Assembly: GCA_021163265.1 (NCBI GenBank) | Contig: JAGGXC010000023.1 | Location: 6,378-70,377 of the forward strand | Length of the DNA stretch: 64,000 nucleotides | Direction: 5' to 3' | DNA from: a bacterium | GTDB taxonomy: Bacteria; Patescibacteriota; Minisyncoccia; Minisyncoccales; JAGGXC01 | Part shown: one piece after another, positions 1 through 64,000 of the stretch | Layout of the letters: every line of letters starts with the position of its first letter | Position numbering within the stretch: the stretch's first letter is position 1 | The notes under the pieces: generated by a model | What the model saw: only the letters and a program-made list of their open reading frames with translations | Database searches by the model: none | Told to the model about the DNA's origin: nothing | Position numbers and translations under genes: made by a program

Positions 1-955
1 ATCTCTTCTCCTCAAATGCTCCAAGAGGACCTGCCCAAAGAATAGTTTTTGCCTTTCTCACAATCTCCGAATAAAGCTCTATAGTATCTGGTCCTATATC
101 ATAGACCTTTTCTTCTTTTCTAATAGTTCCGAGAGCTGCTGCTCTTTGATAAAGCCAGTCGTCTTCCAGCGATAAAAGTACATCTTTTGGTAAGTGAAGA
201 GAAGTATCTGTTAAATCAAATTTCTTTATAGAATCAAGAAGCTTACTATCTGGATAAGGTCTACCAATAAGAATATCTTTAGCAATCAGAATAATTTCGG
301 AAAGAAAACCATTCAATAAAACAGAATCAGACATTTCTAAAAGGCGCGGAAGAAATTTTATCTTTGACAACTTCTTCCCTCCGATAATGATTACCAATGG
401 CCTTCTGGGTTTATTTTTTATCTTGGAAAGATTCTCTATTTCCTTACGTAATAAAAATCCTGCAAAAGAAGGAAGAATTCTGGGAATACCTACAATTGAA
501 GCATGTTCGCGATGAGATACAGAAAAGGCATCGTTTACATATATCTCCCCTAATCGTGAAAGCGCTTTTGCAAACTCAAAATCATTTTTTGTTTCTCCTT
601 TATAAAATCGGAGGTTTTCCAAAAGAACTATCTCTCCACCCAAAAGGGAATTAACTTTCCTTTCTATTCTTCTGCCTATACAATCAGGAAGAAACCGAAC
701 TTTCTTTTTAAGTATTCTTGATAGAACGGCAGCTATAGGTCTAAGGCTATATTTCTTATCTTTTCCTGAAGGCCTTCCTAAGTGACTAATTAAGATTACT
801 TTAGCTTGCTTTCTTTTAAAATATCTAATAGATGGCAGAATGCTTTTTATTCTGAAATCATCAAGCACTTTCCCTTCCTTATCTAAAGGAACATTAAGAT
901 CTACTCTTACTAATAATTTCTTATCTTTAATTTTTATTCCCTCTATATTATTCAT
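1..955 (-). CDS. pgk: Phosphoglycerate kinase (3' end runs off the window; not in the ORF track)
   Basis: Manual translation from ATG at 955 (overlapping the TAA of the upstream ATPase): MNNIEGIKIKDKKLLVRVDLNVPLDKEGKVLDDFRIKSILPSI...ILISHLGRP, the PGK N-terminal motifs; a YDIGPDT motif occurs near the window start. Confidence 0.95.
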   Translation of the reverse strand, partial: MNNIEGIKIKDKKLLVRVDLNVPLDKEGKVLDDFRIKSILPSIRYFKRKQAKVILISHLGRPSGKDKKYSLRPIAAVLSRILKKKVRFLPDCIGRRIERKVNSLLGGEIVLLENLRFYKGETKNDFEFAKALSRLGEIYVNDAFSVSHREHASIVGIPRILPSFAGFLLRKEIENLSKIKNKPRRPLVIIIGGKKLSKIKFLPRLLEMSDSVLLNGFLSEIILIAKDILIGRPYPDSKLLDSIKKFDLTDTSLHLPKDVLLSLEDDWLYQRAAALGTIRKEEKVYDIGPDTIELYSEIVRKAKTILWAGPLGAFEEKR

Positions 956-2598
956 TAATTTTCCGAAGTAGTTTTATTTGAATCTTCTTGTGTTTTATCT
1001 TGTGGAGATTGTTGAGAAGAAGAATGTTTAAGTGACTCTTCAAGAATTTTTCTTAATTCTTCCAGGCTCACCTCTTTTCGAGGCCGAGGTATTGTTTTTT
1101 GTACTAATGGACGCGACATCGAAGATTTATCTTGTAAAGATTTTGCTGGCAATCCTTCTGGAGTAATTTCTCCCTTCTCGATCTTTTTAAGACAAGATTT
1201 ACAATAAACTGGACGCTTGGGATCAGGCTGAAAAGGAACTTTTATATTCTTTTTGCAAGCAAAACATTGAGCATCATAAAGCACAGGGAGTGTTACAGAA
1301 GAAGTTGAAGTTGTTGGCGAAATAAGATTCTCTGACCAACGTGCGATTTTCTCCTCAACAATCCTGCGAGGAGTTCCATATCTTTGACGAGAAATCTTAA
1401 TAATTTTGTCTTTACTAGAATGGGCGGGCTTCTCAAAAGGAGGAAGGGTTTCGGCAGAAAATGGTCTTCCTGCTACTCCATCTATCATTAATTTAACGTA
1501 AATATTGTATTTTGCCAGATTTACTAAATCTTGAGCTGAAAACTCAGGAGCAAATTCTTTCTCCAAAAACTCAGCATCCTCGGCACCAACTCTAAAAGAA
1601 ATTAAAGTTCCTATATTACCAAATACTGCATCGCGCACTTTTTCTTCCATTTGAGCAATATACTGATGTCCAATAATAAGACATAATCTATATTTTCTTG
1701 CTTCAGACAAGATGCTTACAAAACTCTCAGTAGCAAAATTCTGAAATTCATCAACATAAAGATAGAAATCTTTTCTTTCTTCCTCAGGAATTGTAACACG
1801 CTGCATAGCTGCTAACTGTAACTTAGTAATAAGAAGTGCTCCAAGAAGACGAGAAGCATCCTCTCCTATCATTCCTTTAGAAAGATTTAAAATTAAGATC
1901 TTTTCCGTATTCATCACTTCACTCATATCTATTGTTGACTTCACTTGACCAATAATATTTCTGATTAAAGGAGCTGAAATAAACTGACCTACTTTATTTT
2001 GAATTGCAGCTGTAGCTTCGATCTCATATCTTTGAGTATAACGAGCAAATTCTTGCACCCAAAAAGCCTTTACTACGGGATCAGTAATCCTAGAAACTAT
2101 TTTCTCTCTATAAGCAGGATCAGCTAACATCCGGTTAATCCCCAGAAGAGTAGAACCAGGATATTCCAACAAAGCTAAAATACAATTGTTTAAAATATAT
2201 TCCATTCGAGCTGACCAGACATCGGGCCATATTTTTTTAAAAACTCCCATCAATCCTCCTGCCACAAGATGGCGATGCGCCAAATCTACTTTTTCCATTA
2301 CATTAAAAGCAATTGGATATTCCAAATCAGCAGGATTGAAATAAATCACATCGTTGATCCTTTCTGGAGGAACAAAATCAAGAAGCCTTTCTGCAGCCTC
2401 TCCATGGGGGTCTACAAAAGCTACCCCTTTTCCGCTTTGAATATCCTGAATAGCCATATTCTCCATCAATGCAGTTTTCCCCATCCCAGTCTTTCCAATA
2501 ATATACATATGTCTCCTTCTATCATCGGTTTTAATTCCGAACTTCTTTTTAATATTACGAAATGTAGTTCTGGCAAAAAAGTTAACTTCTTCTGACAT
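955..2598 (-). CDS. VirB4/TraD/HerA(DUF87)-like P-loop ATPase with C-terminal CxxC-x17-CxxC zinc ribbon
   Basis: Walker A GKTGMGKT, VDPHGE, Walker B LYVDEFQNF, SEARKY; C-terminal CFAC...VPFQPDPKRPVYCKSC. Confidence 0.85.
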   Translation of the reverse strand: MSEEVNFFARTTFRNIKKKFGIKTDDRRRHMYIIGKTGMGKTALMENMAIQDIQSGKGVAFVDPHGEAAERLLDFVPPERINDVIYFNPADLEYPIAFNVMEKVDLAHRHLVAGGLMGVFKKIWPDVWSARMEYILNNCILALLEYPGSTLLGINRMLADPAYREKIVSRITDPVVKAFWVQEFARYTQRYEIEATAAIQNKVGQFISAPLIRNIIGQVKSTIDMSEVMNTEKILILNLSKGMIGEDASRLLGALLITKLQLAAMQRVTIPEEERKDFYLYVDEFQNFATESFVSILSEARKYRLCLIIGHQYIAQMEEKVRDAVFGNIGTLISFRVGAEDAEFLEKEFAPEFSAQDLVNLAKYNIYVKLMIDGVAGRPFSAETLPPFEKPAHSSKDKIIKISRQRYGTPRRIVEEKIARWSENLISPTTSTSSVTLPVLYDAQCFACKKNIKVPFQPDPKRPVYCKSCLKKIEKGEITPEGLPAKSLQDKSSMSRPLVQKTIPRPRKEVSLEELRKILEESLKHSSSQQSPQDKTQEDSNKTTSEN

Positions 2599-2620
2599 GT
2601 TTCTTTTATTATAATATACA

Positions 2621-3892
2621 CTATTCTACAGGTAACCCCGGAGGAGCTTCTTTTTTCTTTGCTTCTACTCTAGGAACAGTAGGAGCTGGAGCAACAGTTC
2701 TTCCAGGAAAATGATAAAGAGTTGCAAGCTCTTCGGTGTTTAATACAAATGTCCCTCCTGGTTTAGGAAAGAGAGGAGAAAATCTCCTTTTGTACCTCAA
2801 AAATATTGCTCGCTTTTTTGCATAAGTTCTGCTTTCTTTCATAAACCACTGAACTTTTGGAAGCGTTTTCGTCCACGGCTTCAATCCATTAAGATTTTCA
2901 GTAGATACATTCTTGAAAAATCCATAAAACATACGTGATTTCGGTTTAAAAAATACATCCTTTTTGGCTATGTATAAACACCTGATATTTGTTACATATC
3001 CAAACTTACCAATCTTTTCTTCGATTGCTTTTACCGCTTCTCTCTCTCCAGGCGTAAGCTTCATTTCCGGAGGAATAAGCTCTTGCTTTTTCTCTTCTGG
3101 TTTTTTGCCTGGAACTTTTCCGCTAATCAACACTTCTGCTGCTTCTCTAAAAATAGAAGGTACTGGCTCTACTTTCTTCTCACGGTGAACTAATTTATCT
3201 ACTAGCTCTTTTCCCTCCTTTTGCCACGGCACCTCTTCCCTTATTGGTTTTATTATAATCTGAAGCCACATATACTCATTTTCTCCGATACTTGCCATGC
3301 TTTCCAAGAGATTAGAAAGAGGGTCAAGTCTCTTTTCTTCTTTAGTCTCTTTTTCATCCTCAAAATATCTATATGTTTTTATAGGATAAGGATCAGGTTT
3401 GGTGGTAACAAAATCAAAACCAAAAACATCCCATTCATCATTAGGGATGTTGTAAGGAACAAGATTGGTGTAATCCTCAACCTTGACAATCTCAGCATCA
3501 GGATATTGAGAATAAATATTTGATTCTATTACACTTCGAAATGATTCAGGAGCTCTGATAAAAAAGCGAACTTCTCCCTCAAGACTTGCTATCTCTAAAG
3601 CAATAGAATATTGAAACTCTCCTTGTAACCACACTTCTTTCCAAGAAAAGACATCATGCACTCCATGAAACCCTGCTATCACTTGCTCCATTGCCTTGAT
3701 AGGCTTTGTTACTTCTCTGGGGATCCTCACCTCCAAAACTATCTTTTTTACCCCTGAATCATACTGCTCACTTTTGTAAAATTTCCAGAAAAAAAGAAAG
3801 TGGCGGTAAAGCAAAAATGGCAAAGGCAACCACCACCAGTTTTTAACAACTAACCAGAAATTGTTTAAGAAAAAATAAAAGTCCATCTTCAC
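2621..3892 (-). CDS. Membrane-anchored hypothetical protein, probable partner of the downstream ATPase
   Basis: 423-aa ORF with N-terminal TM, IYSQYPDAEI and LNTEELATLYHFP motifs of the kind found upstream of, or fused to, CPR VirB4-like ATPases. Confidence 0.65.
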   Translation of the reverse strand: MKMDFYFFLNNFWLVVKNWWWLPLPFLLYRHFLFFWKFYKSEQYDSGVKKIVLEVRIPREVTKPIKAMEQVIAGFHGVHDVFSWKEVWLQGEFQYSIALEIASLEGEVRFFIRAPESFRSVIESNIYSQYPDAEIVKVEDYTNLVPYNIPNDEWDVFGFDFVTTKPDPYPIKTYRYFEDEKETKEEKRLDPLSNLLESMASIGENEYMWLQIIIKPIREEVPWQKEGKELVDKLVHREKKVEPVPSIFREAAEVLISGKVPGKKPEEKKQELIPPEMKLTPGEREAVKAIEEKIGKFGYVTNIRCLYIAKKDVFFKPKSRMFYGFFKNVSTENLNGLKPWTKTLPKVQWFMKESRTYAKKRAIFLRYKRRFSPLFPKPGGTFVLNTEELATLYHFPGRTVAPAPTVPRVEAKKKEAPPGLPVE

Positions 3893-3897
3893 TTCTT

Positions 3898-4926
3898 TTA
3901 TGCCTCTCTGAGAATATATCTTCCTTGAGAGTCTTTAAGAAAATACTCCTTATTCTGTAAATTTAATAAAATAGTATTTTCTTTTACTAAACGTTGGGAA
4001 AGAACTTTTTCTACTATCTCATTCTTTGAAAGAGGACGTTTCTCTTGCTTGAGAATTTCTACAATAATATCTTTGACTTGGCCCGGAATATATCCCCATT
4101 CCCGAAGAGCATAAATCCCTCGACCAACTAAAACAAAACGAGAATCTCTTATAAGTTCATTATGTACCGTTTGAGGAAGAGCAGGTTTTCGAGAATTAAG
4201 ATTAAGCTCATTAATTTTTTCTGCTACCACTGTAAAATGAAGAGGACGACCAGTCTTTTTCAAAACTATATAAGCTTTATCTTTTATGCCTTTGGGATAT
4301 ATTTCAGGCCATTTTTTTAATCCAAACAATCCCTCATAATTTTGTTCTATTTCTTTAGATATCTCTAAATAAGAAAGAAGGGCAGCGGAAGATATTGTTT
4401 TTAGATTTCCGAAGTCTTTCTTAAAAATTTGCGAGATCTCTTTTGAAGAAAGAGGTCTTCTTTCTTCTTCAAGCTTCGTTATAAAGCTACCTATAATCTC
4501 TTTTGCCAGATCTACTGATTTTGCATCAATAGTCCATAAGGGATACAAATCATCGGTTTCAGGAAACCTTAAAAAAGGCTCACCTAAAGCAAGCCAGAAA
4601 AGAGCTTGATTTTGAAGTTGCGGAGAAGGAAATTGCGATAACAATAAATCTTCTCTTTTCAAATTACCATGCTTTCTAAAATGCTGAACAAAATAACGAA
4701 ATATTTTCTTATAAGCAGGTTTCTGAATTTCTTTTTTTATGAAACTAAGTCCTGCTTTCTCAATCTGACGAATTCTTTCCCGACACACTCCATAACTTTT
4801 TCCGATAGACTCTAAAGTTTCTCTTGTCTTTTCTTCTAACCCAAATCTTCTCTCTATTACATTTCTTATTCTCTCCGGCAAGTTATTAAGAAGATTGCGA
4901 TGAAGATGCTGAAAAGGAATATCCAT
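3898..4926 (-). CDS. Sigma-70 region 4 HTH protein with C-terminal HARE-HTH / RNAP delta-like winged helices
   Basis: RRFGL...TLESIGKSYGVCRERIRQIE (region 4); PLHFTVVAEKI...TVHNELIRDSRFVLVGRGIYALREWG; no sigma region 2. Confidence 0.75.
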   Translation of the reverse strand: MDIPFQHLHRNLLNNLPERIRNVIERRFGLEEKTRETLESIGKSYGVCRERIRQIEKAGLSFIKKEIQKPAYKKIFRYFVQHFRKHGNLKREDLLLSQFPSPQLQNQALFWLALGEPFLRFPETDDLYPLWTIDAKSVDLAKEIIGSFITKLEEERRPLSSKEISQIFKKDFGNLKTISSAALLSYLEISKEIEQNYEGLFGLKKWPEIYPKGIKDKAYIVLKKTGRPLHFTVVAEKINELNLNSRKPALPQTVHNELIRDSRFVLVGRGIYALREWGYIPGQVKDIIVEILKQEKRPLSKNEIVEKVLSQRLVKENTILLNLQNKEYFLKDSQGRYILREA

Positions 4927-4988
4927 TTTAAGATTTTACGTTAACTTTTGAAGATATTTCTTTATATAAACACATTTACTAAAAGAAG

Positions 4989-5882
4989 TCAAGATTTCTT
5001 TACCCAACTCAGCAAGAGCAAAGAGGCAAGACATATAGAGGAATAAGTACCCAATGTAATACCTAAAATCAAAGCAAGACTAAAATACTTTAAAGCAGAA
5101 CTTCCTAAGAAGAAAAGTGCAAAAAGAACAAATAAAGTAGTAAGTGAAGTACTTAATGAACGTGAGAGTGTTTCATTAAGGCTTTTGTTAATTACATCTT
5201 GAAAAGGAAGGTTAGTTCTAATAAGATTTTCTCTTATTCTATCAAAAATTACCACTGTATCATTCACGGAATAACCAAAAACGGTTAACAACGCAGTAAC
5301 AATAGGAACGGTAATCTCTACTCCATAAAATTTACCAAGGAGAGCAAAGACTCCAATAGGAATTAATACATCATGAAACAAAGCAATAAGAGTAGCCACG
5401 CCATATTGCCAAGAACTTACAGGATAAGAAACTTTGCGAAAAGCAAAAGTCACATAAAACATAATCGAAAGCAAAGCTAAAATAAGAACTATTACAGTCT
5501 TTTTTCTTACCTCCTCTCCTACTATAGGTCCAACAAGTTCAAACCTTGCTTCTTCTAAATCTCCTTTCTGTTTCAGGATATCCAAAATCTTCTGATGCAT
5601 TTCTTCTGATATCGCCTGGGTTCTCAAGATGATTCCCTTATCACCTTTTGGCTGAACAGAAAATTCTTGAAGATCTAACCTGGAAAGATCTGATCTAATC
5701 TCTTGAACATTCGGGTTAATATCTTTATAGTCTACCTCAATAATGCTACCTCCAACAAAATCAATTCCCCATCTCAGGCCAAATAAGATCAAGGCAATTA
5801 TGCTAGCCAGAACCAATATTCCCGAAAGGCTAAAAAATAATTTTTTGTGTTTTACAAAGTTTATTTCCATAGTATTTCCCAT
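4989..5882 (-). CDS. secF: Protein translocase subunit SecF
   Basis: GIDFVGGS, VGPIVG, ALFHDV, GYSVNDTVVIFDRIRE, GTYSSI motifs; start may be the Met at 5870. Confidence 0.95.
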   Translation of the reverse strand: MGNTMEINFVKHKKLFFSLSGILVLASIIALILFGLRWGIDFVGGSIIEVDYKDINPNVQEIRSDLSRLDLQEFSVQPKGDKGIILRTQAISEEMHQKILDILKQKGDLEEARFELVGPIVGEEVRKKTVIVLILALLSIMFYVTFAFRKVSYPVSSWQYGVATLIALFHDVLIPIGVFALLGKFYGVEITVPIVTALLTVFGYSVNDTVVIFDRIRENLIRTNLPFQDVINKSLNETLSRSLSTSLTTLFVLFALFFLGSSALKYFSLALILGITLGTYSSICLASLLLLSWVKKS

Positions 5883-7156
5883 TTCTCAAAACGAGTATTA
5901 ACAAAACATCTTAAGAAATTCTTCGTAATAAAAATAGCAGAGAATAAACTTATCAAAATACCCAATCCGAGAGTAAGAGCAAAACCCTTTACAAAGCTGC
6001 TACCAAGCCCAAATAAAATTAAAGCTACAATCAGAGTGGTAACATTACTGTCTCTGATCGAGGGCCAGGCACGGGAGAATCCATCTTCAATTACTCTCTC
6101 AAACGGTTTCTCACTTTTCCTTTCTTCTCTCATCCGGGAAAAAATTAAAACATTTGCATCAATTGCCATACCTATGGATAAAATAAAACCAGCAACACCT
6201 GCTAGTGTAAGAGTGACAGGAATAAATTTAAAAATTGCCAAAGCAAAGATTACATAAATGATCAAAGAAAGAGAAGCCAACACTCCAGGAAGTCTATAGA
6301 AAATAATCATAAAGATTATTATTGCCAAGAAACCTATAATTCCTGCCTTCAAGCTTTCCTGTAAAGAAATAGCGCCTAGTGTAGGACCAACAGTTTCTCG
6401 CGAAATCAACTTTATAGGCACAGGAAGAGCTCCGGCACTTAAATTACGAGCAAGTTTCTGAGCTTCCTGAAGTTTGAAATGACCACTAATTTGAGCTTTG
6501 CCTCCAGAAATCTTTTCTCTTACCACAGGAGCAGAAATTAATACATTATCAATATATATTGCTAAGGGTTTATTTATATTTCTTGAGGTAAGATCTTCAA
6601 AAATTTTTGATCCTTCCTTATCAAATTGCAAAGAAACCACTGGTTCATGAGTAGTAGGATTGATCTTGACCTCTGCTCTTTTTAAATAACGACCATTAAG
6701 TTCTGTTGGTTGAAAAAGCTCATCAATCTTCATCTCTCCGGACTCGATTTTATCCTGATTCTGCTCGATAAGTTCGTCATAATTTGGTTTAGGTTCTCTA
6801 AACTCAAGATATGGTGTCTGACCAATCATTTTTATAGCTTCATCAATATTCTTTACCCCGGGCAATTCTACTATCAAACGCCAATTGTTAGCAATTTTTT
6901 CCGTTTGAACTATCGGTTCTCCAACACCAAAAAGATTGACCCTTCTCTCTATTACATCTCTCAATCCTTCCATAGTTGAGCTCCAATCATTTTGATCGAT
7001 TTTGGATAAATCCGCTTGATAAACAAGGTGGCTTCCTCCTTGAAGATCAAGACCTAACTTAAAAGAACGAGGAAAGAGAATCGATAAATCAAACAGCGCA
7101 CAGATAACAACTATCCCTAAAATTCCAACCAAAATTAAATAACTCTTTATCTTCAT
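5861..7156 (-). CDS. secD: Protein translocase subunit SecD
   Basis: LGLDLQGG, RRVNLFGVGEP, AGALPVP, VGPTLG, GMAIDANVLIFSR motifs. Confidence 0.95.
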   Translation of the reverse strand: MKIKSYLILVGILGIVVICALFDLSILFPRSFKLGLDLQGGSHLVYQADLSKIDQNDWSSTMEGLRDVIERRVNLFGVGEPIVQTEKIANNWRLIVELPGVKNIDEAIKMIGQTPYLEFREPKPNYDELIEQNQDKIESGEMKIDELFQPTELNGRYLKRAEVKINPTTHEPVVSLQFDKEGSKIFEDLTSRNINKPLAIYIDNVLISAPVVREKISGGKAQISGHFKLQEAQKLARNLSAGALPVPIKLISRETVGPTLGAISLQESLKAGIIGFLAIIIFMIIFYRLPGVLASLSLIIYVIFALAIFKFIPVTLTLAGVAGFILSIGMAIDANVLIFSRMREERKSEKPFERVIEDGFSRAWPSIRDSNVTTLIVALILFGLGSSFVKGFALTLGLGILISLFSAIFITKNFLRCFVNTRFEKWEILWK

Positions 7157-7160
7157 AATA

Positions 7161-7811
7161 TTAAATAGAAGTTAAAAGCACCGACACAATACCTACTAAA
7201 AATATCCCGTCAAACACCCCTGCTCCCCCGATAGAAACCATCCCAAAAGACGCTTTTCTTATTTTTGGCAAATTCATTAAATCAGCTCCAATAAGTGTTC
7301 CCAAAACTCCGGAAATAAAAGCAAGAGGAGAAGCAAAAGAGGGCATTAACAGATAAGCAAAAAGGGCAGAGAAAATAGGAGGAACAAAAGCAGGAAGAAT
7401 TATTCCTTGACCAGGAACAATCCGAGAAAGAAAATAACAGACTATTGTCATTAAACCTATACCTATTAATGCTGGCTTTAAAGGCACATTTAACAAAAGA
7501 TACAAAGAAATAATAATTGGAATAACTGCTCCCCCTAAATTTATAAATACGCCTTCGTATTCTATTTCGTTTCTCGAGAGTAAACCAAAAAAATAACTCC
7601 TTCTTACCAAAACTGCCTTTCTTTTTGTTAAAGGAATATTTACTACAGATCCTATCAAAATTAAAAAAAGAGTCAAGAAAGCAACCTCTGGAGAAAAACC
7701 AAGTTTTTCAAAACTAAAACTTGCTAGATGAAAAAATGTCAAAAAAAACAAAAGTGGAAAGAGTAAAAACAAAAGCAGCAAAAAAAGACATCCTAAAGGA
7801 ATAAAAACCAT
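7161..7811 (-). CDS. DUF1614-family membrane protein
   Basis: GSVVNIP, INLGGAVIP, GTLIGADLMNL and SIGGAGVFDGIFL motifs. Confidence 0.8.
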   Translation of the reverse strand: MVFIPLGCLFLLLLFLLFPLLFFLTFFHLASFSFEKLGFSPEVAFLTLFLILIGSVVNIPLTKRKAVLVRRSYFFGLLSRNEIEYEGVFINLGGAVIPIIISLYLLLNVPLKPALIGIGLMTIVCYFLSRIVPGQGIILPAFVPPIFSALFAYLLMPSFASPLAFISGVLGTLIGADLMNLPKIRKASFGMVSIGGAGVFDGIFLVGIVSVLLTSI

Positions 7812-7819
7812 AATGATTT

Positions 7820-8422
7820 CTAAAAAAGGAGATTAGAAGTAATAAACACCTCAATCAAAGCTGAAAAAAATAAAATAATTAATAGTCTGATAAATAAAGT
7901 AAGCCCTAAATTAAGTTCTTTTACAATACTAACTTCCTTATTAAATATCTTTCTTATTACTGTCCATCCAATTTTTAATCCTATCGCAGAAAAAATCAAA
8001 AAACAAGGAATCTCAAGAATTCCATGAGGAATAATACCTGTAAGGAAATAAGAAAAAGAGGCTTGCTTCAAAGAGAAATTAGCCAAAATACCTAAAATCT
8101 CACCGTTATTCAATAAAGCAATTAACGGAAAAATCCCAAATAGCAAACCTGACAAGATCACAAACAAAGAACTAAGGCCATTTTTTAAAAAAATAGAAAG
8201 CGTCTGAAGAATCTTGTTTTGATGTAAAAGAGGCTCATACGTCTGGCGAATTATCAAAATAAGTTCTTTTGCTTGATCAGGATAAAACTCAGCAAAATAG
8301 TATCCCAGAAAAATACCAACAATAAAAATAACTATTGCCCCCAGAATATAAGGAATAAGAGTTCTTAAATAAAGATACAAAAAATATCTTTTTAGGAAAA
8401 TGATGATTCTTCTTCTATCCAT
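7820..8422 (-). CDS. SpoIIM-like (DUF95) membrane protein
   Basis: IFLKN, NGEILG, IIPHGILEIP, SALIEVFIT motifs; start moved from 8479 to the ATG at 8422 (MDRRR) to shorten the secA overlap. Confidence 0.8.
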   Translation of the reverse strand: MDRRRIIIFLKRYFLYLYLRTLIPYILGAIVIFIVGIFLGYYFAEFYPDQAKELILIIRQTYEPLLHQNKILQTLSIFLKNGLSSLFVILSGLLFGIFPLIALLNNGEILGILANFSLKQASFSYFLTGIIPHGILEIPCFLIFSAIGLKIGWTVIRKIFNKEVSIVKELNLGLTLFIRLLIILFFSALIEVFITSNLLF

Positions 8423-10898
8423 ATTTTGGCCAGCAACATTTTTTGTATTTTTTTCCTGAACCGCAAGGACAAGGATCATTGCGACCAGGAGTTTGTCTTA
8501 CCTGACGATGATTTACAACTGTTCTTCGAAAATATTGAGGTGGCTGTGGAGACTCTTTTTTGTTTATTTCTATATTTAAAATGGAGTGAACAATAGCTTT
8601 CTCTATCGTATCCAAAAACTGCCTAAACAAACGGTGACCCTCTGTTTTATATTCTACCAAAGGATCCTGAGCTCCGTAAGCTCTTAAACGAACAGAATCC
8701 TTCAGATGATGTTCCATCATATATAAATGATCTATCCATAACATATCCATTGTACGCAAGGCAACAAACCTCATTATCTTTAACATATTTTCCTTTCCTA
8801 TCAGCTCTTCCTTTTTTTGATATTCATCTTTTGAATAGCCATGTCTTTCTATCATTTCAATTACTTTCTGTCGCAAATCGTCAGGAGTAGCTCTTAAAAT
8901 CTCTTTCCGTTTACGATAAAATGTTTCTCGATGTTTATTAAGCACGTCATCATATTCTAATAGATGCTTTCTTGCATCAAAATTCATTCCCTCAAGCTTT
9001 GACTGAGCCGCTTCAATTGCATTTGAGACCATCTTTGCTTCTATAGGTTGATCCTCGGGAATATTTAGTTTCTCCATTAATACTTTTAACTTTTCTCCTC
9101 CAAATATCTGCATAAGGTCATCCTCGAGAGAAACAAAAAACTGAGAAGAACCAGGATCTCCTTGTCTTCCTGCTCTACCTCTTAATTGATTATCGATTCG
9201 CCGCGCTTCATGTCTTTCTGTTCCTATAACATGAAGCCCTCCCAAAGCTCTCACTTTCTTTGCTTCTTCAGGATCTGGAGGATTTCCTCCTAAAATAATA
9301 TCCACTCCCCTTCCTGCCATATTAGTAGCTACAGTTACCTGTCCCAATCTCCCCGCTTGAGCAATAATCTCTCCTTCTCTTTCATGGTTTGTGGCATCTA
9401 AGACCTGGCAAGCAATCCCTTCTCTCTCCAATAGTCTTTTAATTATCCTGTTTTTTTCAATCGCCCCTTCTGTATGCTCTCTAGCAGCGAACACACCTGT
9501 TCCTATCAAAATTGGTTGACCTAGCGCATGACGTTTTTTTACCTCTTCTACTATAGCTTTCAATTTTCCTTTCTTTGTTCTATACACCCGATCAGGCAAA
9601 TCCTTTCTTATCATTGGTTTATTTGTAGGAACAGAAATCACTTCTAGATTGTAAACCTTATCAAACTCTTCAGCAGATGTAGCCGCTGTTCCTGTCATAC
9701 CCGCTAACTTTTCATACATCCGGAAATAATTCTGAAAAGTAATGGATGCAAGTGTCCGAGATTCAGGCTTTACTTCAAGACCCTCTTTTGCTTCCACTGC
9801 TTGATGAAGACCACCTGACCACCTTCTTCCAGGCATTAATCTCCCTGTAAATTCATCAACTATAATTACTTCCCCATTCTTTACAATATAATCCCTGTCT
9901 CTTTTAAACAAAACGCGAGCTTTAAGAGCAGCCTCTAATTGATGAATAGTAATAATATCACTCTTAGCCCAAGGATCAAAGCCAAGCTCCCTAATAATTC
10001 TTTCTTGCCCTTTTTCGGTAAAAGTAGGAATACGCATCTTCGCATCCATTACATAATCCTGATTTTCTTTAAACTGACTTATCAATCTAGCAAACCGATA
10101 ATACTTCTCTGTAGATTTCTCAGCAGGCGAAGAAATAATTAAAGGTGTTCTTGCTTCATCAATCAAAATAGAATCTATCTCATCAATTATCGCATAAAAA
10201 AAGCCTCTCTGGACCTCTTCCTCTGAACTATAAACCATGTTATCCCGAAGATAATCAAAACCAAACTCATTGTTTGTACCGTAGGTAATATCTGCTTGAT
10301 AAGCTTCTTTTCTGGTACAAGGACGGAGAAAATCTTCTACTACTTTAAAAGAACCTAGTTCGTCTCGGATTTTATCTTTCTCCTCATCTGGCTTTTTATA
10401 CTCCGGATCATAAATAAAAGACTGCTCATGATTAAGACAACCAACAGATAGCCCTAAATAATGATAAATCTGTCCCATCCATACAGTATCTCTTCTTGCT
10501 AAATAATCATTTACTGTAACAAGGTGAACACCCCTACCTGTGAGAGCATTCAAATATAAAGGTAATGTAGCAGCAAGGGTTTTACCTTCACCTGTTTTCA
10601 TTTCGGCAATCTTTCCCTGATGAAGAACTATACCTCCGATGAGTTGACAATCAAAATGTCTCTGACCTAAAGTCCTTTTCGCTGCTTCTCTTACTACAGC
10701 AAATGCTTCAGGTAGAACATTATCAAGAGATTGGCCTTTTTTAATCCTTTCTTTAAACTCAAGTGTCTTTTTTCTTAGTTCTTCTTGTGACAAACGCTCA
10801 AAGTTTTTCTCTAAACTGTTAATCTTCTCAACATAAGGATAAATACTTCTAAGATACTTTTCGTTGGCATCGCCAAATATTTTATTTAAAATTCCCAT
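8415..10898 (-). CDS. secA: Preprotein translocase ATPase SecA
   Basis: MKTGEGKT, DEIDSILIDEARTPLIIS, ATNMAGRG, QLRGRAGRQGDPG, C-terminal SEC-C GRNDPCPCGSGKKYKKC. Confidence 0.98.
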   Translation of the reverse strand: MGILNKIFGDANEKYLRSIYPYVEKINSLEKNFERLSQEELRKKTLEFKERIKKGQSLDNVLPEAFAVVREAAKRTLGQRHFDCQLIGGIVLHQGKIAEMKTGEGKTLAATLPLYLNALTGRGVHLVTVNDYLARRDTVWMGQIYHYLGLSVGCLNHEQSFIYDPEYKKPDEEKDKIRDELGSFKVVEDFLRPCTRKEAYQADITYGTNNEFGFDYLRDNMVYSSEEEVQRGFFYAIIDEIDSILIDEARTPLIISSPAEKSTEKYYRFARLISQFKENQDYVMDAKMRIPTFTEKGQERIIRELGFDPWAKSDIITIHQLEAALKARVLFKRDRDYIVKNGEVIIVDEFTGRLMPGRRWSGGLHQAVEAKEGLEVKPESRTLASITFQNYFRMYEKLAGMTGTAATSAEEFDKVYNLEVISVPTNKPMIRKDLPDRVYRTKKGKLKAIVEEVKKRHALGQPILIGTGVFAAREHTEGAIEKNRIIKRLLEREGIACQVLDATNHEREGEIIAQAGRLGQVTVATNMAGRGVDIILGGNPPDPEEAKKVRALGGLHVIGTERHEARRIDNQLRGRAGRQGDPGSSQFFVSLEDDLMQIFGGEKLKVLMEKLNIPEDQPIEAKMVSNAIEAAQSKLEGMNFDARKHLLEYDDVLNKHRETFYRKRKEILRATPDDLRQKVIEMIERHGYSKDEYQKKEELIGKENMLKIMRFVALRTMDMLWIDHLYMMEHHLKDSVRLRAYGAQDPLVEYKTEGHRLFRQFLDTIEKAIVHSILNIEINKKESPQPPQYFRRTVVNHRQVRQTPGRNDPCPCGSGKKYKKCCWPKYG

Positions 10899-10935
10899 AT
10901 GTAAATATTTAGAGGCTAATCAAAAGAAGTGCTTT

Positions 10936-10964
10936 ATTATATAAAAATATCTCTTTGTTTGCAA
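10936..10964 (-). promoter_or_regulatory. Sigma70-type promoter for the secA-secDF operon
   Basis: TTGCAA-17 nt-TATAAT on the minus strand, about 38 nt upstream of the secA ATG. Confidence 0.6.
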
Positions 10965-11023
10965 GAAAAAAAGGCAGTTCCTCTCTACCTTCTCAGATTT
11001 ACAATCTATTTGTTACTTTTGGA

Positions 11024-11443
11024 TTATCTTTTTTTTCTTTCCTGACTAACTGATGATGAAGAAATTATTTCTTTAAACTTCCTACTCGACCTCCGTACTT
11101 TTGAGATCTGTTTTTCTTTATACTGTTTAAGTATCCTTTGAAGTTCATCTTTAACTTCGGTTATTGCCAAGAAAATATCATTTTTCACTGACTCAGCTCT
11201 TACACTCTTACCGGGCAATTTTATTTGACATTCTACTCGAAAGACATCTCCTTTTCGATGATGTAGTCTTTTTTCTAGCTCTACCCATCCTTCCACAGCT
11301 GGTTTTACTTTATGGGATTGTTTGAAATCCTCACCTATATCTTTTATAAGCTTCTCTAATCCTCCGATCTTTTCTTTTACAGCGCTTCTAAGAGAAGGAG
11401 AAATTTTAATATTTGTACCCTTAATTTCAAGTTTAAATCGCAT
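11024..11443 (-). CDS. hpf: Ribosome hibernation factor HPF/RaiA (short form)
   Basis: IKGTNIKISPSLRSAVKEKI...FRVECQIKLPGKSVRAE...DIFLAI...L..YKEK pattern. Confidence 0.85.
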   Translation of the reverse strand: MRFKLEIKGTNIKISPSLRSAVKEKIGGLEKLIKDIGEDFKQSHKVKPAVEGWVELEKRLHHRKGDVFRVECQIKLPGKSVRAESVKNDIFLAITEVKDELQRILKQYKEKQISKVRRSSRKFKEIISSSSVSQERKKR

Positions 11444-11548
11444 AATAATTCTGAGTTATAAAAGCTATTTTACAGAAACAATACCGCCCCCTTTGAGTCC
11501 CAAATTTGATAAAAATTCAGATTCTATTTAAGGGGGCGTCCCACAAAA

Positions 11549-11644
11549 CTATTTTTTCTTTCTTCTTTTGGTAGTCTTTTTCTTCTTTGTGGTTTTTTTC
11601 TTCTTTGTACTCTTCTTTTTTGTGGTTTTTTTCTTCTTGGCCAT
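11549..11644 (-). CDS. 31-aa Lys/Thr-rich basic peptide (histone-H1/protamine-like), below the ORF-track cutoff
   Basis: MAKKKKTTKKKSTKKKKTTKKKKTTKRRKKK*, with GGAGG Shine-Dalgarno 9 nt upstream and an inverted repeat (CGCCCCCTT/AAGGGGGCG) downstream. Confidence 0.75.
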   Translation of the reverse strand: MAKKKKTTKKKSTKKKKTTKKKKTTKRRKKK

Positions 11645-11789
11645 TTATATACCCCTCCAGGTATTTCAAAAACCTGGTATTTTTGTTTTTTGAATGCAAA
11701 TAGTCGACCAGCCTATTTGCAATATAAATTTATTATTTTATTTTCTCATTTCTAAAAAGAGTGTCAAGGTGGATAACTACAAAAGCGAT

Positions 11790-12680
11790 TCAAAAACCAA
11801 GATATTCAATTTCTTCTTTCAGTACAATATTGAATTTTTGTTTTACTTTTTCTTTTGCTAAATTAATTAAATATAAAACATCTTCACTGCTAGCATCTCC
11901 TAGGTTTACAATAAAATTACCATGCTTCTTTGAAATCTCTGCCCCTCCTTTTTTTGCTCCTTTCAGATTACACATTTCAATTAACTTTCCTGCCGAAAAA
12001 CCTTCTGGATTTTTAAAAATAGAGCCTGCTGACCGTAAACCTATTGGTTGTTTTTCTTTCCTATAATTCAAATTTCTCTCTATCCTTTTTTTTATCTCTT
12101 CCCTATTTCCTTTTTCCAGAGTAAGTCTCGCTTCTAAAATTACCAAATTTTTATTTTGTTTAAAAATACTATCTCTGTAATCAAAAAGGCATTGATCTCT
12201 TAAATACTTCCTAATTATTATTTCGGAATCTAGTTCTAGAACTTTTATTTCTTGAATGACTGTTGAAATTGATCTACCAAAAGCACCGCTGTTTCCTCTT
12301 ATTGCTCCTCCCACAGTCCCAGGAATTCCTGCCGCCCATTCCAAGCCAGTAAGCTCAGCTCTTTCTGATAGGCGAACTAATTGGCTTAGTAATACACCTG
12401 CCCCAGCTAATATTTCAAGCTTATTCTGCTCAATTCTTCTATTCTCTGTTTTTATCACTAATCCATCAAAGCCTTTATCAGAAATTAAAAGATTGCTCCC
12501 TCCTCCTAAAATAAAAAAATCAAGTTTATATTCTTTCGCTACCTGAACAGCTTTAATTATTGATTCTGTATCTTTTGCAACAAAAAAATATTTTGCTTGT
12601 CCTCCGATTCCTAAAGTAGTATAAGAAGAAAGTAAAATATTTTTTTTAATGCCATTCAACCTGTTTTCTATTGAAGACAT
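11790..12680 (-). CDS. murB: UDP-N-acetylmuramate dehydrogenase
   Basis: TTLGIGGQA, ILGGGSNLL, GIPGTVGGA, SAGSIFKNP, HGNFIVN. Confidence 0.95.
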   Translation of the reverse strand: MSSIENRLNGIKKNILLSSYTTLGIGGQAKYFFVAKDTESIIKAVQVAKEYKLDFFILGGGSNLLISDKGFDGLVIKTENRRIEQNKLEILAGAGVLLSQLVRLSERAELTGLEWAAGIPGTVGGAIRGNSGAFGRSISTVIQEIKVLELDSEIIIRKYLRDQCLFDYRDSIFKQNKNLVILEARLTLEKGNREEIKKRIERNLNYRKEKQPIGLRSAGSIFKNPEGFSAGKLIEMCNLKGAKKGGAEISKKHGNFIVNLGDASSEDVLYLINLAKEKVKQKFNIVLKEEIEYLGF

Positions 12681-12701
12681 CTTTTAGATATAGATATTTA
12701 T

Positions 12702-12765
12702 AAAAAAGGACCGGAGGAGTTGACTCCAATTCTAAGTCTTTTGGTGAGTGCTAGCCTCCGGTCCG
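12702..12765 (-). ncRNA. Candidate small RNA 2 (~64 nt)
   Basis: Promoter TTGCTT(12795-12800)-17-TATAAT(12772-12777); 10-bp closing stem GGACCGGAGG/CCUCCGGUCC followed by U6; no ORF. Confidence 0.6.
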
Positions 12766-12801
12766 ATTATCATTATACATTTATTTTTCTCTTGAAGCAA
12801 G

Positions 12802-12884
12802 AAAAAAGTGTCGGACCTCACTGATGTAAGGTCCGACACCGACTTTAGAATGGAGTCTCCGATATACTCGGAGTCGCACTCACC
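12802..12884 (-). ncRNA. Candidate small RNA 1 (~83 nt)
   Basis: Promoter TTGACA(12914-12919)-17-TAATAT(12891-12896); internal hairpin CUCCGA/UCGGAG; 14-bp terminator stem (12808-12839) followed by U6; no ORF. Confidence 0.65.
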
Positions 12885-12926
12885 GTTTTAATATTAACAA
12901 TATAATCAAAGCTTGTCAAGAGCTTA

Positions 12927-15011
12927 TCATTGACTAAGTTCTTCTTTAGAAACTCCGAGACCTCTTTGATTTAAAAGATTTTGAATGTCGTTGGCCCACT
13001 TAGGATTAATATCTAGAGCTGTTTTAATTGCCCGTTTCATATACTCCTGGTTACCTGTTGCTTTCGCTATCACTATTCCGACATCCACCATTATCATATT
13101 TGACTGCTCAGCACGAGGAGCAAGCAACACTGATTTTCGAGCAACAAGAAAAGCTTCATCAAACTTTCCTTCAAACATTTTGGTTTGAGCAAGAGCCCAA
13201 TAAGCCTGCTGATTTCCGGGACTAATCTCAATAGCTTTATTCAAAACCTCTTCTGCTTTTTTTAAAGCAGAATAATCTATCCTCGAGTAGATATTATATA
13301 CACTTCCTAGCAAGAGATAAGAAGAAAAAAGCAAAGGAGATTCTTTTATATTTTCTTCTAATCCTTGAGCAAGAAAGGTAAGTTCTCTCTTTTGATCTTC
13401 CAGAGGAATTGCTTCCACGATAGGACGAATTTTATATTTAGCCATCTCTTGACTAGCAATGTTTTCTCTCATCTGAAATTTCCCCATAGGAGAAATCGAC
13501 AAGCTCTCTTTATACAAATCAATTCTTTCTTTTGAGTCTTCGGTATGAACAGCTTTTATAAGAGTCATATTGGAACGTGCCGGTTGAATTACAAAATAAA
13601 ACAGAGAGAAACCTAAAGCTAACGAAAAGACCACAAAACCAACCATAAAACCAATTCGATTAAATGAAAGATCTCCCTCTTCGATCTTAATATTTTCTTT
13701 TTGAGAAGCTATACTTCCCACAAACCCCAAGACGACAAAAAACATCATATAACTTGCTACCATATCGAATACAGTTAAATTTTGAATAAAGTAAGCAAGT
13801 AGAGTAACTGAAAAGAGAGAAACGGTTAAGAAATCTAATTCTTGACGATAATATTTTTTCCAAAGTATCCAAAATACAGAAAGAAAAAATAAAAGATAAA
13901 CCAAAAATCCAACCATTCCCATTGCAACTAATGTATCTACTATAATATTATGAGCCCGGTCAAACCAGATGTCATTTCCATATTCCTCTCTGATAAAAAG
14001 GCGGGGGTCAAAATATTTCGTAAAAGCGATATTGAAATTCTCAGGCCCCCATCCAAAAAGAGGCCTTTCTTTCAAAGCTCTTATACCTATATTCCAGACA
14101 AGAGCACGATCTTTTGAAATTGATAAAGAAACTTTATCAAGTATTTCACGCTGAATTATATTTTTCTGTCCAAAATAAGCATATGAAAGAGAGGAATAAA
14201 TTGCCAAAACCAGAGCACATGAGAAGATTATCAAGAGAGAAATACCAGCTATCTTCAGTTTTTTATCTCGATGATAAATACACCAAAGCAAAAACAACAA
14301 AACAAGCCCGCCAACAAATGAAATAGCTGCTGCTCTGCCTGTGCTAAGAAAAAGAGAAATTATAACAATAGCAGAAAAAATCCCAAACAATATCCTCAAT
14401 TCTTGCTCAAAAAGCTCAAAGAAAAGGTAAATTCCAAGAAAAGCATTAAATAATAAATAAGAAGCTAGGAATGAACTATTCCCTAACGTCCCTCCTCCCC
14501 GAGTCTCCAAACCTGCTTTAGCAAGAGGTCCAATATGTTTGGCGGTTAAGATAGCCAGAGAACCTACAATTGCTGCAATTATTATTGATACCTCAAAGAC
14601 TTTTATCCAATCTTCTTTTTTAAAAACCGAAGATGTAGCTACAAATAACCCAAAAAGATGAAACCACATTAACAATCCTGTCATTCTTTCATATTTTGAC
14701 CAAAAACTCTCAGCCGGACAAACCCCAAACACTGTGGAGATTATCATAGACACAAGAAAAAGAGAAAGTCCAACTAAAAGGATGTTTAATTTAGGTCTAT
14801 ATTTAGAAAAAGAAACTGCCAAAATCAAATAGACAAAAATTATCACTTCTGCTACTCCAAAAAAATAAAGAGTTTTTGGAGCAACAAAAGGAAAAAAGAA
14901 ATTCCTGCTTATTATAAGAGGAGTAAGCAAAAGCGAATAAACAGAAAACTTAAAGATCACAAGAAGAAGATGTTCTATTTTCTTGCTTAAACTAAAAATA
15001 TGGTTTGACAT
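12927..15011 (-). CDS. O-antigen ligase family / O-oligosaccharyltransferase-like membrane protein with C-terminal TPRs
   Basis: Many TM segments; GTLGNSSFLASYL, R..VWNIG...RPLFGWGPENF, DRAHNIIVDTL (Wzy_C signature); TPR-like tail. Confidence 0.85.
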   Translation of the reverse strand: MSNHIFSLSKKIEHLLLVIFKFSVYSLLLTPLIISRNFFFPFVAPKTLYFFGVAEVIIFVYLILAVSFSKYRPKLNILLVGLSLFLVSMIISTVFGVCPAESFWSKYERMTGLLMWFHLFGLFVATSSVFKKEDWIKVFEVSIIIAAIVGSLAILTAKHIGPLAKAGLETRGGGTLGNSSFLASYLLFNAFLGIYLFFELFEQELRILFGIFSAIVIISLFLSTGRAAAISFVGGLVLLFLLWCIYHRDKKLKIAGISLLIIFSCALVLAIYSSLSYAYFGQKNIIQREILDKVSLSISKDRALVWNIGIRALKERPLFGWGPENFNIAFTKYFDPRLFIREEYGNDIWFDRAHNIIVDTLVAMGMVGFLVYLLFFLSVFWILWKKYYRQELDFLTVSLFSVTLLAYFIQNLTVFDMVASYMMFFVVLGFVGSIASQKENIKIEEGDLSFNRIGFMVGFVVFSLALGFSLFYFVIQPARSNMTLIKAVHTEDSKERIDLYKESLSISPMGKFQMRENIASQEMAKYKIRPIVEAIPLEDQKRELTFLAQGLEENIKESPLLFSSYLLLGSVYNIYSRIDYSALKKAEEVLNKAIEISPGNQQAYWALAQTKMFEGKFDEAFLVARKSVLLAPRAEQSNMIMVDVGIVIAKATGNQEYMKRAIKTALDINPKWANDIQNLLNQRGLGVSKEELSQ

Positions 15012-15084
15012 ATTTTATGAACAGTAATAAAAAATATTTTTTAATTATAGCTATTTATTTTTAAAAAAACAAATATTTTATTTT

Positions 15085-16956
15085 TTATTCCTTATGAGAA
15101 AAAGAAGGAACTATTTCTTTTAAGATTTTTATAATTTCTTTTTTATTGTTCTTTGAGATAGTTTCTTTAAGTTCGGCGAGACAAGAATCAAGCTTTTCTT
15201 TATTTACTTCCGGAAGTTTAGCAATAAAAATTCTTTCTCTTTGAGTAGCTTGAGTTCCTTCTTCTGCTGTTAAGATATTTTCAAAAAATTTTTCCCCTGG
15301 TCGAGGTCCAGAAAAAACAATAGGAATATCCTTGTCTGGTTCAAGACCACTAAGACGGATAAGTTCGCGAGCTAAATCAATAATTTTGATAGGTTTTCCC
15401 ATATCTAGAACAAAAATTTCTCCGCCATGACCCATCTCTGCTGCCTGCATTACCAATAGACATGCCTCAGGTATCATCATAAAATACCTCTTCATTTCAG
15501 GATGAGTTACCTCCACTGGCCCTCCTTTCTTGATTTGCTCTTTAAATATAGGAATAACACTTCCTCGACTATCTAATACATTCCCAAATCTTACAGCAAT
15601 AAATCTACAAGAACTACTCTTATTAAGAGCTTGACAAATCATCTCTCCTATCCTTTTAGTGGCACCCATTACCGAAACAGGATTAACTGCTTTGTCTGTA
15701 GAAATAAATATAAATTTCTCTACATTATACTCCACGGCAAGATCAGCTATTGTTTTTGTGCCAAAAATATTATTCTTTACTGCTTCCTCAGGATAAGCTT
15801 CCATTAAAGGAACGTGTTTATAGGCAGCAGCATGGAATACAATCTGAGGTCTAAATTCTTCAAAAGTATATCTCATTTTTTCTTTATCCAGAATATCACC
15901 AACTACTTCTTTGAACTCAAGATCGGGAAATCTAGCCCTAATTTCCTGGTTAATATTAAAAATACCTGTCTCGTCTTGATCTAGCGCTATTAACAAAGCA
16001 GGTTTGAATTTAGCAATCTGCCGACAAAGTTCAGATCCAATCGAACCGGCTGCTCCTGTAACCAAAATCTTTTTGTTCTTGATAAATTTTTTAATTGCAT
16101 CAAAGTCAAAAGAAATAGGCTCTCTTCCTAAAAGATCCTCTATTCTTAAATCTTTAAGATCAGCAACGGAAACTTCCCCATCTACAATTTCTGTTAAACT
16201 AGGAACTACTTTAATATTCTTTATACCTGCTCTCCTTCCTTGTTCTACTGCTCTTCTGATAACATTTGAACCTGCTGAAGGAAGAGCAACAATCATACTT
16301 TCAATCTTTTCTTCTTTTTTTATCTTTGGAATATCATCAATCTTTCCTACAACCTTAACTCCATGAATAAGAACTCCTTGTTTCACTGCACTATCATCAA
16401 CAAAAGCAACAGGTTCAAAAATATTTGACCGCGAAGAAAGAATACTTCTTAGAATCTGCTCTCCTGCATCCCCGGCTCCCACAATAAGTGTCCTTTCCTT
16501 TTTATATTCTGCTTTTTTTCTGAAAAGAGCTAGATATACTCTTTTAGCAAAACGAATTCCTCCCGAAAAAAGAATAATTAAGAAATAACTGATAAAGAAG
16601 GTAGACCGAGGAAAACCAGTCAGCACAGGGCTGTCTTTTAAAAGAAATAAAAACACTCCCAAGAAAGCAAACACTAAAGTAGTTGCTCTTACAAGCGAAA
16701 TCAATTCTTCTGCACTTACATAGGACCAAGAAAAAGAATAAAGTTTATTAAAATAAAATATAGGAAGCGCCAAAGCCAAAGAAACCAAAGTCATCAATAT
16801 TATATCACCACTATACTGAGAAGGTATTTCACCCTCAAATCTCAGAAAGAAAGAAAGATATACAGAAAATGAAATTAAAAAAATATCAGATGTTACGAAA
16901 AATACCGTTCTCGTAAAAGGAGTTCTCTTGATATATTTATTTATAATTCTGAACAT
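15085..16956 (-). CDS. Membrane-bound UDP-GlcNAc 4,6-dehydratase (PglF/CapD/WbpM family)
   Basis: 4 N-terminal TMs, GAGDAG, GAAGSIGSEL, HAAAYKHVP, STDKAV, MGATK, RFGNVL, RPGEK. Confidence 0.93.
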   Translation of the reverse strand: MFRIINKYIKRTPFTRTVFFVTSDIFLISFSVYLSFFLRFEGEIPSQYSGDIILMTLVSLALALPIFYFNKLYSFSWSYVSAEELISLVRATTLVFAFLGVFLFLLKDSPVLTGFPRSTFFISYFLIILFSGGIRFAKRVYLALFRKKAEYKKERTLIVGAGDAGEQILRSILSSRSNIFEPVAFVDDSAVKQGVLIHGVKVVGKIDDIPKIKKEEKIESMIVALPSAGSNVIRRAVEQGRRAGIKNIKVVPSLTEIVDGEVSVADLKDLRIEDLLGREPISFDFDAIKKFIKNKKILVTGAAGSIGSELCRQIAKFKPALLIALDQDETGIFNINQEIRARFPDLEFKEVVGDILDKEKMRYTFEEFRPQIVFHAAAYKHVPLMEAYPEEAVKNNIFGTKTIADLAVEYNVEKFIFISTDKAVNPVSVMGATKRIGEMICQALNKSSSCRFIAVRFGNVLDSRGSVIPIFKEQIKKGGPVEVTHPEMKRYFMMIPEACLLVMQAAEMGHGGEIFVLDMGKPIKIIDLARELIRLSGLEPDKDIPIVFSGPRPGEKFFENILTAEEGTQATQRERIFIAKLPEVNKEKLDSCLAELKETISKNNKKEIIKILKEIVPSFSHKE

Positions 16957-16959
16957 ATT

Positions 16960-18108
16960 TTATCTACTAAAAAATTTCCGCACACAATCAACTACATATT
17001 CTATTTGTTTATCTTCCAATTCTGGATAAATCGGTAAAGAAAGGACCTCGCGCGAAATTTGATCTGTTTTGGGAAGATTAAAATAGTGAAGTTCTTTCAA
17101 ATTTTCTTGACGATAATTTGGGGTTTTCCATTTTATCAATGTCTCTATCCCTTCTTTTTGAAGATATTGAGCTAGAGAATCTCTTTGTTTTGATCTTATA
17201 ACATAATTCTGAAAAACATCAAAAAAACGACCTTCCTCTTCAGGAGCTGGAGGAAGAATTAAATCCCCTACCCCAGAAAGTCTTTCATTGTAAAAAGAAG
17301 CAATCTCTCTTCTTCTTTTGATCCATTCAGGAAAATATTTTAATTTCACATTTAAGAAAGCAGCTTGGAGATTATCTAATATAGTATTAAAACCCCAACA
17401 ATGAATCTTGCTATCTTTGCTTTGCTTTTCTTCTTCTGTTTTCAAATAGGAAGGTTTCTCTCCATGATCACGAAGCAAATATAATCTTTCAGCAAGCTGT
17501 TCGTCGTCTGTACAAACCATTCCTCCCTCACCATAAGAGCCAAGAAGTTTTGCAGGATAAAAGCTAAAGCAACTTGTTTTTCCAAAAGACCCAGCAGGAG
17601 CTCCATTGTATTTTGCTCCCAATGCTTGAGCAGCGTCTTCAATGACCAGCAGGTTATATTTCTGAGCAATTTCCATAATTTTGTCCATCTCACAGCATCG
17701 CCCATTCAAATGTACAGGAATAATAGCTTTTGTCTTATCTGTTATTGCCTCCTCTATTAGATCTGGATCCATATTAAAATCATCGCGTATATCTATTAGC
17801 ACTGGACTTGCTCCGGTTCTTATTATCACATCGATGGTAGCAATATAGGTATGATCAACTGTGATTACTTCATCTCCTGGACCTATTCCATTGGCATAAA
17901 GTGAAAGAAATAAAGCCCCGGTGCAACTACCTGTTCCAATACCGTAATTTTTTCCCACAAAACTAGCAATATCTTTTTCAAACTTAACCATATCCTCACG
18001 ATAAATTAAATCTCCTGACTCCATAATTCTATGAAAAGCATCGTCAATCTCCTTTTTAATCTTCTGATACTGAAGGGAGTAGTTTATAAATGGAACCTTA
18101 TACTTCAT
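16960..18108 (-). CDS. DegT/DnrJ/EryC1/StrS sugar aminotransferase
   Basis: IEDAAQA, SFYPAKLLG (PLP lysine), LSLPIYP. Confidence 0.93.
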   Translation of the reverse strand: MKYKVPFINYSLQYQKIKKEIDDAFHRIMESGDLIYREDMVKFEKDIASFVGKNYGIGTGSCTGALFLSLYANGIGPGDEVITVDHTYIATIDVIIRTGASPVLIDIRDDFNMDPDLIEEAITDKTKAIIPVHLNGRCCEMDKIMEIAQKYNLLVIEDAAQALGAKYNGAPAGSFGKTSCFSFYPAKLLGSYGEGGMVCTDDEQLAERLYLLRDHGEKPSYLKTEEEKQSKDSKIHCWGFNTILDNLQAAFLNVKLKYFPEWIKRRREIASFYNERLSGVGDLILPPAPEEEGRFFDVFQNYVIRSKQRDSLAQYLQKEGIETLIKWKTPNYRQENLKELHYFNLPKTDQISREVLSLPIYPELEDKQIEYVVDCVRKFFSR

Positions 18109-18113
18109 AATTT

Positions 18114-18599
18114 CTATAATCTTATATAAGCTGGACCTTCTCTTTTATATTCTTGCTGAATAATCTTTTTGACCTCCTCTATATTTCTTGGGGTATATAT
18201 TTTAATATTGGGCAAAGGTTTAAGAATCTGAACATCCTCATCATCTTCAATATTGTGAGTAAATCCCAGAAATTTATAATACTGGTAACCACCAACCGCT
18301 ATAATCTTTACGTTTGCATTATGATAGCAAACATCGTCTCTTAATTGCTCAAAACATCTCATAATGGCAAAGGGAATAATGCCGTAAACATAAGGCTTTT
18401 TCCCCATTTTTGCCAAACCTGCGGCAACTCCCATATAAGTTTGTTCTGTAATTCCACAGTTAAAGTACTGTTTGGGAAATTTTCTCTCAAATTCTTCAAA
18501 CAAATTAAAACCTGTGTCGTCATTAAGCAACACTATGTCTTTATCGTTATCAGCTATCTTTATTAATTCTTTAACGAAGATCTCTCTTAGCTCTCTCAT
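18114..18599 (-). CDS. Transketolase-like pyrimidine-binding subunit (lacks the C-terminal domain)
   Basis: FNCGITEQ, R.FEQLRDD, GFTH, ends at GPAYIRL. Confidence 0.85.
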   Translation of the reverse strand: MRELREIFVKELIKIADNDKDIVLLNDDTGFNLFEEFERKFPKQYFNCGITEQTYMGVAAGLAKMGKKPYVYGIIPFAIMRCFEQLRDDVCYHNANVKIIAVGGYQYYKFLGFTHNIEDDEDVQILKPLPNIKIYTPRNIEEVKKIIQQEYKREGPAYIRL

Positions 18600-19326
18600 A
18601 GAGTTCTGGGGTTAGATTATAATAATGCCATTCGACTTTATTTTCGGCAAAAGAAATACCTTTGCCTTTTATGGTATGACATATAATTATATGAGGCCTG
18701 CCTTTTACCTCTATAGATTCCAGAATAGTTTCCCTCAACTCTTCTGTATTATGACCGTCTACTTCTTTTACATCCCATCCAAACGAATTCCACTTGTCTT
18801 TCAGCGGTTCAAGATTAAGAACCTCATTGGTTCTTCCGAATGCCTGAAGTTTATTATAATCGACAAGTACCATCAGATTATCTAATTTATGATGGGAAGC
18901 AAAAAGCGCGCTCTCCCAAGTAGTCCCACAATCCATTTCGCCATCGGAGAGTAAGACGAAAATCCTTCTTCTTTTATCTGCTAAAGCCATACCAATTGCA
19001 ACAGGTAGTCCGTGACCGGCTGAACCCAATGAGTGTTCAACTCCAGGAACACTATGATGCACAAGTCCCCAATACTTTGAATCAACCTCATAATAATTCT
19101 TATATAAATCGTCCCAATCAATAATCCCCTTCTCTGAAAGCACAGAATACAAAGCTGCTGCCGCCCACCCTTTGCTTAATAAAAATTTATCTTCCTCTCT
19201 CATAATATTAAAATAAAGAACTACCAAAATCTCAATACAGGACATACATGAGCCCAAATGTGCCGCCTTATGTCTGTAAAGCAAATCTATTACTTTTCTT
19301 CTGATTTTTTTGGCTATCTCATTCAT
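18571..19326 (-). CDS. Transketolase-like TPP-binding (N-terminal) subunit
   Basis: HLGSCMS, LSKG, GSAGHGL, TPP motif SDGE...DYN, TIKGKG...WHY. Confidence 0.9.
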   Translation of the reverse strand: MNEIAKKIRRKVIDLLYRHKAAHLGSCMSCIEILVVLYFNIMREEDKFLLSKGWAAAALYSVLSEKGIIDWDDLYKNYYEVDSKYWGLVHHSVPGVEHSLGSAGHGLPVAIGMALADKRRRIFVLLSDGEMDCGTTWESALFASHHKLDNLMVLVDYNKLQAFGRTNEVLNLEPLKDKWNSFGWDVKEVDGHNTEELRETILESIEVKGRPHIIICHTIKGKGISFAENKVEWHYYNLTPELYERAKRDLR

Positions 19327-19918
19327 TTTTGAAAATTTTTAGTATTGTTTTTAAAATTAATTTAATATCCAATAGAAGTGATTGCTCTTTTATGTATTTG
19401 AGCTGAAGTTCAATTTTTTTGGGTCTTATCTTCTCTAGATAAGTTTTCTCTGGATCCTTGCTACCTTTCAAAATTTCTCCTTCATGGAAATTCCACAATG
19501 AAGCATAATCTGTCATTCCTGGCCTGACCGACAAAATTTTTTTCTTCTCTTCTTCTGAAAGAAGATCTATGTATTGAGGAACCTCTGGTCTTGGACCCAC
19601 AAGACTCATTTCTCCTTTTAATACATTAATCAGTTGAGGAAGTTCGTCTAACTGATACTTCTTTAAAATCTTTCCTATTCTTGTAAGACGGGGGTCGTCG
19701 GCAGCAGTAGATGGACCCCCTATTTTGTCTGCATTTGGTACCATCGTGCGAAATTTATAGATCCGGAAAGGCTTTCCGTGACGGCCTATCCTTACGCCTT
19801 TATAAAAAACAGGGCCTTTTGAATCTAATTTTACCATTAAACCAATGATAATAAAAACAGGAAATAACAAGACAAGTCCAAGGAAAGAAAATGCAATGTC
19901 AAATAATCTTTTCATCAT
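19319..19918 (-). CDS. Initiating phosphoglycosyltransferase (PglC-like bacterial sugar transferase)
   Basis: KRLFDI, YKFRTM, DELPQLINVLKGEMSLVGPRP, RPGMT. Confidence 0.93.
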   Translation of the reverse strand: MMKRLFDIAFSFLGLVLLFPVFIIIGLMVKLDSKGPVFYKGVRIGRHGKPFRIYKFRTMVPNADKIGGPSTAADDPRLTRIGKILKKYQLDELPQLINVLKGEMSLVGPRPEVPQYIDLLSEEEKKKILSVRPGMTDYASLWNFHEGEILKGSKDPEKTYLEKIRPKKIELQLKYIKEQSLLLDIKLILKTILKIFKNE

Positions 19919-20694
19919 TTTTGAGGCTGAGAGAAAATAAATACGATTTTGAAGGTGTATTTCTTAAAGAAATTAATCCTTAAAATCTTTTTATCAAGGG
20001 CTTCAATCATCTTAAAAAATTTCTTAAAAATCCTCAAGCCAGAAAAAGGAAAAAATATCCAGGAGAAAAGATGAAAGTACCAAACTTTAATTTTGGTAAA
20101 ATATCTTTTAATAAATTCGATATCTTTCCTTTGAATAATATGATCAACTGCCCAAGCAGTTCTTTTGCCTGTAATTTTGTTGATCTTCCTTTTTAAATTT
20201 GCTAAGGGATTATGGCCAAAAGTTTCTATCCCAATCAAAAGACCGTCTTTTTTAAGAATTCTTACTATCTCTGGGATAGCTTTTTTAATATCAAGAGAAG
20301 AGAAAGTTCCTCCATCAAAAACAACGTCAAAAGAATCATCTTCAAAATCCATTTTCTCGCAGTCCATTTTCAAGAACTTTATTTTTCGACGCAATCCGTT
20401 TTTTTGAGCTAACCTTCGAGCAACCTCCAAGGATTTCTCTGATAAATCAATAGCCACTACTTCTCTTGCATACCGTGCCAGAAAAACAGAATGGACACCA
20501 TTACCACATCCATAATCTAAAACTTTTTTGTTTCTACAATATTTTTTCAGTAAACCGTAGCAAAAACACCAACTCTCTAAATTGTTAAATCTAAATCCTT
20601 CGAAATCTCCTTCAATATTCTCAGGAAATTCTCTGATTATCTCTTCCGCTTTTTCATTATAATATTCAATTTCTTTTTGTTTCCTATCTTCCAT
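19915..20694 (-). CDS. Class I SAM-dependent methyltransferase
   Basis: VLDYGCGNG, IDLS, FEDDSFDVV, RILKKDG. Confidence 0.9.
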   Translation of the reverse strand: MEDRKQKEIEYYNEKAEEIIREFPENIEGDFEGFRFNNLESWCFCYGLLKKYCRNKKVLDYGCGNGVHSVFLARYAREVVAIDLSEKSLEVARRLAQKNGLRRKIKFLKMDCEKMDFEDDSFDVVFDGGTFSSLDIKKAIPEIVRILKKDGLLIGIETFGHNPLANLKRKINKITGKRTAWAVDHIIQRKDIEFIKRYFTKIKVWYFHLFSWIFFPFSGLRIFKKFFKMIEALDKKILRINFFKKYTFKIVFIFSQPQK

Positions 20695-21688
20695 TATCTA
20701 GAAATATCTTTATTATACCCCATAGCGAACCGAAGCCATAACCAAAATGACGACAGAAAAATACCACTGGCATAATGAAGAAGAACTTAATATTTTTTTC
20801 TTTTCTGGCAATCTCCAAAGAAAAATAAAAACTAATTATAAAATAAGAAAAAATTATAAATATAAACAAGTAGAGATTAAATAATAACGAAAATATAATC
20901 GCCAGAACAAAAAAAAGAGGAACTAAATGACGAAAAGACAAAGAAAAAAAACCAAATTTCATTGGATACGTACTCCATATTCCGTCAGTAAAATTATGCC
21001 AAAAGAAATCCCTTAAATTTTCAGAAGAAGGATAATAATAAATTACAATATCAGGAAAAAGCATAATTCTTCCTCCTTGTTTCCTTATCCTCCAATTTAA
21101 CTCAAAATCTTCAATCTTTGCCATTTTTTCGTTATAGAGACCTATTTTTTCAAACATCTTTTTCCAATAACATCCGAAGGCTACCGTATCCACTTCTAAC
21201 GGTTTTTTCGCACCTATCCGAAAATAAGAAGTAGCGCTTCCAAAAAAATGCGATAAAGAGATAGCAATTGCTTTGGAGAAAAAAGTATTTTTGCTAGGAA
21301 TAGTTCTGAGCACTCCTCCTACATTATCAGCACCTGAATCTATAAGATGTTTAACACATTTAAAAATATAATCCTTAGGATAAACGCTATGGGCATCCAT
21401 CTTAATAACAATCTCTCCTCTCGCTTGTTTTATCCCAATATTCATTCCTGCCGGTGTAACTTTCTTCTGATTCATCAAGAATCTGATAAAAGAGTATTTC
21501 CTTTCATAATCTTTTATAATTTCTCTGGTTTTATCCTCTGACATTCCATCTACTACTAACACTTCCAGCTTCTCCTTTGGATAATTCTGATTAATTATCG
21601 AATCAAGACATTTACTAATAAACCTCTCCTCATTTCGACAAGGAACAATGACTGACACAAACGGTAAAGATTTACTCATGGTAAACAC
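20684..21688 (-). CDS. GT2 glycosyltransferase (ExoA-like)
   Basis: SVIVPCRNE, VVDGMSED, MDAH, EDFELN, C-terminal TMs. Confidence 0.9.
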   Translation of the reverse strand: MFTMSKSLPFVSVIVPCRNEERFISKCLDSIINQNYPKEKLEVLVVDGMSEDKTREIIKDYERKYSFIRFLMNQKKVTPAGMNIGIKQARGEIVIKMDAHSVYPKDYIFKCVKHLIDSGADNVGGVLRTIPSKNTFFSKAIAISLSHFFGSATSYFRIGAKKPLEVDTVAFGCYWKKMFEKIGLYNEKMAKIEDFELNWRIRKQGGRIMLFPDIVIYYYPSSENLRDFFWHNFTDGIWSTYPMKFGFFSLSFRHLVPLFFVLAIIFSLLFNLYLFIFIIFSYFIISFYFSLEIARKEKNIKFFFIMPVVFFCRHFGYGFGSLWGIIKIFLDNGR

Positions 21689-22985
21689 CTATAGCAAGGT
21701 ATTTTGATCTTTTATTAAATCTTTGAGGATCAAGCATTCTCCAGCAATCAATTATCGTAGAATCCGCTTTAAGCCAATCTGGATCTATTTCTTTGAATTC
21801 CGGCCATGGAGTAACAACCACTATCACATCAGAATCGGTGAGGGCTTCTTGCAAAGAGTTAGCAAAATTGGCTTTTCTCAGCAACTGTCTGGCATTATTC
21901 ATCGCAGCCGGATCATATACAGTTACAGAGATATCTTTTTCCTCGAGCTTTTTTGCTAATTTTATCCCTTGAGATTCTTCAATAACATTGGTATCTGGTT
22001 TATAAGAAAGACCAAGAATGCATACTTTTCCCTGAGGTGGTAAAACATCTAAGATTTTCTTCGCAATTCTATCAGGTTGCATTCTATTAATTTCATCTGT
22101 AGCCTCAGCAATAGGAAGAATAACTTTATAATTCCTCGCAGTATAAATTAGCGCCCGATTATCTCGCGGAAAACATGGACCACCATACCCTGTCGCACCT
22201 TTTAAATATTTATGACCAATTCTCTTATCACATCCTAAAGCATCGGTAACTATATCGACATTACCTCCAGGAATCTTCTCACATAGCTCGGCTATCATAT
22301 TAGCATAAGAAATCTTTGTAGTCACATAAGTATTCAGAGCTATCTTCGTTATCTCAGCATTAGTAATGTTCATTCTCTTAATCGGGGTTCCTTCTGGACA
22401 TATGTTCTTGTAAAAAGCTTCTAAGATATCTCCACTTCTTGATTCTGATTCTCCAATCAAAACGAAATCTGGATTCAAAAGATCTTCGATCACATTTCCC
22501 AAAGCAATGAATTCAGGATTATAACAAAGTCCGAAATCAACTCCACATTTCTTACCTGAATACCCCTCCAATGCTGGCAAAAGATCTTTCTCGGTGGACC
22601 CAGGAGTCACAGTACTTACTAATACAACCACATGAAATTCATTTTTCTCTTTTAAACACTTACCTATTTCTTCTCCTGCTTTTACTACATATTGAGTAGA
22701 AAAATTACCATCTTCTTGACTTGGCGTAGGAACAATAATAAATGTAATATCTGAATTTAAAATAGCCTCACGATAATCTTGAGTAGCCGAAATTCTTTCT
22801 TTATAGGAAAGAAGATATTCTCCTAATTTAGGCTCGAATACAGGCGGTTTAGCTTTATTTATAGATTCCACAAAATCTCCATTAATATCAACACCTATTA
22901 CTTTATAACCTTTTGAAGCATAAGCAGCCACCATAGGCGAACCTAATTTTCCTAAACCTATAATTGATAAGACTGGAAGGTTCAT
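21672..22985 (-). CDS. UDP-glucose/GDP-mannose dehydrogenase family
   Basis: IGLGKLG, NPEF, GYGGPCFPRD, GLSYKPDT; start moved from 23030 to ATG 22985, just after the nadE stop. Confidence 0.9.
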   Translation of the reverse strand: MNLPVLSIIGLGKLGSPMVAAYASKGYKVIGVDINGDFVESINKAKPPVFEPKLGEYLLSYKERISATQDYREAILNSDITFIIVPTPSQEDGNFSTQYVVKAGEEIGKCLKEKNEFHVVVLVSTVTPGSTEKDLLPALEGYSGKKCGVDFGLCYNPEFIALGNVIEDLLNPDFVLIGESESRSGDILEAFYKNICPEGTPIKRMNITNAEITKIALNTYVTTKISYANMIAELCEKIPGGNVDIVTDALGCDKRIGHKYLKGATGYGGPCFPRDNRALIYTARNYKVILPIAEATDEINRMQPDRIAKKILDVLPPQGKVCILGLSYKPDTNVIEESQGIKLAKKLEEKDISVTVYDPAAMNNARQLLRKANFANSLQEALTDSDVIVVVTPWPEFKEIDPDWLKADSTIIDCWRMLDPQRFNKRSKYLAIGVYHE

Positions 22986-22986
22986 A

Positions 22987-23772
22987 TTAATAAAACAAAA
23001 TTTTAGGAGGAGAGTGTCTTTTATATTCACTCGATTTAATCCTCTCTAAAACTTTGTCTACTAATTCTTTATTAAGACCTTTTTTTATTATTTGAGAACG
23101 AGAATAACCCTTAATAGTATAAAAATAAATAATAGGGTCTGCCTCTTGATAACTAAAGCCAAGCTCTTTCTCGTCGGTTTGACCTTTCCAAAATCCAGCA
23201 GTCGGTTTTTTCTCTAAGATCCATTGAGGAGCTTCTAAAAATTTAGCTACTTCATAAACATGTGTTTTTAAAAGACCAGCAATAGGACTAATATCACACG
23301 CCTGATCTCCATGCAAAGTAAAATATCCTAGATAATATTCACTTAAGTTCTCTGTTCCGATTACTAACCCGTTAAGTTTTCTAGCTAAAGCATATTGAAT
23401 AATCATTCTTTCTCTTGCCATAACATTTCCTATATCTATTTTGTCCATTTTAATAATTTTATTTAACACTTTCACTGTTCTATCAACTAAAGGTGCGATA
23501 TCAACTGTAATAATATTCTTAGCTGGTAAACCAAGAAACCTTGCCATTTTTTTACCTTCGCACCCTCTTCTACCATATGGTAAAATCACAGCAATAATAT
23601 TTAACCCTGCTCTCTTACATAACAAAGCACAAGTAGCAGAATCAATTCCTCCAGAAAGAGCAAGAATTGCATTTTCTTTATTTCTTACATCGAACTCTTT
23701 TTTTAAGAAATCAATAATTTTTTTAGATGTCTCCGGCAGATCCAATGTTGGTATTTCCATAAGTTTAGACAA
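22987..23772 (-). CDS. nadE: NH3-dependent NAD+ synthetase homolog
   Basis: ALSGGIDS, GNVMARERM, GTENLSE..GYFTLHGD, PTAG...QTDEKELG, SEYKR. Confidence 0.85.
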   Translation of the reverse strand: MSKLMEIPTLDLPETSKKIIDFLKKEFDVRNKENAILALSGGIDSATCALLCKRAGLNIIAVILPYGRRGCEGKKMARFLGLPAKNIITVDIAPLVDRTVKVLNKIIKMDKIDIGNVMARERMIIQYALARKLNGLVIGTENLSEYYLGYFTLHGDQACDISPIAGLLKTHVYEVAKFLEAPQWILEKKPTAGFWKGQTDEKELGFSYQEADPIIYFYTIKGYSRSQIIKKGLNKELVDKVLERIKSSEYKRHSPPKILFY

Positions 23773-24661
23773 TAAATTTAGAAATCTTTCTTTTTAGATA
23801 TATTGCGAACCAAAATGGGAATAAAAATATTTTAACAAATATATTTGCTTTCTCAAAATATTTTATAGAAAAAGAAAAAATACGATATAAAGAAAATTTT
23901 TGTTTTCTTACTCCTGTAGAAGTAAGCTTAAAATCGGAATCTCTGATAGTCAACATATGAGTCTCTCCTCCAGCTAATCTCAAATTCTCCAATGCTTCTT
24001 CTCCCTTCCAGACCCTTTTTTTTCCTTGAGAAAAAGAATAAGAATGATTCTGATGAATCGCCAATACTACACCTGTTGCGTCTACTATCGGAATACCTAA
24101 TTGCCAAGCTTTCCATAAAAGCCAATTATCCCATACTGTTCTACCTATGGCAAAAGACGGGATATCTAAAAAACTTCCTCTTCTAAAAACGAAATAATCG
24201 ATTCCAGATGGGCCCTCGATTTTTCCTTCCTTCTTTACTCTTTCCTTCAAAATATGAAACCATTCCGGATCATCAAAATTTATTTCTTTCTTTACATCAA
24301 GATTCCATCTCTGTCCCACCATTAAAAACTTATCAAAAGTTACTGAGCATGTTTTTACGGCTCTCAAAAAATCTTTAGCTAATATAATATCAGCATTAAC
24401 ATAAACCAATAGATCATATGTAGATAATCTTTGAGCTTTTTCAAATATCTCGTCTAATAAAGGTGTATTAAATCGATTTTTACGGATTTCTGGATACCAA
24501 CGGATATTATAATCTACTGCTATTTCTTTTGTGCCTGCCTCATTACCAAATAAGATTATTTCTTTCTTGCAAGGCAACTTAACCCAACTTTTAATAGCAT
24601 TGGTTTGAATAATTCTAAATGTATTATTAAATGGTTTCGGAATACTAAAAATTGTTAACAT
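23765..24661 (-). CDS. Putative GT-A fold glycosyltransferase-like protein
   Basis: FSIPKPF, QTNAIKSW, YVNADII (DxD-like), GIDYF, WDNW, IHQNH; glycan-cluster context. Confidence 0.6.
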   Translation of the reverse strand: MLTIFSIPKPFNNTFRIIQTNAIKSWVKLPCKKEIILFGNEAGTKEIAVDYNIRWYPEIRKNRFNTPLLDEIFEKAQRLSTYDLLVYVNADIILAKDFLRAVKTCSVTFDKFLMVGQRWNLDVKKEINFDDPEWFHILKERVKKEGKIEGPSGIDYFVFRRGSFLDIPSFAIGRTVWDNWLLWKAWQLGIPIVDATGVVLAIHQNHSYSFSQGKKRVWKGEEALENLRLAGGETHMLTIRDSDFKLTSTGVRKQKFSLYRIFSFSIKYFEKANIFVKIFLFPFWFAIYLKRKISKFIV

Positions 24662-24662
24662 T

Positions 24663-25577
24663 CTATCTCTTTAGAATATTACATAACTTACGCCTTAAGG
24701 GTAGCGTGGATCTCGAAATAACATAAGGAAGATTCAAAGGATCGACCAATGCAGCTCTAAATACATACAAAATAGCTAAAGGCCAAGCATGAATTCCGCA
24801 TAAATAAGCATAATTTGCTCCCCGTAAGTAAGAATTGCTTATTGCCCTTCTTTTCTTTCTTTTGATTTTTAAAGGAATGCCAGATAAACTAAAAAATTTT
24901 TTCGTCACTTGCACACACGACGGAACAATGGTTTTGGCCTCAAAACTTATTCCTCTAATATTTCTTTCATAAGCTAATATACATGGAATATGTTTAATAT
25001 TTCCTACAAGCCCTATCCTTAACCATAACTCATGATCCTTTTTCTGAACAAAATTTTCATCCAACCATCCTACTTTCTCCAGTATCCTCCGTCGAATAAA
25101 GGCAGCCGGTTGAGGAATACAATAATCACAATATTCTACTGCATATTCTAAATCCCATTCGTGATAATAACTTAATCCATCCTGAATATTCCCTTTCCTA
25201 TCAATTATTCCACAATTACCGTACAACACATCAGCTTCAGGATAAAGCTTAAAATAATTCACCACTTGACTCACAGCATTAGGAACTTTCCATACATCAT
25301 CTACATTTAACCATGATAAAATATCTCCTTTGCTCATTTTCCATCCTTTATTAATAGCATTTGCATGACCTTCATCAGGCTCAGAAATCCATTTTATCCT
25401 TTCTCCGTAACTTTCTAATATTTTCAAAGATCCATCTCGGGACCCACCGTCTACCACTATACATTCTATATGAGGATAATCTTGATTTAAAACGCTCTCA
25501 ATAGTAGCTTCTAAAAATTCTGCCCTATTTAAAGAAGGAATAACAACAGAAACTAATGGATTATCGTTCTCCGACAT
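24663..25577 (-). CDS. GT2 glycosyltransferase
   Basis: SVVIPSLN, VDGGSRDG, SEPDEG, WLNVDD, QPAAF. Confidence 0.92.
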   Translation of the reverse strand: MSENDNPLVSVVIPSLNRAEFLEATIESVLNQDYPHIECIVVDGGSRDGSLKILESYGERIKWISEPDEGHANAINKGWKMSKGDILSWLNVDDVWKVPNAVSQVVNYFKLYPEADVLYGNCGIIDRKGNIQDGLSYYHEWDLEYAVEYCDYCIPQPAAFIRRRILEKVGWLDENFVQKKDHELWLRIGLVGNIKHIPCILAYERNIRGISFEAKTIVPSCVQVTKKFFSLSGIPLKIKRKKRRAISNSYLRGANYAYLCGIHAWPLAILYVFRAALVDPLNLPYVISRSTLPLRRKLCNILKR

Positions 25578-27312
25578 ACATTTTTTTTATTTGTTTTGTC
25601 TTTGAAGAATGTATAGCTATTATGTTCTCTGACTCATAATAACGTTTGAATTGTGTCTTTTTTATCCACTTTGTAGTACTGTCAAAAGTATAGAAACAAT
25701 AACCAAGATCCTCAAGAAAATCCCATACTTCCTTAGAGCTTGATCCTTGCTTAGAAAGAGTAAGATCTGACAGCTCAAACAATATAACAGGAGTATATTT
25801 TCTAATGCATCGTCTCCCTCCTTGAAGAACTTTCAATTCAGCACCTTCTACATCTATCTTAATACAATCCAGTCTTCTTAGATTAAATTTTTCCAAAAAT
25901 TCATCAAGAGTAATAGCATTTACCTCTCTTATCTCTTTTAACCGAGTAGCTTTATAAACAAAACTTCCCAAGGTGTTATGTCCTTCATGACCTTCTTCTG
26001 CAATTTTTAATTTTTCTTTGCCTATCTTATCTACCACCACTCCTTCATAAATCTTTATGTTAGAAAAATTATTAAGAGAAATGTTTTCTCTAAAATGTCT
26101 CAGCTCGCGAGGACTAGGTTCAGCAGCTATAACTAGACCTTCATCTCCGACTTTTTTCGAAGCAAACAAAGAATAAAGTCCTGTATTTGCTCCTATATCT
26201 ACAAACACCATCCCTTTCTTAAGAAAATTATCTAAGAAATAAAACTGGTTAGGCTCATACATGCCTTCAATATAAATACAGCGGTCAATTTCATTCTTAG
26301 AATACAAAGAAATCTTAATATCTTTGTCCCAACTGACGATCATTCTTCTCCGAGCTTTAGCACTAAATATTTCCCACATCAGATTAAGGAAAACTCTGTA
26401 AAAATTTTCTTTACTCCCTGCTCCCATTACCCAATTCGGAAAAAACCGAGTTGGCTGACGCCGGTAGAATAAAGGTAATATTTTTATCAATAAAATGTCC
26501 GGTATTATCTTTCCTAAGGAACTGGCGAAGTTTTTAATCTTATGCTTAATAAAGCTTTTCAAGCCTTCTTCGTTTTTAAAATGAATTTCATTATTTACTA
26601 ATTTTAAATTCGGATTAAACAACTCAAATTTAGAAGCTATAAAAATTTGTCTTATAGGATGACCGTTGCGTTGAATAGAAAAATCTCCTCTGTATTTAAA
26701 ATGAAAATCAGGATGATTTGGTGTTTTCTTAGGATAATATATATATTTAAAACCGGATTTTATCAAATTAAGTATTATATATGAAGGAGTAGGTCGAGAT
26801 CCTATTCCGTAAAGTGACTGACTAAAATCATCCGTTTCTTGAACCAATCTAAGAGCAGGATAAGGATAATCAGCGATACACGTCTCTAGAATTAAAAGTT
26901 CTCGACAAACAGAACTAATATTTTCTAAAACTACAGCTGGTTTCGAACAATGATACAAAAGACCGTAGCAGAAAACTATATCAAATTTCCCAAATTTTGA
27001 AAGATTTTCTTCTTCTACGTTTACTACCCTACTTTCTAAACCAGAATAAAGTGATCTTAGTTTCTGAATATTTTCTTCCCGACCATCCACACAGAAAACT
27101 TTACAATTCTTTTTAAGAAAAAACTGGGCTAGATGTCCGACACCGCATCCTACGTCAATAACGGTTTTCTTCTCAAGGTCTAATCCAAGAGAATCAAGAT
27201 GTTCTAATCTTGCTCTATTAATCGAAAAGGCTTCTAACTTATCGAAAGTCTGAGTTCCTATTGATATTTCTTTTGAGATTTCCTTTTTCTTCTTAGAATA
27301 AGCAAATATCAT
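25561..27312 (-). CDS. Tandem methyltransferase: class I MTase fused to an FkbM-family MTase
   Basis: N-terminal IDVGCGVG...FCYGLLYH; C-terminal VDIGANTG, AEP, KIDVEGAE. Confidence 0.85.
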   Translation of the reverse strand: MIFAYSKKKKEISKEISIGTQTFDKLEAFSINRARLEHLDSLGLDLEKKTVIDVGCGVGHLAQFFLKKNCKVFCVDGREENIQKLRSLYSGLESRVVNVEEENLSKFGKFDIVFCYGLLYHCSKPAVVLENISSVCRELLILETCIADYPYPALRLVQETDDFSQSLYGIGSRPTPSYIILNLIKSGFKYIYYPKKTPNHPDFHFKYRGDFSIQRNGHPIRQIFIASKFELFNPNLKLVNNEIHFKNEEGLKSFIKHKIKNFASSLGKIIPDILLIKILPLFYRRQPTRFFPNWVMGAGSKENFYRVFLNLMWEIFSAKARRRMIVSWDKDIKISLYSKNEIDRCIYIEGMYEPNQFYFLDNFLKKGMVFVDIGANTGLYSLFASKKVGDEGLVIAAEPSPRELRHFRENISLNNFSNIKIYEGVVVDKIGKEKLKIAEEGHEGHNTLGSFVYKATRLKEIREVNAITLDEFLEKFNLRRLDCIKIDVEGAELKVLQGGRRCIRKYTPVILFELSDLTLSKQGSSSKEVWDFLEDLGYCFYTFDSTTKWIKKTQFKRYYESENIIAIHSSKTKQIKKMYVGER

Positions 27313-27345
27313 ATCATATAAAATAACAAATGAAGTAGTTAGAAA

Positions 27346-28269
27346 TTAATAATCTCCATACCATTCCCTCATTTTTTCTCCACAGATAGTATCAAATATA
27401 AATCTCTGCTCCTCTGACCACTCGCTGGTATAAACTTTATAAGGATTATATTCTTGAGTATCCACATGTCGATTGATACGCTGATTCATCATTCTTTCCA
27501 GAGTATTATAAGGCACATCAGATAAACCAGTAATTTCATAAAACATCTGTACTGCTTTTCGAGGATCATTAAAATCTTCTATTCGAAAAGTCTTAACAGT
27601 AGGAGCTTCAATATACTCAAGCCAGTGATAACAACAGAAAATAAAAGTTTTAAACTTATCTTCAATTTCTGAAAGTTGGGGAAACCTCTTAACAGCTTTT
27701 TTCACTGAAGGATCTATTAAAATCCTTAGTTGCTTGGGTAGATTTTTTTTAGGTAGTTGAGAACGAACATATAAGATACCATTTCTAGTCAAACCAAACA
27801 CCTTAAAACGTTGATTGACTTCGGGCATTCTAACCATCTCCGGCGTAATACTACCAATATCTCCTATTGCTTTATAAATCTTGTGATAATGATTCTGAAG
27901 CACTAAAGAATAAATCCATGCTAAACAATCTTCTTCAGTGACTCTCCAATAAGGAAAAGGAAATACTTTTTGAAGTGCTCCTTCATGAAAACACAAAACA
28001 TCGGGATGACTATTAAGGAGTTTTGTCAACCATAAACTCCCGCAGTGTCCTGGTCTAATTATAACAAAATAACGAGGTTCATCGGGTTTCGGTAAGAGAG
28101 CAAAGCTCAATTTCACCGACTCCATTTCTTTTCTCAATCGTTCTACTATATCAAACTGACGTCTAATTTGTCTCTTTATTCTATAAATATGTAATAAAAG
28201 TTTCTTACTTTCCGGAAGTTGCATCCTAACCAAGAAACTTTTTAGTTGTTTTTTAAGACTATCAATCAT
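27346..28269 (-). CDS. Sulfotransferase-like protein
   Basis: Degenerate 5'-PSB loop GHCGSLWLTKLLNSHPDVLCFHE, TRN, RIED; adjacent to PAPS genes. Confidence 0.65.
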   Translation of the reverse strand: MIDSLKKQLKSFLVRMQLPESKKLLLHIYRIKRQIRRQFDIVERLRKEMESVKLSFALLPKPDEPRYFVIIRPGHCGSLWLTKLLNSHPDVLCFHEGALQKVFPFPYWRVTEEDCLAWIYSLVLQNHYHKIYKAIGDIGSITPEMVRMPEVNQRFKVFGLTRNGILYVRSQLPKKNLPKQLRILIDPSVKKAVKRFPQLSEIEDKFKTFIFCCYHWLEYIEAPTVKTFRIEDFNDPRKAVQMFYEITGLSDVPYNTLERMMNQRINRHVDTQEYNPYKVYTSEWSEEQRFIFDTICGEKMREWYGDY

Positions 28270-28270
28270 A

Positions 28271-29155
28271 CTAATACCAGGAACTTAAATCTCTATTTAT
28301 CAATTTTTCCAATTTCTCAATATCCTTTCTAAAGATACCTCTTAAATAATTCCTAACTTCTTGAGTCAATTCCGGTCTATTATCCAAATGACATTTCCTA
28401 GAAGGTTTCTGGCTAAGACGATTTATCTTTCTTAGGATATAAACTCCAAGACCACTCTGACTTAAAAATTCATAAATCACTCTAAATACAGGACTTGATT
28501 GTCTTTTTTGAAAAAAATGACGAATCATAGCTGCTTTTGCTTGAAGAGTTCTATCTCTAAGGTCTTCTTTCTTAGATTCAAGATATTTCTTATGTAAAGA
28601 GAAGGGAACAAAGTTCTCTTCCACATCTAAAAATTTAAACAATTTTTGACAAACTTGCAAGGGATCTTTAACAATATCCTCATAAATAATAATAAAGATA
28701 TTATTTCTTGGAAATTCTTTATAATATTGAGAAAGAAATGAATAATAAAGGCTTCCGTTAATAATTGATTTTATCTCTCTAACAACTTTCCCAAGAGGAT
28801 ATTTATTCCTAATACTAGGAGGATAGGACTGAAGATAGTCAGAGTATACGCGTTCTATTGGATTCCTTAAAGAACATATTAATTTTACCTCAGGATTATG
28901 TGCCTTAATCTTTTCTATCACCTCAGGATGATATACATACATAGGAGTAAATTCTCCTTTAATTTTTTCTCCTTTGCAGTGTTTAAAATAAGAACTGTAC
29001 GGCTTTATTCCTATATCTTTTCTCAAGAAAAAGTAGGTTTCTTTTGGTTCTGACATACAAATTTGAGGATGTTCTTTTAGGCAGTAATAAATCCACGTAG
29101 TAGCGCATCGTGGCGCACCGATCCCAATAAAATCAATTTTAAATATCGATGTCAT
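28271..29155 (-). CDS. PAPS-dependent sulfotransferase
   Basis: IGAPRCATT...L..HPQI, KETYFF, GEFTPMY, LRNPIERVYS (3'-PB), YEDI. Confidence 0.9.
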   Translation of the reverse strand: MTSIFKIDFIGIGAPRCATTWIYYCLKEHPQICMSEPKETYFFLRKDIGIKPYSSYFKHCKGEKIKGEFTPMYVYHPEVIEKIKAHNPEVKLICSLRNPIERVYSDYLQSYPPSIRNKYPLGKVVREIKSIINGSLYYSFLSQYYKEFPRNNIFIIIYEDIVKDPLQVCQKLFKFLDVEENFVPFSLHKKYLESKKEDLRDRTLQAKAAMIRHFFQKRQSSPVFRVIYEFLSQSGLGVYILRKINRLSQKPSRKCHLDNRPELTQEVRNYLRGIFRKDIEKLEKLINRDLSSWY

Positions 29156-30501
29156 AACTTCTGTAGTATTCTCCTGATTTTCTTTAAGACAGGAAAACGC
29201 GTTATAGCTGTATCAATGAAGGAATATTTACTTAATTTTAAATAGATAGAAACATCTTTAGGAATACTTTTTTCTTTTTCTTTTCTTTTCTTTAATTCCT
29301 CAATATTGTTTATCTTCGGCTCATCTTTGAGATTACTGAAATAAACATTTTTCTCTTCTAGCTCCAATTGATATACTAGAATTTTAAATAGTTTTCTAGG
29401 AGAAACATCACTTAAAAAATTATTGCCATAAATAAACCTGAATTTGTGAAAATTAGCAAGAGGTGGTAGAACAGGATATCTCATATCTCTTAAAGCATTA
29501 TAATATTTATATTCAGGAATAAGATTAATTACATTCCTTGCTAAAACGGAAGGTAAATTCATATGAGATCCATGTACTCCAATGATAGAATCTGCTCTTT
29601 TATACTCTTCTATCCATTTCTTTTCTAATTCTAAATTAAATTTTTCCTCTCTGAAGTCTATAATATCTTTTCTAAATTTTTCTTTCTTTCCTAAACCACA
29701 CAAAACAAATCTTATGTTCTTGTAATAATCCTTTAAATAAGTAAACAGTTTTTCAATATTTCTTTTCTGAAGCCAAGGTGTTAACCCCCATGTTCTTCCG
29801 TCTTCTCTATAAGAAAATACAATTGATTTTGTCTTATTTTGAGAAGATATTCTTCTCCGAAGAATAGGAAATAATGAAATGTCGTAAGAAGTGGGATGAA
29901 AGGAATAAATGTTCGAAGCAAGGTATACTCTTTCCTTATTATCCACAATGCTATGTATTTTCTTATTAATTGCAGAGTACCATTTCCGATATTCGCGAAA
30001 AGGTAGATAAAATAATAAGAGCTCAGAGACACCTTCGGGAACAAGATGCTGCAATTGATAAGGAATCATAAGACATATCCCAAAAGTTTCCCTAAATTTT
30101 TTGATATAACGAGCACAATCAAGCAACGCCCAAATCGAATGACCGTAACATCCATCTAGACAATTAACCAAGATAATATTCTTGCTCTCCTTGAAAACCT
30201 TATGAGTAATTTTTATTTCTTTCTCATTCTTTTTTTTATAAGATTCAACCATTTCTTCCGCCCAATCCTTTCTCCCTGCTTCTTTTATTTCTAAACTCTC
30301 TTTGTCTATCGTAGCTTGATAAGCAAACCCAAGACGTGCAGGAAGATCAGAAAGAAATTCTTTACCGCAGCTTTTGCATTTAAACTCGACTATATTTCTC
30401 ATGCCAACAATAAAAAAATTTTTAATCAGTATTTCTGATCCACAGAGAGGACATCTATAGTAAGAAGCATTTTTATTTATATCGGGTTTTATCTCTAGCA
30501 T
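29152..30501 (-). CDS. Hypothetical glycan-modifying protein (N-terminal zinc ribbon; GT-B/GT61-like C-terminal motif)
   Basis: CPLC...CKSC; YGH; ADSIIGVHGSHMN. Confidence 0.5.
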   Translation of the reverse strand: MLEIKPDINKNASYYRCPLCGSEILIKNFFIVGMRNIVEFKCKSCGKEFLSDLPARLGFAYQATIDKESLEIKEAGRKDWAEEMVESYKKKNEKEIKITHKVFKESKNIILVNCLDGCYGHSIWALLDCARYIKKFRETFGICLMIPYQLQHLVPEGVSELLLFYLPFREYRKWYSAINKKIHSIVDNKERVYLASNIYSFHPTSYDISLFPILRRRISSQNKTKSIVFSYREDGRTWGLTPWLQKRNIEKLFTYLKDYYKNIRFVLCGLGKKEKFRKDIIDFREEKFNLELEKKWIEEYKRADSIIGVHGSHMNLPSVLARNVINLIPEYKYYNALRDMRYPVLPPLANFHKFRFIYGNNFLSDVSPRKLFKILVYQLELEEKNVYFSNLKDEPKINNIEELKKRKEKEKSIPKDVSIYLKLSKYSFIDTAITRFPVLKKIRRILQKL

Positions 30502-30504
30502 CTT

Positions 30505-31284
30505 TTATAAATTAGATATAATTTTACTATGAATAAGTTTATTAGAAGCAATAAGACCATTAATATTTTCAAATGGTTCTCTCCCATACAGAAGCATCTT
30601 TCCCTTTAGATCAGTAATTCTTCCACCCGCTTCCTCCAGGATAATCTCAGGAGCACAAGTATCCCATTGACAAGTCTTCTTACTAAAATTTATATAACCA
30701 TCAGCTTGACCCTCAGAAATCATCGCAAGCTTTAGTCCAATACTTCCTTTCTTTGTATAATCTACATTATTTTTTTTTAGAAATTCAGTCTCTTCTTCTG
30801 ATAAATGACTTCGACTAACAACAAATTTAGAACAAAAGATGTCTGAAATTTCCGAAACTTTGATTTTTTTAATATAACCTTTCTGCTGAAGAAAAGCCCC
30901 TTTTCCTTTCTGGGCAAAGTATAATTTATCTAATATTGGACAATAGACTACTCCTTTCACCGGTTTTCCCTTTTCTACTAATCCTATCATCACAGAGAAC
31001 TCACCGGTTCTTTGAAGAAAATCGTTTGTGCCATCGAGTGGATCAATAATCCATAATTTTTCTCTTTTTGTTTCTACAAATCTATCTCTGCTTTCCTCTG
31101 ACAGAATTCCGTAACCGTATCTTCTAAGAACAGAGAGAATAATTTGCTCTGAAGCAAGATCTGCTTCAGTCACCAATGAACTATCTTTCTTGGTATAAAC
31201 TTTAAAACTGCGGGAGTAAAATTCTAGTATTTTTTCTCCGGCTTTCCTTGCTAGATTAATAATTTCTTTTAATTCTTCATCCAT
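30505..31284 (-). CDS. cysQ: 3'(2'),5'-bisphosphate nucleotidase
   Basis: VTEADL, LSEE, WIIDPLDGTNDF, GEFSVMIGL, SRSH, WDTCA. Confidence 0.9.
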   Translation of the reverse strand: MDEELKEIINLARKAGEKILEFYSRSFKVYTKKDSSLVTEADLASEQIILSVLRRYGYGILSEESRDRFVETKREKLWIIDPLDGTNDFLQRTGEFSVMIGLVEKGKPVKGVVYCPILDKLYFAQKGKGAFLQQKGYIKKIKVSEISDIFCSKFVVSRSHLSEEETEFLKKNNVDYTKKGSIGLKLAMISEGQADGYINFSKKTCQWDTCAPEIILEEAGGRITDLKGKMLLYGREPFENINGLIASNKLIHSKIISNL

Positions 31285-32796
31285 CTAATTTAATATTAAT
31301 ATATTATCAAAGCCTCCTTTGAACAATTTCTTTATTCCTTTCTTAATAACATATAAACAAAGTGTATAAACTATCACTCCTATCACTACAAGCCACAAAA
31401 CAGACAGTGAGTAAAAGAGAAGTTTCGATACAACAATATACATCAGAAAAACAGCTAGAATCACACTGATTAATGTTTGTTGAAATCTTGAAGTCATAAT
31501 CTCAACTTTCACGAACTTTACGCTAAGAAGAACAAACAAGACGAACATCATAAAATAGGTAATAACCGTAGCAACCGCTGCTCCATAGAGACTATATATA
31601 GGAATTAGAATGAAATTTAAAACAATATTCACGATTGCTCCTATAAATTCAACCCAAAAAATCTTTCTTTGGTGATTTGCAGCAATTAAAGCCCGATTAA
31701 AAGGAGTAAGAAGAAAAATAAACCCGCTAGCCAAAATTAGTATCTGAAAAGCTAATATCGAAGGAGAATATTCAGAACCATAGAGAAAATCTATAATTTT
31801 TGGTGCCAAAACAACACCTCCTACCACTAAAGGTACAGCTAAAACCATCATTGCTTCTATATGATAGCTTATAATCTTTTTAAATCTCTTGCTTGAGTCT
31901 TTAAAGGCTACACTAAGAAAAGGAAAAAAACTTTTTGAGATTAAGGCAGCAGGCGCTGCAGTAAATTGAATAATTCTATAAACAGCATTGTACCACCCAG
32001 TTTCGGTAACCTGTCCAAAAAAACCCATCATAACACTATCAATTCGAACATAAATTACAGCGAAGAGTCCCACAAAAGCTAATGGCCACGACATACTTAG
32101 ATATTTTTTCCATAGAAGAACATCCCACTTAAAACTTAAATGATAAATTTTAAGATGAAAAAATAACAAAAGAAAAAACAAAAACAAAAGAGCACTAACC
32201 AAATAACCAAGACTTAGATTCTGAATAGAAGGAAAATAAAACACAACGAAAAAACCAATGCTAACCAAAAAAACTGCCTGTAGAATCTTAGCTACTGCTT
32301 CGTACTCCATTCGATGGCAGGCTTCCAAATAAGCATAAAATAAATCACTCAACCTATTTATAATTACATATATCGCTAAGATTAAAACAATCTTTTGAAT
32401 TTCGGACTGATCGAAAAAGAAAATACAAGCTACAAAAGTCACTCCTAACGTAATAAGCATTAAAATAAATTTCAAGGATAACAGTCCAACGAACTCTTCT
32501 TTACTCTTTTTTTCCCGAGAAAACTCTCTTGTAGCAATAGAAGATATACCCAAATCTGAGAGTACGCCTAATAACACAACGAAGGATAAAGCAAAAGCAA
32601 ATATCCCATAATTACTCGGACCGAATTCTCTAGCCACACACACAAATAAAGAAAATGTAAAGAACTTAGTTATTACTTGAGCCAAAAAGAGCCAGATCGT
32701 GTTTTTTAAAATCGTCTGTCGGATACTTATGTTCTGAAAAAAAACATAAAATAACTTCGCAAAAGAAATCTTTTCTCTAAACATCTTGACTTTCAT
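31285..32796 (-). CDS. Wzx-type oligosaccharide flippase
   Basis: Highly hydrophobic; DLGI, IDSVMMG, GWYNA, LNFILIP..GAAVAT; start moved from 32844 to ATG 32796 (or 32784). Confidence 0.9.
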   Translation of the reverse strand: MKVKMFREKISFAKLFYVFFQNISIRQTILKNTIWLFLAQVITKFFTFSLFVCVAREFGPSNYGIFAFALSFVVLLGVLSDLGISSIATREFSREKKSKEEFVGLLSLKFILMLITLGVTFVACIFFFDQSEIQKIVLILAIYVIINRLSDLFYAYLEACHRMEYEAVAKILQAVFLVSIGFFVVFYFPSIQNLSLGYLVSALLFLFFLLLFFHLKIYHLSFKWDVLLWKKYLSMSWPLAFVGLFAVIYVRIDSVMMGFFGQVTETGWYNAVYRIIQFTAAPAALISKSFFPFLSVAFKDSSKRFKKIISYHIEAMMVLAVPLVVGGVVLAPKIIDFLYGSEYSPSILAFQILILASGFIFLLTPFNRALIAANHQRKIFWVEFIGAIVNIVLNFILIPIYSLYGAAVATVITYFMMFVLFVLLSVKFVKVEIMTSRFQQTLISVILAVFLMYIVVSKLLFYSLSVLWLVVIGVIVYTLCLYVIKKGIKKLFKGGFDNILILN

Positions 32797-32797
32797 T

Positions 32798-34438
32798 TTA
32801 AATAAGCTCCTTCTTTTCCAAATATCTAATAATTTTAGATACACAATCTTCTATACTTTCTCGATCAGTTCTCAATTCTATTTCTGGATTTTCTGGAGGT
32901 TCAAAAGGATCGGATATTCCCGTGAAATTTTTAATTTTTCCTTCTCTTGCCTTCCGATATAATCCTTTTGTATCTCTTTTTTCGCAGATTTCTAAAGGAC
33001 AATTTACAAATATCTCCACAAAATTAGGAATCCTCCTTCTTAATTCCTCTCTAGCTTCTCTGTAAGGAGAAATAAAAGAAGCTACTACACAAACCCCTCG
33101 CTGGACAAATAAACGCGCTAGACTACCCACTCTTCTTAAATTTTCTTTCCTATCTTCTTTAGTGAAACCCAAGTCTTTTGTTAAAGTTTGACGCACTACA
33201 TCTCCGTCCAATCTTTCCACTTTTAAACCCTTTTTATTCAAGATTTCATACACTTTATCAGCAATTGTTGTTTTGCCAGCTTGAGATAGCCCAGTGAACC
33301 ACAAACAAAATCCAGGATTCTTATTTTCTCTACGATATAAATCATCTACTAAAGAATTTAAACCATGAGAAAGAAGATGATATACTTCTGGCCTCATAAT
33401 ATAGGATGGAGGCATTTCTTTATTTTTGATCTTCTCTCGTACTTTCGTTCCAGAAAAACGAATGATCTCCTCAGAATGAGAACAACTATCGATAAAAGTG
33501 TGCCTACGACACTTTTTACAATAAACTACCTCGGGAAATTTCAGAATCTCTATACCAATTTCTCTCTTACTAAAATTTTTAAATATCTCTTGAGCATCGT
33601 AAGGCGAATAATAATTTCCTACACCTGCATGATCTCTACCAACAATAAAATGAGTACACCCAAAATTTCTCCGGATAAGAGCGTGGAAAAGAGCTTCTCT
33701 CGGACCTGCATATCTCATCTTTAAAGGTAAAATTCCTAAAAGTACTTTATTCTTAGGGTAATATCTCTCGATTAAAACCTCGAAAGAAGAAAGAATATAT
33801 TCATCTTTGAAATCATTTACCTTTTTTTTACCAATGACAGGTTGAATAAATAAACCGTCTACTATTTTTAATGCTTCTTTCTGAAGAAATTCATGACCGC
33901 AATGAGGAACATTTCTTGTCTGGAACGCACAAACAGTTCTCCAATTTTTTTCCTGAAAATATTTTTTTGTTTCCGCGGGCGAAAAATTGTAATCAGGAAA
34001 TGGATCCTTTGAATCATCCAAAAGTTCTATCTCTCCTCCTACTAAATAATCTCCCATCTGATATACTTCCGCTACTCCTGGATGATTTCTATCTGTAGTA
34101 GAAAAAACATTCTTCGCAAGAAAATTCTTATCATATTCAAAAATCTCAATATCTTTTAGAAAAGCAATAGGCAAATTCTGACTATCCACTAAAAGGAGAT
34201 CTTTCTCTCTTTTGACTGCTTCGTATTCCTTTTTATCTAAATCGAGAACAATAGGAATACTCCATACTGATCCGTCTTCTAATCTCATATCAGAAACAAC
34301 TCTCAAGAAATCCTTCTCTTTCAAAAAACCTCGAAGCGGGGCATACACTCCTCGAGCAATATTCTTAACATCTTTTATTTGTTCTTCGTTCAACTGCAAA
34401 GATTTATATTGATCTATTTCTTTCAAACTTTTATTCAT
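32798..34438 (-). CDS. sat/cysC: Bifunctional ATP sulfurylase / APS kinase (PAPS synthase)
   Basis: FQTRNVPHCGH, MRYAGPREA, HFIVGRDHAG; kinase domain WFTGLSQAGKT, LDGD, NFTGISDPFE. Confidence 0.95.
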   Translation of the reverse strand: MNKSLKEIDQYKSLQLNEEQIKDVKNIARGVYAPLRGFLKEKDFLRVVSDMRLEDGSVWSIPIVLDLDKKEYEAVKREKDLLLVDSQNLPIAFLKDIEIFEYDKNFLAKNVFSTTDRNHPGVAEVYQMGDYLVGGEIELLDDSKDPFPDYNFSPAETKKYFQEKNWRTVCAFQTRNVPHCGHEFLQKEALKIVDGLFIQPVIGKKKVNDFKDEYILSSFEVLIERYYPKNKVLLGILPLKMRYAGPREALFHALIRRNFGCTHFIVGRDHAGVGNYYSPYDAQEIFKNFSKREIGIEILKFPEVVYCKKCRRHTFIDSCSHSEEIIRFSGTKVREKIKNKEMPPSYIMRPEVYHLLSHGLNSLVDDLYRRENKNPGFCLWFTGLSQAGKTTIADKVYEILNKKGLKVERLDGDVVRQTLTKDLGFTKEDRKENLRRVGSLARLFVQRGVCVVASFISPYREAREELRRRIPNFVEIFVNCPLEICEKRDTKGLYRKAREGKIKNFTGISDPFEPPENPEIELRTDRESIEDCVSKIIRYLEKKELI

Positions 34439-34462
34439 AAGACAATATAGTTAAGAACAAGA

Positions 34463-35425
34463 TTAATTTCTAATTCCTAACTGCTCTTTGATCCACTGAT
34501 AATTTCTTTTTAGACCCTCTTCTAAAGAAATTTGGGGTTCCCATTTTAATACCTCTTTAACCAAAGTAAGATCAGCATTCCTTCCTCTTACTCCTTGGGG
34601 TTTATCTAAAAGATGCTTCTTTTTTATGCTTTTTCCTGCAATTTTGGCAATGATATCAACCATTTCATTAATAGTCACTAGTCTATCAGAACCAATATTT
34701 AAAGGTTTCTCAAAATCTGATTCCATAAGACGATATGTTCCTTCCAGACAATCATCAATATAACAGAAGCTTCTTGTTTGTTCCCCGTCTCCCCAAATTT
34801 CAATTTCATCTCCGTCTTTTGCGAGAGCAACTTTCCGACAAAGAGCAGCGGGTGCTTTTTCTCTTCCTTTCTCAAACGTCCCCTCAGGACCGTAAATGTT
34901 ATGATAGCGAGCAATTCTTATATCCAACTCATAATCCTCATGATATGCCTGATACACTCTCTCTGAGTAAAGTTTCTCCCAACCATATTCATTGTCAGGA
35001 TCAGCAGGATAAGCATCACTTTCTTTTAATGGAGTAACTTGGGGATCAGTTTGTTTAAAAGTAGGATAAACACAAGCGGAAGAAGAAAAAAATATTCTCT
35101 TCACACCTGCTCTCAAGCAAGCTTCAGCCATATTCACATTTATTAAAACATTATCCCGCATTACATCAGCTTTCACCGCGGTAATAAAACCTATGCCTCC
35201 CATATTAGCGGCAAAATTATACACTTTGTCTATTCCATGAACTGCTTCCATAGCATTCCTAAAATTTCTTAGATCAAGAAGTAAAAACTCATCAGCTTCA
35301 TCAGGCGAAGAAAACTCTGGATATTTTATATCCACTCCTCGAACCCAATAACCTTTCTTTTTCAAGAACCTTACCATATGATGGCCAATAAACCCTCCCG
35401 CGCCTGTTACTAAAATCTTTTCCAT
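34463..35425 (-). CDS. GDP-mannose 3,5-epimerase-like NAD-dependent epimerase
   Basis: GAGGFIG, AANMGGIGFI, SSACVYP, YGWEK, REKAPAALCRKV, GVRGRN. Confidence 0.85.
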   Translation of the reverse strand: MEKILVTGAGGFIGHHMVRFLKKKGYWVRGVDIKYPEFSSPDEADEFLLLDLRNFRNAMEAVHGIDKVYNFAANMGGIGFITAVKADVMRDNVLINVNMAEACLRAGVKRIFFSSSACVYPTFKQTDPQVTPLKESDAYPADPDNEYGWEKLYSERVYQAYHEDYELDIRIARYHNIYGPEGTFEKGREKAPAALCRKVALAKDGDEIEIWGDGEQTRSFCYIDDCLEGTYRLMESDFEKPLNIGSDRLVTINEMVDIIAKIAGKSIKKKHLLDKPQGVRGRNADLTLVKEVLKWEPQISLEEGLKRNYQWIKEQLGIRN

Positions 35426-35495
35426 ATTTTTTGAAATTTATTTTTTTAATTTATTTACTTTTTAAAAAACCTTTTTATTTTTTATTTCCATTTTT

Positions 35496-36197
35496 TTATT
35501 TCCATTTTTTTAAAGCTTCTTCATAACGCTGGAAAGTACCGCAATCTATCCACTTCCCTTGAAACTTAAAGCCTCCGACTCTATTTTCTTTTACTAATTT
35601 CGGCAGAAGATCTGTTTCAATCATACTAAATTTATTAGGCCCAGGATGATAATCAAAAATCTCGGGAGAAAACATATAAAGACCTGAGGAGATATAATCA
35701 GAAGGCGGATTTTTAGGCTTCTCTATAAATTCACATACAAGTCCGTTTTTGCAAATCACCACTCCATAATCTTGAGGATTCTTTACCTTTACCAACGCTA
35801 CTGTAGCTATCACAGGTTTTCTTTGATGAAACTCTGCCATTTTCTTAAGATCAATTCTTTTAAGTTCATCACCATTACTCATAAAAAAATCGTTCCCTGA
35901 AAGCCAATCTTTTAAACTCCATAATCCCCCTAAAGTGCCAAGATGCTTCTTTTCTTCCTGAATGAAAATCTTATGATTAGAATGATATCTTTTTTTCCAC
36001 CATTCAAACTCTTCTCTAAATTCCTTGTTAATCAAAACCGCAATATCTTTTATTCCATGCTTAACAAACAAATCCACAAGATGACTTAAAATAGGCTTTC
36101 TTTTTACCGGTAATAAAGGTTTGGGAATTTCGTAAGTAATAGGGTAAAGCCGCGTTCCCTTTCCTCCTGCCAAAATTACTGCTTTATATTTTCTCAT
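35496..36197 (-). CDS. NDP-sugar nucleotidyltransferase (mannose-1-P guanylyltransferase-like)
   Basis: LAGGKGTRL.P.T..IPKPL, NGD, FIEKP, WIDCG. Confidence 0.88.
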   Translation of the reverse strand: MRKYKAVILAGGKGTRLYPITYEIPKPLLPVKRKPILSHLVDLFVKHGIKDIAVLINKEFREEFEWWKKRYHSNHKIFIQEEKKHLGTLGGLWSLKDWLSGNDFFMSNGDELKRIDLKKMAEFHQRKPVIATVALVKVKNPQDYGVVICKNGLVCEFIEKPKNPPSDYISSGLYMFSPEIFDYHPGPNKFSMIETDLLPKLVKENRVGGFKFQGKWIDCGTFQRYEEALKKWK

Positions 36198-36249
36198 AGA
36201 TTTATAAAGATAACAGCAAGGCAGCTGTTATCAAATCCCAAGAGAAATA

Positions 36250-36495
36250 TTACCACTTCTCAATTGTTTCTCTAGTTTTGTCTTTAACTTTCCTGTAAAC
36301 TTTATAAACTTTTGACTCCAATTCAGGAGATACTAATTTTAAAATCTCGCTTCCCCAGATACGATATCTTCCTCCTACCTTATAAGCTTTGATTATTCCT
36401 TTCTTCAAAAATCTCTTTATTGTGCTCTCACTTATCTTTAAAAAATCTCTTGCTTCTTCGGTAGTATATATCTCATTTGGCTTAATTTCGGACAT
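36250..36495 (-). CDS. Excisionase-family (HTH_17, MerR/BldC-like) DNA-binding protein
   Basis: YTTEEARDFLKISESTIKRFLKKGIIKAYKVGGRYRI. Confidence 0.88.
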   Translation of the reverse strand: MSEIKPNEIYTTEEARDFLKISESTIKRFLKKGIIKAYKVGGRYRIWGSEILKLVSPELESKVYKVYRKVKDKTRETIEKW

Positions 36496-36522
36496 TTTTC
36501 CTAGAATTACTTTTATTATTTA

Positions 36523-36571
36523 ATAATAGGGCACCTGTCAAACCGTGTCAAGAGGGGTCAATAGGTGTCAA
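36523..36571 (-). promoter_or_regulatory. Promoter with four TTGAC direct repeats at 10-bp period
   Basis: Plus-strand GTCAA at 36537, 36547, 36557, 36567; TTGACA(36546-36551)-17-TATTAT(36523-36528). Confidence 0.75.
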
Positions 36572-36593
36572 ATCGGAGGTTTTCCACAGCCAA

Positions 36594-36624
36594 ATTAAAA
36601 CTCCGCTCTTGACGGAGTTTTAAT
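36594..36624 (-). terminator. Intrinsic terminator of the 1735-aa surface protein gene
   Basis: Inverted repeat ATTAAAACTCCG-N7-CGGAGTTTTAAT about 20 nt past the stop. Confidence 0.7.
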
Positions 36625-36643
36625 CACTATCCCCTGTTTTCGA

Positions 36644-39600
36644 TTATCTCGCTCCCAACAATTGATTAAGTTTGGCACGAGTGGTTCTTCCAACTAAACC
36701 AGTCCCTTTAACGAGTCCCCACGGAGCCAGAATCTCCTGAGCATATTTCTCTTGAAAACGGATCACCGCTGATTTGGTTAAGAGACCAAAGTAATTTGTC
36801 TCTTTACCAGGAGAACCAGGACCTGAATTAGCTAATTTGGTGTCAGGATCAGAATTCAAAATGATTTGCAAACATTTAACATCCTCTCCTGTCATACCTT
36901 TTCTCAGATTCCTGTCAAATTTCGAGATAGTACACCTTGATATTGTCCCTGCTCCCTCCACTTGGGCCAATAACTGCTTAAGCTTAGCAATAGCACTCAT
37001 AATTTCGAAAATTTTCTCTTTTATCTCCTCAACAGTCATTTCTGAAATTGGCTTCTCAAAAGTCACAGTAGGAATCTCGGTAATCTCTCCTGCTTGTTTT
37101 GGTATAACTTCTTCTCCTCTAGCAAGAGTCGTAAAAGTCTGATTAGTATAAAATCCAACATTGCCACTCTCGTCTCGCGATTTAATTTGATAATGATAGG
37201 TTGTTTCTGGCAAAAGCCCAGACAAAGTAAGAGAATGGAAAGTAGTTGTAGTAGAAGTTTTTATTTCTAATCCATAATCAGTACTTGTGCCGTATAAAAC
37301 CCATGAAATGGAAGGTTCGTTTGTTTTCCAAGTAATAACAGCGTAAGTATCACCTGGCTTTGCTTCAATGTCAGAAATAGAAGGAGCAACAGTATCTCCT
37401 AAATTCTCTACTGATATCCCTCCCCCTCCGCTGCTTTCTTCTTCCGAAGAAGATTCACTAGGAGTAGCAGAAACTGCGTCGGTAGCTGCTGATTCTTGAT
37501 CAGCATCATTTGCCGCAGAAACCTTGTAATAATAAGTAGTTCCATTAGTTAATCCTGTATCAGTATAGGAAGTATTAGTGGTAGTAGCTAAAAAAGGATA
37601 TTGTGATCCAGATTTACGATAAATATAGTAGAAAGTTGCTCCAGAGGAGCTATCCCAGCTTAATGTTACCTGACTATCACCTGCGGTAGCGTTTAATCCT
37701 GTAGGAGTCGGAGGAGCACCCTCAGAGGATTTACTTGGAGCAAAAGCAGAAAAGTGATCAGTGGAAGCTCTTAGAGTAATTGATTGCAGTGTTGACCAAG
37801 TAGCATCGCTTGGAGTCAGAGTAACAGCAGTAGGAATCTCCACCCAGTTATTGGCTGTGCTGTCATAATAGGAAATCTTTAATTTTCTTGCTTCGTCTAT
37901 GCTAGAAATACCTTCAGCAGAAAGTTCTGATTTTGTCAATTTCATCTCTATATCAACGGATTGATTTAGATTAGTAATCGATCTTCCCTGGTTGTCTCCG
38001 CTGGAATAATAAGCGCTAATTTCTTTAGCTTTTGAAGAGAATATCTTTGCTCCTTGAGCTTCAGGAACTTTCATTGTATTCTGAACCCTTATAGCTACTT
38101 CTGTAGCTTCTGAACCAAGAGCGCCATTAGGAATCTCTACTTTTGTATCTGTTGTCTGAATAACACCTCCTTGAGAAGCCCGAATAGACTGCTCTTTTCT
38201 TTGAGGATTAAAGTCCACAGCAGATAAATTAATAGTAACCCCAGTAGCAGGAGCAGTAATCCTCAAAGGCGTAGAAAGACGATAACCCTCAGCCACCGCT
38301 TCAATTTTCCAGTCTCCCGAAGAAACATTTAATGTAAAAGATCCATCTGCATCAGATACTGTCTGTGCCCATCCTCCTTGACCATTGCTAGCCCAAACCA
38401 TCGCATTAGCTACCGGAGTTGAATTGTACTGAACGGTTCCTGAAATAGTAACACCTGCATTCCGACTTAAAGAAAGAGTTAAACCGGAAATATCAGAGTT
38501 AACAGTAGTGCTGGTTACTGATCCAGAATAACCAGCTTTTCCTACTCCGATGTCATACTCTCCCACTCTTAATCTCAAAGTAAAGGTACCATCTGGATTG
38601 ACCCTTGTTCCTCCTCCTCCATTTGGACCACCTGCCCACACAAAAGCATCGCTTGATGTGCCACTATCAACTGTAACTGTACCCGAAACAGTATAATAAC
38701 TCACACTGCTTAAGTCGATATTGATGGTAGTAGAGGCAGAAACCGTAACAGTAGTAGCCGGAATGGGACCAAAAGCAGGAATCCCTCCCTCAATAGTATA
38801 TTGAGTAGAACCACTGAAAGGAACTTCAATTTTGTAGACATCGTAACTGCTAGAAGTAGAAACTCTCACATCAGTAAAACTATGTCCAAGATTAGAATGA
38901 GCACCAATAAAAACATCTTCAAAGGTATTCCCTGGAGCAAGATGAATTTCCAGAATAGCGGTAGAGCGAGAAATATTTTGACCAGTCAAATCAGAATTAA
39001 CAGCGTTTCCACTATTTAGAATCCCTTTATAAATTTCTCCTCTGCCGGGAACTGCTGCATGAAGGTACAAATTGGAAAGTCCTTTTCTAATTTTAATACT
39101 GTAATTACCAGAGGTATCTGTCTTCGACCATCCTACACCGCTTCCAAACTCCCCTCGGGTAATCCAAACATCAACATCGCTCTGTGCTGATCCATTTTTA
39201 GTCACTTGTCCTGATATAGTAACAAAGTTGCTACTTTCCAAAGTAAAGTTTACAATCGGATTTTGGGAAGCTGTCACAGCAATATTGCTTTGTTCTGTCA
39301 GTTCTCCATATTCTCTGGCAAAGCCGCCAACATGATAATTAGAACAAAGAGGAACATACATTTTATAATATCCCTGGGAATCAGTAAAAGCATGACCTCC
39401 GCCAGGACCGCCTTCACACCAACAATAGATATCAACGCTAGCAACCCCATTACCTGATCCGTCTTTTACATATCCTTCAATATAGGAAGTCGGTGGCTCC
39501 AGTTTAATTGTTGTATCCAGACCTATATCAGTAAGATCAAAATCACTGCTTGAATCAACAAGAATATCTTTTTGAACCGGGAAAGGCATCATTAGACCTG

Positions 39601-41851
39601 TGATTTCAATTTTATAAGAGCCTTCAGTTACATAAAGATCAAAATATCCTTGCGAGTTGGCTTGAGCGGCACTAGATTTTCCATTAGCTTTTGGCTCAAA
39701 GGCTATAATCCACAATTCTCGATATTTAATAGCAGATAAGGGATTACCATCAGCTCCGACTATTCTTCCCCTAATTCTTCTATCTGCTTCAGTAAAAGTA
39801 AAGTTGGCAGATGCTGTAGGGGAACCAGCGCTAACAGTAACTGTTTGCGAAGAAGGATCCAACAACTGGCTTGTCCCACTAACAAATGGAGGAATATGAG
39901 CTTCTATTCGATAAGTTCCTTCGTCTGGTAAAGCAAGGGTGTAGTTTGTTGTACAAGAAGTATTAGTCTTAAAGAAAGAAGGTTGAGGACCTCCCGGACC
40001 CATTTCTGCTTCTACTCCTTCAGGTAAAGCCATTACTGCCACTAATTTGTTCTGCCCTTGAGATGTACAGCTTGTCCCTAATGTAATAGTTCCAGACACT
40101 TTATAAGCGGTAGTTCCCTGGAGAATTAAAACCTGAGGACTGGAAGTAGAATTCCCTATCTGGATCTCTGAGCCAGGAGCAGACAGATAAGCTCCAGAAG
40201 CATCAAAAGCCCAACTAAATCCCATTGAAGAAACATTAGGAACTGTATAGAGATAAGAAGAAGGATCAAAGCTCGTTCCATGAGAATCACCATCATAATA
40301 AACATCTTCTGATGTCATAGAACCAATAAATATCCTCATGTTGGTTGAGGTAGCTATAGGATTGGTGGTGGTAGAATCAACGATTTTGAAATAAAGATTA
40401 CCTAAAACGTCAAAAAATGATGACTCCTCAATATCTGAAATTATACCATCGGATGTTCTTACCTGAACTGGCCCTGACTGAGCACCGGCAGGCACAATAG
40501 CAGTAATAAAAGCATCAGACCAAGCAGTAGTGGAGGCTTCTACTGGCGGTAGAGGTCCTGTAGATGGATTAAATCCTCCACAGAAAAGAAGGGTGCCTGT
40601 AGCATTACCAAAATCAGAACCAGAGATAGTCACGGTAGCCCCGGTGGTAGTGGCATTTGGAGAAATAGAGGAAATTTGAGGGACAGAACCCGAATCTACT
40701 GATAGGGTTGTGGTGGAATAACTAAATGGAAACTGTTCATAGTTGGTATCCTGAATACCTGAGGCCGAGAAACTAATCTGAGAACCAACGGTAAGATCCA
40801 ATCCTCTTATTACAACTTGATTGCCAAAGAAATCTATAAAAGGATATCCGGGCTGGCCGCAATTGGAAAGAGTGGATCCATTTATCACGTAATTAGAACA
40901 GGTCATTACCTGATCTCCTCTCAGGGTTTTGTTGGTATTAAAAATTATTCTATCGCTGAGAGCTTTAATAGATGTTACTGATGGAAGAGCAGGCAAGCTG
41001 TATTGAACAAGAGAGCTTGAAGAATTACCCAAAACATCTATTTCTCCTAACCAGACAGAAGAATAATAACTATTTCCAATATTAAAATTGATCTGGCCTG
41101 ATTGACCTACTGAAGTGGTAGCTAGTAGTGTAGTCCCCCCTGCATCAGCATAAGCATAAAGAAGACCTATTTCCCCTACACTGCTTGTAGACTGTAAATA
41201 ATAGTTTCCTCCTTGATAAAAAGCCTTTATCGAACTAGTATTTGGAACTTGCGAATGAGTATCAGCAGGAAATGACTGAGTAGTAGTTGCATTGATACTT
41301 GCAGGCGTACTCGAAGCAATTACTCCATCTGTATCAATACTTACCTCAAATGCTTGACGCACAGCGCTTCCATTTTCGGGCCATCCATTATCTGTCCAGG
41401 AAGTAGAAGAAGCAGTTTTAACTATAACAAAAAACAACCCTTGAGCAGGAGTAGTAGTAGCAGAAGCAATATCAATAGTAGTAGTAACTCCTATTCCTGA
41501 AACAGTGGTCGTAGTTAAAACCACATCTAAAGAACCATCTGAATCTGTATCTTTTCCTACTCCTACCCAATCAAAACTGCTAGTAGAAAGCTCAGTAGGA
41601 GTAGCATTGGTAGAAGAAACAATAGTAATAATCACACTATCTAAATTTTCTGGTGGAGTGGAGGTAGAAGAAAGCTCTATCATCATAACAGATACCTCTG
41701 ACTCTGCTTTTATCTTTCCATTAACCTGAGGGTTCGGTATCAAAACTGTAGAAGTACCAGAAACTGCTGCCTGACAATCAGTAACGAAGAGGAATAAAAA
41801 AAATCCTCCAAAAAGGAGAAAAAAGAAAATTAGTTTTTTGAAATTGAACAT
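36644..41851 (-). CDS. Large secreted Ser/Thr-rich surface protein (IPT/TIG, carboxypeptidase-regulatory-like repeats, FN3, C-terminal PG-binding-like domain)
   Basis: Signal peptide; PQISSISP...VTISGSDFG; repeated I.G.V....G..V..TD..G.Y; PPTPTGLNATAGDSQVTLSW; YFGLLTKSAVIRFQEKY. Confidence 0.8.
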   Translation of the reverse strand: MFNFKKLIFFFLLFGGFFLFLFVTDCQAAVSGTSTVLIPNPQVNGKIKAESEVSVMMIELSSTSTPPENLDSVIITIVSSTNATPTELSTSSFDWVGVGKDTDSDGSLDVVLTTTTVSGIGVTTTIDIASATTTPAQGLFFVIVKTASSTSWTDNGWPENGSAVRQAFEVSIDTDGVIASSTPASINATTTQSFPADTHSQVPNTSSIKAFYQGGNYYLQSTSSVGEIGLLYAYADAGGTTLLATTSVGQSGQINFNIGNSYYSSVWLGEIDVLGNSSSSLVQYSLPALPSVTSIKALSDRIIFNTNKTLRGDQVMTCSNYVINGSTLSNCGQPGYPFIDFFGNQVVIRGLDLTVGSQISFSASGIQDTNYEQFPFSYSTTTLSVDSGSVPQISSISPNATTTGATVTISGSDFGNATGTLLFCGGFNPSTGPLPPVEASTTAWSDAFITAIVPAGAQSGPVQVRTSDGIISDIEESSFFDVLGNLYFKIVDSTTTNPIATSTNMRIFIGSMTSEDVYYDGDSHGTSFDPSSYLYTVPNVSSMGFSWAFDASGAYLSAPGSEIQIGNSTSSPQVLILQGTTAYKVSGTITLGTSCTSQGQNKLVAVMALPEGVEAEMGPGGPQPSFFKTNTSCTTNYTLALPDEGTYRIEAHIPPFVSGTSQLLDPSSQTVTVSAGSPTASANFTFTEADRRIRGRIVGADGNPLSAIKYRELWIIAFEPKANGKSSAAQANSQGYFDLYVTEGSYKIEITGLMMPFPVQKDILVDSSSDFDLTDIGLDTTIKLEPPTSYIEGYVKDGSGNGVASVDIYCWCEGGPGGGHAFTDSQGYYKMYVPLCSNYHVGGFAREYGELTEQSNIAVTASQNPIVNFTLESSNFVTISGQVTKNGSAQSDVDVWITRGEFGSGVGWSKTDTSGNYSIKIRKGLSNLYLHAAVPGRGEIYKGILNSGNAVNSDLTGQNISRSTAILEIHLAPGNTFEDVFIGAHSNLGHSFTDVRVSTSSSYDVYKIEVPFSGSTQYTIEGGIPAFGPIPATTVTVSASTTINIDLSSVSYYTVSGTVTVDSGTSSDAFVWAGGPNGGGGTRVNPDGTFTLRLRVGEYDIGVGKAGYSGSVTSTTVNSDISGLTLSLSRNAGVTISGTVQYNSTPVANAMVWASNGQGGWAQTVSDADGSFTLNVSSGDWKIEAVAEGYRLSTPLRITAPATGVTINLSAVDFNPQRKEQSIRASQGGVIQTTDTKVEIPNGALGSEATEVAIRVQNTMKVPEAQGAKIFSSKAKEISAYYSSGDNQGRSITNLNQSVDIEMKLTKSELSAEGISSIDEARKLKISYYDSTANNWVEIPTAVTLTPSDATWSTLQSITLRASTDHFSAFAPSKSSEGAPPTPTGLNATAGDSQVTLSWDSSSGATFYYIYRKSGSQYPFLATTTNTSYTDTGLTNGTTYYYKVSAANDADQESAATDAVSATPSESSSEEESSGGGGISVENLGDTVAPSISDIEAKPGDTYAVITWKTNEPSISWVLYGTSTDYGLEIKTSTTTTFHSLTLSGLLPETTYHYQIKSRDESGNVGFYTNQTFTTLARGEEVIPKQAGEITEIPTVTFEKPISEMTVEEIKEKIFEIMSAIAKLKQLLAQVEGAGTISRCTISKFDRNLRKGMTGEDVKCLQIILNSDPDTKLANSGPGSPGKETNYFGLLTKSAVIRFQEKYAQEILAPWGLVKGTGLVGRTTRAKLNQLLGAR

Positions 41852-41976
41852 AAACCCAGAAGAATTAATTTTTGGACATTATAAAATTTTCGCACATCAA
41901 AAAACCTTGTCAAGATAGCATACTCACAATTACCCAACTTTACTTAACACCCAGAGATGAGTAAGGTCGGAGAGAA

Positions 41977-43743
41977 TTATCTAGTGACTAGTAAAGCGTT
42001 AATTTTCTTACGAGTCATTGGTCCAACAAACCCAGTTCCCTTCTCTAATCCTAATGGATCCAGAATTTCTTCTCTATATTTTTCTTGAAAACGAATCACT
42101 GCTGCTTTTGTAAGACTAAGAAAGTTTCCTGTAACAAGGCCTTCAGGATATATATCAGAACCTTGAGATTTTAAAAATTCTTGTAAGCATCTCACTTGAG
42201 GATTATGCATCATTCCGAAATAAAGATTTTGATAAAAACCATCACATCCAATCCTCGATTGATTATCTTCTTTATTCTCAATTACTGCCAGTTGAGCTTT
42301 TAACTGATTCAAAAGTTCGGTAAGCTCAGCAATTTTGGCTACCAACTCTTCTTTGGTCATTTCTCCAATTGGTTTTTCCAAATATTTAGAATTAACTTGA
42401 GACAAGCTCTCTTTTTTCTTCTCCTCATATATAGTAGAAGCCTCCCAGAAAAAAGGAATTTCAGGCTCAGAATCTGAGAAATCTGAGATTTTTGTCTCTG
42501 CTAAGGGAATAATAGTTACCGAAGTAATGCTCTCTCCTATTTCAGGAACAGTAATCTCTCCTCTTTGCTCTTTGTCAAGATCAAAGAATCCAAGAGACCA
42601 GTTACCAGAAATATCCCTTAAGAGATAGGGTACTCTAAATAAATTCTGAGGATTGCCGATGAATTTTATTTTTAAAACTCCTTTCCCTCCAATAAACTTA
42701 AACCAATTACCTGTCCAGTTCTTGGTTGTTTGATTAACTCCTAAACTACTCTTCCCTCGAAGAGGTAAAAAATTAATCAAAGGAGTAACTCTAATATTTA
42801 AAAGATTTTTGTTTTTAAAACAGTATTCTCTTCCTAAAGAACAATCATTAGCCAATACCGCAATTGCCCAATCAGTAAAGATATCTGAAAAACTTTTTTG
42901 AAACCCATTCTTTACGAGAGCTTCGTTGATACTTGCAATTCCTGTCTTATTTGAATGTAGAGAATCTACAAGTATTTCTATCCCATATTTCTCTACAAGA
43001 TAATGCACAAACATACTCAAAGCACCGTAATCAGCAGAAACGCCCTTCCATTCTGTAATTGAATCTGACGGATTTCTTAGAAAAGTATTTACTCTATCTT
43101 GAAAATAACTACCCACATATTGGTCGTCATATCCTAATAAAGTAGGGGCGTATTCAGCTCTTGCTTCGTTCAACCAGACATCTTCTTTTGCTTTGTACTT
43201 TCTTTCTTTCTGGTTAAAGGTAATTAGATGGACAAACTCGTGAGCCAAGAAGCTTTTAGCCAAAGGACTAGTAATGTATTCCGCGTTTAAATAAAGCATT
43301 TCTCTTTCATTAGAATTAGGAGCCTGAATCCTAGAATATTCATCAGTATCTCTAAAGTATCCGCGCGCCTCTTTCTTCATTGGATGAATCAACACGGTAA
43401 TATTGTAATCTTTATCAATACCGGGCCTCCATTCAGAACCAAAGGTAGATGTTAAAGTAGGATAAATCACATAATAAAATTCTTCTCCCAAAGAATTCAG
43501 AGATTCTTCTATTTTTTGTTTCTCCTGCGAATCAAGAGATCTCCACCAGCTGTTATCAATATAAAAATTTATCTTTTGTGTCTGGAGTTTTAAAGTGGCA
43601 AGCAACTCGTTTCTTCCTGATGCATCGTAAGAAGGATCAACAAAAAAATTCACTTGTTGACCCAAAGTATCAGCAGAAACAATAACAGGTAAAAAAACAA
43701 AAAACAATCCAATAAAAATTAACTTTATGTCATTCCTCATCAA
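41977..43743 (-). CDS. Secreted HExxH zinc metallopeptidase (M30-like) with C-terminal PG-binding-like domain
   Basis: Signal peptide, SNEREMLY, LAHEFVHLI, WLNEARAE; C-terminal LTKAAVIRFQEKY. Confidence 0.78.
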   Translation of the reverse strand: MMRNDIKLIFIGLFFVFLPVIVSADTLGQQVNFFVDPSYDASGRNELLATLKLQTQKINFYIDNSWWRSLDSQEKQKIEESLNSLGEEFYYVIYPTLTSTFGSEWRPGIDKDYNITVLIHPMKKEARGYFRDTDEYSRIQAPNSNEREMLYLNAEYITSPLAKSFLAHEFVHLITFNQKERKYKAKEDVWLNEARAEYAPTLLGYDDQYVGSYFQDRVNTFLRNPSDSITEWKGVSADYGALSMFVHYLVEKYGIEILVDSLHSNKTGIASINEALVKNGFQKSFSDIFTDWAIAVLANDCSLGREYCFKNKNLLNIRVTPLINFLPLRGKSSLGVNQTTKNWTGNWFKFIGGKGVLKIKFIGNPQNLFRVPYLLRDISGNWSLGFFDLDKEQRGEITVPEIGESITSVTIIPLAETKISDFSDSEPEIPFFWEASTIYEEKKKESLSQVNSKYLEKPIGEMTKEELVAKIAELTELLNQLKAQLAVIENKEDNQSRIGCDGFYQNLYFGMMHNPQVRCLQEFLKSQGSDIYPEGLVTGNFLSLTKAAVIRFQEKYREEILDPLGLEKGTGFVGPMTRKKINALLVTR

Positions 43744-43780
43744 AATTTATTTTAACAAAAAATAATATGCATGCAAGAAA

Positions 43781-43824
43781 GAAAAAGAAACACTGCCCGC
43801 ATCTGCGGGCAGTGTTTCTTTTTC
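43781..43824 (-). terminator. Strong intrinsic terminator of the S-layer-like gene
   Basis: Perfect 20-bp inverted repeat GAAAAAGAAACACTGCCCGC-ATCT-GCGGGCAGTGTTTCTTTTTC. Confidence 0.85.
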
Positions 43825-43874
43825 AATCCCCCGCGCCGCCACAAGGAAACGTGGGGGTCCGTTTCTATCAACTA

Positions 43875-46800
43875 CTAGAAGGTCAGCACTCCTCCAAGAA
43901 CTGGTGAAGCAAAGGTTCTGGTAGTTTCAATGGCTGCAGACACACCATCATCCCAGTTAAAGTCAGTACCGTCAGCAATGTAGAACTGAGCAACTGTTCC
44001 TGGGTTACCGCCTGAACCAGCAGAAGCATCCCGAGTATCACCAATTACATAGAATGTCTTGGTAGCGCCAGCAGGAATTGCTTTAGGGGAACTTAGAGTG
44101 AATGTCAATTTCTTACCATTAATCGTATCGGCAACAGTCATTGAAGAAGTGGCCAAAACAGTACTCAGATCGCTACTATCATACAAAGAGAATATTCTCG
44201 TCTGAGACGGTGTGGCATGACCTGTACCTGCGCTCCAGCTAATGGTAGTAGTTACTCCATTCAGGTAAGCAGTGTAATCACCAATATTGGTCACGTCAAA
44301 GTAGAAGACATGATCATACTGGCTTGGGAAGTCGCTTCCTGAAGGAGTACTAGCATTAGCCGCAACGGTTACACCAGTCTTGTAGATGTACATCGGATTA
44401 CCTGCGTAAATACCTGTGGTAGTTGCTGTACTTCCGCTGATAGCTCCTTTATAAGTAATTCCCGCAGTGAGACCACTTGCGCTACTGGTATTAATATTCA
44501 ATGCTACGCTTGAACCAGAACTAGCATAAATGATGTAATTGATCTTTGCTTTCACCATCAAGTTCTTGGTGGTACCTTTAGTGATTATCCATGGATCGCT
44601 TGTAAGATCAAAGATAGCTCTTCCGTGACTGTCAAGAGAAGTCAAAGTAGAACCAATCTGAGTAGAACCATCCCATAAACTAATATCATAGATAGAACTT
44701 GTTGGTGCACCACCTCCCAGACTTGCGGTATATACTATCCTTGTCACCTCTATATCTTCTCCTAAACCAGCTGTAAACTTGGTTTGGGTAAAGTCAATAA
44801 GATCACCCGTACCAGCAATTACATTAGCTGAAATTGGAGTATCATCTCCTTGAGCCACTATTAAACTACCACTATCTGCTATGTGTATAGTCTGACCATT
44901 AACATTCTGAGTGTAGTTCACAGAATTATTTGTAGTCTTACCAGTTCCATCAACTTCATCTATCACTATATAACCACCATTAGCAGTGGAAGTGGTAGTC
45001 TTAATATCAGCATAAATGTATATCGGCAACTGCTGAGAAGCCTCAAGACTAATGTAAGGAGAAGGATAGAAAGTGTAGGTAGAACCGCTTGTCAAGGAAG
45101 ATTGAGTAGAACCAATCTGAGTACCGGTCTCTTTCAAGCCGTTATAAACTTTCAAGTTGGTCAAGTTACCAAATCCAAGAGTTCCATCATCTGTTATCTT
45201 GATAGCAGTAATATCAGCACCTTCCGATGCTCCAGCAGTAATAATGAAGGCACCAACCAAGGCTTCTGTCTGACCAGGAACACCGGTTGGATTTGAAGCT
45301 GACCAGTTGCTTACAGCGCTGTTTTGAGCAACAGTTAAGCTTCCAGACTTAATTGTCAATTGATTACCAGCTGAGCTTACTGAGCTTACTGAAGCCAATG
45401 AATCTCTTCCGGTAGCACTCACAGAGTGAATCTTTACAGTAAGTGTCTCGTTACCAGTGTATGAATTACCATTTGCTTTCTTAACATCAGATTTAATCTC
45501 TATTGTGTGTTCCTGACCGTCAGCAGGTACAATGAAAGTACTGCCAAAAGTAAATGTAGTTGCACCAGCAGCTGCATCAGTAGCAGAAGAAGATGCATTC
45601 TTGGTAGATCCCTTCTGAGAACCATCAAAGTATACTTTCATCTGATATAAACCACTTGTACCAATTGATCCGTAAGTGTGAATTACCATCGAACTAATCT
45701 TTACATCTTCTCCGCTAGCTTTAACAGCAAACTTAGCAAGACTTACGTTGGTTCCATCGAGAGGAATATTTCCGCTTGGAGAATCAGAAGCTCTGGTCAA
45801 TGTCAGCTTACCAGTGTTGATGGTAGAAGCAGTGGCTTTCAAAACTGTCCATCCTGAAGCATTAGGTTTGATGTAGACACCATAACCTTGATCATATGCT
45901 TCAATATCGGTCTGCTCCTGAATTGAGAATTGGAAAGTTCTGTTGGTACCTCCAACAATATCAGCTCTCAGATGCATATTCTTGGTCACACCCTTGTCAA
46001 TCACCAATGGGTTGCTACCAAAATCAAATGTTACTGTCTTGTCACTTGCCATATCAGCAATAGTGTCAAGCAGTTGTGTACCGCCATCATATAACTTGAA
46101 GTTCTTCAAGTCACCGGCAGCAGTAGAACCCATATTGGTGAACTTGATCTTTCTGATCTCAATCTTCTGATCCATCGCAGTCAAATTAAAGTTGAATACC
46201 TCAAAATTATCCTGAGGATCAACGCTAGCAGATGGATCAGTGGAAGTAGCAACAGTTAACTTTCCAAGGTCAGAAGCAGTAGCAGTAGTCAGGGTATTTC
46301 CAGTGATTGGGAAACTGCCACTAACCTCTACACCATCTGTAATATAATCGGCAGAATCTATGCTGAAGTAGAATGTCTTTCCTGAACCAGTACCGTTAGC
46401 CAAATCAAACTTGAAAGTAATAGTCTTTGTTCCTCCGGCGGGAACAGTAAACAATCCACTGGAGTTCTCGAAGACCATTACTTTATCAGAGAAAGAATTG
46501 TATTCAGCTAACTTAGTATCGCCATCATAAAGATAACCTTGAGCAATATCGCTATCAGCAGAAATTCCGTTTCTCTTTATCTTCAGAGTGGTTATTGTTA
46601 CATCTGAATCAGTTCCATTAGAGAATGTAACTTTTAAAGCTGGAATTAATGCCTGAGCTCCATCATTTGAAGTGCTGTCAGCAACGATGGTACCTGCAGC
46701 AGGCGTATCAGCAGCTAAAGCTACTGAGAATTCTCCGGTTGTAACACCACCTGTTTCACCTCCAGTCTCGCCACCTGTTTCACCACCTGTTTCGCCGCCT

Positions 46801-47279
46801 CCTGCACCAGCACTCAGAAGCTCATTCAGCTTTGCTCGAGTTGTGGAACCAACAAACCCAGTTCCGCTTGTTAAACCCCAAGGAGAAAGAACTTCTGCTG
46901 CGTATTTCTCTTGGAATTTAATAACAGCTGCCTTGGTCAAAGGACCAAAGTAGGAAGTCTCATTACCAGGAGAACCTGGACCTGAGTCAGCTACTTTTGT
47001 GTCAGGATCAGAGTTAAGTACTATCTGTAAGCACTTAACATCATCTCCTGTCATTCCCATACTCAGGTTGCGGTCAAAGCTGGTAATGGTACACCCTGTA
47101 ATTGTAGCAGCTCCTCCTCCTTGTATTGCGGCTAACTGAGCTTGAAGTTGAGCCAACTGAGCAAGTAATGCATCAATCTGAGCCTGCAGCTCTTCAGCAG
47201 TAACAGCACTTGCACTCGGAGCTATTGCCCAAAATGAAATGCTTAATGCTAATGCGAATGCGAATAACTTTTTTAACAT
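43875..47279 (-). CDS. Probable major surface/S-layer protein with N-terminal PG-binding-like domain
   Basis: Signal peptide, coiled coil, YFGPLTKAAVIKFQEKY domain, GGET linker, repeated Thr/Ser/Gly beta-sandwich modules; own promoter, long leader and strong terminator. Confidence 0.7.
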   Translation of the reverse strand: MLKKLFAFALALSISFWAIAPSASAVTAEELQAQIDALLAQLAQLQAQLAAIQGGGAATITGCTITSFDRNLSMGMTGDDVKCLQIVLNSDPDTKVADSGPGSPGNETSYFGPLTKAAVIKFQEKYAAEVLSPWGLTSGTGFVGSTTRAKLNELLSAGAGGGETGGETGGETGGETGGVTTGEFSVALAADTPAAGTIVADSTSNDGAQALIPALKVTFSNGTDSDVTITTLKIKRNGISADSDIAQGYLYDGDTKLAEYNSFSDKVMVFENSSGLFTVPAGGTKTITFKFDLANGTGSGKTFYFSIDSADYITDGVEVSGSFPITGNTLTTATASDLGKLTVATSTDPSASVDPQDNFEVFNFNLTAMDQKIEIRKIKFTNMGSTAAGDLKNFKLYDGGTQLLDTIADMASDKTVTFDFGSNPLVIDKGVTKNMHLRADIVGGTNRTFQFSIQEQTDIEAYDQGYGVYIKPNASGWTVLKATASTINTGKLTLTRASDSPSGNIPLDGTNVSLAKFAVKASGEDVKISSMVIHTYGSIGTSGLYQMKVYFDGSQKGSTKNASSSATDAAAGATTFTFGSTFIVPADGQEHTIEIKSDVKKANGNSYTGNETLTVKIHSVSATGRDSLASVSSVSSAGNQLTIKSGSLTVAQNSAVSNWSASNPTGVPGQTEALVGAFIITAGASEGADITAIKITDDGTLGFGNLTNLKVYNGLKETGTQIGSTQSSLTSGSTYTFYPSPYISLEASQQLPIYIYADIKTTTSTANGGYIVIDEVDGTGKTTNNSVNYTQNVNGQTIHIADSGSLIVAQGDDTPISANVIAGTGDLIDFTQTKFTAGLGEDIEVTRIVYTASLGGGAPTSSIYDISLWDGSTQIGSTLTSLDSHGRAIFDLTSDPWIITKGTTKNLMVKAKINYIIYASSGSSVALNINTSSASGLTAGITYKGAISGSTATTTGIYAGNPMYIYKTGVTVAANASTPSGSDFPSQYDHVFYFDVTNIGDYTAYLNGVTTTISWSAGTGHATPSQTRIFSLYDSSDLSTVLATSSMTVADTINGKKLTFTLSSPKAIPAGATKTFYVIGDTRDASAGSGGNPGTVAQFYIADGTDFNWDDGVSAAIETTRTFASPVLGGVLTF
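46747..46800 (-). repeat. 12-bp degenerate tandem repeat encoding a (GGET)4 linker
   Basis: GGGETGGETGGETGGETGG in the protein; CCACCTGTTTC units in the DNA. Confidence 0.85.
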
Positions 47280-47481
47280 AATTGTTTAATCTTTTTTTTT
47301 ATGACCTTTTATTTTAAACCGTGTCGACCTTTTTAGTTTATAAGTCTTCATGGCTAAAGCTTTAAAGCCACGAAGATCACGGTTTTTTTAATTTATTTCT
47401 TCTGCCGCGGCCGACCTTATTATTTAAACCGCGACTTTTTTTCAATAAAATAAATATACTAAAACTTCTCTTTAGTTTCAA
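47280..47481 (-). promoter_or_regulatory. Promoter and ~165-nt structured 5' UTR of the S-layer-like gene
   Basis: TTGAAA(47476-47481)-17-TATATT(47453-47458); helices 47316-47323/47378-47385, 47345-47355/47366-47376 and 47406-47412/47427-47433, with G-U pairs that favour the minus strand. Confidence 0.6.
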
Positions 47482-47493
47482 TATTTCTTCTTT

Positions 47494-48225
47494 TTATTTT
47501 TCCTGTGGATAACTCAAGATAAGAATTTTTTCCAGTGCTTTTGAATATTCCTCTTTATTGTAATCGTCTTTTATTTCTTTCAGTATCTTCTCTTGATCAA
47601 AAGAAAGAGATTGATTCTCTAAATCTTTAATTTCATTCTTCACTACTTCAGCTAAAGCGTTTTTCAATTCTTTAGGTTCCTCTACCACTATCCCCAAAGA
47701 TTCAGCTTTTTCTTTATTTTCTTCCAATTCTTTTGTTTTCTCAACTATCTTTTTTACATCTGGTTTTTCAATCTTTTTTAAGATCTTAGCAGCTTCTGAA
47801 ACATTAGCTTGATATTCTTCAATTAAAGGTGCAAGTTTTTCAATCTTTTTCTTTTCAGCTACTTCAACAAGATTTTCTAATTGCTGATTTGCATATTCCA
47901 GCTGAAGAGTAGGCTGGTCTCTTTCTGGGACAATAGCCAATCTCGCTCTTTCAGTAATCTTTTTGATAGGATAAAAAAGATCGCCTGGTAAACTTTGTTG
48001 AGCAGAAACAAATATACTTCCTAGCAAGAATACTGCTACCAAACTCACTGTTGCATATTTATATCTAAACAGTGCCTCAAAAATATCCCACTTCTTACTG
48101 CGAGAAAAATCCCTTACATTCACTTCTCGGAATATTCTTTTCTTAGTCAAAAAAACCCACTCTTCTCTGGGTTTTATATTCCTTAATTCTTTAATTTTCG
48201 CAATCAATTCTGTTTCGCCCCTCAT
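47494..48225 (-). CDS. Putative anti-sigma factor (single TM, DUF5667-like helical domain)
   Basis: Directly downstream of the ECF sigma; TM followed by AQQSLPGDLFYPIKKITE. Confidence 0.7.
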   Translation of the reverse strand: MRGETELIAKIKELRNIKPREEWVFLTKKRIFREVNVRDFSRSKKWDIFEALFRYKYATVSLVAVFLLGSIFVSAQQSLPGDLFYPIKKITERARLAIVPERDQPTLQLEYANQQLENLVEVAEKKKIEKLAPLIEEYQANVSEAAKILKKIEKPDVKKIVEKTKELEENKEKAESLGIVVEEPKELKNALAEVVKNEIKDLENQSLSFDQEKILKEIKDDYNKEEYSKALEKILILSYPQEK

Positions 48226-48232
48226 TACTATT

Positions 48233-48260
48233 ATGACGCAAAAATTATCTTTTTGTTACA
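48233..48260 (-). promoter_or_regulatory. ECF-type promoter
   Basis: TGTAAC(48255-48260)-16 nt-CGTCAT(48233-48238), 7 nt before the ATG at 48225. Confidence 0.65.
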
Positions 48261-48267
48261 CCTAAAT

Positions 48268-48777
48268 CTAAACCAAAGTAGTCTTTTGAAGCTGTTTTTT
48301 TAGAGCTTTCAAAGCGCGATGCAGCATTACCCGCGTGTTTCCTTCTGATCTCCCTATAATTTGAGCTATATCTTGAATAGGAAGATCCTCTATGTAATGA
48401 AGAATAATCATGTTCTGATAGTCTTCTTTTAACTCAGCAAGTGCTTGGCGAATCAAAAGAATATCAGAATCATTCTTAGCTTTTTCTTCAGGATCTGGAC
48501 GAGGATCTGGAAGAGGCCCAGAGTTCTCTGCAGAAACTATTTTTATTTTCTCTTTGTTTCTATAAAAATCTACTATTAAATTACGAGCAATCCGATAGAG
48601 AAATGCCTGAAAATTATCGATTTCTTTGCCATTCTCAAAATATCTCCACCCCCTAAGAAAAGTCTCTGAAGTTAAATCCTCTGCAATCTCCACAGAGTTT
48701 ACTTTAAGAAAAATAAATCTGTAAATTTTGTTTATATATTTGTCGTATATTTTACTAAATTCTGACTGCTTTCCCAT
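48268..48777 (-). CDS. ECF RNA polymerase sigma factor
   Basis: AEDLTSETF, FLYRIARNLIVDFYR, DIAQIIGRSEGNTRVMLHRA. Confidence 0.93.
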   Translation of the reverse strand: MGKQSEFSKIYDKYINKIYRFIFLKVNSVEIAEDLTSETFLRGWRYFENGKEIDNFQAFLYRIARNLIVDFYRNKEKIKIVSAENSGPLPDPRPDPEEKAKNDSDILLIRQALAELKEDYQNMIILHYIEDLPIQDIAQIIGRSEGNTRVMLHRALKALKKQLQKTTLV

Positions 48778-48787
48778 ATTCTAAAGC

Positions 48788-48861
48788 ATAGGAAATAGGA
48801 CATTATGTCCTATCATAAGCATTGTCCTATTTTACATTAATGTCCGAACTATTTGTCCTAT
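48788..48861. promoter_or_regulatory. Operator-like array of TGTCCTAT half-sites
   Basis: Palindrome ATAGGACAT-T-ATGTCCTAT (48795-48813) plus TGTCCTAT at 48823 and 48854 and variants at 48788 and 48841. Confidence 0.65.
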
Positions 48862-49669
48862 CAACTAATTGGTAAAAAGTATTATTTCTTTCTCCTATTC
48901 TCCGAACCAATCCTTTTTCCATTAAATAGCGAAAATCTCTTCTTAAGGTTCGCTTACTTACCGAAGGAAAGATTTTTTTAAAATCCTTTACTTGGGCATT
49001 ACCTTTTTCTCGTAATATCTCTAAAATCTTTTTCTGTCTTTCATGTAAATCTTCACTAAAAGATTTCGAATCATTATCTGAATCACTGGAGGCATCTTTA
49101 ATGAAATTCCTTTCTTTTTCCGAAAAACCAAATTTTTCTTCTGAATTACTTAAAGAATTTTTTGGTTCTAATTGAGAAAGCTCTATACCTTCTTCCCTAT
49201 CATCCACACCCTCATCTTCATCTAGATCTCTGTTGCTTTGCTCTTCCTGATCTCTGTTGTTATTTTTTTCTTCAAGTAATGTTTTTTGTTGAGGAAGACT
49301 TTCTTTTTTTGTATCTCTCCACTCAAATTTTTCAACTTCACTAATTTTTATCGCCTGAATTTCTGAAATCTTTTTTAACTCATTACTTATTTTACTATAT
49401 TCTTTTTCGATCTCCAAGAGGTCTTTAGAATCAATCCAGTCCAGCGTTTTCACCACCCCAAAAAAACTAAGCAAGGCTTCTATGTCTTTTCTCGTATTAT
49501 CTATTATTTCTCTTGATTGATAAAATGCCCCTTCCAAAATAAAAATCAGGTTGGCTAGAATATCAGCCCCTAATTTTCTCATTTTCAACCTCAAAGGATC
49601 ATCCTGAGGAAAGAATAAAGTCAACCGATAAAGCTTTGAGGTAAGTTTTACAAAATAATTCTTATCCAT
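48827..49669 (-). CDS. Four-helix-bundle plus acidic linker plus C-terminal DeoR-like wHTH protein
   Basis: LYRLT..FP..DPLR N-terminus; ERQKKILEIL...SKRTLRRDF..L...GLV; start set at ATG 49669 below TTGACT-17-TATACT (49681-49709). Confidence 0.75.
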   Translation of the reverse strand: MDKNYFVKLTSKLYRLTLFFPQDDPLRLKMRKLGADILANLIFILEGAFYQSREIIDNTRKDIEALLSFFGVVKTLDWIDSKDLLEIEKEYSKISNELKKISEIQAIKISEVEKFEWRDTKKESLPQQKTLLEEKNNNRDQEEQSNRDLDEDEGVDDREEGIELSQLEPKNSLSNSEEKFGFSEKERNFIKDASSDSDNDSKSFSEDLHERQKKILEILREKGNAQVKDFKKIFPSVSKRTLRRDFRYLMEKGLVRRIGERNNTFYQLVDRTNSSDINVK

Positions 49670-49737
49670 CGAATTTGTAGAGTATAGCAAAAATAAAAAA
49701 GAGAGTCAAAGTATTTATCTAAACTCTCTAACATAAA

Positions 49738-52700
49738 TCAAGGAGTGGGATAAATATCATAGGTATTATTTTCAAAACTCAGATTATCTAAGACAGGGTT
49801 TGAACTTCCCTCAAGTCGAATACCGCAGGATGTCTTATAAGGGGGACCATATCCATAATTTTGATTATGATTCCTAAAAACAGAATCTTCAATTACAGAA
49901 TCAGAATTTGTCAGCCAGACTCCTGCTACTAAATTGCTATCAAATACAGAATTTCTAATCGTGGCTGTTGCATTATCAATCCAGATTGCTCCTTTATAAA
50001 ACACAGGAGTTAAAGGAAGATAGTAATACCACCCTCCACATCTAATTTCTACATTGTCAAAAATCGAACCAGAACTTCTAAGATAGATATAACGCCAACT
50101 TCCAGCTTTGCAATCACCGGTAGGACCAAAAATAATTGGTTTTTCAGATGTTCCTAAAGCAATGAGAGTACCTTGCACTTCTATACTAGGACGACGAACC
50201 ACATCAGATACAAGCTCTATATGTACGCCCGGCTCAATTAAGAGAATAGCGTCCTGAGAAATATAGAATGTTCCCCTAAACGTATAAGGACTCCCTTCTT
50301 TGGTAAGAATAGTGTCATGAGTAAGGGGATCGTTGGTATAATGAAAGAAATCACCAGAGGAATAATTATGCCGACTATTCTCTCTTTTTGGAGTCCCTTG
50401 TATGATGTTGCCGTCAGAATCATGACCGAATATATTAAACCCATCATTCGTCATCCAATTAGAAGGATCGTCTCCTGATAATTGAGGATTTATTCTCTCC
50501 ATAGACATCCGAATCCATCTTTCCTTTATTTTTCTATTTCTTCCGCTGAACCACCCAGAAGAACAATCAACTGAATCTATTAAATTACCAAAAGAATCAC
50601 GCAACTCCAATTTCTCTCCATTGTTTGAGAAAGCCCCTGTGTATATCTGATCTGTCTCTATGTCGCTAATTGTTTGGTTATCACTCCTCTCAAGAAGAAA
50701 GTATCCATTTGCTGGAATAATTCCCGAAAGCGTGGTAGAAGGTGAACCATCTTGAGAATAAAGCTGCCAGCCATCGAGATTAACTTCCTCATCGGTATTA
50801 TTCAAAAGTTCAATCCATTCATCATTAGCATCACTTTTTGTCCCCATCCAAGCAATTTCGTTAATTACAACAGACAAAGTAGGAGCGGGTTTTGAATTAA
50901 TAGTTAGATTTATTGGAATCGAGGAAGTTACAAATCCGTCGGAGACAAAGACAGTAGCTTGATACAAGCCAGGAGAAAGCCCAGATAAATGAGGAGTAAT
51001 TTCTAATGTAGAGGAAGCAACCGCAGGTATTGTTCCGCTAGCCGAACTCAAAACAATCCAATCAGTAGAAGTGGAGCTTGTGGAATATTCAACAAAAGCT
51101 TCCCATATTGTAGAAGTAGAAGATAAGTTTCCTAAAACAAGGCTCTGTGGGAGAGGATTCTGGCCTTCCTCTATGTCGAATTCTATGATAGAAGGCGTTA
51201 TCTTCAAGAAAGAAGAGAAAATTTCTATTGTAGTAGTAGCAGGAGAGCTTGTAGAATAATTGTTGTCTATTACCTCAAGTTTTGCTGTAAAAATACCCGA
51301 AGTAGCATAAGAATAAGCAACTGTAGAAGTTTGAGTAGTGGTAGAATGTCCATCTCCGAAATCCCAGATGAAAGAAGCTATTTCGCCATCTATATCAGTA
51401 GAAGAAGCAGCATTAAAAAATATCTCCTCGCCTATCAGCGCTCTTGATAAAGAAACCTCAAATACAGCAATAGGAGGATTATTTTCAGAAAAGAGATTTT
51501 GTTTTTTAGGTGTAGATTCTTGAAGCTCAAAATCTTTACTGTTGTCATTAGTATCTTGGTATTTATCTGAGACCTCATTCCATTTTCGAGCCAAGGTTTG
51601 TCTCTGTCCTGGATTTTGCGAAAAAGGACTACCTTCTACAAAAGGATCTGTGCTGCTTCCCCATGCTACAGTATCAAGAATATTTTTGTTTCTATCAAAC
51701 AAGGCAATACTATTATTTTTTGCCAATGTTTGAGAAGAAGTTGCGTCGGCATCAATTCCACTTGAGGAAGCGTAGTCAGAATTTACCCAGAGAAAATACC
51801 CCTCAGCAGGAATAACACTTCCCTGTGGAAAAACCCTGATTGAGTATTCTTTACCTAAGGATGTCTTTTTCTTTAATTGAAAACCAGAAATATCCACAGA
51901 ACTGGTAGAAGGATTATAAAATTCCACAAAATCATCAGAAGACCTATCTCCTTCAATTTGAACCTCGGTGATAATAATTTTTGATGAACTTACTGAAATC
52001 GAAGGTTCGGCATCCTCTTGCAAAGAGCTCCCGCTGCCTTTTCCTATATAGGAAAAAGGACTGATACTGTTTTCACGCTTTGGTGTCCCAAATACCTCAT
52101 TAAAGGCAGGTCCGTAGTAAGTATGCCATCCATAACCGCTTTTATTCCTCTCCATTGAACGTTTTTCCTTTTTATTTCCCGCAGGCCAATTTGAGCGGAC
52201 CACGATTCTATCTTCTAAAGAGCAATCTTCGTCAAATAAATACAATTCTTCGTTAGTATCGTTGATTGCTCCTGTATAGATAAAATCGGCTTTGACATTA
52301 GGAACTGAATTATCGTCTGTTCTTTCCAGAAGATAAAATGATTTTGGTAACAAGACGGTACCAGAAGCAAAAACTATTTTAATTTGGTGCTCTTTATCAA
52401 AAATCTGCCATCCCGAAATATCCACAGAGAAATTAGAGATATTTTTTAATTCTATCCACTCGTCACTTGCAGAATTTGAGGTACCCATCCATGCAATTTC
52501 ATTAAATACAATCCTGTTCTGACGAGGACTGACATAGTAAGAAGGCTTTGGACATAAAAGATCTCGTCCTATCTCCTCTTGTCCTATTCCTTCTATTTTT
52601 TTCCACTCTTCTTCTGACTCTTTTTGTTTTATTTCTGGCTTTTCTACCAATTTTGTCTCTTGCTTTTCTTGATTCTCGGTCTCTTCTGAAGAAATATTTA

Positions 52701-53997
52701 ATTTTTCCTGACCCAATAGATTCGATATCTGCTGATTAATTAAATCTATTCTTTCTCCGATATCATCTAATTCTTCCTGAATCTCTTCCAGACTTTTCCC
52801 TTTCTGTATTTTTTCCTTGATGTTGGAAGGATTCACTTCTGCAATCTTTTCCTCAATAGTAGAAATTTCTTTCTCGACCTCTTCTATTGGTTGTTCTGAT
52901 TCTTCTATTGATTGTTCTGATTCTTGAGGTGGCTTCTTCTGCTTTTGAACATCTTTCTGTGGATAACTTCCTTGCGAGATAAACAATGAGGGAGTTGTTT
53001 CCACGATAGAAGCCGGTGAAAACGGGTTTATCTCTGATAAATAAGATTGAATTTTATCCAAAATATTCTCTATTGAATTTCTGATATTCTCTCCTTTCTT
53101 GCTAATCTTGTTTCTTACATTGTCTATTGCTTTTGTTATTCCAAAACGATGTACTAAAGCTTTTGTCTTTTCTATTCTGTTTTTAATACGAAAGTAATAA
53201 TCTCCCAAAAAAGGAATTTTTCTGATATCTTCTTCTTTTTCTATTTGAGAAAAATCAGGCATCTTTTCATTGAATTTCACTTCTATACTAACTGTCCTAT
53301 CCCAGTGATAATCGCCAAGTGTCCTACCTACTTTACCTTTTATACGAACAATAAATGGAGGAATTTTTTCCTTCCCTTGAGTCCGCCATGTCCCAAAATC
53401 CCAATCAAAACCCAATAAACCACCTATTGAGCCTCTCCCTGTTTCTGGTTCGATCTCGTTTGGCGAATAAAATTCTACTGCCAATTCTCCCGAATTTTCA
53501 TCAAGCGAATGGTAAGCCAGATTGTAGTAAAAAACTATCTCTTGGTAATTCCCTTTATAAGAAGTAAAAGAATCTTTTAATTTCCCACTTGCCACTTTAA
53601 TTTCGTTCTGCAAAAACCAGTCAGTTAAGTCTTTAACTGCTTTTTTAACACTTTCTTTCTCAATTTTGTCCAATATTTGACTTACATCAGGAGAAAAATA
53701 TAAAAAAGCGGCTAATTTAGCCACTCTCTCTAATACTTCCAAAGGCAAATCGCAAAAAGCATAACTAAGTTCTCTTTTCTGAATGGCATTTCTTACTAAA
53801 AACAGTGCTGCTTGCTTCTCTGGTTCAGAAAATTCTTCAGAAGCAGTAATATCGATCCATTCATTTATTATCCCTCGTTGAATTGAGATAAGTAAGTGAT
53901 GGGTATCTAATTCTGGAAGTTGAATGTCCGCTAAAATCCTGGAAGGTAAAAGTAAGAAAAATACCAAAGAAATGATAAAGAAAACCCTCTCCCTCAT
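49738..53997 (-). CDS. Large secreted protein with three lamin-tail domains, PKD, BACON-like and C-terminal beta-helix
   Basis: Three I.E...DEW/F.E..N modules; STDIDGEIASFIWDFGDG (PKD); beta-helix-like C-terminus. Confidence 0.8.
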   Translation of the reverse strand: MRERVFFIISLVFFLLLPSRILADIQLPELDTHHLLISIQRGIINEWIDITASEEFSEPEKQAALFLVRNAIQKRELSYAFCDLPLEVLERVAKLAAFLYFSPDVSQILDKIEKESVKKAVKDLTDWFLQNEIKVASGKLKDSFTSYKGNYQEIVFYYNLAYHSLDENSGELAVEFYSPNEIEPETGRGSIGGLLGFDWDFGTWRTQGKEKIPPFIVRIKGKVGRTLGDYHWDRTVSIEVKFNEKMPDFSQIEKEEDIRKIPFLGDYYFRIKNRIEKTKALVHRFGITKAIDNVRNKISKKGENIRNSIENILDKIQSYLSEINPFSPASIVETTPSLFISQGSYPQKDVQKQKKPPQESEQSIEESEQPIEEVEKEISTIEEKIAEVNPSNIKEKIQKGKSLEEIQEELDDIGERIDLINQQISNLLGQEKLNISSEETENQEKQETKLVEKPEIKQKESEEEWKKIEGIGQEEIGRDLLCPKPSYYVSPRQNRIVFNEIAWMGTSNSASDEWIELKNISNFSVDISGWQIFDKEHQIKIVFASGTVLLPKSFYLLERTDDNSVPNVKADFIYTGAINDTNEELYLFDEDCSLEDRIVVRSNWPAGNKKEKRSMERNKSGYGWHTYYGPAFNEVFGTPKRENSISPFSYIGKGSGSSLQEDAEPSISVSSSKIIITEVQIEGDRSSDDFVEFYNPSTSSVDISGFQLKKKTSLGKEYSIRVFPQGSVIPAEGYFLWVNSDYASSSGIDADATSSQTLAKNNSIALFDRNKNILDTVAWGSSTDPFVEGSPFSQNPGQRQTLARKWNEVSDKYQDTNDNSKDFELQESTPKKQNLFSENNPPIAVFEVSLSRALIGEEIFFNAASSTDIDGEIASFIWDFGDGHSTTTQTSTVAYSYATSGIFTAKLEVIDNNYSTSSPATTTIEIFSSFLKITPSIIEFDIEEGQNPLPQSLVLGNLSSTSTIWEAFVEYSTSSTSTDWIVLSSASGTIPAVASSTLEITPHLSGLSPGLYQATVFVSDGFVTSSIPINLTINSKPAPTLSVVINEIAWMGTKSDANDEWIELLNNTDEEVNLDGWQLYSQDGSPSTTLSGIIPANGYFLLERSDNQTISDIETDQIYTGAFSNNGEKLELRDSFGNLIDSVDCSSGWFSGRNRKIKERWIRMSMERINPQLSGDDPSNWMTNDGFNIFGHDSDGNIIQGTPKRENSRHNYSSGDFFHYTNDPLTHDTILTKEGSPYTFRGTFYISQDAILLIEPGVHIELVSDVVRRPSIEVQGTLIALGTSEKPIIFGPTGDCKAGSWRYIYLRSSGSIFDNVEIRCGGWYYYLPLTPVFYKGAIWIDNATATIRNSVFDSNLVAGVWLTNSDSVIEDSVFRNHNQNYGYGPPYKTSCGIRLEGSSNPVLDNLSFENNTYDIYPTP

Positions 53998-54005
53998 AAA
54001 GGAAG

Positions 54006-54599
54006 CTATTCCAAGGATAATGTATCTAAAAATTTATTAAATTCTTGGTTACAAGTTTCTATTTCTTGAGAACCACTATATATACAAATACTATACACTC
54101 TATCTTGAGAGGGAATATAGACTGCATCTCCATACCCTAGCACTTTATCCAGAAACTCATTTCTCAAAGCATTTATCTGTTTTATTTCTACTGACACAAT
54201 CCTATCAATTTCTATGGTAGGACTAGTATGCATTTCTTTAATTCTTTCTTCTATCTCATCAATACTCATACTTTTATATATAACAGCCACTTCAATCATA
54301 CATCCCTTTTTAAGAGGAGGACGCAAAGGTCCAGTAGGATATACACTCTCAGCATCAGGACTATAAAGCACTACAGATCCTTCATCTACTTCTACCTTTT
54401 TGACTTTCCATCCTTCTGGAACCTTGAATTTCAATCCTGCTTTTAAGTTTTCTACAACTTTTCCTTCGTTGCTTTCTTTAATCACATAATCATCGGGGCT
54501 TCCTTTTATTTCTCTCTTATTTGTCTTCCACCAAAAAACTCCTCCAGCAATAATAAGGAGGACAATTAACAAAAACAGAAAAATTGAGTTTTTTTTCAT
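54006..54599 (-). CDS. Membrane-anchored hypothetical protein (PsbP-like fold candidate)
   Basis: N-terminal TM; GLKFKVPEGW; ends FNKFLDTLSLE. Confidence 0.55.
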   Translation of the reverse strand: MKKNSIFLFLLIVLLIIAGGVFWWKTNKREIKGSPDDYVIKESNEGKVVENLKAGLKFKVPEGWKVKKVEVDEGSVVLYSPDAESVYPTGPLRPPLKKGCMIEVAVIYKSMSIDEIEERIKEMHTSPTIEIDRIVSVEIKQINALRNEFLDKVLGYGDAVYIPSQDRVYSICIYSGSQEIETCNQEFNKFLDTLSLE

Positions 54600-54711
54600 A
54601 AATCAAAAAAACGAGCTTTAAAAATAAAAAAACCTATTTTAATATAATAGTCCTTTATCTTGATCTTAACAACTGTGGAAAACTATCAATTTTATATAAA
54701 TTCAAAAAGAG

Positions 54712-54840
54712 AAAAACCCTCCAAGCAGAGGGTTAGCAATATCATAAAGAACAAAAAGGGGAAGGAGGGGATGGAAGGTCGGGAAATATAAAATATAAAA
54801 AAGAAAAATAAAACCTGGAGTATCCTTTTTTCCCGACCTA
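54712..54840 (-). ncRNA. Candidate small RNA 3 (~130 nt, C/U-rich)
   Basis: TTGACA(54870-54875)-18-TATACT(54846-54851); 11-bp stem AGGUCGGGAAA/UUUCCCGACCU; terminator AACCCUC-N6-GAGGGUU plus U tract; no minus-strand ORF. Confidence 0.55.
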
Positions 54841-54878
54841 TTTCTAGTATAAATGCTTTCTAATAAATCTGTCAATAC

Positions 54879-55028
54879 CTATCTTCCAAAAAATACATTA
54901 AAGGAATTCTGAAGATCAGCAAACACAGAAGCAGACTCATTACGCAATAGAGTCATTAATAAAACAATCCCTATAATACAAACAATAATTCCAATTAAGG
55001 TATCTAAAATGAGTGCGTTTTTATCCAT
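54879..55028 (-). CDS. 49-aa single-TM small protein, below the ORF-track cutoff
   Basis: MDKNALILDTLIGIIVCIIGIVLLMTLLRNESASVFADLQNSFNVFFGR*, starting 4 nt after the upstream stop. Confidence 0.6.
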   Translation of the reverse strand: MDKNALILDTLIGIIVCIIGIVLLMTLLRNESASVFADLQNSFNVFFGR

Positions 55029-55032
55029 ATTC

Positions 55033-56211
55033 TTATAACTTATTTAAGAGATAATCGCGTTTCTCAAAGAAATAATTTGCTTGCTCTAATACTTTTTTTT
55101 CTGACTCTTCAGGCGAAAGCATAGCAATCTCTTCAAAAAAATGAGCTACTCGCCCAAAATAAAGAGACCGCAACGCCTTTATTATCTCGGAGTCCTTTTC
55201 TTTATTAAAGCAGTAAATACTATCATAAATTATTTTTATCCATACGTCAACCCCGATCTGAGGAGTTTTGCCATTTTCTTGCTGGATTTGCTCAATAATT
55301 TCTTTAGAAATACAGTCTCCAAGAATATCTCTGTAAACACCAAATTCTGCCTGAAATAACTTCTTGAAGTGGCTGCTATCAGGGATAGTATTTTCTATCT
55401 TGGGAATATCTTTTTCTCCCAGCATTGACACTTCTTTTACTTTTTCCACAAGCTTAATTTTTTCTATATTATCGTTAATAATCCCAAATAATGTAGAGGC
55501 TACTTGTATAAACATCGGACCAAGATTTGGAGCACTAGGCTTATGAATCTTATTAATTAGATTCACTTGACAAAGAGGAAACTCCGATAGAATTGCATAA
55601 GTACTCATAAAAACATCTATACCATATTGATTCACTTGTTCTGACCATTTCTGATTTAACCAAAAATCGACCAACTCATTCGAAAACGAAAATTCTCCCC
55701 CAATAGGCTGACGGATATTTACTCCGAACAATCCATAAACAAGAGGAAATACAATTTGGTTAGTAATAGTAGCATCGTCTTTCTTTCTTGCATAAAAAGG
55801 AGCAGCATATTTATATTTCCCTGAAAAAATAGGCTCGGCTAAATGTTTTACCCAGATCGGTTTTATGCTTTTTAAATCCGCATCTACCACTATTCCAACT
55901 TTTGCTTTTAACTCTCTAAACAAAGAAAAAAGATTATAGAAATTATAACCTTTTCCTTTTACTCCTTGAGGAGTACTAATATAAATCAAGGGTATCTCTG
56001 ACTTGGAAGATAAAAAAGCTCCTTTAGTATTATCCGGAGAATTATTATCTACATTTATAATCACACTTTTCAGTCGAGGATAATATTCCTTCAGACCACG
56101 TGAGACCTGCTCTGTTACGAAACTAATAGTAGATGCTTCGCTGTAAGAAGGAATGCCTACCACCAAATCCGCTTGTTTTACATTTGATGGATTATAGATC
56201 TCATCTATCAT
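55033..56211 (-). CDS. Glucosylglycerate/mannosylglycerate synthase-like glycosyltransferase
   Basis: VVGIPSY, DNNSPDNT, GKG, VDADLKSI, DATITN...PL, IRQPIGGEF, YGIDVFM, KIH. Confidence 0.75.
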   Translation of the reverse strand: MIDEIYNPSNVKQADLVVGIPSYSEASTISFVTEQVSRGLKEYYPRLKSVIINVDNNSPDNTKGAFLSSKSEIPLIYISTPQGVKGKGYNFYNLFSLFRELKAKVGIVVDADLKSIKPIWVKHLAEPIFSGKYKYAAPFYARKKDDATITNQIVFPLVYGLFGVNIRQPIGGEFSFSNELVDFWLNQKWSEQVNQYGIDVFMSTYAILSEFPLCQVNLINKIHKPSAPNLGPMFIQVASTLFGIINDNIEKIKLVEKVKEVSMLGEKDIPKIENTIPDSSHFKKLFQAEFGVYRDILGDCISKEIIEQIQQENGKTPQIGVDVWIKIIYDSIYCFNKEKDSEIIKALRSLYFGRVAHFFEEIAMLSPEESEKKVLEQANYFFEKRDYLLNKL

Positions 56212-56214
56212 ACT

Positions 56215-56460
56215 TTACATATGTTGCATCATCTTTTGAGCTGCAACAATCTGCATTTTCTTGAATGCTTCATTTATACACCTTTTTAAAACCTCTGATT
56301 GTTGAATATGATCAAGCTGAGGATTCAACTGGATTTCCTCAACTTCCATCTTTCCGTTCATAACAATTTTTACACCTTCCTTTTGAATCTCTATTTTCTC
56401 TTGAGCTAAAGATTTTTGTATTTCTTTTAACTGTTTCAATTTTTTGAGATTCTCAAACAT
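56215..56460 (-). CDS. ybaB: YbaB/EbfC nucleoid-associated protein
   Basis: IQKSLAQEKI...GVKIVMNGKMEV...CINEA pattern. Confidence 0.8.
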   Translation of the reverse strand: MFENLKKLKQLKEIQKSLAQEKIEIQKEGVKIVMNGKMEVEEIQLNPQLDHIQQSEVLKRCINEAFKKMQIVAAQKMMQHM

Positions 56461-56517
56461 AAATTTAATAAGAAAAAGTCCAGTAGAGAACTGAACTTTC
56501 TCTTTTTTCTGATTTTA

Positions 56518-56847
56518 TTATTTTATCTTTTCTTTGTCAAAACTCTCCAGTTTTTTATAGAGGGAAGATTTCTTGGTAATAATCTTGTAAATATTCTCAA
56601 TAAAATCTCCTCCCGCATATCCTACAATAAATCCAAGCGCTGGCGTAAAAGAACCAAGAAATTCAAAACCCAATTCTTTTATTGCCCCTGCGCACAGAAC
56701 TCCAATCACTCCCGAGATAAACATCATTGTCAAAAAATAAGGAAGATCAAAACCCACATTTTTATAAGAAAATTGATGCTTCACAAAACCAACCAGTCCT
56801 CTTACCACTCCGCCCCCAAAACCAGCAATGAGAATTTGGAGATACAT
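56518..56847 (-). CDS. Small Gly-rich 3-TM membrane protein
   Basis: AGFGGGVVRGL, ISGVIG, GFIVGYAGGDFIE. Confidence 0.7.
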   Translation of the reverse strand: MYLQILIAGFGGGVVRGLVGFVKHQFSYKNVGFDLPYFLTMMFISGVIGVLCAGAIKELGFEFLGSFTPALGFIVGYAGGDFIENIYKIITKKSSLYKKLESFDKEKIK

Positions 56848-56857
56848 AAGAATATAA

Positions 56858-57757
56858 TTAGTGAGACATTATCCTCACATATTTAATAGTATAATCAATA
56901 GGTATATGAATCTGGGGAACAAAATCAGGTAAGGGATAAATTTCTAGCATCCCTCCAGGGGGAACCCAAACAGTGGGAAGGAGAGTAAAAGAAAAACTTT
57001 TGCTTTCTCCTGCGTCAAGACTTATTGTTGTTTTACACCAGAAATTATCATCACCTGCCTCGCGATTACACTCGCTTTCTTTTTGGGCCGGTAACAAAGA
57101 AAACCCAGATTCTTTTCTTAAACCAAATTCAATATTATTTAAAGGAATCGTCCAATTGTTTATCACCTCTATCTTTACCTCAAACGGCTGATCAACCGTG
57201 ACCATTTCTGGAGCATCCATATCGATACTCACAGCGGGCTTTTCTTCAAAACATTTAGAAATCATCACATCATCAAGATAGTATACTGTCTGTTCAGATG
57301 CTTCTGGCAAGAGAGGATGCCAGGTTGTTTTTGCTATTTTTCCTGAGATAGCACCAAAGAAACACTCGCCAGTCTTGGAATCAACACACGCATCTATCAT
57401 ACCTACTTTGTTATATATCTTTGCTGGAACTTTTCCTTCCTCGCAGCTAAGACAGAAACCTCCAAAGGCACACCCCTCTTCTTTTTCTATAAATATTTTA
57501 TCTAGATTAATCTTTTTGCCTACTTTATTCTTTAAATCGCCCCACCCCTCCCAAGAAAGCTCTGGATCGTCTAGCGAATAAGAAACAACAGGTGGGGAAA
57601 CCGGTGTCGGACGAGGAACTATCAAATAAGCAATAATCCCTATAACTGCAACTACAATAACGATTACCACAAAAAGAACAATTTCTTTTAAAAAATGATT
57701 TGAGAATAAATTCTTTTGATTTTGATTGTTGTTCTCGTTTTGCTTTTCTGTTTCCAT
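56858..57757 (-). CDS. Membrane-anchored Cys-containing hypothetical protein with Ig-like C-terminus
   Basis: TM at about aa 27-47; APEMVTVDQPFEVKIEVIN...LDAGESKSFSF. Confidence 0.6.
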   Translation of the reverse strand: METEKQNENNNQNQKNLFSNHFLKEIVLFVVIVIVVAVIGIIAYLIVPRPTPVSPPVVSYSLDDPELSWEGWGDLKNKVGKKINLDKIFIEKEEGCAFGGFCLSCEEGKVPAKIYNKVGMIDACVDSKTGECFFGAISGKIAKTTWHPLLPEASEQTVYYLDDVMISKCFEEKPAVSIDMDAPEMVTVDQPFEVKIEVINNWTIPLNNIEFGLRKESGFSLLPAQKESECNREAGDDNFWCKTTISLDAGESKSFSFTLLPTVWVPPGGMLEIYPLPDFVPQIHIPIDYTIKYVRIMSH

Positions 57758-57787
57758 GTTTTTTATTGTTAATTATTTTATTTTTGA

Positions 57788-58291
57788 TTATTTTATCTCA
57801 AAACGAGCCGAAGAATCATTTAAACACTCCCATCTATCCACAAATAAATGATAGTCATACACTGGACATTTTCCGTTTACCTGACCCGGCTCGCACTCTA
57901 TTTCTATTTTCTTTAAAACTCCTTCTACCTTAAGAATACCCTCACAAGAAATGTTTTCTTTTGAATGTAGCATCACCTGTTTTCCTTCTGTTAGATCAAG
58001 ATATTCAGAATAAGCGTATTCTTTATACTTATCTGCTAATTCAGGGGTAACTACATGTTCTCGTATCAAAGATGCAATACTTCCTTTAAGAGAAACTTTC
58101 TTGCCGTCACAAAGATTGAGCGAAGACCTACAAAATTCTTTTGAAGCAAGGACTACCTCTGTCTCACTACGTCCTTCTTTTTGCATAGCCAAAAATTCCA
58201 TCCAAGTTATATTTGCAACCAAAGAAGCAAGGCACAATATAATAAGAATAGCTAAAGGTGTAGATATTCCTTTATTTAAATAATTATACAT
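57788..58291 (-). CDS. Pilin-like-N-terminus protein 1 (OB-fold-like C-terminus)
   Basis: YLNKG|ISTPLAILIIL; DGKKVSLKG...LKVEGVL. Confidence 0.6.
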   Translation of the reverse strand: MYNYLNKGISTPLAILIILCLASLVANITWMEFLAMQKEGRSETEVVLASKEFCRSSLNLCDGKKVSLKGSIASLIREHVVTPELADKYKEYAYSEYLDLTEGKQVMLHSKENISCEGILKVEGVLKKIEIECEPGQVNGKCPVYDYHLFVDRWECLNDSSARFEIK

Positions 58292-58326
58292 AGTTTTGTA
58301 AATATTAATTATTACTCCATTTTACC

Positions 58327-58350
58327 AAAAAATCGCCAAAAAGGCGATTT
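58327..58350 (-). terminator. Intrinsic terminator downstream of 58475..59761
   Basis: AAATCGCC-N5-GGCGATTT followed by a T run on the minus strand. Confidence 0.55.
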
Positions 58351-58474
58351 GAATAATCAACATTGTTAAAACATTACCTCATAGTAATTAACAAACTCAC
58401 TCCAAAAATTTAAAAGTAGAAAGGATCTGGCTAAAAAATCTTTCTTTACTATAGAAAAGAAAATTAGCTTAATT

Positions 58475-59761
58475 TCATCTTAGAAAACGGAATGTTTTTG
58501 CAACCTCGGTAAGTTCCTCAAAAGCGTCATACACATTGAAAGGGAATCCATACATTTCTGCTTCCTTGATTGCTTGTTCTCTTTTTACTGGCCAGTTAGT
58601 AAATCCATACCCAGCTACAATTATCTGAATACGATAACACATATTATCCCGCAGCGTACTAAATCGTCGCATAGAAAATCTGTTTCCCATACCAGCATCA
58701 CTAAACTCAGTTCTCATAAATCTGATCCCATTTATTATTTCTTCCTCACTTTCTCTTATCCTCGCCGAAGAAGATAAGCAATCACTTAAAGCTTTCGTAG
58801 AAGTCCCAATCTCAAATTCAATTAAAGCAGAAATCTCTTTGGTAGACCCAGGCATTTTTAACCGTTTTAAAATTTTAAAATCTTTTTCTTCCTGAGATTG
58901 ATAATATAAATAATAATCATGATATTTCGTGTCTGACTCAACTAAATACTTAGGGTATGTTACCTCAAATCCATATTTCTCGTCTTTATAGGTTTCTTCA
59001 TTAGCAATCTTTTCTGACTTTTCTGGCTTTCCTAAAAATCTAAAAGTGGAAAGCATTTTGTTAAAAATTTTTCTATTCTCTGCTTCCCACATTTTTCTCT
59101 CTTCCTCATTTCGGGGTGTGTCAATAATCTGATAGGATATCTCATAAAGTCGTAATCCTCTCGGTAAATAAACCACATCTGCCGGTCCCTCTCCTCCTGG
59201 AGGTAAACCAACAAATTGATTAAGTCTCACTCCCCGAACTCCATCAATAACGACATACTCACTCTTTCTATAACTTCTTTTGATCCTCTCAAGCGAAAAA
59301 GAAGATGGAATTTCACTAACACATACCGTAAAATTACTTAAAGCATTTAGCCCAAAATCTTCATCAGTACTAGTCCATTTATCGCTTTCATGATAAAAAG
59401 ATACTTCGATTAAACGATAAAGAGAGCCAACAGGAGAAAATTCTTCCGTGAAGGAATAGCGAATATCAACACTCTCCCTCATATCCGGATACTGTATCTC
59501 AAATCCATACTTTTCACTCCTTCCAATGCTCCAACCAGTTTCTTTATCTATTCCAACGACCTTAAAATCAGTAGTTTCGTCTTTCTTTTCCGAACGTTTT
59601 GTCTCTTTCTTTTCTGGAATTATAATCTCAGGCAATTCTATTCCTTGTTTCCACATCTTCCCATGCTCCCACCAAATAAATCCGCCTACAATGATAGCTA
59701 AAATAAGGATGATAGACAAAGCTACAGGTGTAGATATTCCTTTGTTGAGGTATTTGAGCAT
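58475..59761 (-). CDS. Pilin-like-N-terminus protein 2 (two PsbP-like modules)
   Basis: YLNKG|ISTPVALSIIL; EKYGFEIQYP...MLSTFRF and EKYGFEVTYP...KTFRF. Confidence 0.65.
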   Translation of the reverse strand: MLKYLNKGISTPVALSIILILAIIVGGFIWWEHGKMWKQGIELPEIIIPEKKETKRSEKKDETTDFKVVGIDKETGWSIGRSEKYGFEIQYPDMRESVDIRYSFTEEFSPVGSLYRLIEVSFYHESDKWTSTDEDFGLNALSNFTVCVSEIPSSFSLERIKRSYRKSEYVVIDGVRGVRLNQFVGLPPGGEGPADVVYLPRGLRLYEISYQIIDTPRNEEERKMWEAENRKIFNKMLSTFRFLGKPEKSEKIANEETYKDEKYGFEVTYPKYLVESDTKYHDYYLYYQSQEEKDFKILKRLKMPGSTKEISALIEFEIGTSTKALSDCLSSSARIRESEEEIINGIRFMRTEFSDAGMGNRFSMRRFSTLRDNMCYRIQIIVAGYGFTNWPVKREQAIKEAEMYGFPFNVYDAFEELTEVAKTFRFLR

Positions 59762-59863
59762 AAATTTAACAATTGTATTATAACCCTTTATTGATTATCT
59801 TACTCTGTCAAAAAATGATTGCTCGACAATTGCATTTACCGCTTAGAGAATTTACACAAGATA

Positions 59864-61606
59864 CTAATTAGAAACCAACTCAAATCGACAACTCTTTTCA
59901 TTCCATTTTAATATCTTATAATCAGTTTCTGGACAGGGCTCGCCTGAATAATGTGCAATAGCAGGAACTTTTTTAACTATAACTTCGTTACCTGAGAAAG
60001 TCATTTTTAAACCATATGTAGGCCCAGAAGCTGCTTCAATATAAGGGAAAGATATCAAAGGAATATAGGAACTACTATTTTCTTCTAGAGAAATGCTGTC
60101 TACAAATTGAACTCTTTTGAATTCTCCTTTATCTACTTTTATTACTTGAAGAGAATCATCACAACATGACCCATTAGCGCATGGCCCCGAAATAGAGGCA
60201 ATATATTTTGTGCCATCGCTTTTGCAATTAAAAAATTTAAACGTTCCCCTATCGCCCCCTATATGGTAACTAGCAAGAGAGCCGGTTAGATCACTAAATC
60301 TCTTAAAGTTGATGGGAGGGGTAATTAAATCTTTGTTTTCATTAAACACTCCTAAATATGCATGATACAAACCTCCTACATGTGCAACCCCAGCAAGTTG
60401 AGCAATAAAGAGATATTCTCTAGCATAAGGAGTTGAAAAGGAACCTTTTATTACCTTATCGAGATAAAGAGTGGTGTACTCATCTTTTGAGGGAGACAGT
60501 ATCTCATTACCTTTTATGCCAGCTAACGAAGGAAATATTTGTTTTAACATTTTCTCTTTTTCTTGGATCGAAAGATCGCCAGCAATGGTGAAATAATTAT
60601 CACTAAAATCCTCAGCATAATATTCTCTTCCTTTAGTGCTCTCAATTAGAATAACATATCTAGAAGGAGGCAAATCGTCTGGAATAATCCATTCATATTT
60701 TCCTTCTTGAGCAGGAATATTACTCACAATCTTTCTTTCTGTTAGATAATCTCTCTCACTATTTGTCTCTTCTAACAAGATATTAACTTTTGATACTCCT
60801 CTCGATTTCCAAGATATAACACATTTATCTCCATTCTTATAATTCTCTCCTCCATTAGGAGATAAAACAGTAATATACCTTTCTTTATTAATAAACTTAA
60901 AAGTAGAAAGTATTTTGTCTACCAAAGAATCTAATTTTTGGTAGTCTGTTTCTCTTCCTTTCAAACATTCGGAATCTCCTCTCGGACAATTACTATATCC
61001 AATTGAGAAACTTAAAGATATATGTTTATTATCTTTACTTGTAACATACTCAAGTTCTTTCTCGCATGATCCCATACCACAACTTACTCCGCTAAGTTTA
61101 CAATAAATTGAGGTATTAATTACTACTTTTTCCTGGTAAACATTGGGGTGATTCCTAGCAAAACTAGGATCTACAAAATCCTCTGGTCTTGGTTGAGGAC
61201 CTGCAACAGGCCCCATATTAAGAGTTGAGCAATTGAAATCTGAACCAGCATCTTTTACTTTAATTTCAGGAGGCCAATCAGACTGACTAATATACTTCAA
61301 TTCAATTTCTTTAAGATCTTCTGGATACTTTATCTCAAACCCATATTCTTCATTCTTATAGGTTTTCCAGTTAGAGGTATCAATTTCTTCTGTTGAAGTA
61401 CTTTCTTGTGGTTGAGTAGAGGTAGCTTCTTTTTCTTCCTCAAGAACTATTGTCTTATCTGGAATCTTAACCTCTGGAAGGTTGGTTTCTTCCTTCTGTA
61501 TCTCTGAATACTGCCAGAAGGTAAAGATACCTACAATAATGGCAAGGATTAGAATAATAGATAGGGCTCGGGGTGTAGATATTCCTTTGTTGAGATATTT
61601 GAACAT
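59864..61606 (-). CDS. Pilin-like-N-terminus protein 3 (PsbP-like, Ig-like and Cys-rich domains)
   Basis: Start moved from 61639 to ATG 61606 (MFKYLNKG|ISTP); WKTYKNEEYGFEIKYP...ILSTFKF; ITVLSPNGGE. Confidence 0.65.
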   Translation of the reverse strand: MFKYLNKGISTPRALSIILILAIIVGIFTFWQYSEIQKEETNLPEVKIPDKTIVLEEEKEATSTQPQESTSTEEIDTSNWKTYKNEEYGFEIKYPEDLKEIELKYISQSDWPPEIKVKDAGSDFNCSTLNMGPVAGPQPRPEDFVDPSFARNHPNVYQEKVVINTSIYCKLSGVSCGMGSCEKELEYVTSKDNKHISLSFSIGYSNCPRGDSECLKGRETDYQKLDSLVDKILSTFKFINKERYITVLSPNGGENYKNGDKCVISWKSRGVSKVNILLEETNSERDYLTERKIVSNIPAQEGKYEWIIPDDLPPSRYVILIESTKGREYYAEDFSDNYFTIAGDLSIQEKEKMLKQIFPSLAGIKGNEILSPSKDEYTTLYLDKVIKGSFSTPYAREYLFIAQLAGVAHVGGLYHAYLGVFNENKDLITPPINFKRFSDLTGSLASYHIGGDRGTFKFFNCKSDGTKYIASISGPCANGSCCDDSLQVIKVDKGEFKRVQFVDSISLEENSSSYIPLISFPYIEAASGPTYGLKMTFSGNEVIVKKVPAIAHYSGEPCPETDYKILKWNEKSCRFELVSN

Positions 61607-61791
61607 AAAAAATATTTTATTAATAAAATATTTTATCAAAATTATCTTGTGTTGACAGAAAATTTTGAGAAAAACTCTTGCTCTTAAAGAATTTTAGCAA
61701 ATTGAGAAGACACCAACAAACTACCTAGCAATTAACTCAAAACAGGTTTCCCTCCAAAAGTCATTCTTAATTTTGTTGCCCAGAACAGGGT

Positions 61792-62442
61792 TTATGCACG
61801 GTAATCCTTTCTGATTACCTTTCTTCTAAACAGAAGACAGAAAAGCATACCTGTTAAGAATCCTCCGATATGAGCCATATAAGCTACTGAGGTAGAAACA
61901 CCCATATACAACAATTGATAAAGAAACCAAACACCCACAAAGAAAAAGGCTGGAATATCATATACAAAAGCTCGGTAAAATAAAAATATTAATGTCTTTA
62001 TTTTATTGTAGGGATACAAAACAACATATGCACCAATTACTCCTGAGATAGCACCCGAAGCTCCCACCATTGGCATATACATATCTTTAGAAGAAGCCAT
62101 AAAAACATGAATCAAACTTGCGATTACTCCAACCAGAAGATAAAAAGCAAGAAATCTTAGTGGTCCGAAATTAAACTCTACGTTATCTCCAAAAATCCAT
62201 AAAAACCACATATTTCCTATCAAATGAAAAACTCCGGCATGTAAAAATAATGATGTTATTAAAGTAAAAAGTCTCTTGCCTTCTAAAATATTGTAAGGAA
62301 TTACCCCAAACGTAGAAAGTGTTCCTTCCGGAGAAATACTGAAAATTGTAAAGATAAACACAAAAACATTAATTCCGATAAGAGCGAAAACAATGTAAGG
62401 AGGACTTATTGATGGAGCAGATTCGTCGTAGAGAGGAAACAT
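61792..62442 (-). CDS. Rhomboid family intramembrane serine protease
   Basis: FLHAG..HLIGNM, GDNVE, VGASGAISG, AHIGGF. Confidence 0.95.
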   Translation of the reverse strand: MFPLYDESAPSISPPYIVFALIGINVFVFIFTIFSISPEGTLSTFGVIPYNILEGKRLFTLITSLFLHAGVFHLIGNMWFLWIFGDNVEFNFGPLRFLAFYLLVGVIASLIHVFMASSKDMYMPMVGASGAISGVIGAYVVLYPYNKIKTLIFLFYRAFVYDIPAFFFVGVWFLYQLLYMGVSTSVAYMAHIGGFLTGMLFCLLFRRKVIRKDYRA

Positions 62443-62456
62443 AAATTAACCAATTA

Positions 62457-64000
62457 CTAGAATTCCAACTCATTTACCTTTTCCCAGTCTATTTCGTTGA
62501 GGACGGTTATCTTGTTGTCGCCGATTATATACAAATAATCGTTGATATAAATTGCTCTTCTTGCTCTAATTCCACTCACTGCTTTTTGTAGTTTCAGTTC
62601 ATCGTTATTATAAGAGAACACATATCCTCCCTTAGAGCCCGGCATAAAGAATATCTTGTGTTTTTTGTCTAAAAGAAAGGCATGATGGGTATTTAAGATA
62701 TCCGACCAATATTCATCAAGAATATATTTATCTGCTTCAGAAGGATCGTCAGGAGAACTCACATCAAACAAAGATATTTTTACTTTTGAACCTTCTTTTC
62801 CTATACCAAGAACTCTCTCTTTTGTAATTGGATGAAGGTAAGAAGAAAAACCAGGAATCTTAAGTTCTCCTTTTAATTCTGGTTTTTGAGGATCAGATAA
62901 ATCAAGCACATAAAACGGATCTATCCGACGGAAAGTCACTACATATCCTTTATCCTCAACAAATCTGACCGAATAAATTCTTTCTCTCAAGCCAAGATCT
63001 TTAACTGAACCAACAATTTTTAAGTCTTTATCCAACACATATACATCATTTGCTGATTCTCTGCTACTAATACCAATTGATCCCATTCCAAAAAATCTTT
63101 CTCCTACAGTAATGGCTATTCTCAGATGATTTTGATATTCATCGAGAGAAAACTGATTGAGCGGTTTCCCGGGAACATCTCCAGAAGCATAAATCTCAAA
63201 ATCCTTCAATCCTATTTTTACTATTCCTGTTCTTTCTAAGTCTCTTTTGTGCTTTTTATAATAATCAGAAAGGCGATTGGTAAGTTCGTTTTCTATTCTT
63301 AGTCTTTCATCGTCACTCAGAGAACTAAAATATTTTTCAATAAGAACTTGAAACTCTGTCATCTTTGCTGCCTTACTTATATCGTATTCGGAAAGTTTGT
63401 TAAGTTTTGAAATAAACCAATCGGGAATTATATCCTGACACTCTTGATTAAAGAAATTAGCAAAAAATTCAATAAGGTCACCCCAGTAAGAATATGTGAC
63501 ATAAATCCCTTTAGTAGACATATAAACAACAGATGAATCAGAAGAGCCCACAAAGGAAATCTTTTTCTCAATTTTTCCAGAACGAGGATCAACAATCATA
63601 GCCGTGTAGGTAACATCAACAGGAACCGGCCTTATCGGATGATAGATATCAGTACACTTTACCTCTAAAGGAGCTCCTTCTATCACTAAAGGTTTGATTG
63701 GACAAGGTCGAAAAGTATTTATGGTTGTTTTTGTAACAAGATATAACTTTCCATTGTAAAGACGGGCACCGGTTATAAAGTTTCTCTTCTCGATTTCAAT
63801 TACCCATTTCTTTTCCGGTGATTTAGGATTAGAAACATCATATCCATAAATCTTATCTCCTGAGAAAATCATCAATATATTGTCTGATAAAAGCAAATTG
63901 CCTATTTTATCAATTTCTTCCTCGATCTTTAAATCTGTAGGAGGAAAAGCTTTTATTACTTTTGTTATACCTTTAATCCAGTAAGGTATCCTCATTTCTT
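62457..64000 (-). CDS. Beta-propeller domain protein (Beta_propel family), probably 5'-truncated by the window
   Basis: LNQFSLDEY, ERIYSVRF, VVTFRRIDPFYVLDLSDP..P...GELKIPGFSSYLHP. Confidence 0.85.
   Translation of the reverse strand, partial: EMRIPYWIKGITKVIKAFPPTDLKIEEEIDKIGNLLLSDNILMIFSGDKIYGYDVSNPKSPEKKWVIEIEKRNFITGARLYNGKLYLVTKTTINTFRPCPIKPLVIEGAPLEVKCTDIYHPIRPVPVDVTYTAMIVDPRSGKIEKKISFVGSSDSSVVYMSTKGIYVTYSYWGDLIEFFANFFNQECQDIIPDWFISKLNKLSEYDISKAAKMTEFQVLIEKYFSSLSDDERLRIENELTNRLSDYYKKHKRDLERTGIVKIGLKDFEIYASGDVPGKPLNQFSLDEYQNHLRIAITVGERFFGMGSIGISSRESANDVYVLDKDLKIVGSVKDLGLRERIYSVRFVEDKGYVVTFRRIDPFYVLDLSDPQKPELKGELKIPGFSSYLHPITKERVLGIGKEGSKVKISLFDVSSPDDPSEADKYILDEYWSDILNTHHAFLLDKKHKIFFMPGSKGGYVFSYNNDELKLQKAVSGIRARRAIYINDYLYIIGDNKITVLNEIDWEKVNELEF

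Follow-up and report, generated by a model that had tools for sequence, protein, structure and literature searches.

A covarying, strand-exchanging pair of separately encoded small RNAs in Patescibacteria and the tentative likeness of one partner to 6S RNA

Two separately encoded small RNAs of Patescibacteria, each of which would fold alone, exchange strands to form a heterodimer, as judged by comparison of their homologs. We propose that they constitute an undescribed, class-wide two-gene system with a conserved strand-exchange switch, which appears to belong to none of the families tested. In the window (i.e., the whole 64,000-nucleotide stretch of DNA analyzed), both predicted units lie on the minus strand in a 247-nt gap extending from an O-antigen-ligase gene to murB, with the following features:

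12927..15011, minus strand: O-antigen ligase family gene, the upstream neighbor, not conserved
12891..12919, minus strand: RNA1 promoter called by a promoter scan, with TTGACA (12919-12914), a 17-bp spacer and an extended -10, TG-n-TAATAT (12896-12891)
12802..12884, minus strand: predicted RNA1, ~83 nt, comprising in order block A, a variable hairpin, block B, the 3′ hairpin and a U-tract
12876..12884, minus strand: RNA1 block A, at the predicted 5′ end; partner, RNA2 12743-12751
12857..12874, minus strand: RNA1 internal hairpin, variable in length and missing in some homologs; one arm of the putative four-way junction
12841..12857, minus strand: RNA1 block B; partner, RNA2 12722-12738
12802..12839, minus strand: RNA1 3′ hairpin and intrinsic terminator, 15 bp followed by U6
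12772..12800, minus strand: RNA2 promoter, with -10 TATAAT (12777-12772) and a weak, unconserved -35
12702..12766, minus strand: predicted RNA2, ~64 nt, comprising closing stem P1, an internal loop, helix P2 and an 18-nt loop; U6 at 12707-12702
12764-12755 with 12717-12708, minus strand: RNA2 P1, a 10-bp closing stem proposed to equal the apical (upstream, -35 side) arm of 6S RNA
12743..12751, minus strand: RNA2 block A′ with a CACYCAC core, matching the 6S apical-stem/3′-bubble junction, with an invariant A after the stem
12723..12749, minus strand: RNA2 P2 and its loop, ACUC (12749-12746) pairing with GAGU (12726-12723); cannot coexist with full RNA1 pairing
11790..12680, minus strand: murB, the usual downstream neighbor
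11024..11443, minus strand: hpf/raiA, the ribosome hibernation factor (PF02482), followed by secA (8415-10898)

Both units fold more stably than all 200 of their shuffles (z of -6.6 for RNA1 and -3.8 for RNA2). The initial annotation had assigned each a sigma70 promoter and a hairpin-U6 end; the RNA1 promoter, both hairpin-U6 ends and the RNA2 -10 stand, while the RNA2 -35 falls, being TTGCTT in the window (3/6 matches, below the promoter-scan call) and TTGAC in none of the 64 order homologs in a logo that conserves the -10. Among RNA1 homologs, TTGAC at 17 bp is present in 89/115 and the TG in 101/115, counts which are partly circular because the RNA1 profile included the promoter. TAnnnT occurs close to RNA2 in 66/97 and 26/46 cases, as compared to 46% in shuffles. 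Several families outside the order show, by eye, RNA2 stems of 25–40 bp, and the U-tracts after P1 are often weak in the homolog survey, whose stem-length and promoter counts are noisy because the folds extended into AT-rich flanks. The shortest RNA2 form, with a single-base linker between the blocks, is found in family f21 (L033, L086, L089, L094). There is no ATG-started ORF in the window's RNA2 and none is evident in the homolog alignment; a type I toxin–antitoxin system was rejected for want of a small toxic ORF in both.

In the window, block A (12884-12876) pairs with 12751-12743 at 9/9 positions, and block B (12857-12841) forms 16 bp, with two bulges, with 12738-12722, the blocks coming in the same order in both RNAs. 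All this had been read from the single sequence by the initial annotation, and the cross-complementarity is kept, with covariation in both blocks, across 122 homologous pairs (124 parsed, two skipped; kin were counted though they are not independent). For the two blocks together, cognate partners reach -28.8 kcal/mol, as compared to -20.8 for non-cognate and -11.1 for shuffled partners, an energy attained in 0 of 5000 permutations. The median pair outdoes 98% of foreign partners, the own partner being the very best in only 39/122 because many blocks are common to several loci. Block B alone separates cognate from non-cognate partners by -14.1 vs. -9.2 kcal/mol. Mutual information computed on MAFFT alignments was blurred by register shifts for the RNA1 blocks, and block A was recounted with anchoring on RNA1 alone (109/122 pairs): its seven core pairs are 97–100% canonical, with substitutions of A-U to G-C at one position (11 cases) and exchanges between A-U, U-A and G-C at the 5′ end.

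Within RNA2, the conserved helix P2 (ACYC:GRGU) is canonical in 122/122 and is the top-ranked base-pair-compatible covarying column pair. Its middle pair is U-A in 96, C-G in 19 and U-G in seven of the 122. Where that pair is C-G (19 cases), RNA1 carries a G in block A in 13 (three are unparsed and three register-shifted) and a C in block B in 12 (U in four, unpaired in three); as far as aligned sequences can tell, four positions in two genes change together. On a quick and poorly resolved MurB tree covering 92/122 loci, the 11 C rows require nine changes. Predicted folds of the free RNAs have the P2 pair in 91/122 RNA2s and block A folded back in 96/122 RNA1s, with the ACUC of block B pairing back to block A in the window's RNA1. 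Since the bases invaded by RNA1 also form P2, the pairing would proceed by strand exchange and yield a mobile four-way junction, modeled with helix A, the RNA1 hairpin, helix B and the RNA2 stem as symmetric, exchangeable arms. It was left open by the initial annotation whether the two are a structural RNA or a switch: a static two-piece structure is the poorer fit, since the same bases have retained a partner within their own RNA as well as one in the other. Its GACU/AGUC kissing hairpins, in contrast, are absent from the predicted RNA2 fold, where ACYC:GRGU is the conserved helix.

A kissing interaction with a closed loop stops extending at about 6 bp, according to the accessible text of PMC10798244; hence, the free 5′ end of RNA1 would have to thread or P1 breathe. 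In eight loci (L152, L230, L232 (family f86), L098, L103, L106, L107, L082), block A has slid into the RNA2 loop, with up to 12–13 bp, and leaves part of P2 intact, making them natural variants of the junction position. A base triple in place of exclusive pairing was discarded, as the seven U-G cases and the strand polarity fit a Watson–Crick P2, and so was GGAG as a binder of the anti-Shine–Dalgarno sequence, which offers only 4 bp and whose conservation is accounted for by P2.

The pairing of CopA with CopT of plasmid R1 reportedly also leads to a four-way junction (Kolb et al. 2000), two folded RNAs likewise trading intramolecular stems for two intermolecular helices. However, CopA and CopT are two strands of one locus and their complementarity is therefore automatic, whereas here it is kept by coordinated substitutions in two genes, which are moreover chromosomal and have no target ORF. 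A cis-antisense arrangement of that type was thus rejected, the RNA1 and RNA2 genes not being opposite strands of the same DNA. Natural examples of RNA strand-displacement logic are rare, and covariation of two genes at a mobile junction would be one.

The gene arrangement across homologs bears out the earlier suggestion of two separately encoded, trans-pairing RNAs, through inversion and separation of the genes as well as covariation of both blocks. From 150 RNA2 loci, six were dropped (one chance match, four duplicates and one likely misbinned contig), and an RNA1 profile match lies near RNA2 in 126 of the remaining 144. The RNA1 start was parsed in 116 (two of them wrongly), giving 101 tandem, 12 convergent and three divergent pairs; the genes are separate and non-overlapping in all 116, and 16/101 tandem pairs are spaced by more than 400 nt. 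A pattern search of 20 genomes with no complete adjacent RNA1 recovered a new genuine one in seven, five on another contig, some of the seven sitting at contig ends; in one genome (G108) the genes are clearly unlinked. For these new RNA1s, the genome's own RNA2 ranked 4–35 of 142 as partner. One genome (G129) has two RNA2 copies (L092 and L096), with the RNA1 adjoining one of them having neither promoter nor block A; this second copy is either a duplication or an assembly artefact.

At blastn E<1e-4 the stretch is matched in 25 of 60 relatives, one match covering the promoter only. An RNA2 model scores 111/151 genomes of the order as positive, 105 with a single match, and a second model 73/151 genomes of the class (Patescibacteria, Parcubacteria type), a count in which not all of the weakest matches were individually inspected. 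As three genomes scored as negative (G192, G062 and G166) do carry the pair, both counts are lower bounds. Outside the class, 11/143 genomes of a phylum sample yielded marginal RNA2 matches, none with the anatomy, and in other classes no pair was seen in 36 regions preceding hpf (one survey step covered 34/40 loci). A pattern scan of species genomes returned 71 loci, mostly labeled Patescibacteria, Parcubacteria, Nealsonbacteria, Paceibacterota, Minisyncoccales or ‘uncultured Saccharibacteria’. Three have other phylum labels: two yielded no match to the model, and the third, a contig of 1.8 kb, holds the full pair along with murB. The one pattern match in viral contigs has no RNA2 stem. Thus, among the genomes searched, the element looks confined to the class. 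Being class-wide, single-copy and kept in genomes of 0.4–1 Mb in which SRP was not found (5/5 tested), the pair is likely part of the core biology of Patescibacteria, tiny symbiotic bacteria whose regulation is almost unknown.

For the function of the pair, we tentatively favor, while rating it somewhat below an even chance, a 6S-like system with an encoded antidote, with an obligate, possibly dimeric structural RNA as the next and more doubtful reading. We propose RNA1 as the antidote or antisense partner of RNA2. On the favored reading, which as a whole stays short of probable, RNA2 may be a permuted mini-6S decoy of the sigma70 RNA polymerase and RNA1 a gene-encoded antidote in place of pRNA release. 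Free RNA2 would be a circularly permuted mini-6S with its ends at the position of the 6S apical loop, P1 and P2 serving as the upstream promoter arm and the 18-nt loop as the bubble's non-template (3′) strand fused to its template (5′) strand; with such an arm and fused bubble, it could bind the sigma70 polymerase. Because RNA2 lacks the downstream closing stem that pRNA synthesis would unwind, release would be delegated to RNA1, which, as the reverse complement of a linear 6S core, would cover both bubble strands and open P2. As the RNA1 promoter is near the sigma70 consensus, freed polymerase would, if RNA1 is transcribed from it, make more antidote. The outcome might be a positive-feedback switch out of dormancy, acting beside the ordinary 6S RNA and encoded adjoining the ribosome hibernation factor gene hpf.

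The likeness to 6S was noticed after the fact and rests on ~12 nt. In the Rfam 6S consensus and in Patescibacteria 6S RNAs, the apical stem has GRG at its 5′ foot, paired with a CYC after which the 3′ bubble opens with AC. This conserved GRG:CYC-AC core of the apical-stem/bubble junction, a short motif of modest significance, is present in RNA2, where the order of its two blocks is swapped; on the RNA1 reverse strand the same blocks flank a short hairpin and keep the 6S order. In a 6S set, a profile trained on RNA2 falls on this junction (relative position 0.51–0.65, 5th–95th percentile), with p<0.05 in 25/41 and a median of 7.6 bits, as against at most 2.0 bits in 45 tRNA/tmRNA controls; 1.6% of 8968 genome windows reach the 6S median. 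Profiles trained on 38 6S RNAs, leaving out the genome's own, were used to rank 1.35 million positions: RNA2 in permuted order ranks 29 with 15.4 bits, outscored by 28 chance sites, while in linear order the genome's true 6S ranks 32 with 16.4 bits and the RNA1 reverse strand 56. With these profiles, 80/124 RNA2s beat their shuffles at p<0.05. For one 70-nt RNA we roughly estimate the likeness at p ~0.002, or ~0.01 after the comparison of about six families.

RNA2 shares with 6S (RF00013) a CYC:GRG helix edging a single-stranded region, the invariant A-C that follows and an arm of ~20–24 nt (~20 nt in RNA2 vs. 23.5 nt in 6S). It differs from 6S in having no closing stem, an 18-nt loop (9–21 nt across homologs, with 18 as the mode) rather than a larger two-stranded bubble, a U-A where 6S has an A.A mismatch, a G where 6S has A/U before GRG, and no GYC:GRC helix. 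The linear 6S layout, with the bubble between apical and closing stems, is not found in RNA2, which has one arm and swapped blocks. RF00013 has no match in window positions 12300-13300 at E<=10, and a Patescibacteria 6S model (R3) matches contig C3 rather than the locus of the pair. The earlier statement that no known family fits thus survives for Rfam, while its dismissal of 6S missed the permuted core blocks of RNA2. There is precedent for compact forms in Bacillus subtilis 6S-1, where, according to the accessible parts of PMC8876501, truncated or circularly permuted versions of 78–82 nt, the truncated ones retaining a helix on both sides, still bind the sigmaA polymerase, with about tenfold lower affinity, and annealing a 6-nt oligo to the bubble prevents binding; the same text has the -10-like 3′-bubble bases of E. 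coli 6S mattering little for binding. As in pRNA release from 6S, a short complementary RNA pairing in the bubble is proposed to inactivate the decoy, but the proposed antidote has its own gene and is not templated on the decoy. A literal two-piece 6S with RNA1 supplying an arm was rejected, as the strand connectivity misfits.

Two separate small-RNA genes with co-evolved pairing, one coding for a 6S-like decoy and the other for its antidote, would be an arrangement with no described counterpart. If the 6S reading is true, it would offer a natural permuted 6S with polymerase release dispensing with pRNA synthesis, and the minimal needs of RNA promoter mimicry could be tested with two transcripts of 60–85 nt; if RNA2 binds polymerase, the system would belong with the 6S kind, with a new release mode. 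A more elaborate scenario, which we advance with less assurance and only as a whole, is that the class evolved a second, circularly permuted 6S-like decoy incapable of self-release together with a ‘minus-strand 6S’ antidote, which would use Holliday-like branch migration to free RNA polymerase of the decoy and would, in one order, dimerize via a kissing loop, resulting in a protein-free bistable switch for dormancy exit in host-dependent cells. The co-existence of canonical 6S with RNA2 in class genomes speaks against the decoy and antidote, as a second decoy would be unneeded, and so does the RNA1 3′ loop palindrome, which they leave unexplained.

In the order, 60/87 RNA1 3′ hairpins have a C-N4-G apex with a non-Watson–Crick flank, and 58 of these 60 loops are self-complementary hexamers of six kinds (45, 9, 1, 1, 1 and 1), the second commonest being scattered over the MurB tree; control hairpins have such a hexamer in 3/46. 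As adjacent loop bases cannot pair within one strand, this suggests that RNA1 may form kissing homodimers. The palindrome is absent from the window's copy and all 37 class-level RNA1s outside the order, and is therefore an optional feature. Per the available text of PMC10798244, the HIV-1 DIS kissing loop likewise presents a self-complementary hexamer with unpaired flanks in a hairpin loop; unlike it, the RNA1 hexamer is part of a terminator hairpin in bacteria and is confined to this order, and its dimer is putative. These palindromes are among the arguments for the next reading, a possible but rather unlikely one, that the RNA1:RNA2 heterodimer is obligate and itself does the work, as a four-way junction whose helices lie side by side, perhaps an (RNA1:RNA2)2 assembled via the kissing loop, with a ribosome-hibernation or protein-scaffold role.

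Such a particle could be like, or a split relic of, the raiA motif RNA, found at the same address before raiA-secA in other phyla. The two have in common a single-copy RNA gene that precedes raiA (hpf) and secA, in either orientation, a closing stem and the presence of KhpA/B. Where murB is missing, the pair lies directly upstream of hpf in nine loci and of secA in four (84/119 flanking ORFs scanned), and in the accessible text of PMC10861870 raiA motif genes are upstream of raiA in 66%. KhpA/B, which bind raiA RNA according to the available part of PMC12968392, are encoded in 5/5 genomes tested. The pair is also single-copy and class-wide, with both genes nearly always present. However, the raiA motif RNA is one chain with a P3/P4/PK1/PK2 core, reported from Bacillota and Actinomycetota; its core (P3, PK1, PK2, bulged P1), taken from the partial PMC12968392 description alone, could not be mapped on the pair by eye, and RF03072 has no match at E<=10 in 5/5 genomes or the window, though the model would miss such an RNA if it were split or permuted. 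Viral contigs scanned for the raiA motif likewise gave no match. Further, P2 is preserved throughout although the full heterodimer must open it, its 25 bp demand the 5′-end threading or P1 opening noted above for a kissing interaction stalling near 6 bp, and the palindromes are restricted to the order.

It is improbable that RNA2 is a leader or attenuator of murB-hpf-secA, with RNA1 as a trans-acting antisense RNA setting read-through. In the order, murB lies downstream on the same strand in 80/100 loci, often within 3–60 nt and thus with no room for another promoter, and the weak U-tracts after P1 would suit read-through. Yet, RNA2 faces away from murB, with all motifs intact, in 13/100 order loci, where murB is divergent, and in 2/50 class loci; RNA1 pairs only inside the loop, leaving P1 untouched; and in the class the gene downstream varies, murB not being within 1.5 kb in 32/50 loci.

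Comparably unlikely is the converse of the preferred decoy-and-antidote reading, in which RNA1 is the effector, an antisense RNA to canonical 6S or mRNAs, and RNA2 a decoy sponging it. Canonical 6S is present in this genome (G000:C3:20589-20734, minus strand; L346:1501-1646; 43 bits, canonical fold, z -6.8), this copy having a degenerate core, GGA:UCC. A Patescibacteria-trained model finds it in 59/151 class genomes vs. seven by RF00013, independently of RNA2 (29/73 RNA2 positives and 30/78 negatives, by hand count). The notion that the pair replaces a lost 6S, which came from RF00013 having 0/5 genomes, was dropped with these matches. The CACCCAC block of 6S is the complement of block A, which, by clean register or energy, pairs with 6S as well as or better than with RNA2 in 3/12 genomes (L131, L105, L241; a fourth case, L240, has a mis-set 5′ end), and the RNA1 promoter is stronger than that of RNA2. 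Against this, most RNA1s leave an A.C mismatch with 6S, block B prefers RNA2 in 11/12, RNA1 covaries with RNA2 and not with 6S in the 12 genomes, varying with the former while the latter is constant, and the invariant bases sit in RNA2. An untranscribed inverted-repeat element acting as DNA, finally, is highly improbable, since the complementarity survives inversion, kilobase separation and unlinking and tolerates G.U pairs, and promoters and terminators accompany each unit.

Comparison with other families leaves the pair on its own. The Rfam scan of the window gave no family match at the locus, only sub-threshold, snoRNA-type noise; ARAGORN found no tRNA or tmRNA there, and neither did tmRNA, RNase P RNA and tRNA models, with intact tmRNA and RNase P RNA elsewhere in the genome. 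In the two-piece (permuted) tmRNA, a housekeeping-type RNA of two paired chains that arose by gene permutation, both parts come from one precursor; unlike it, the RNA pair has no tRNA-like domain or tag. Neither SRP RNA (RF00169) nor SRP54 was found in five genomes (0/5 each), and Ffh/FtsY are missing from G000, G011, G036, G179 and G235, while secA and secD-type genes are present in the window. Ro60/Rsr (TROVE), partner of bacterial Y RNAs, has a gene in 0/5 genomes. A likeness to a CIRCE/HrcA half-site was dropped, being lost in many homologs. A literature search, with subscription journals mostly outside its reach, returned no paper dealing with the element, with Patescibacteria 6S or with a permuted 6S occurring in nature; the accessible parts of bioRxiv 10.64898/2026.09.22.753630 and 10.64898/2026.10.21.760802 contain none of the terms murB, raiA or the taxon names, and the part of the PMC10861870 supplement available has no Patescibacteria term.

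Some further observations concern the neighborhood. In the window, a Lys/Glu-rich ORF of 60 aa with no Pfam match (11517-11699, minus strand) lies between murB and hpf. False miRNA matches came from long, related inverted repeats (L265:1378-1479 and 2426-2486) that precede hpf in a genome of another class. Genes for a pyruvoyl-dependent arginine decarboxylase or SAM decarboxylase recur beside hpf and the pair (L155, L154, L234, L239, L102). Outside the order, RNA2 is followed in many families (loci L129-L132, L135, L137-L139, L148, L230, L232) by a long ORF of >400 aa with no Pfam match, and DUF5667 is found downstream of RNA2 in L148 and L144; these long ORFs are possibly one conserved family and a candidate partner of the pair.
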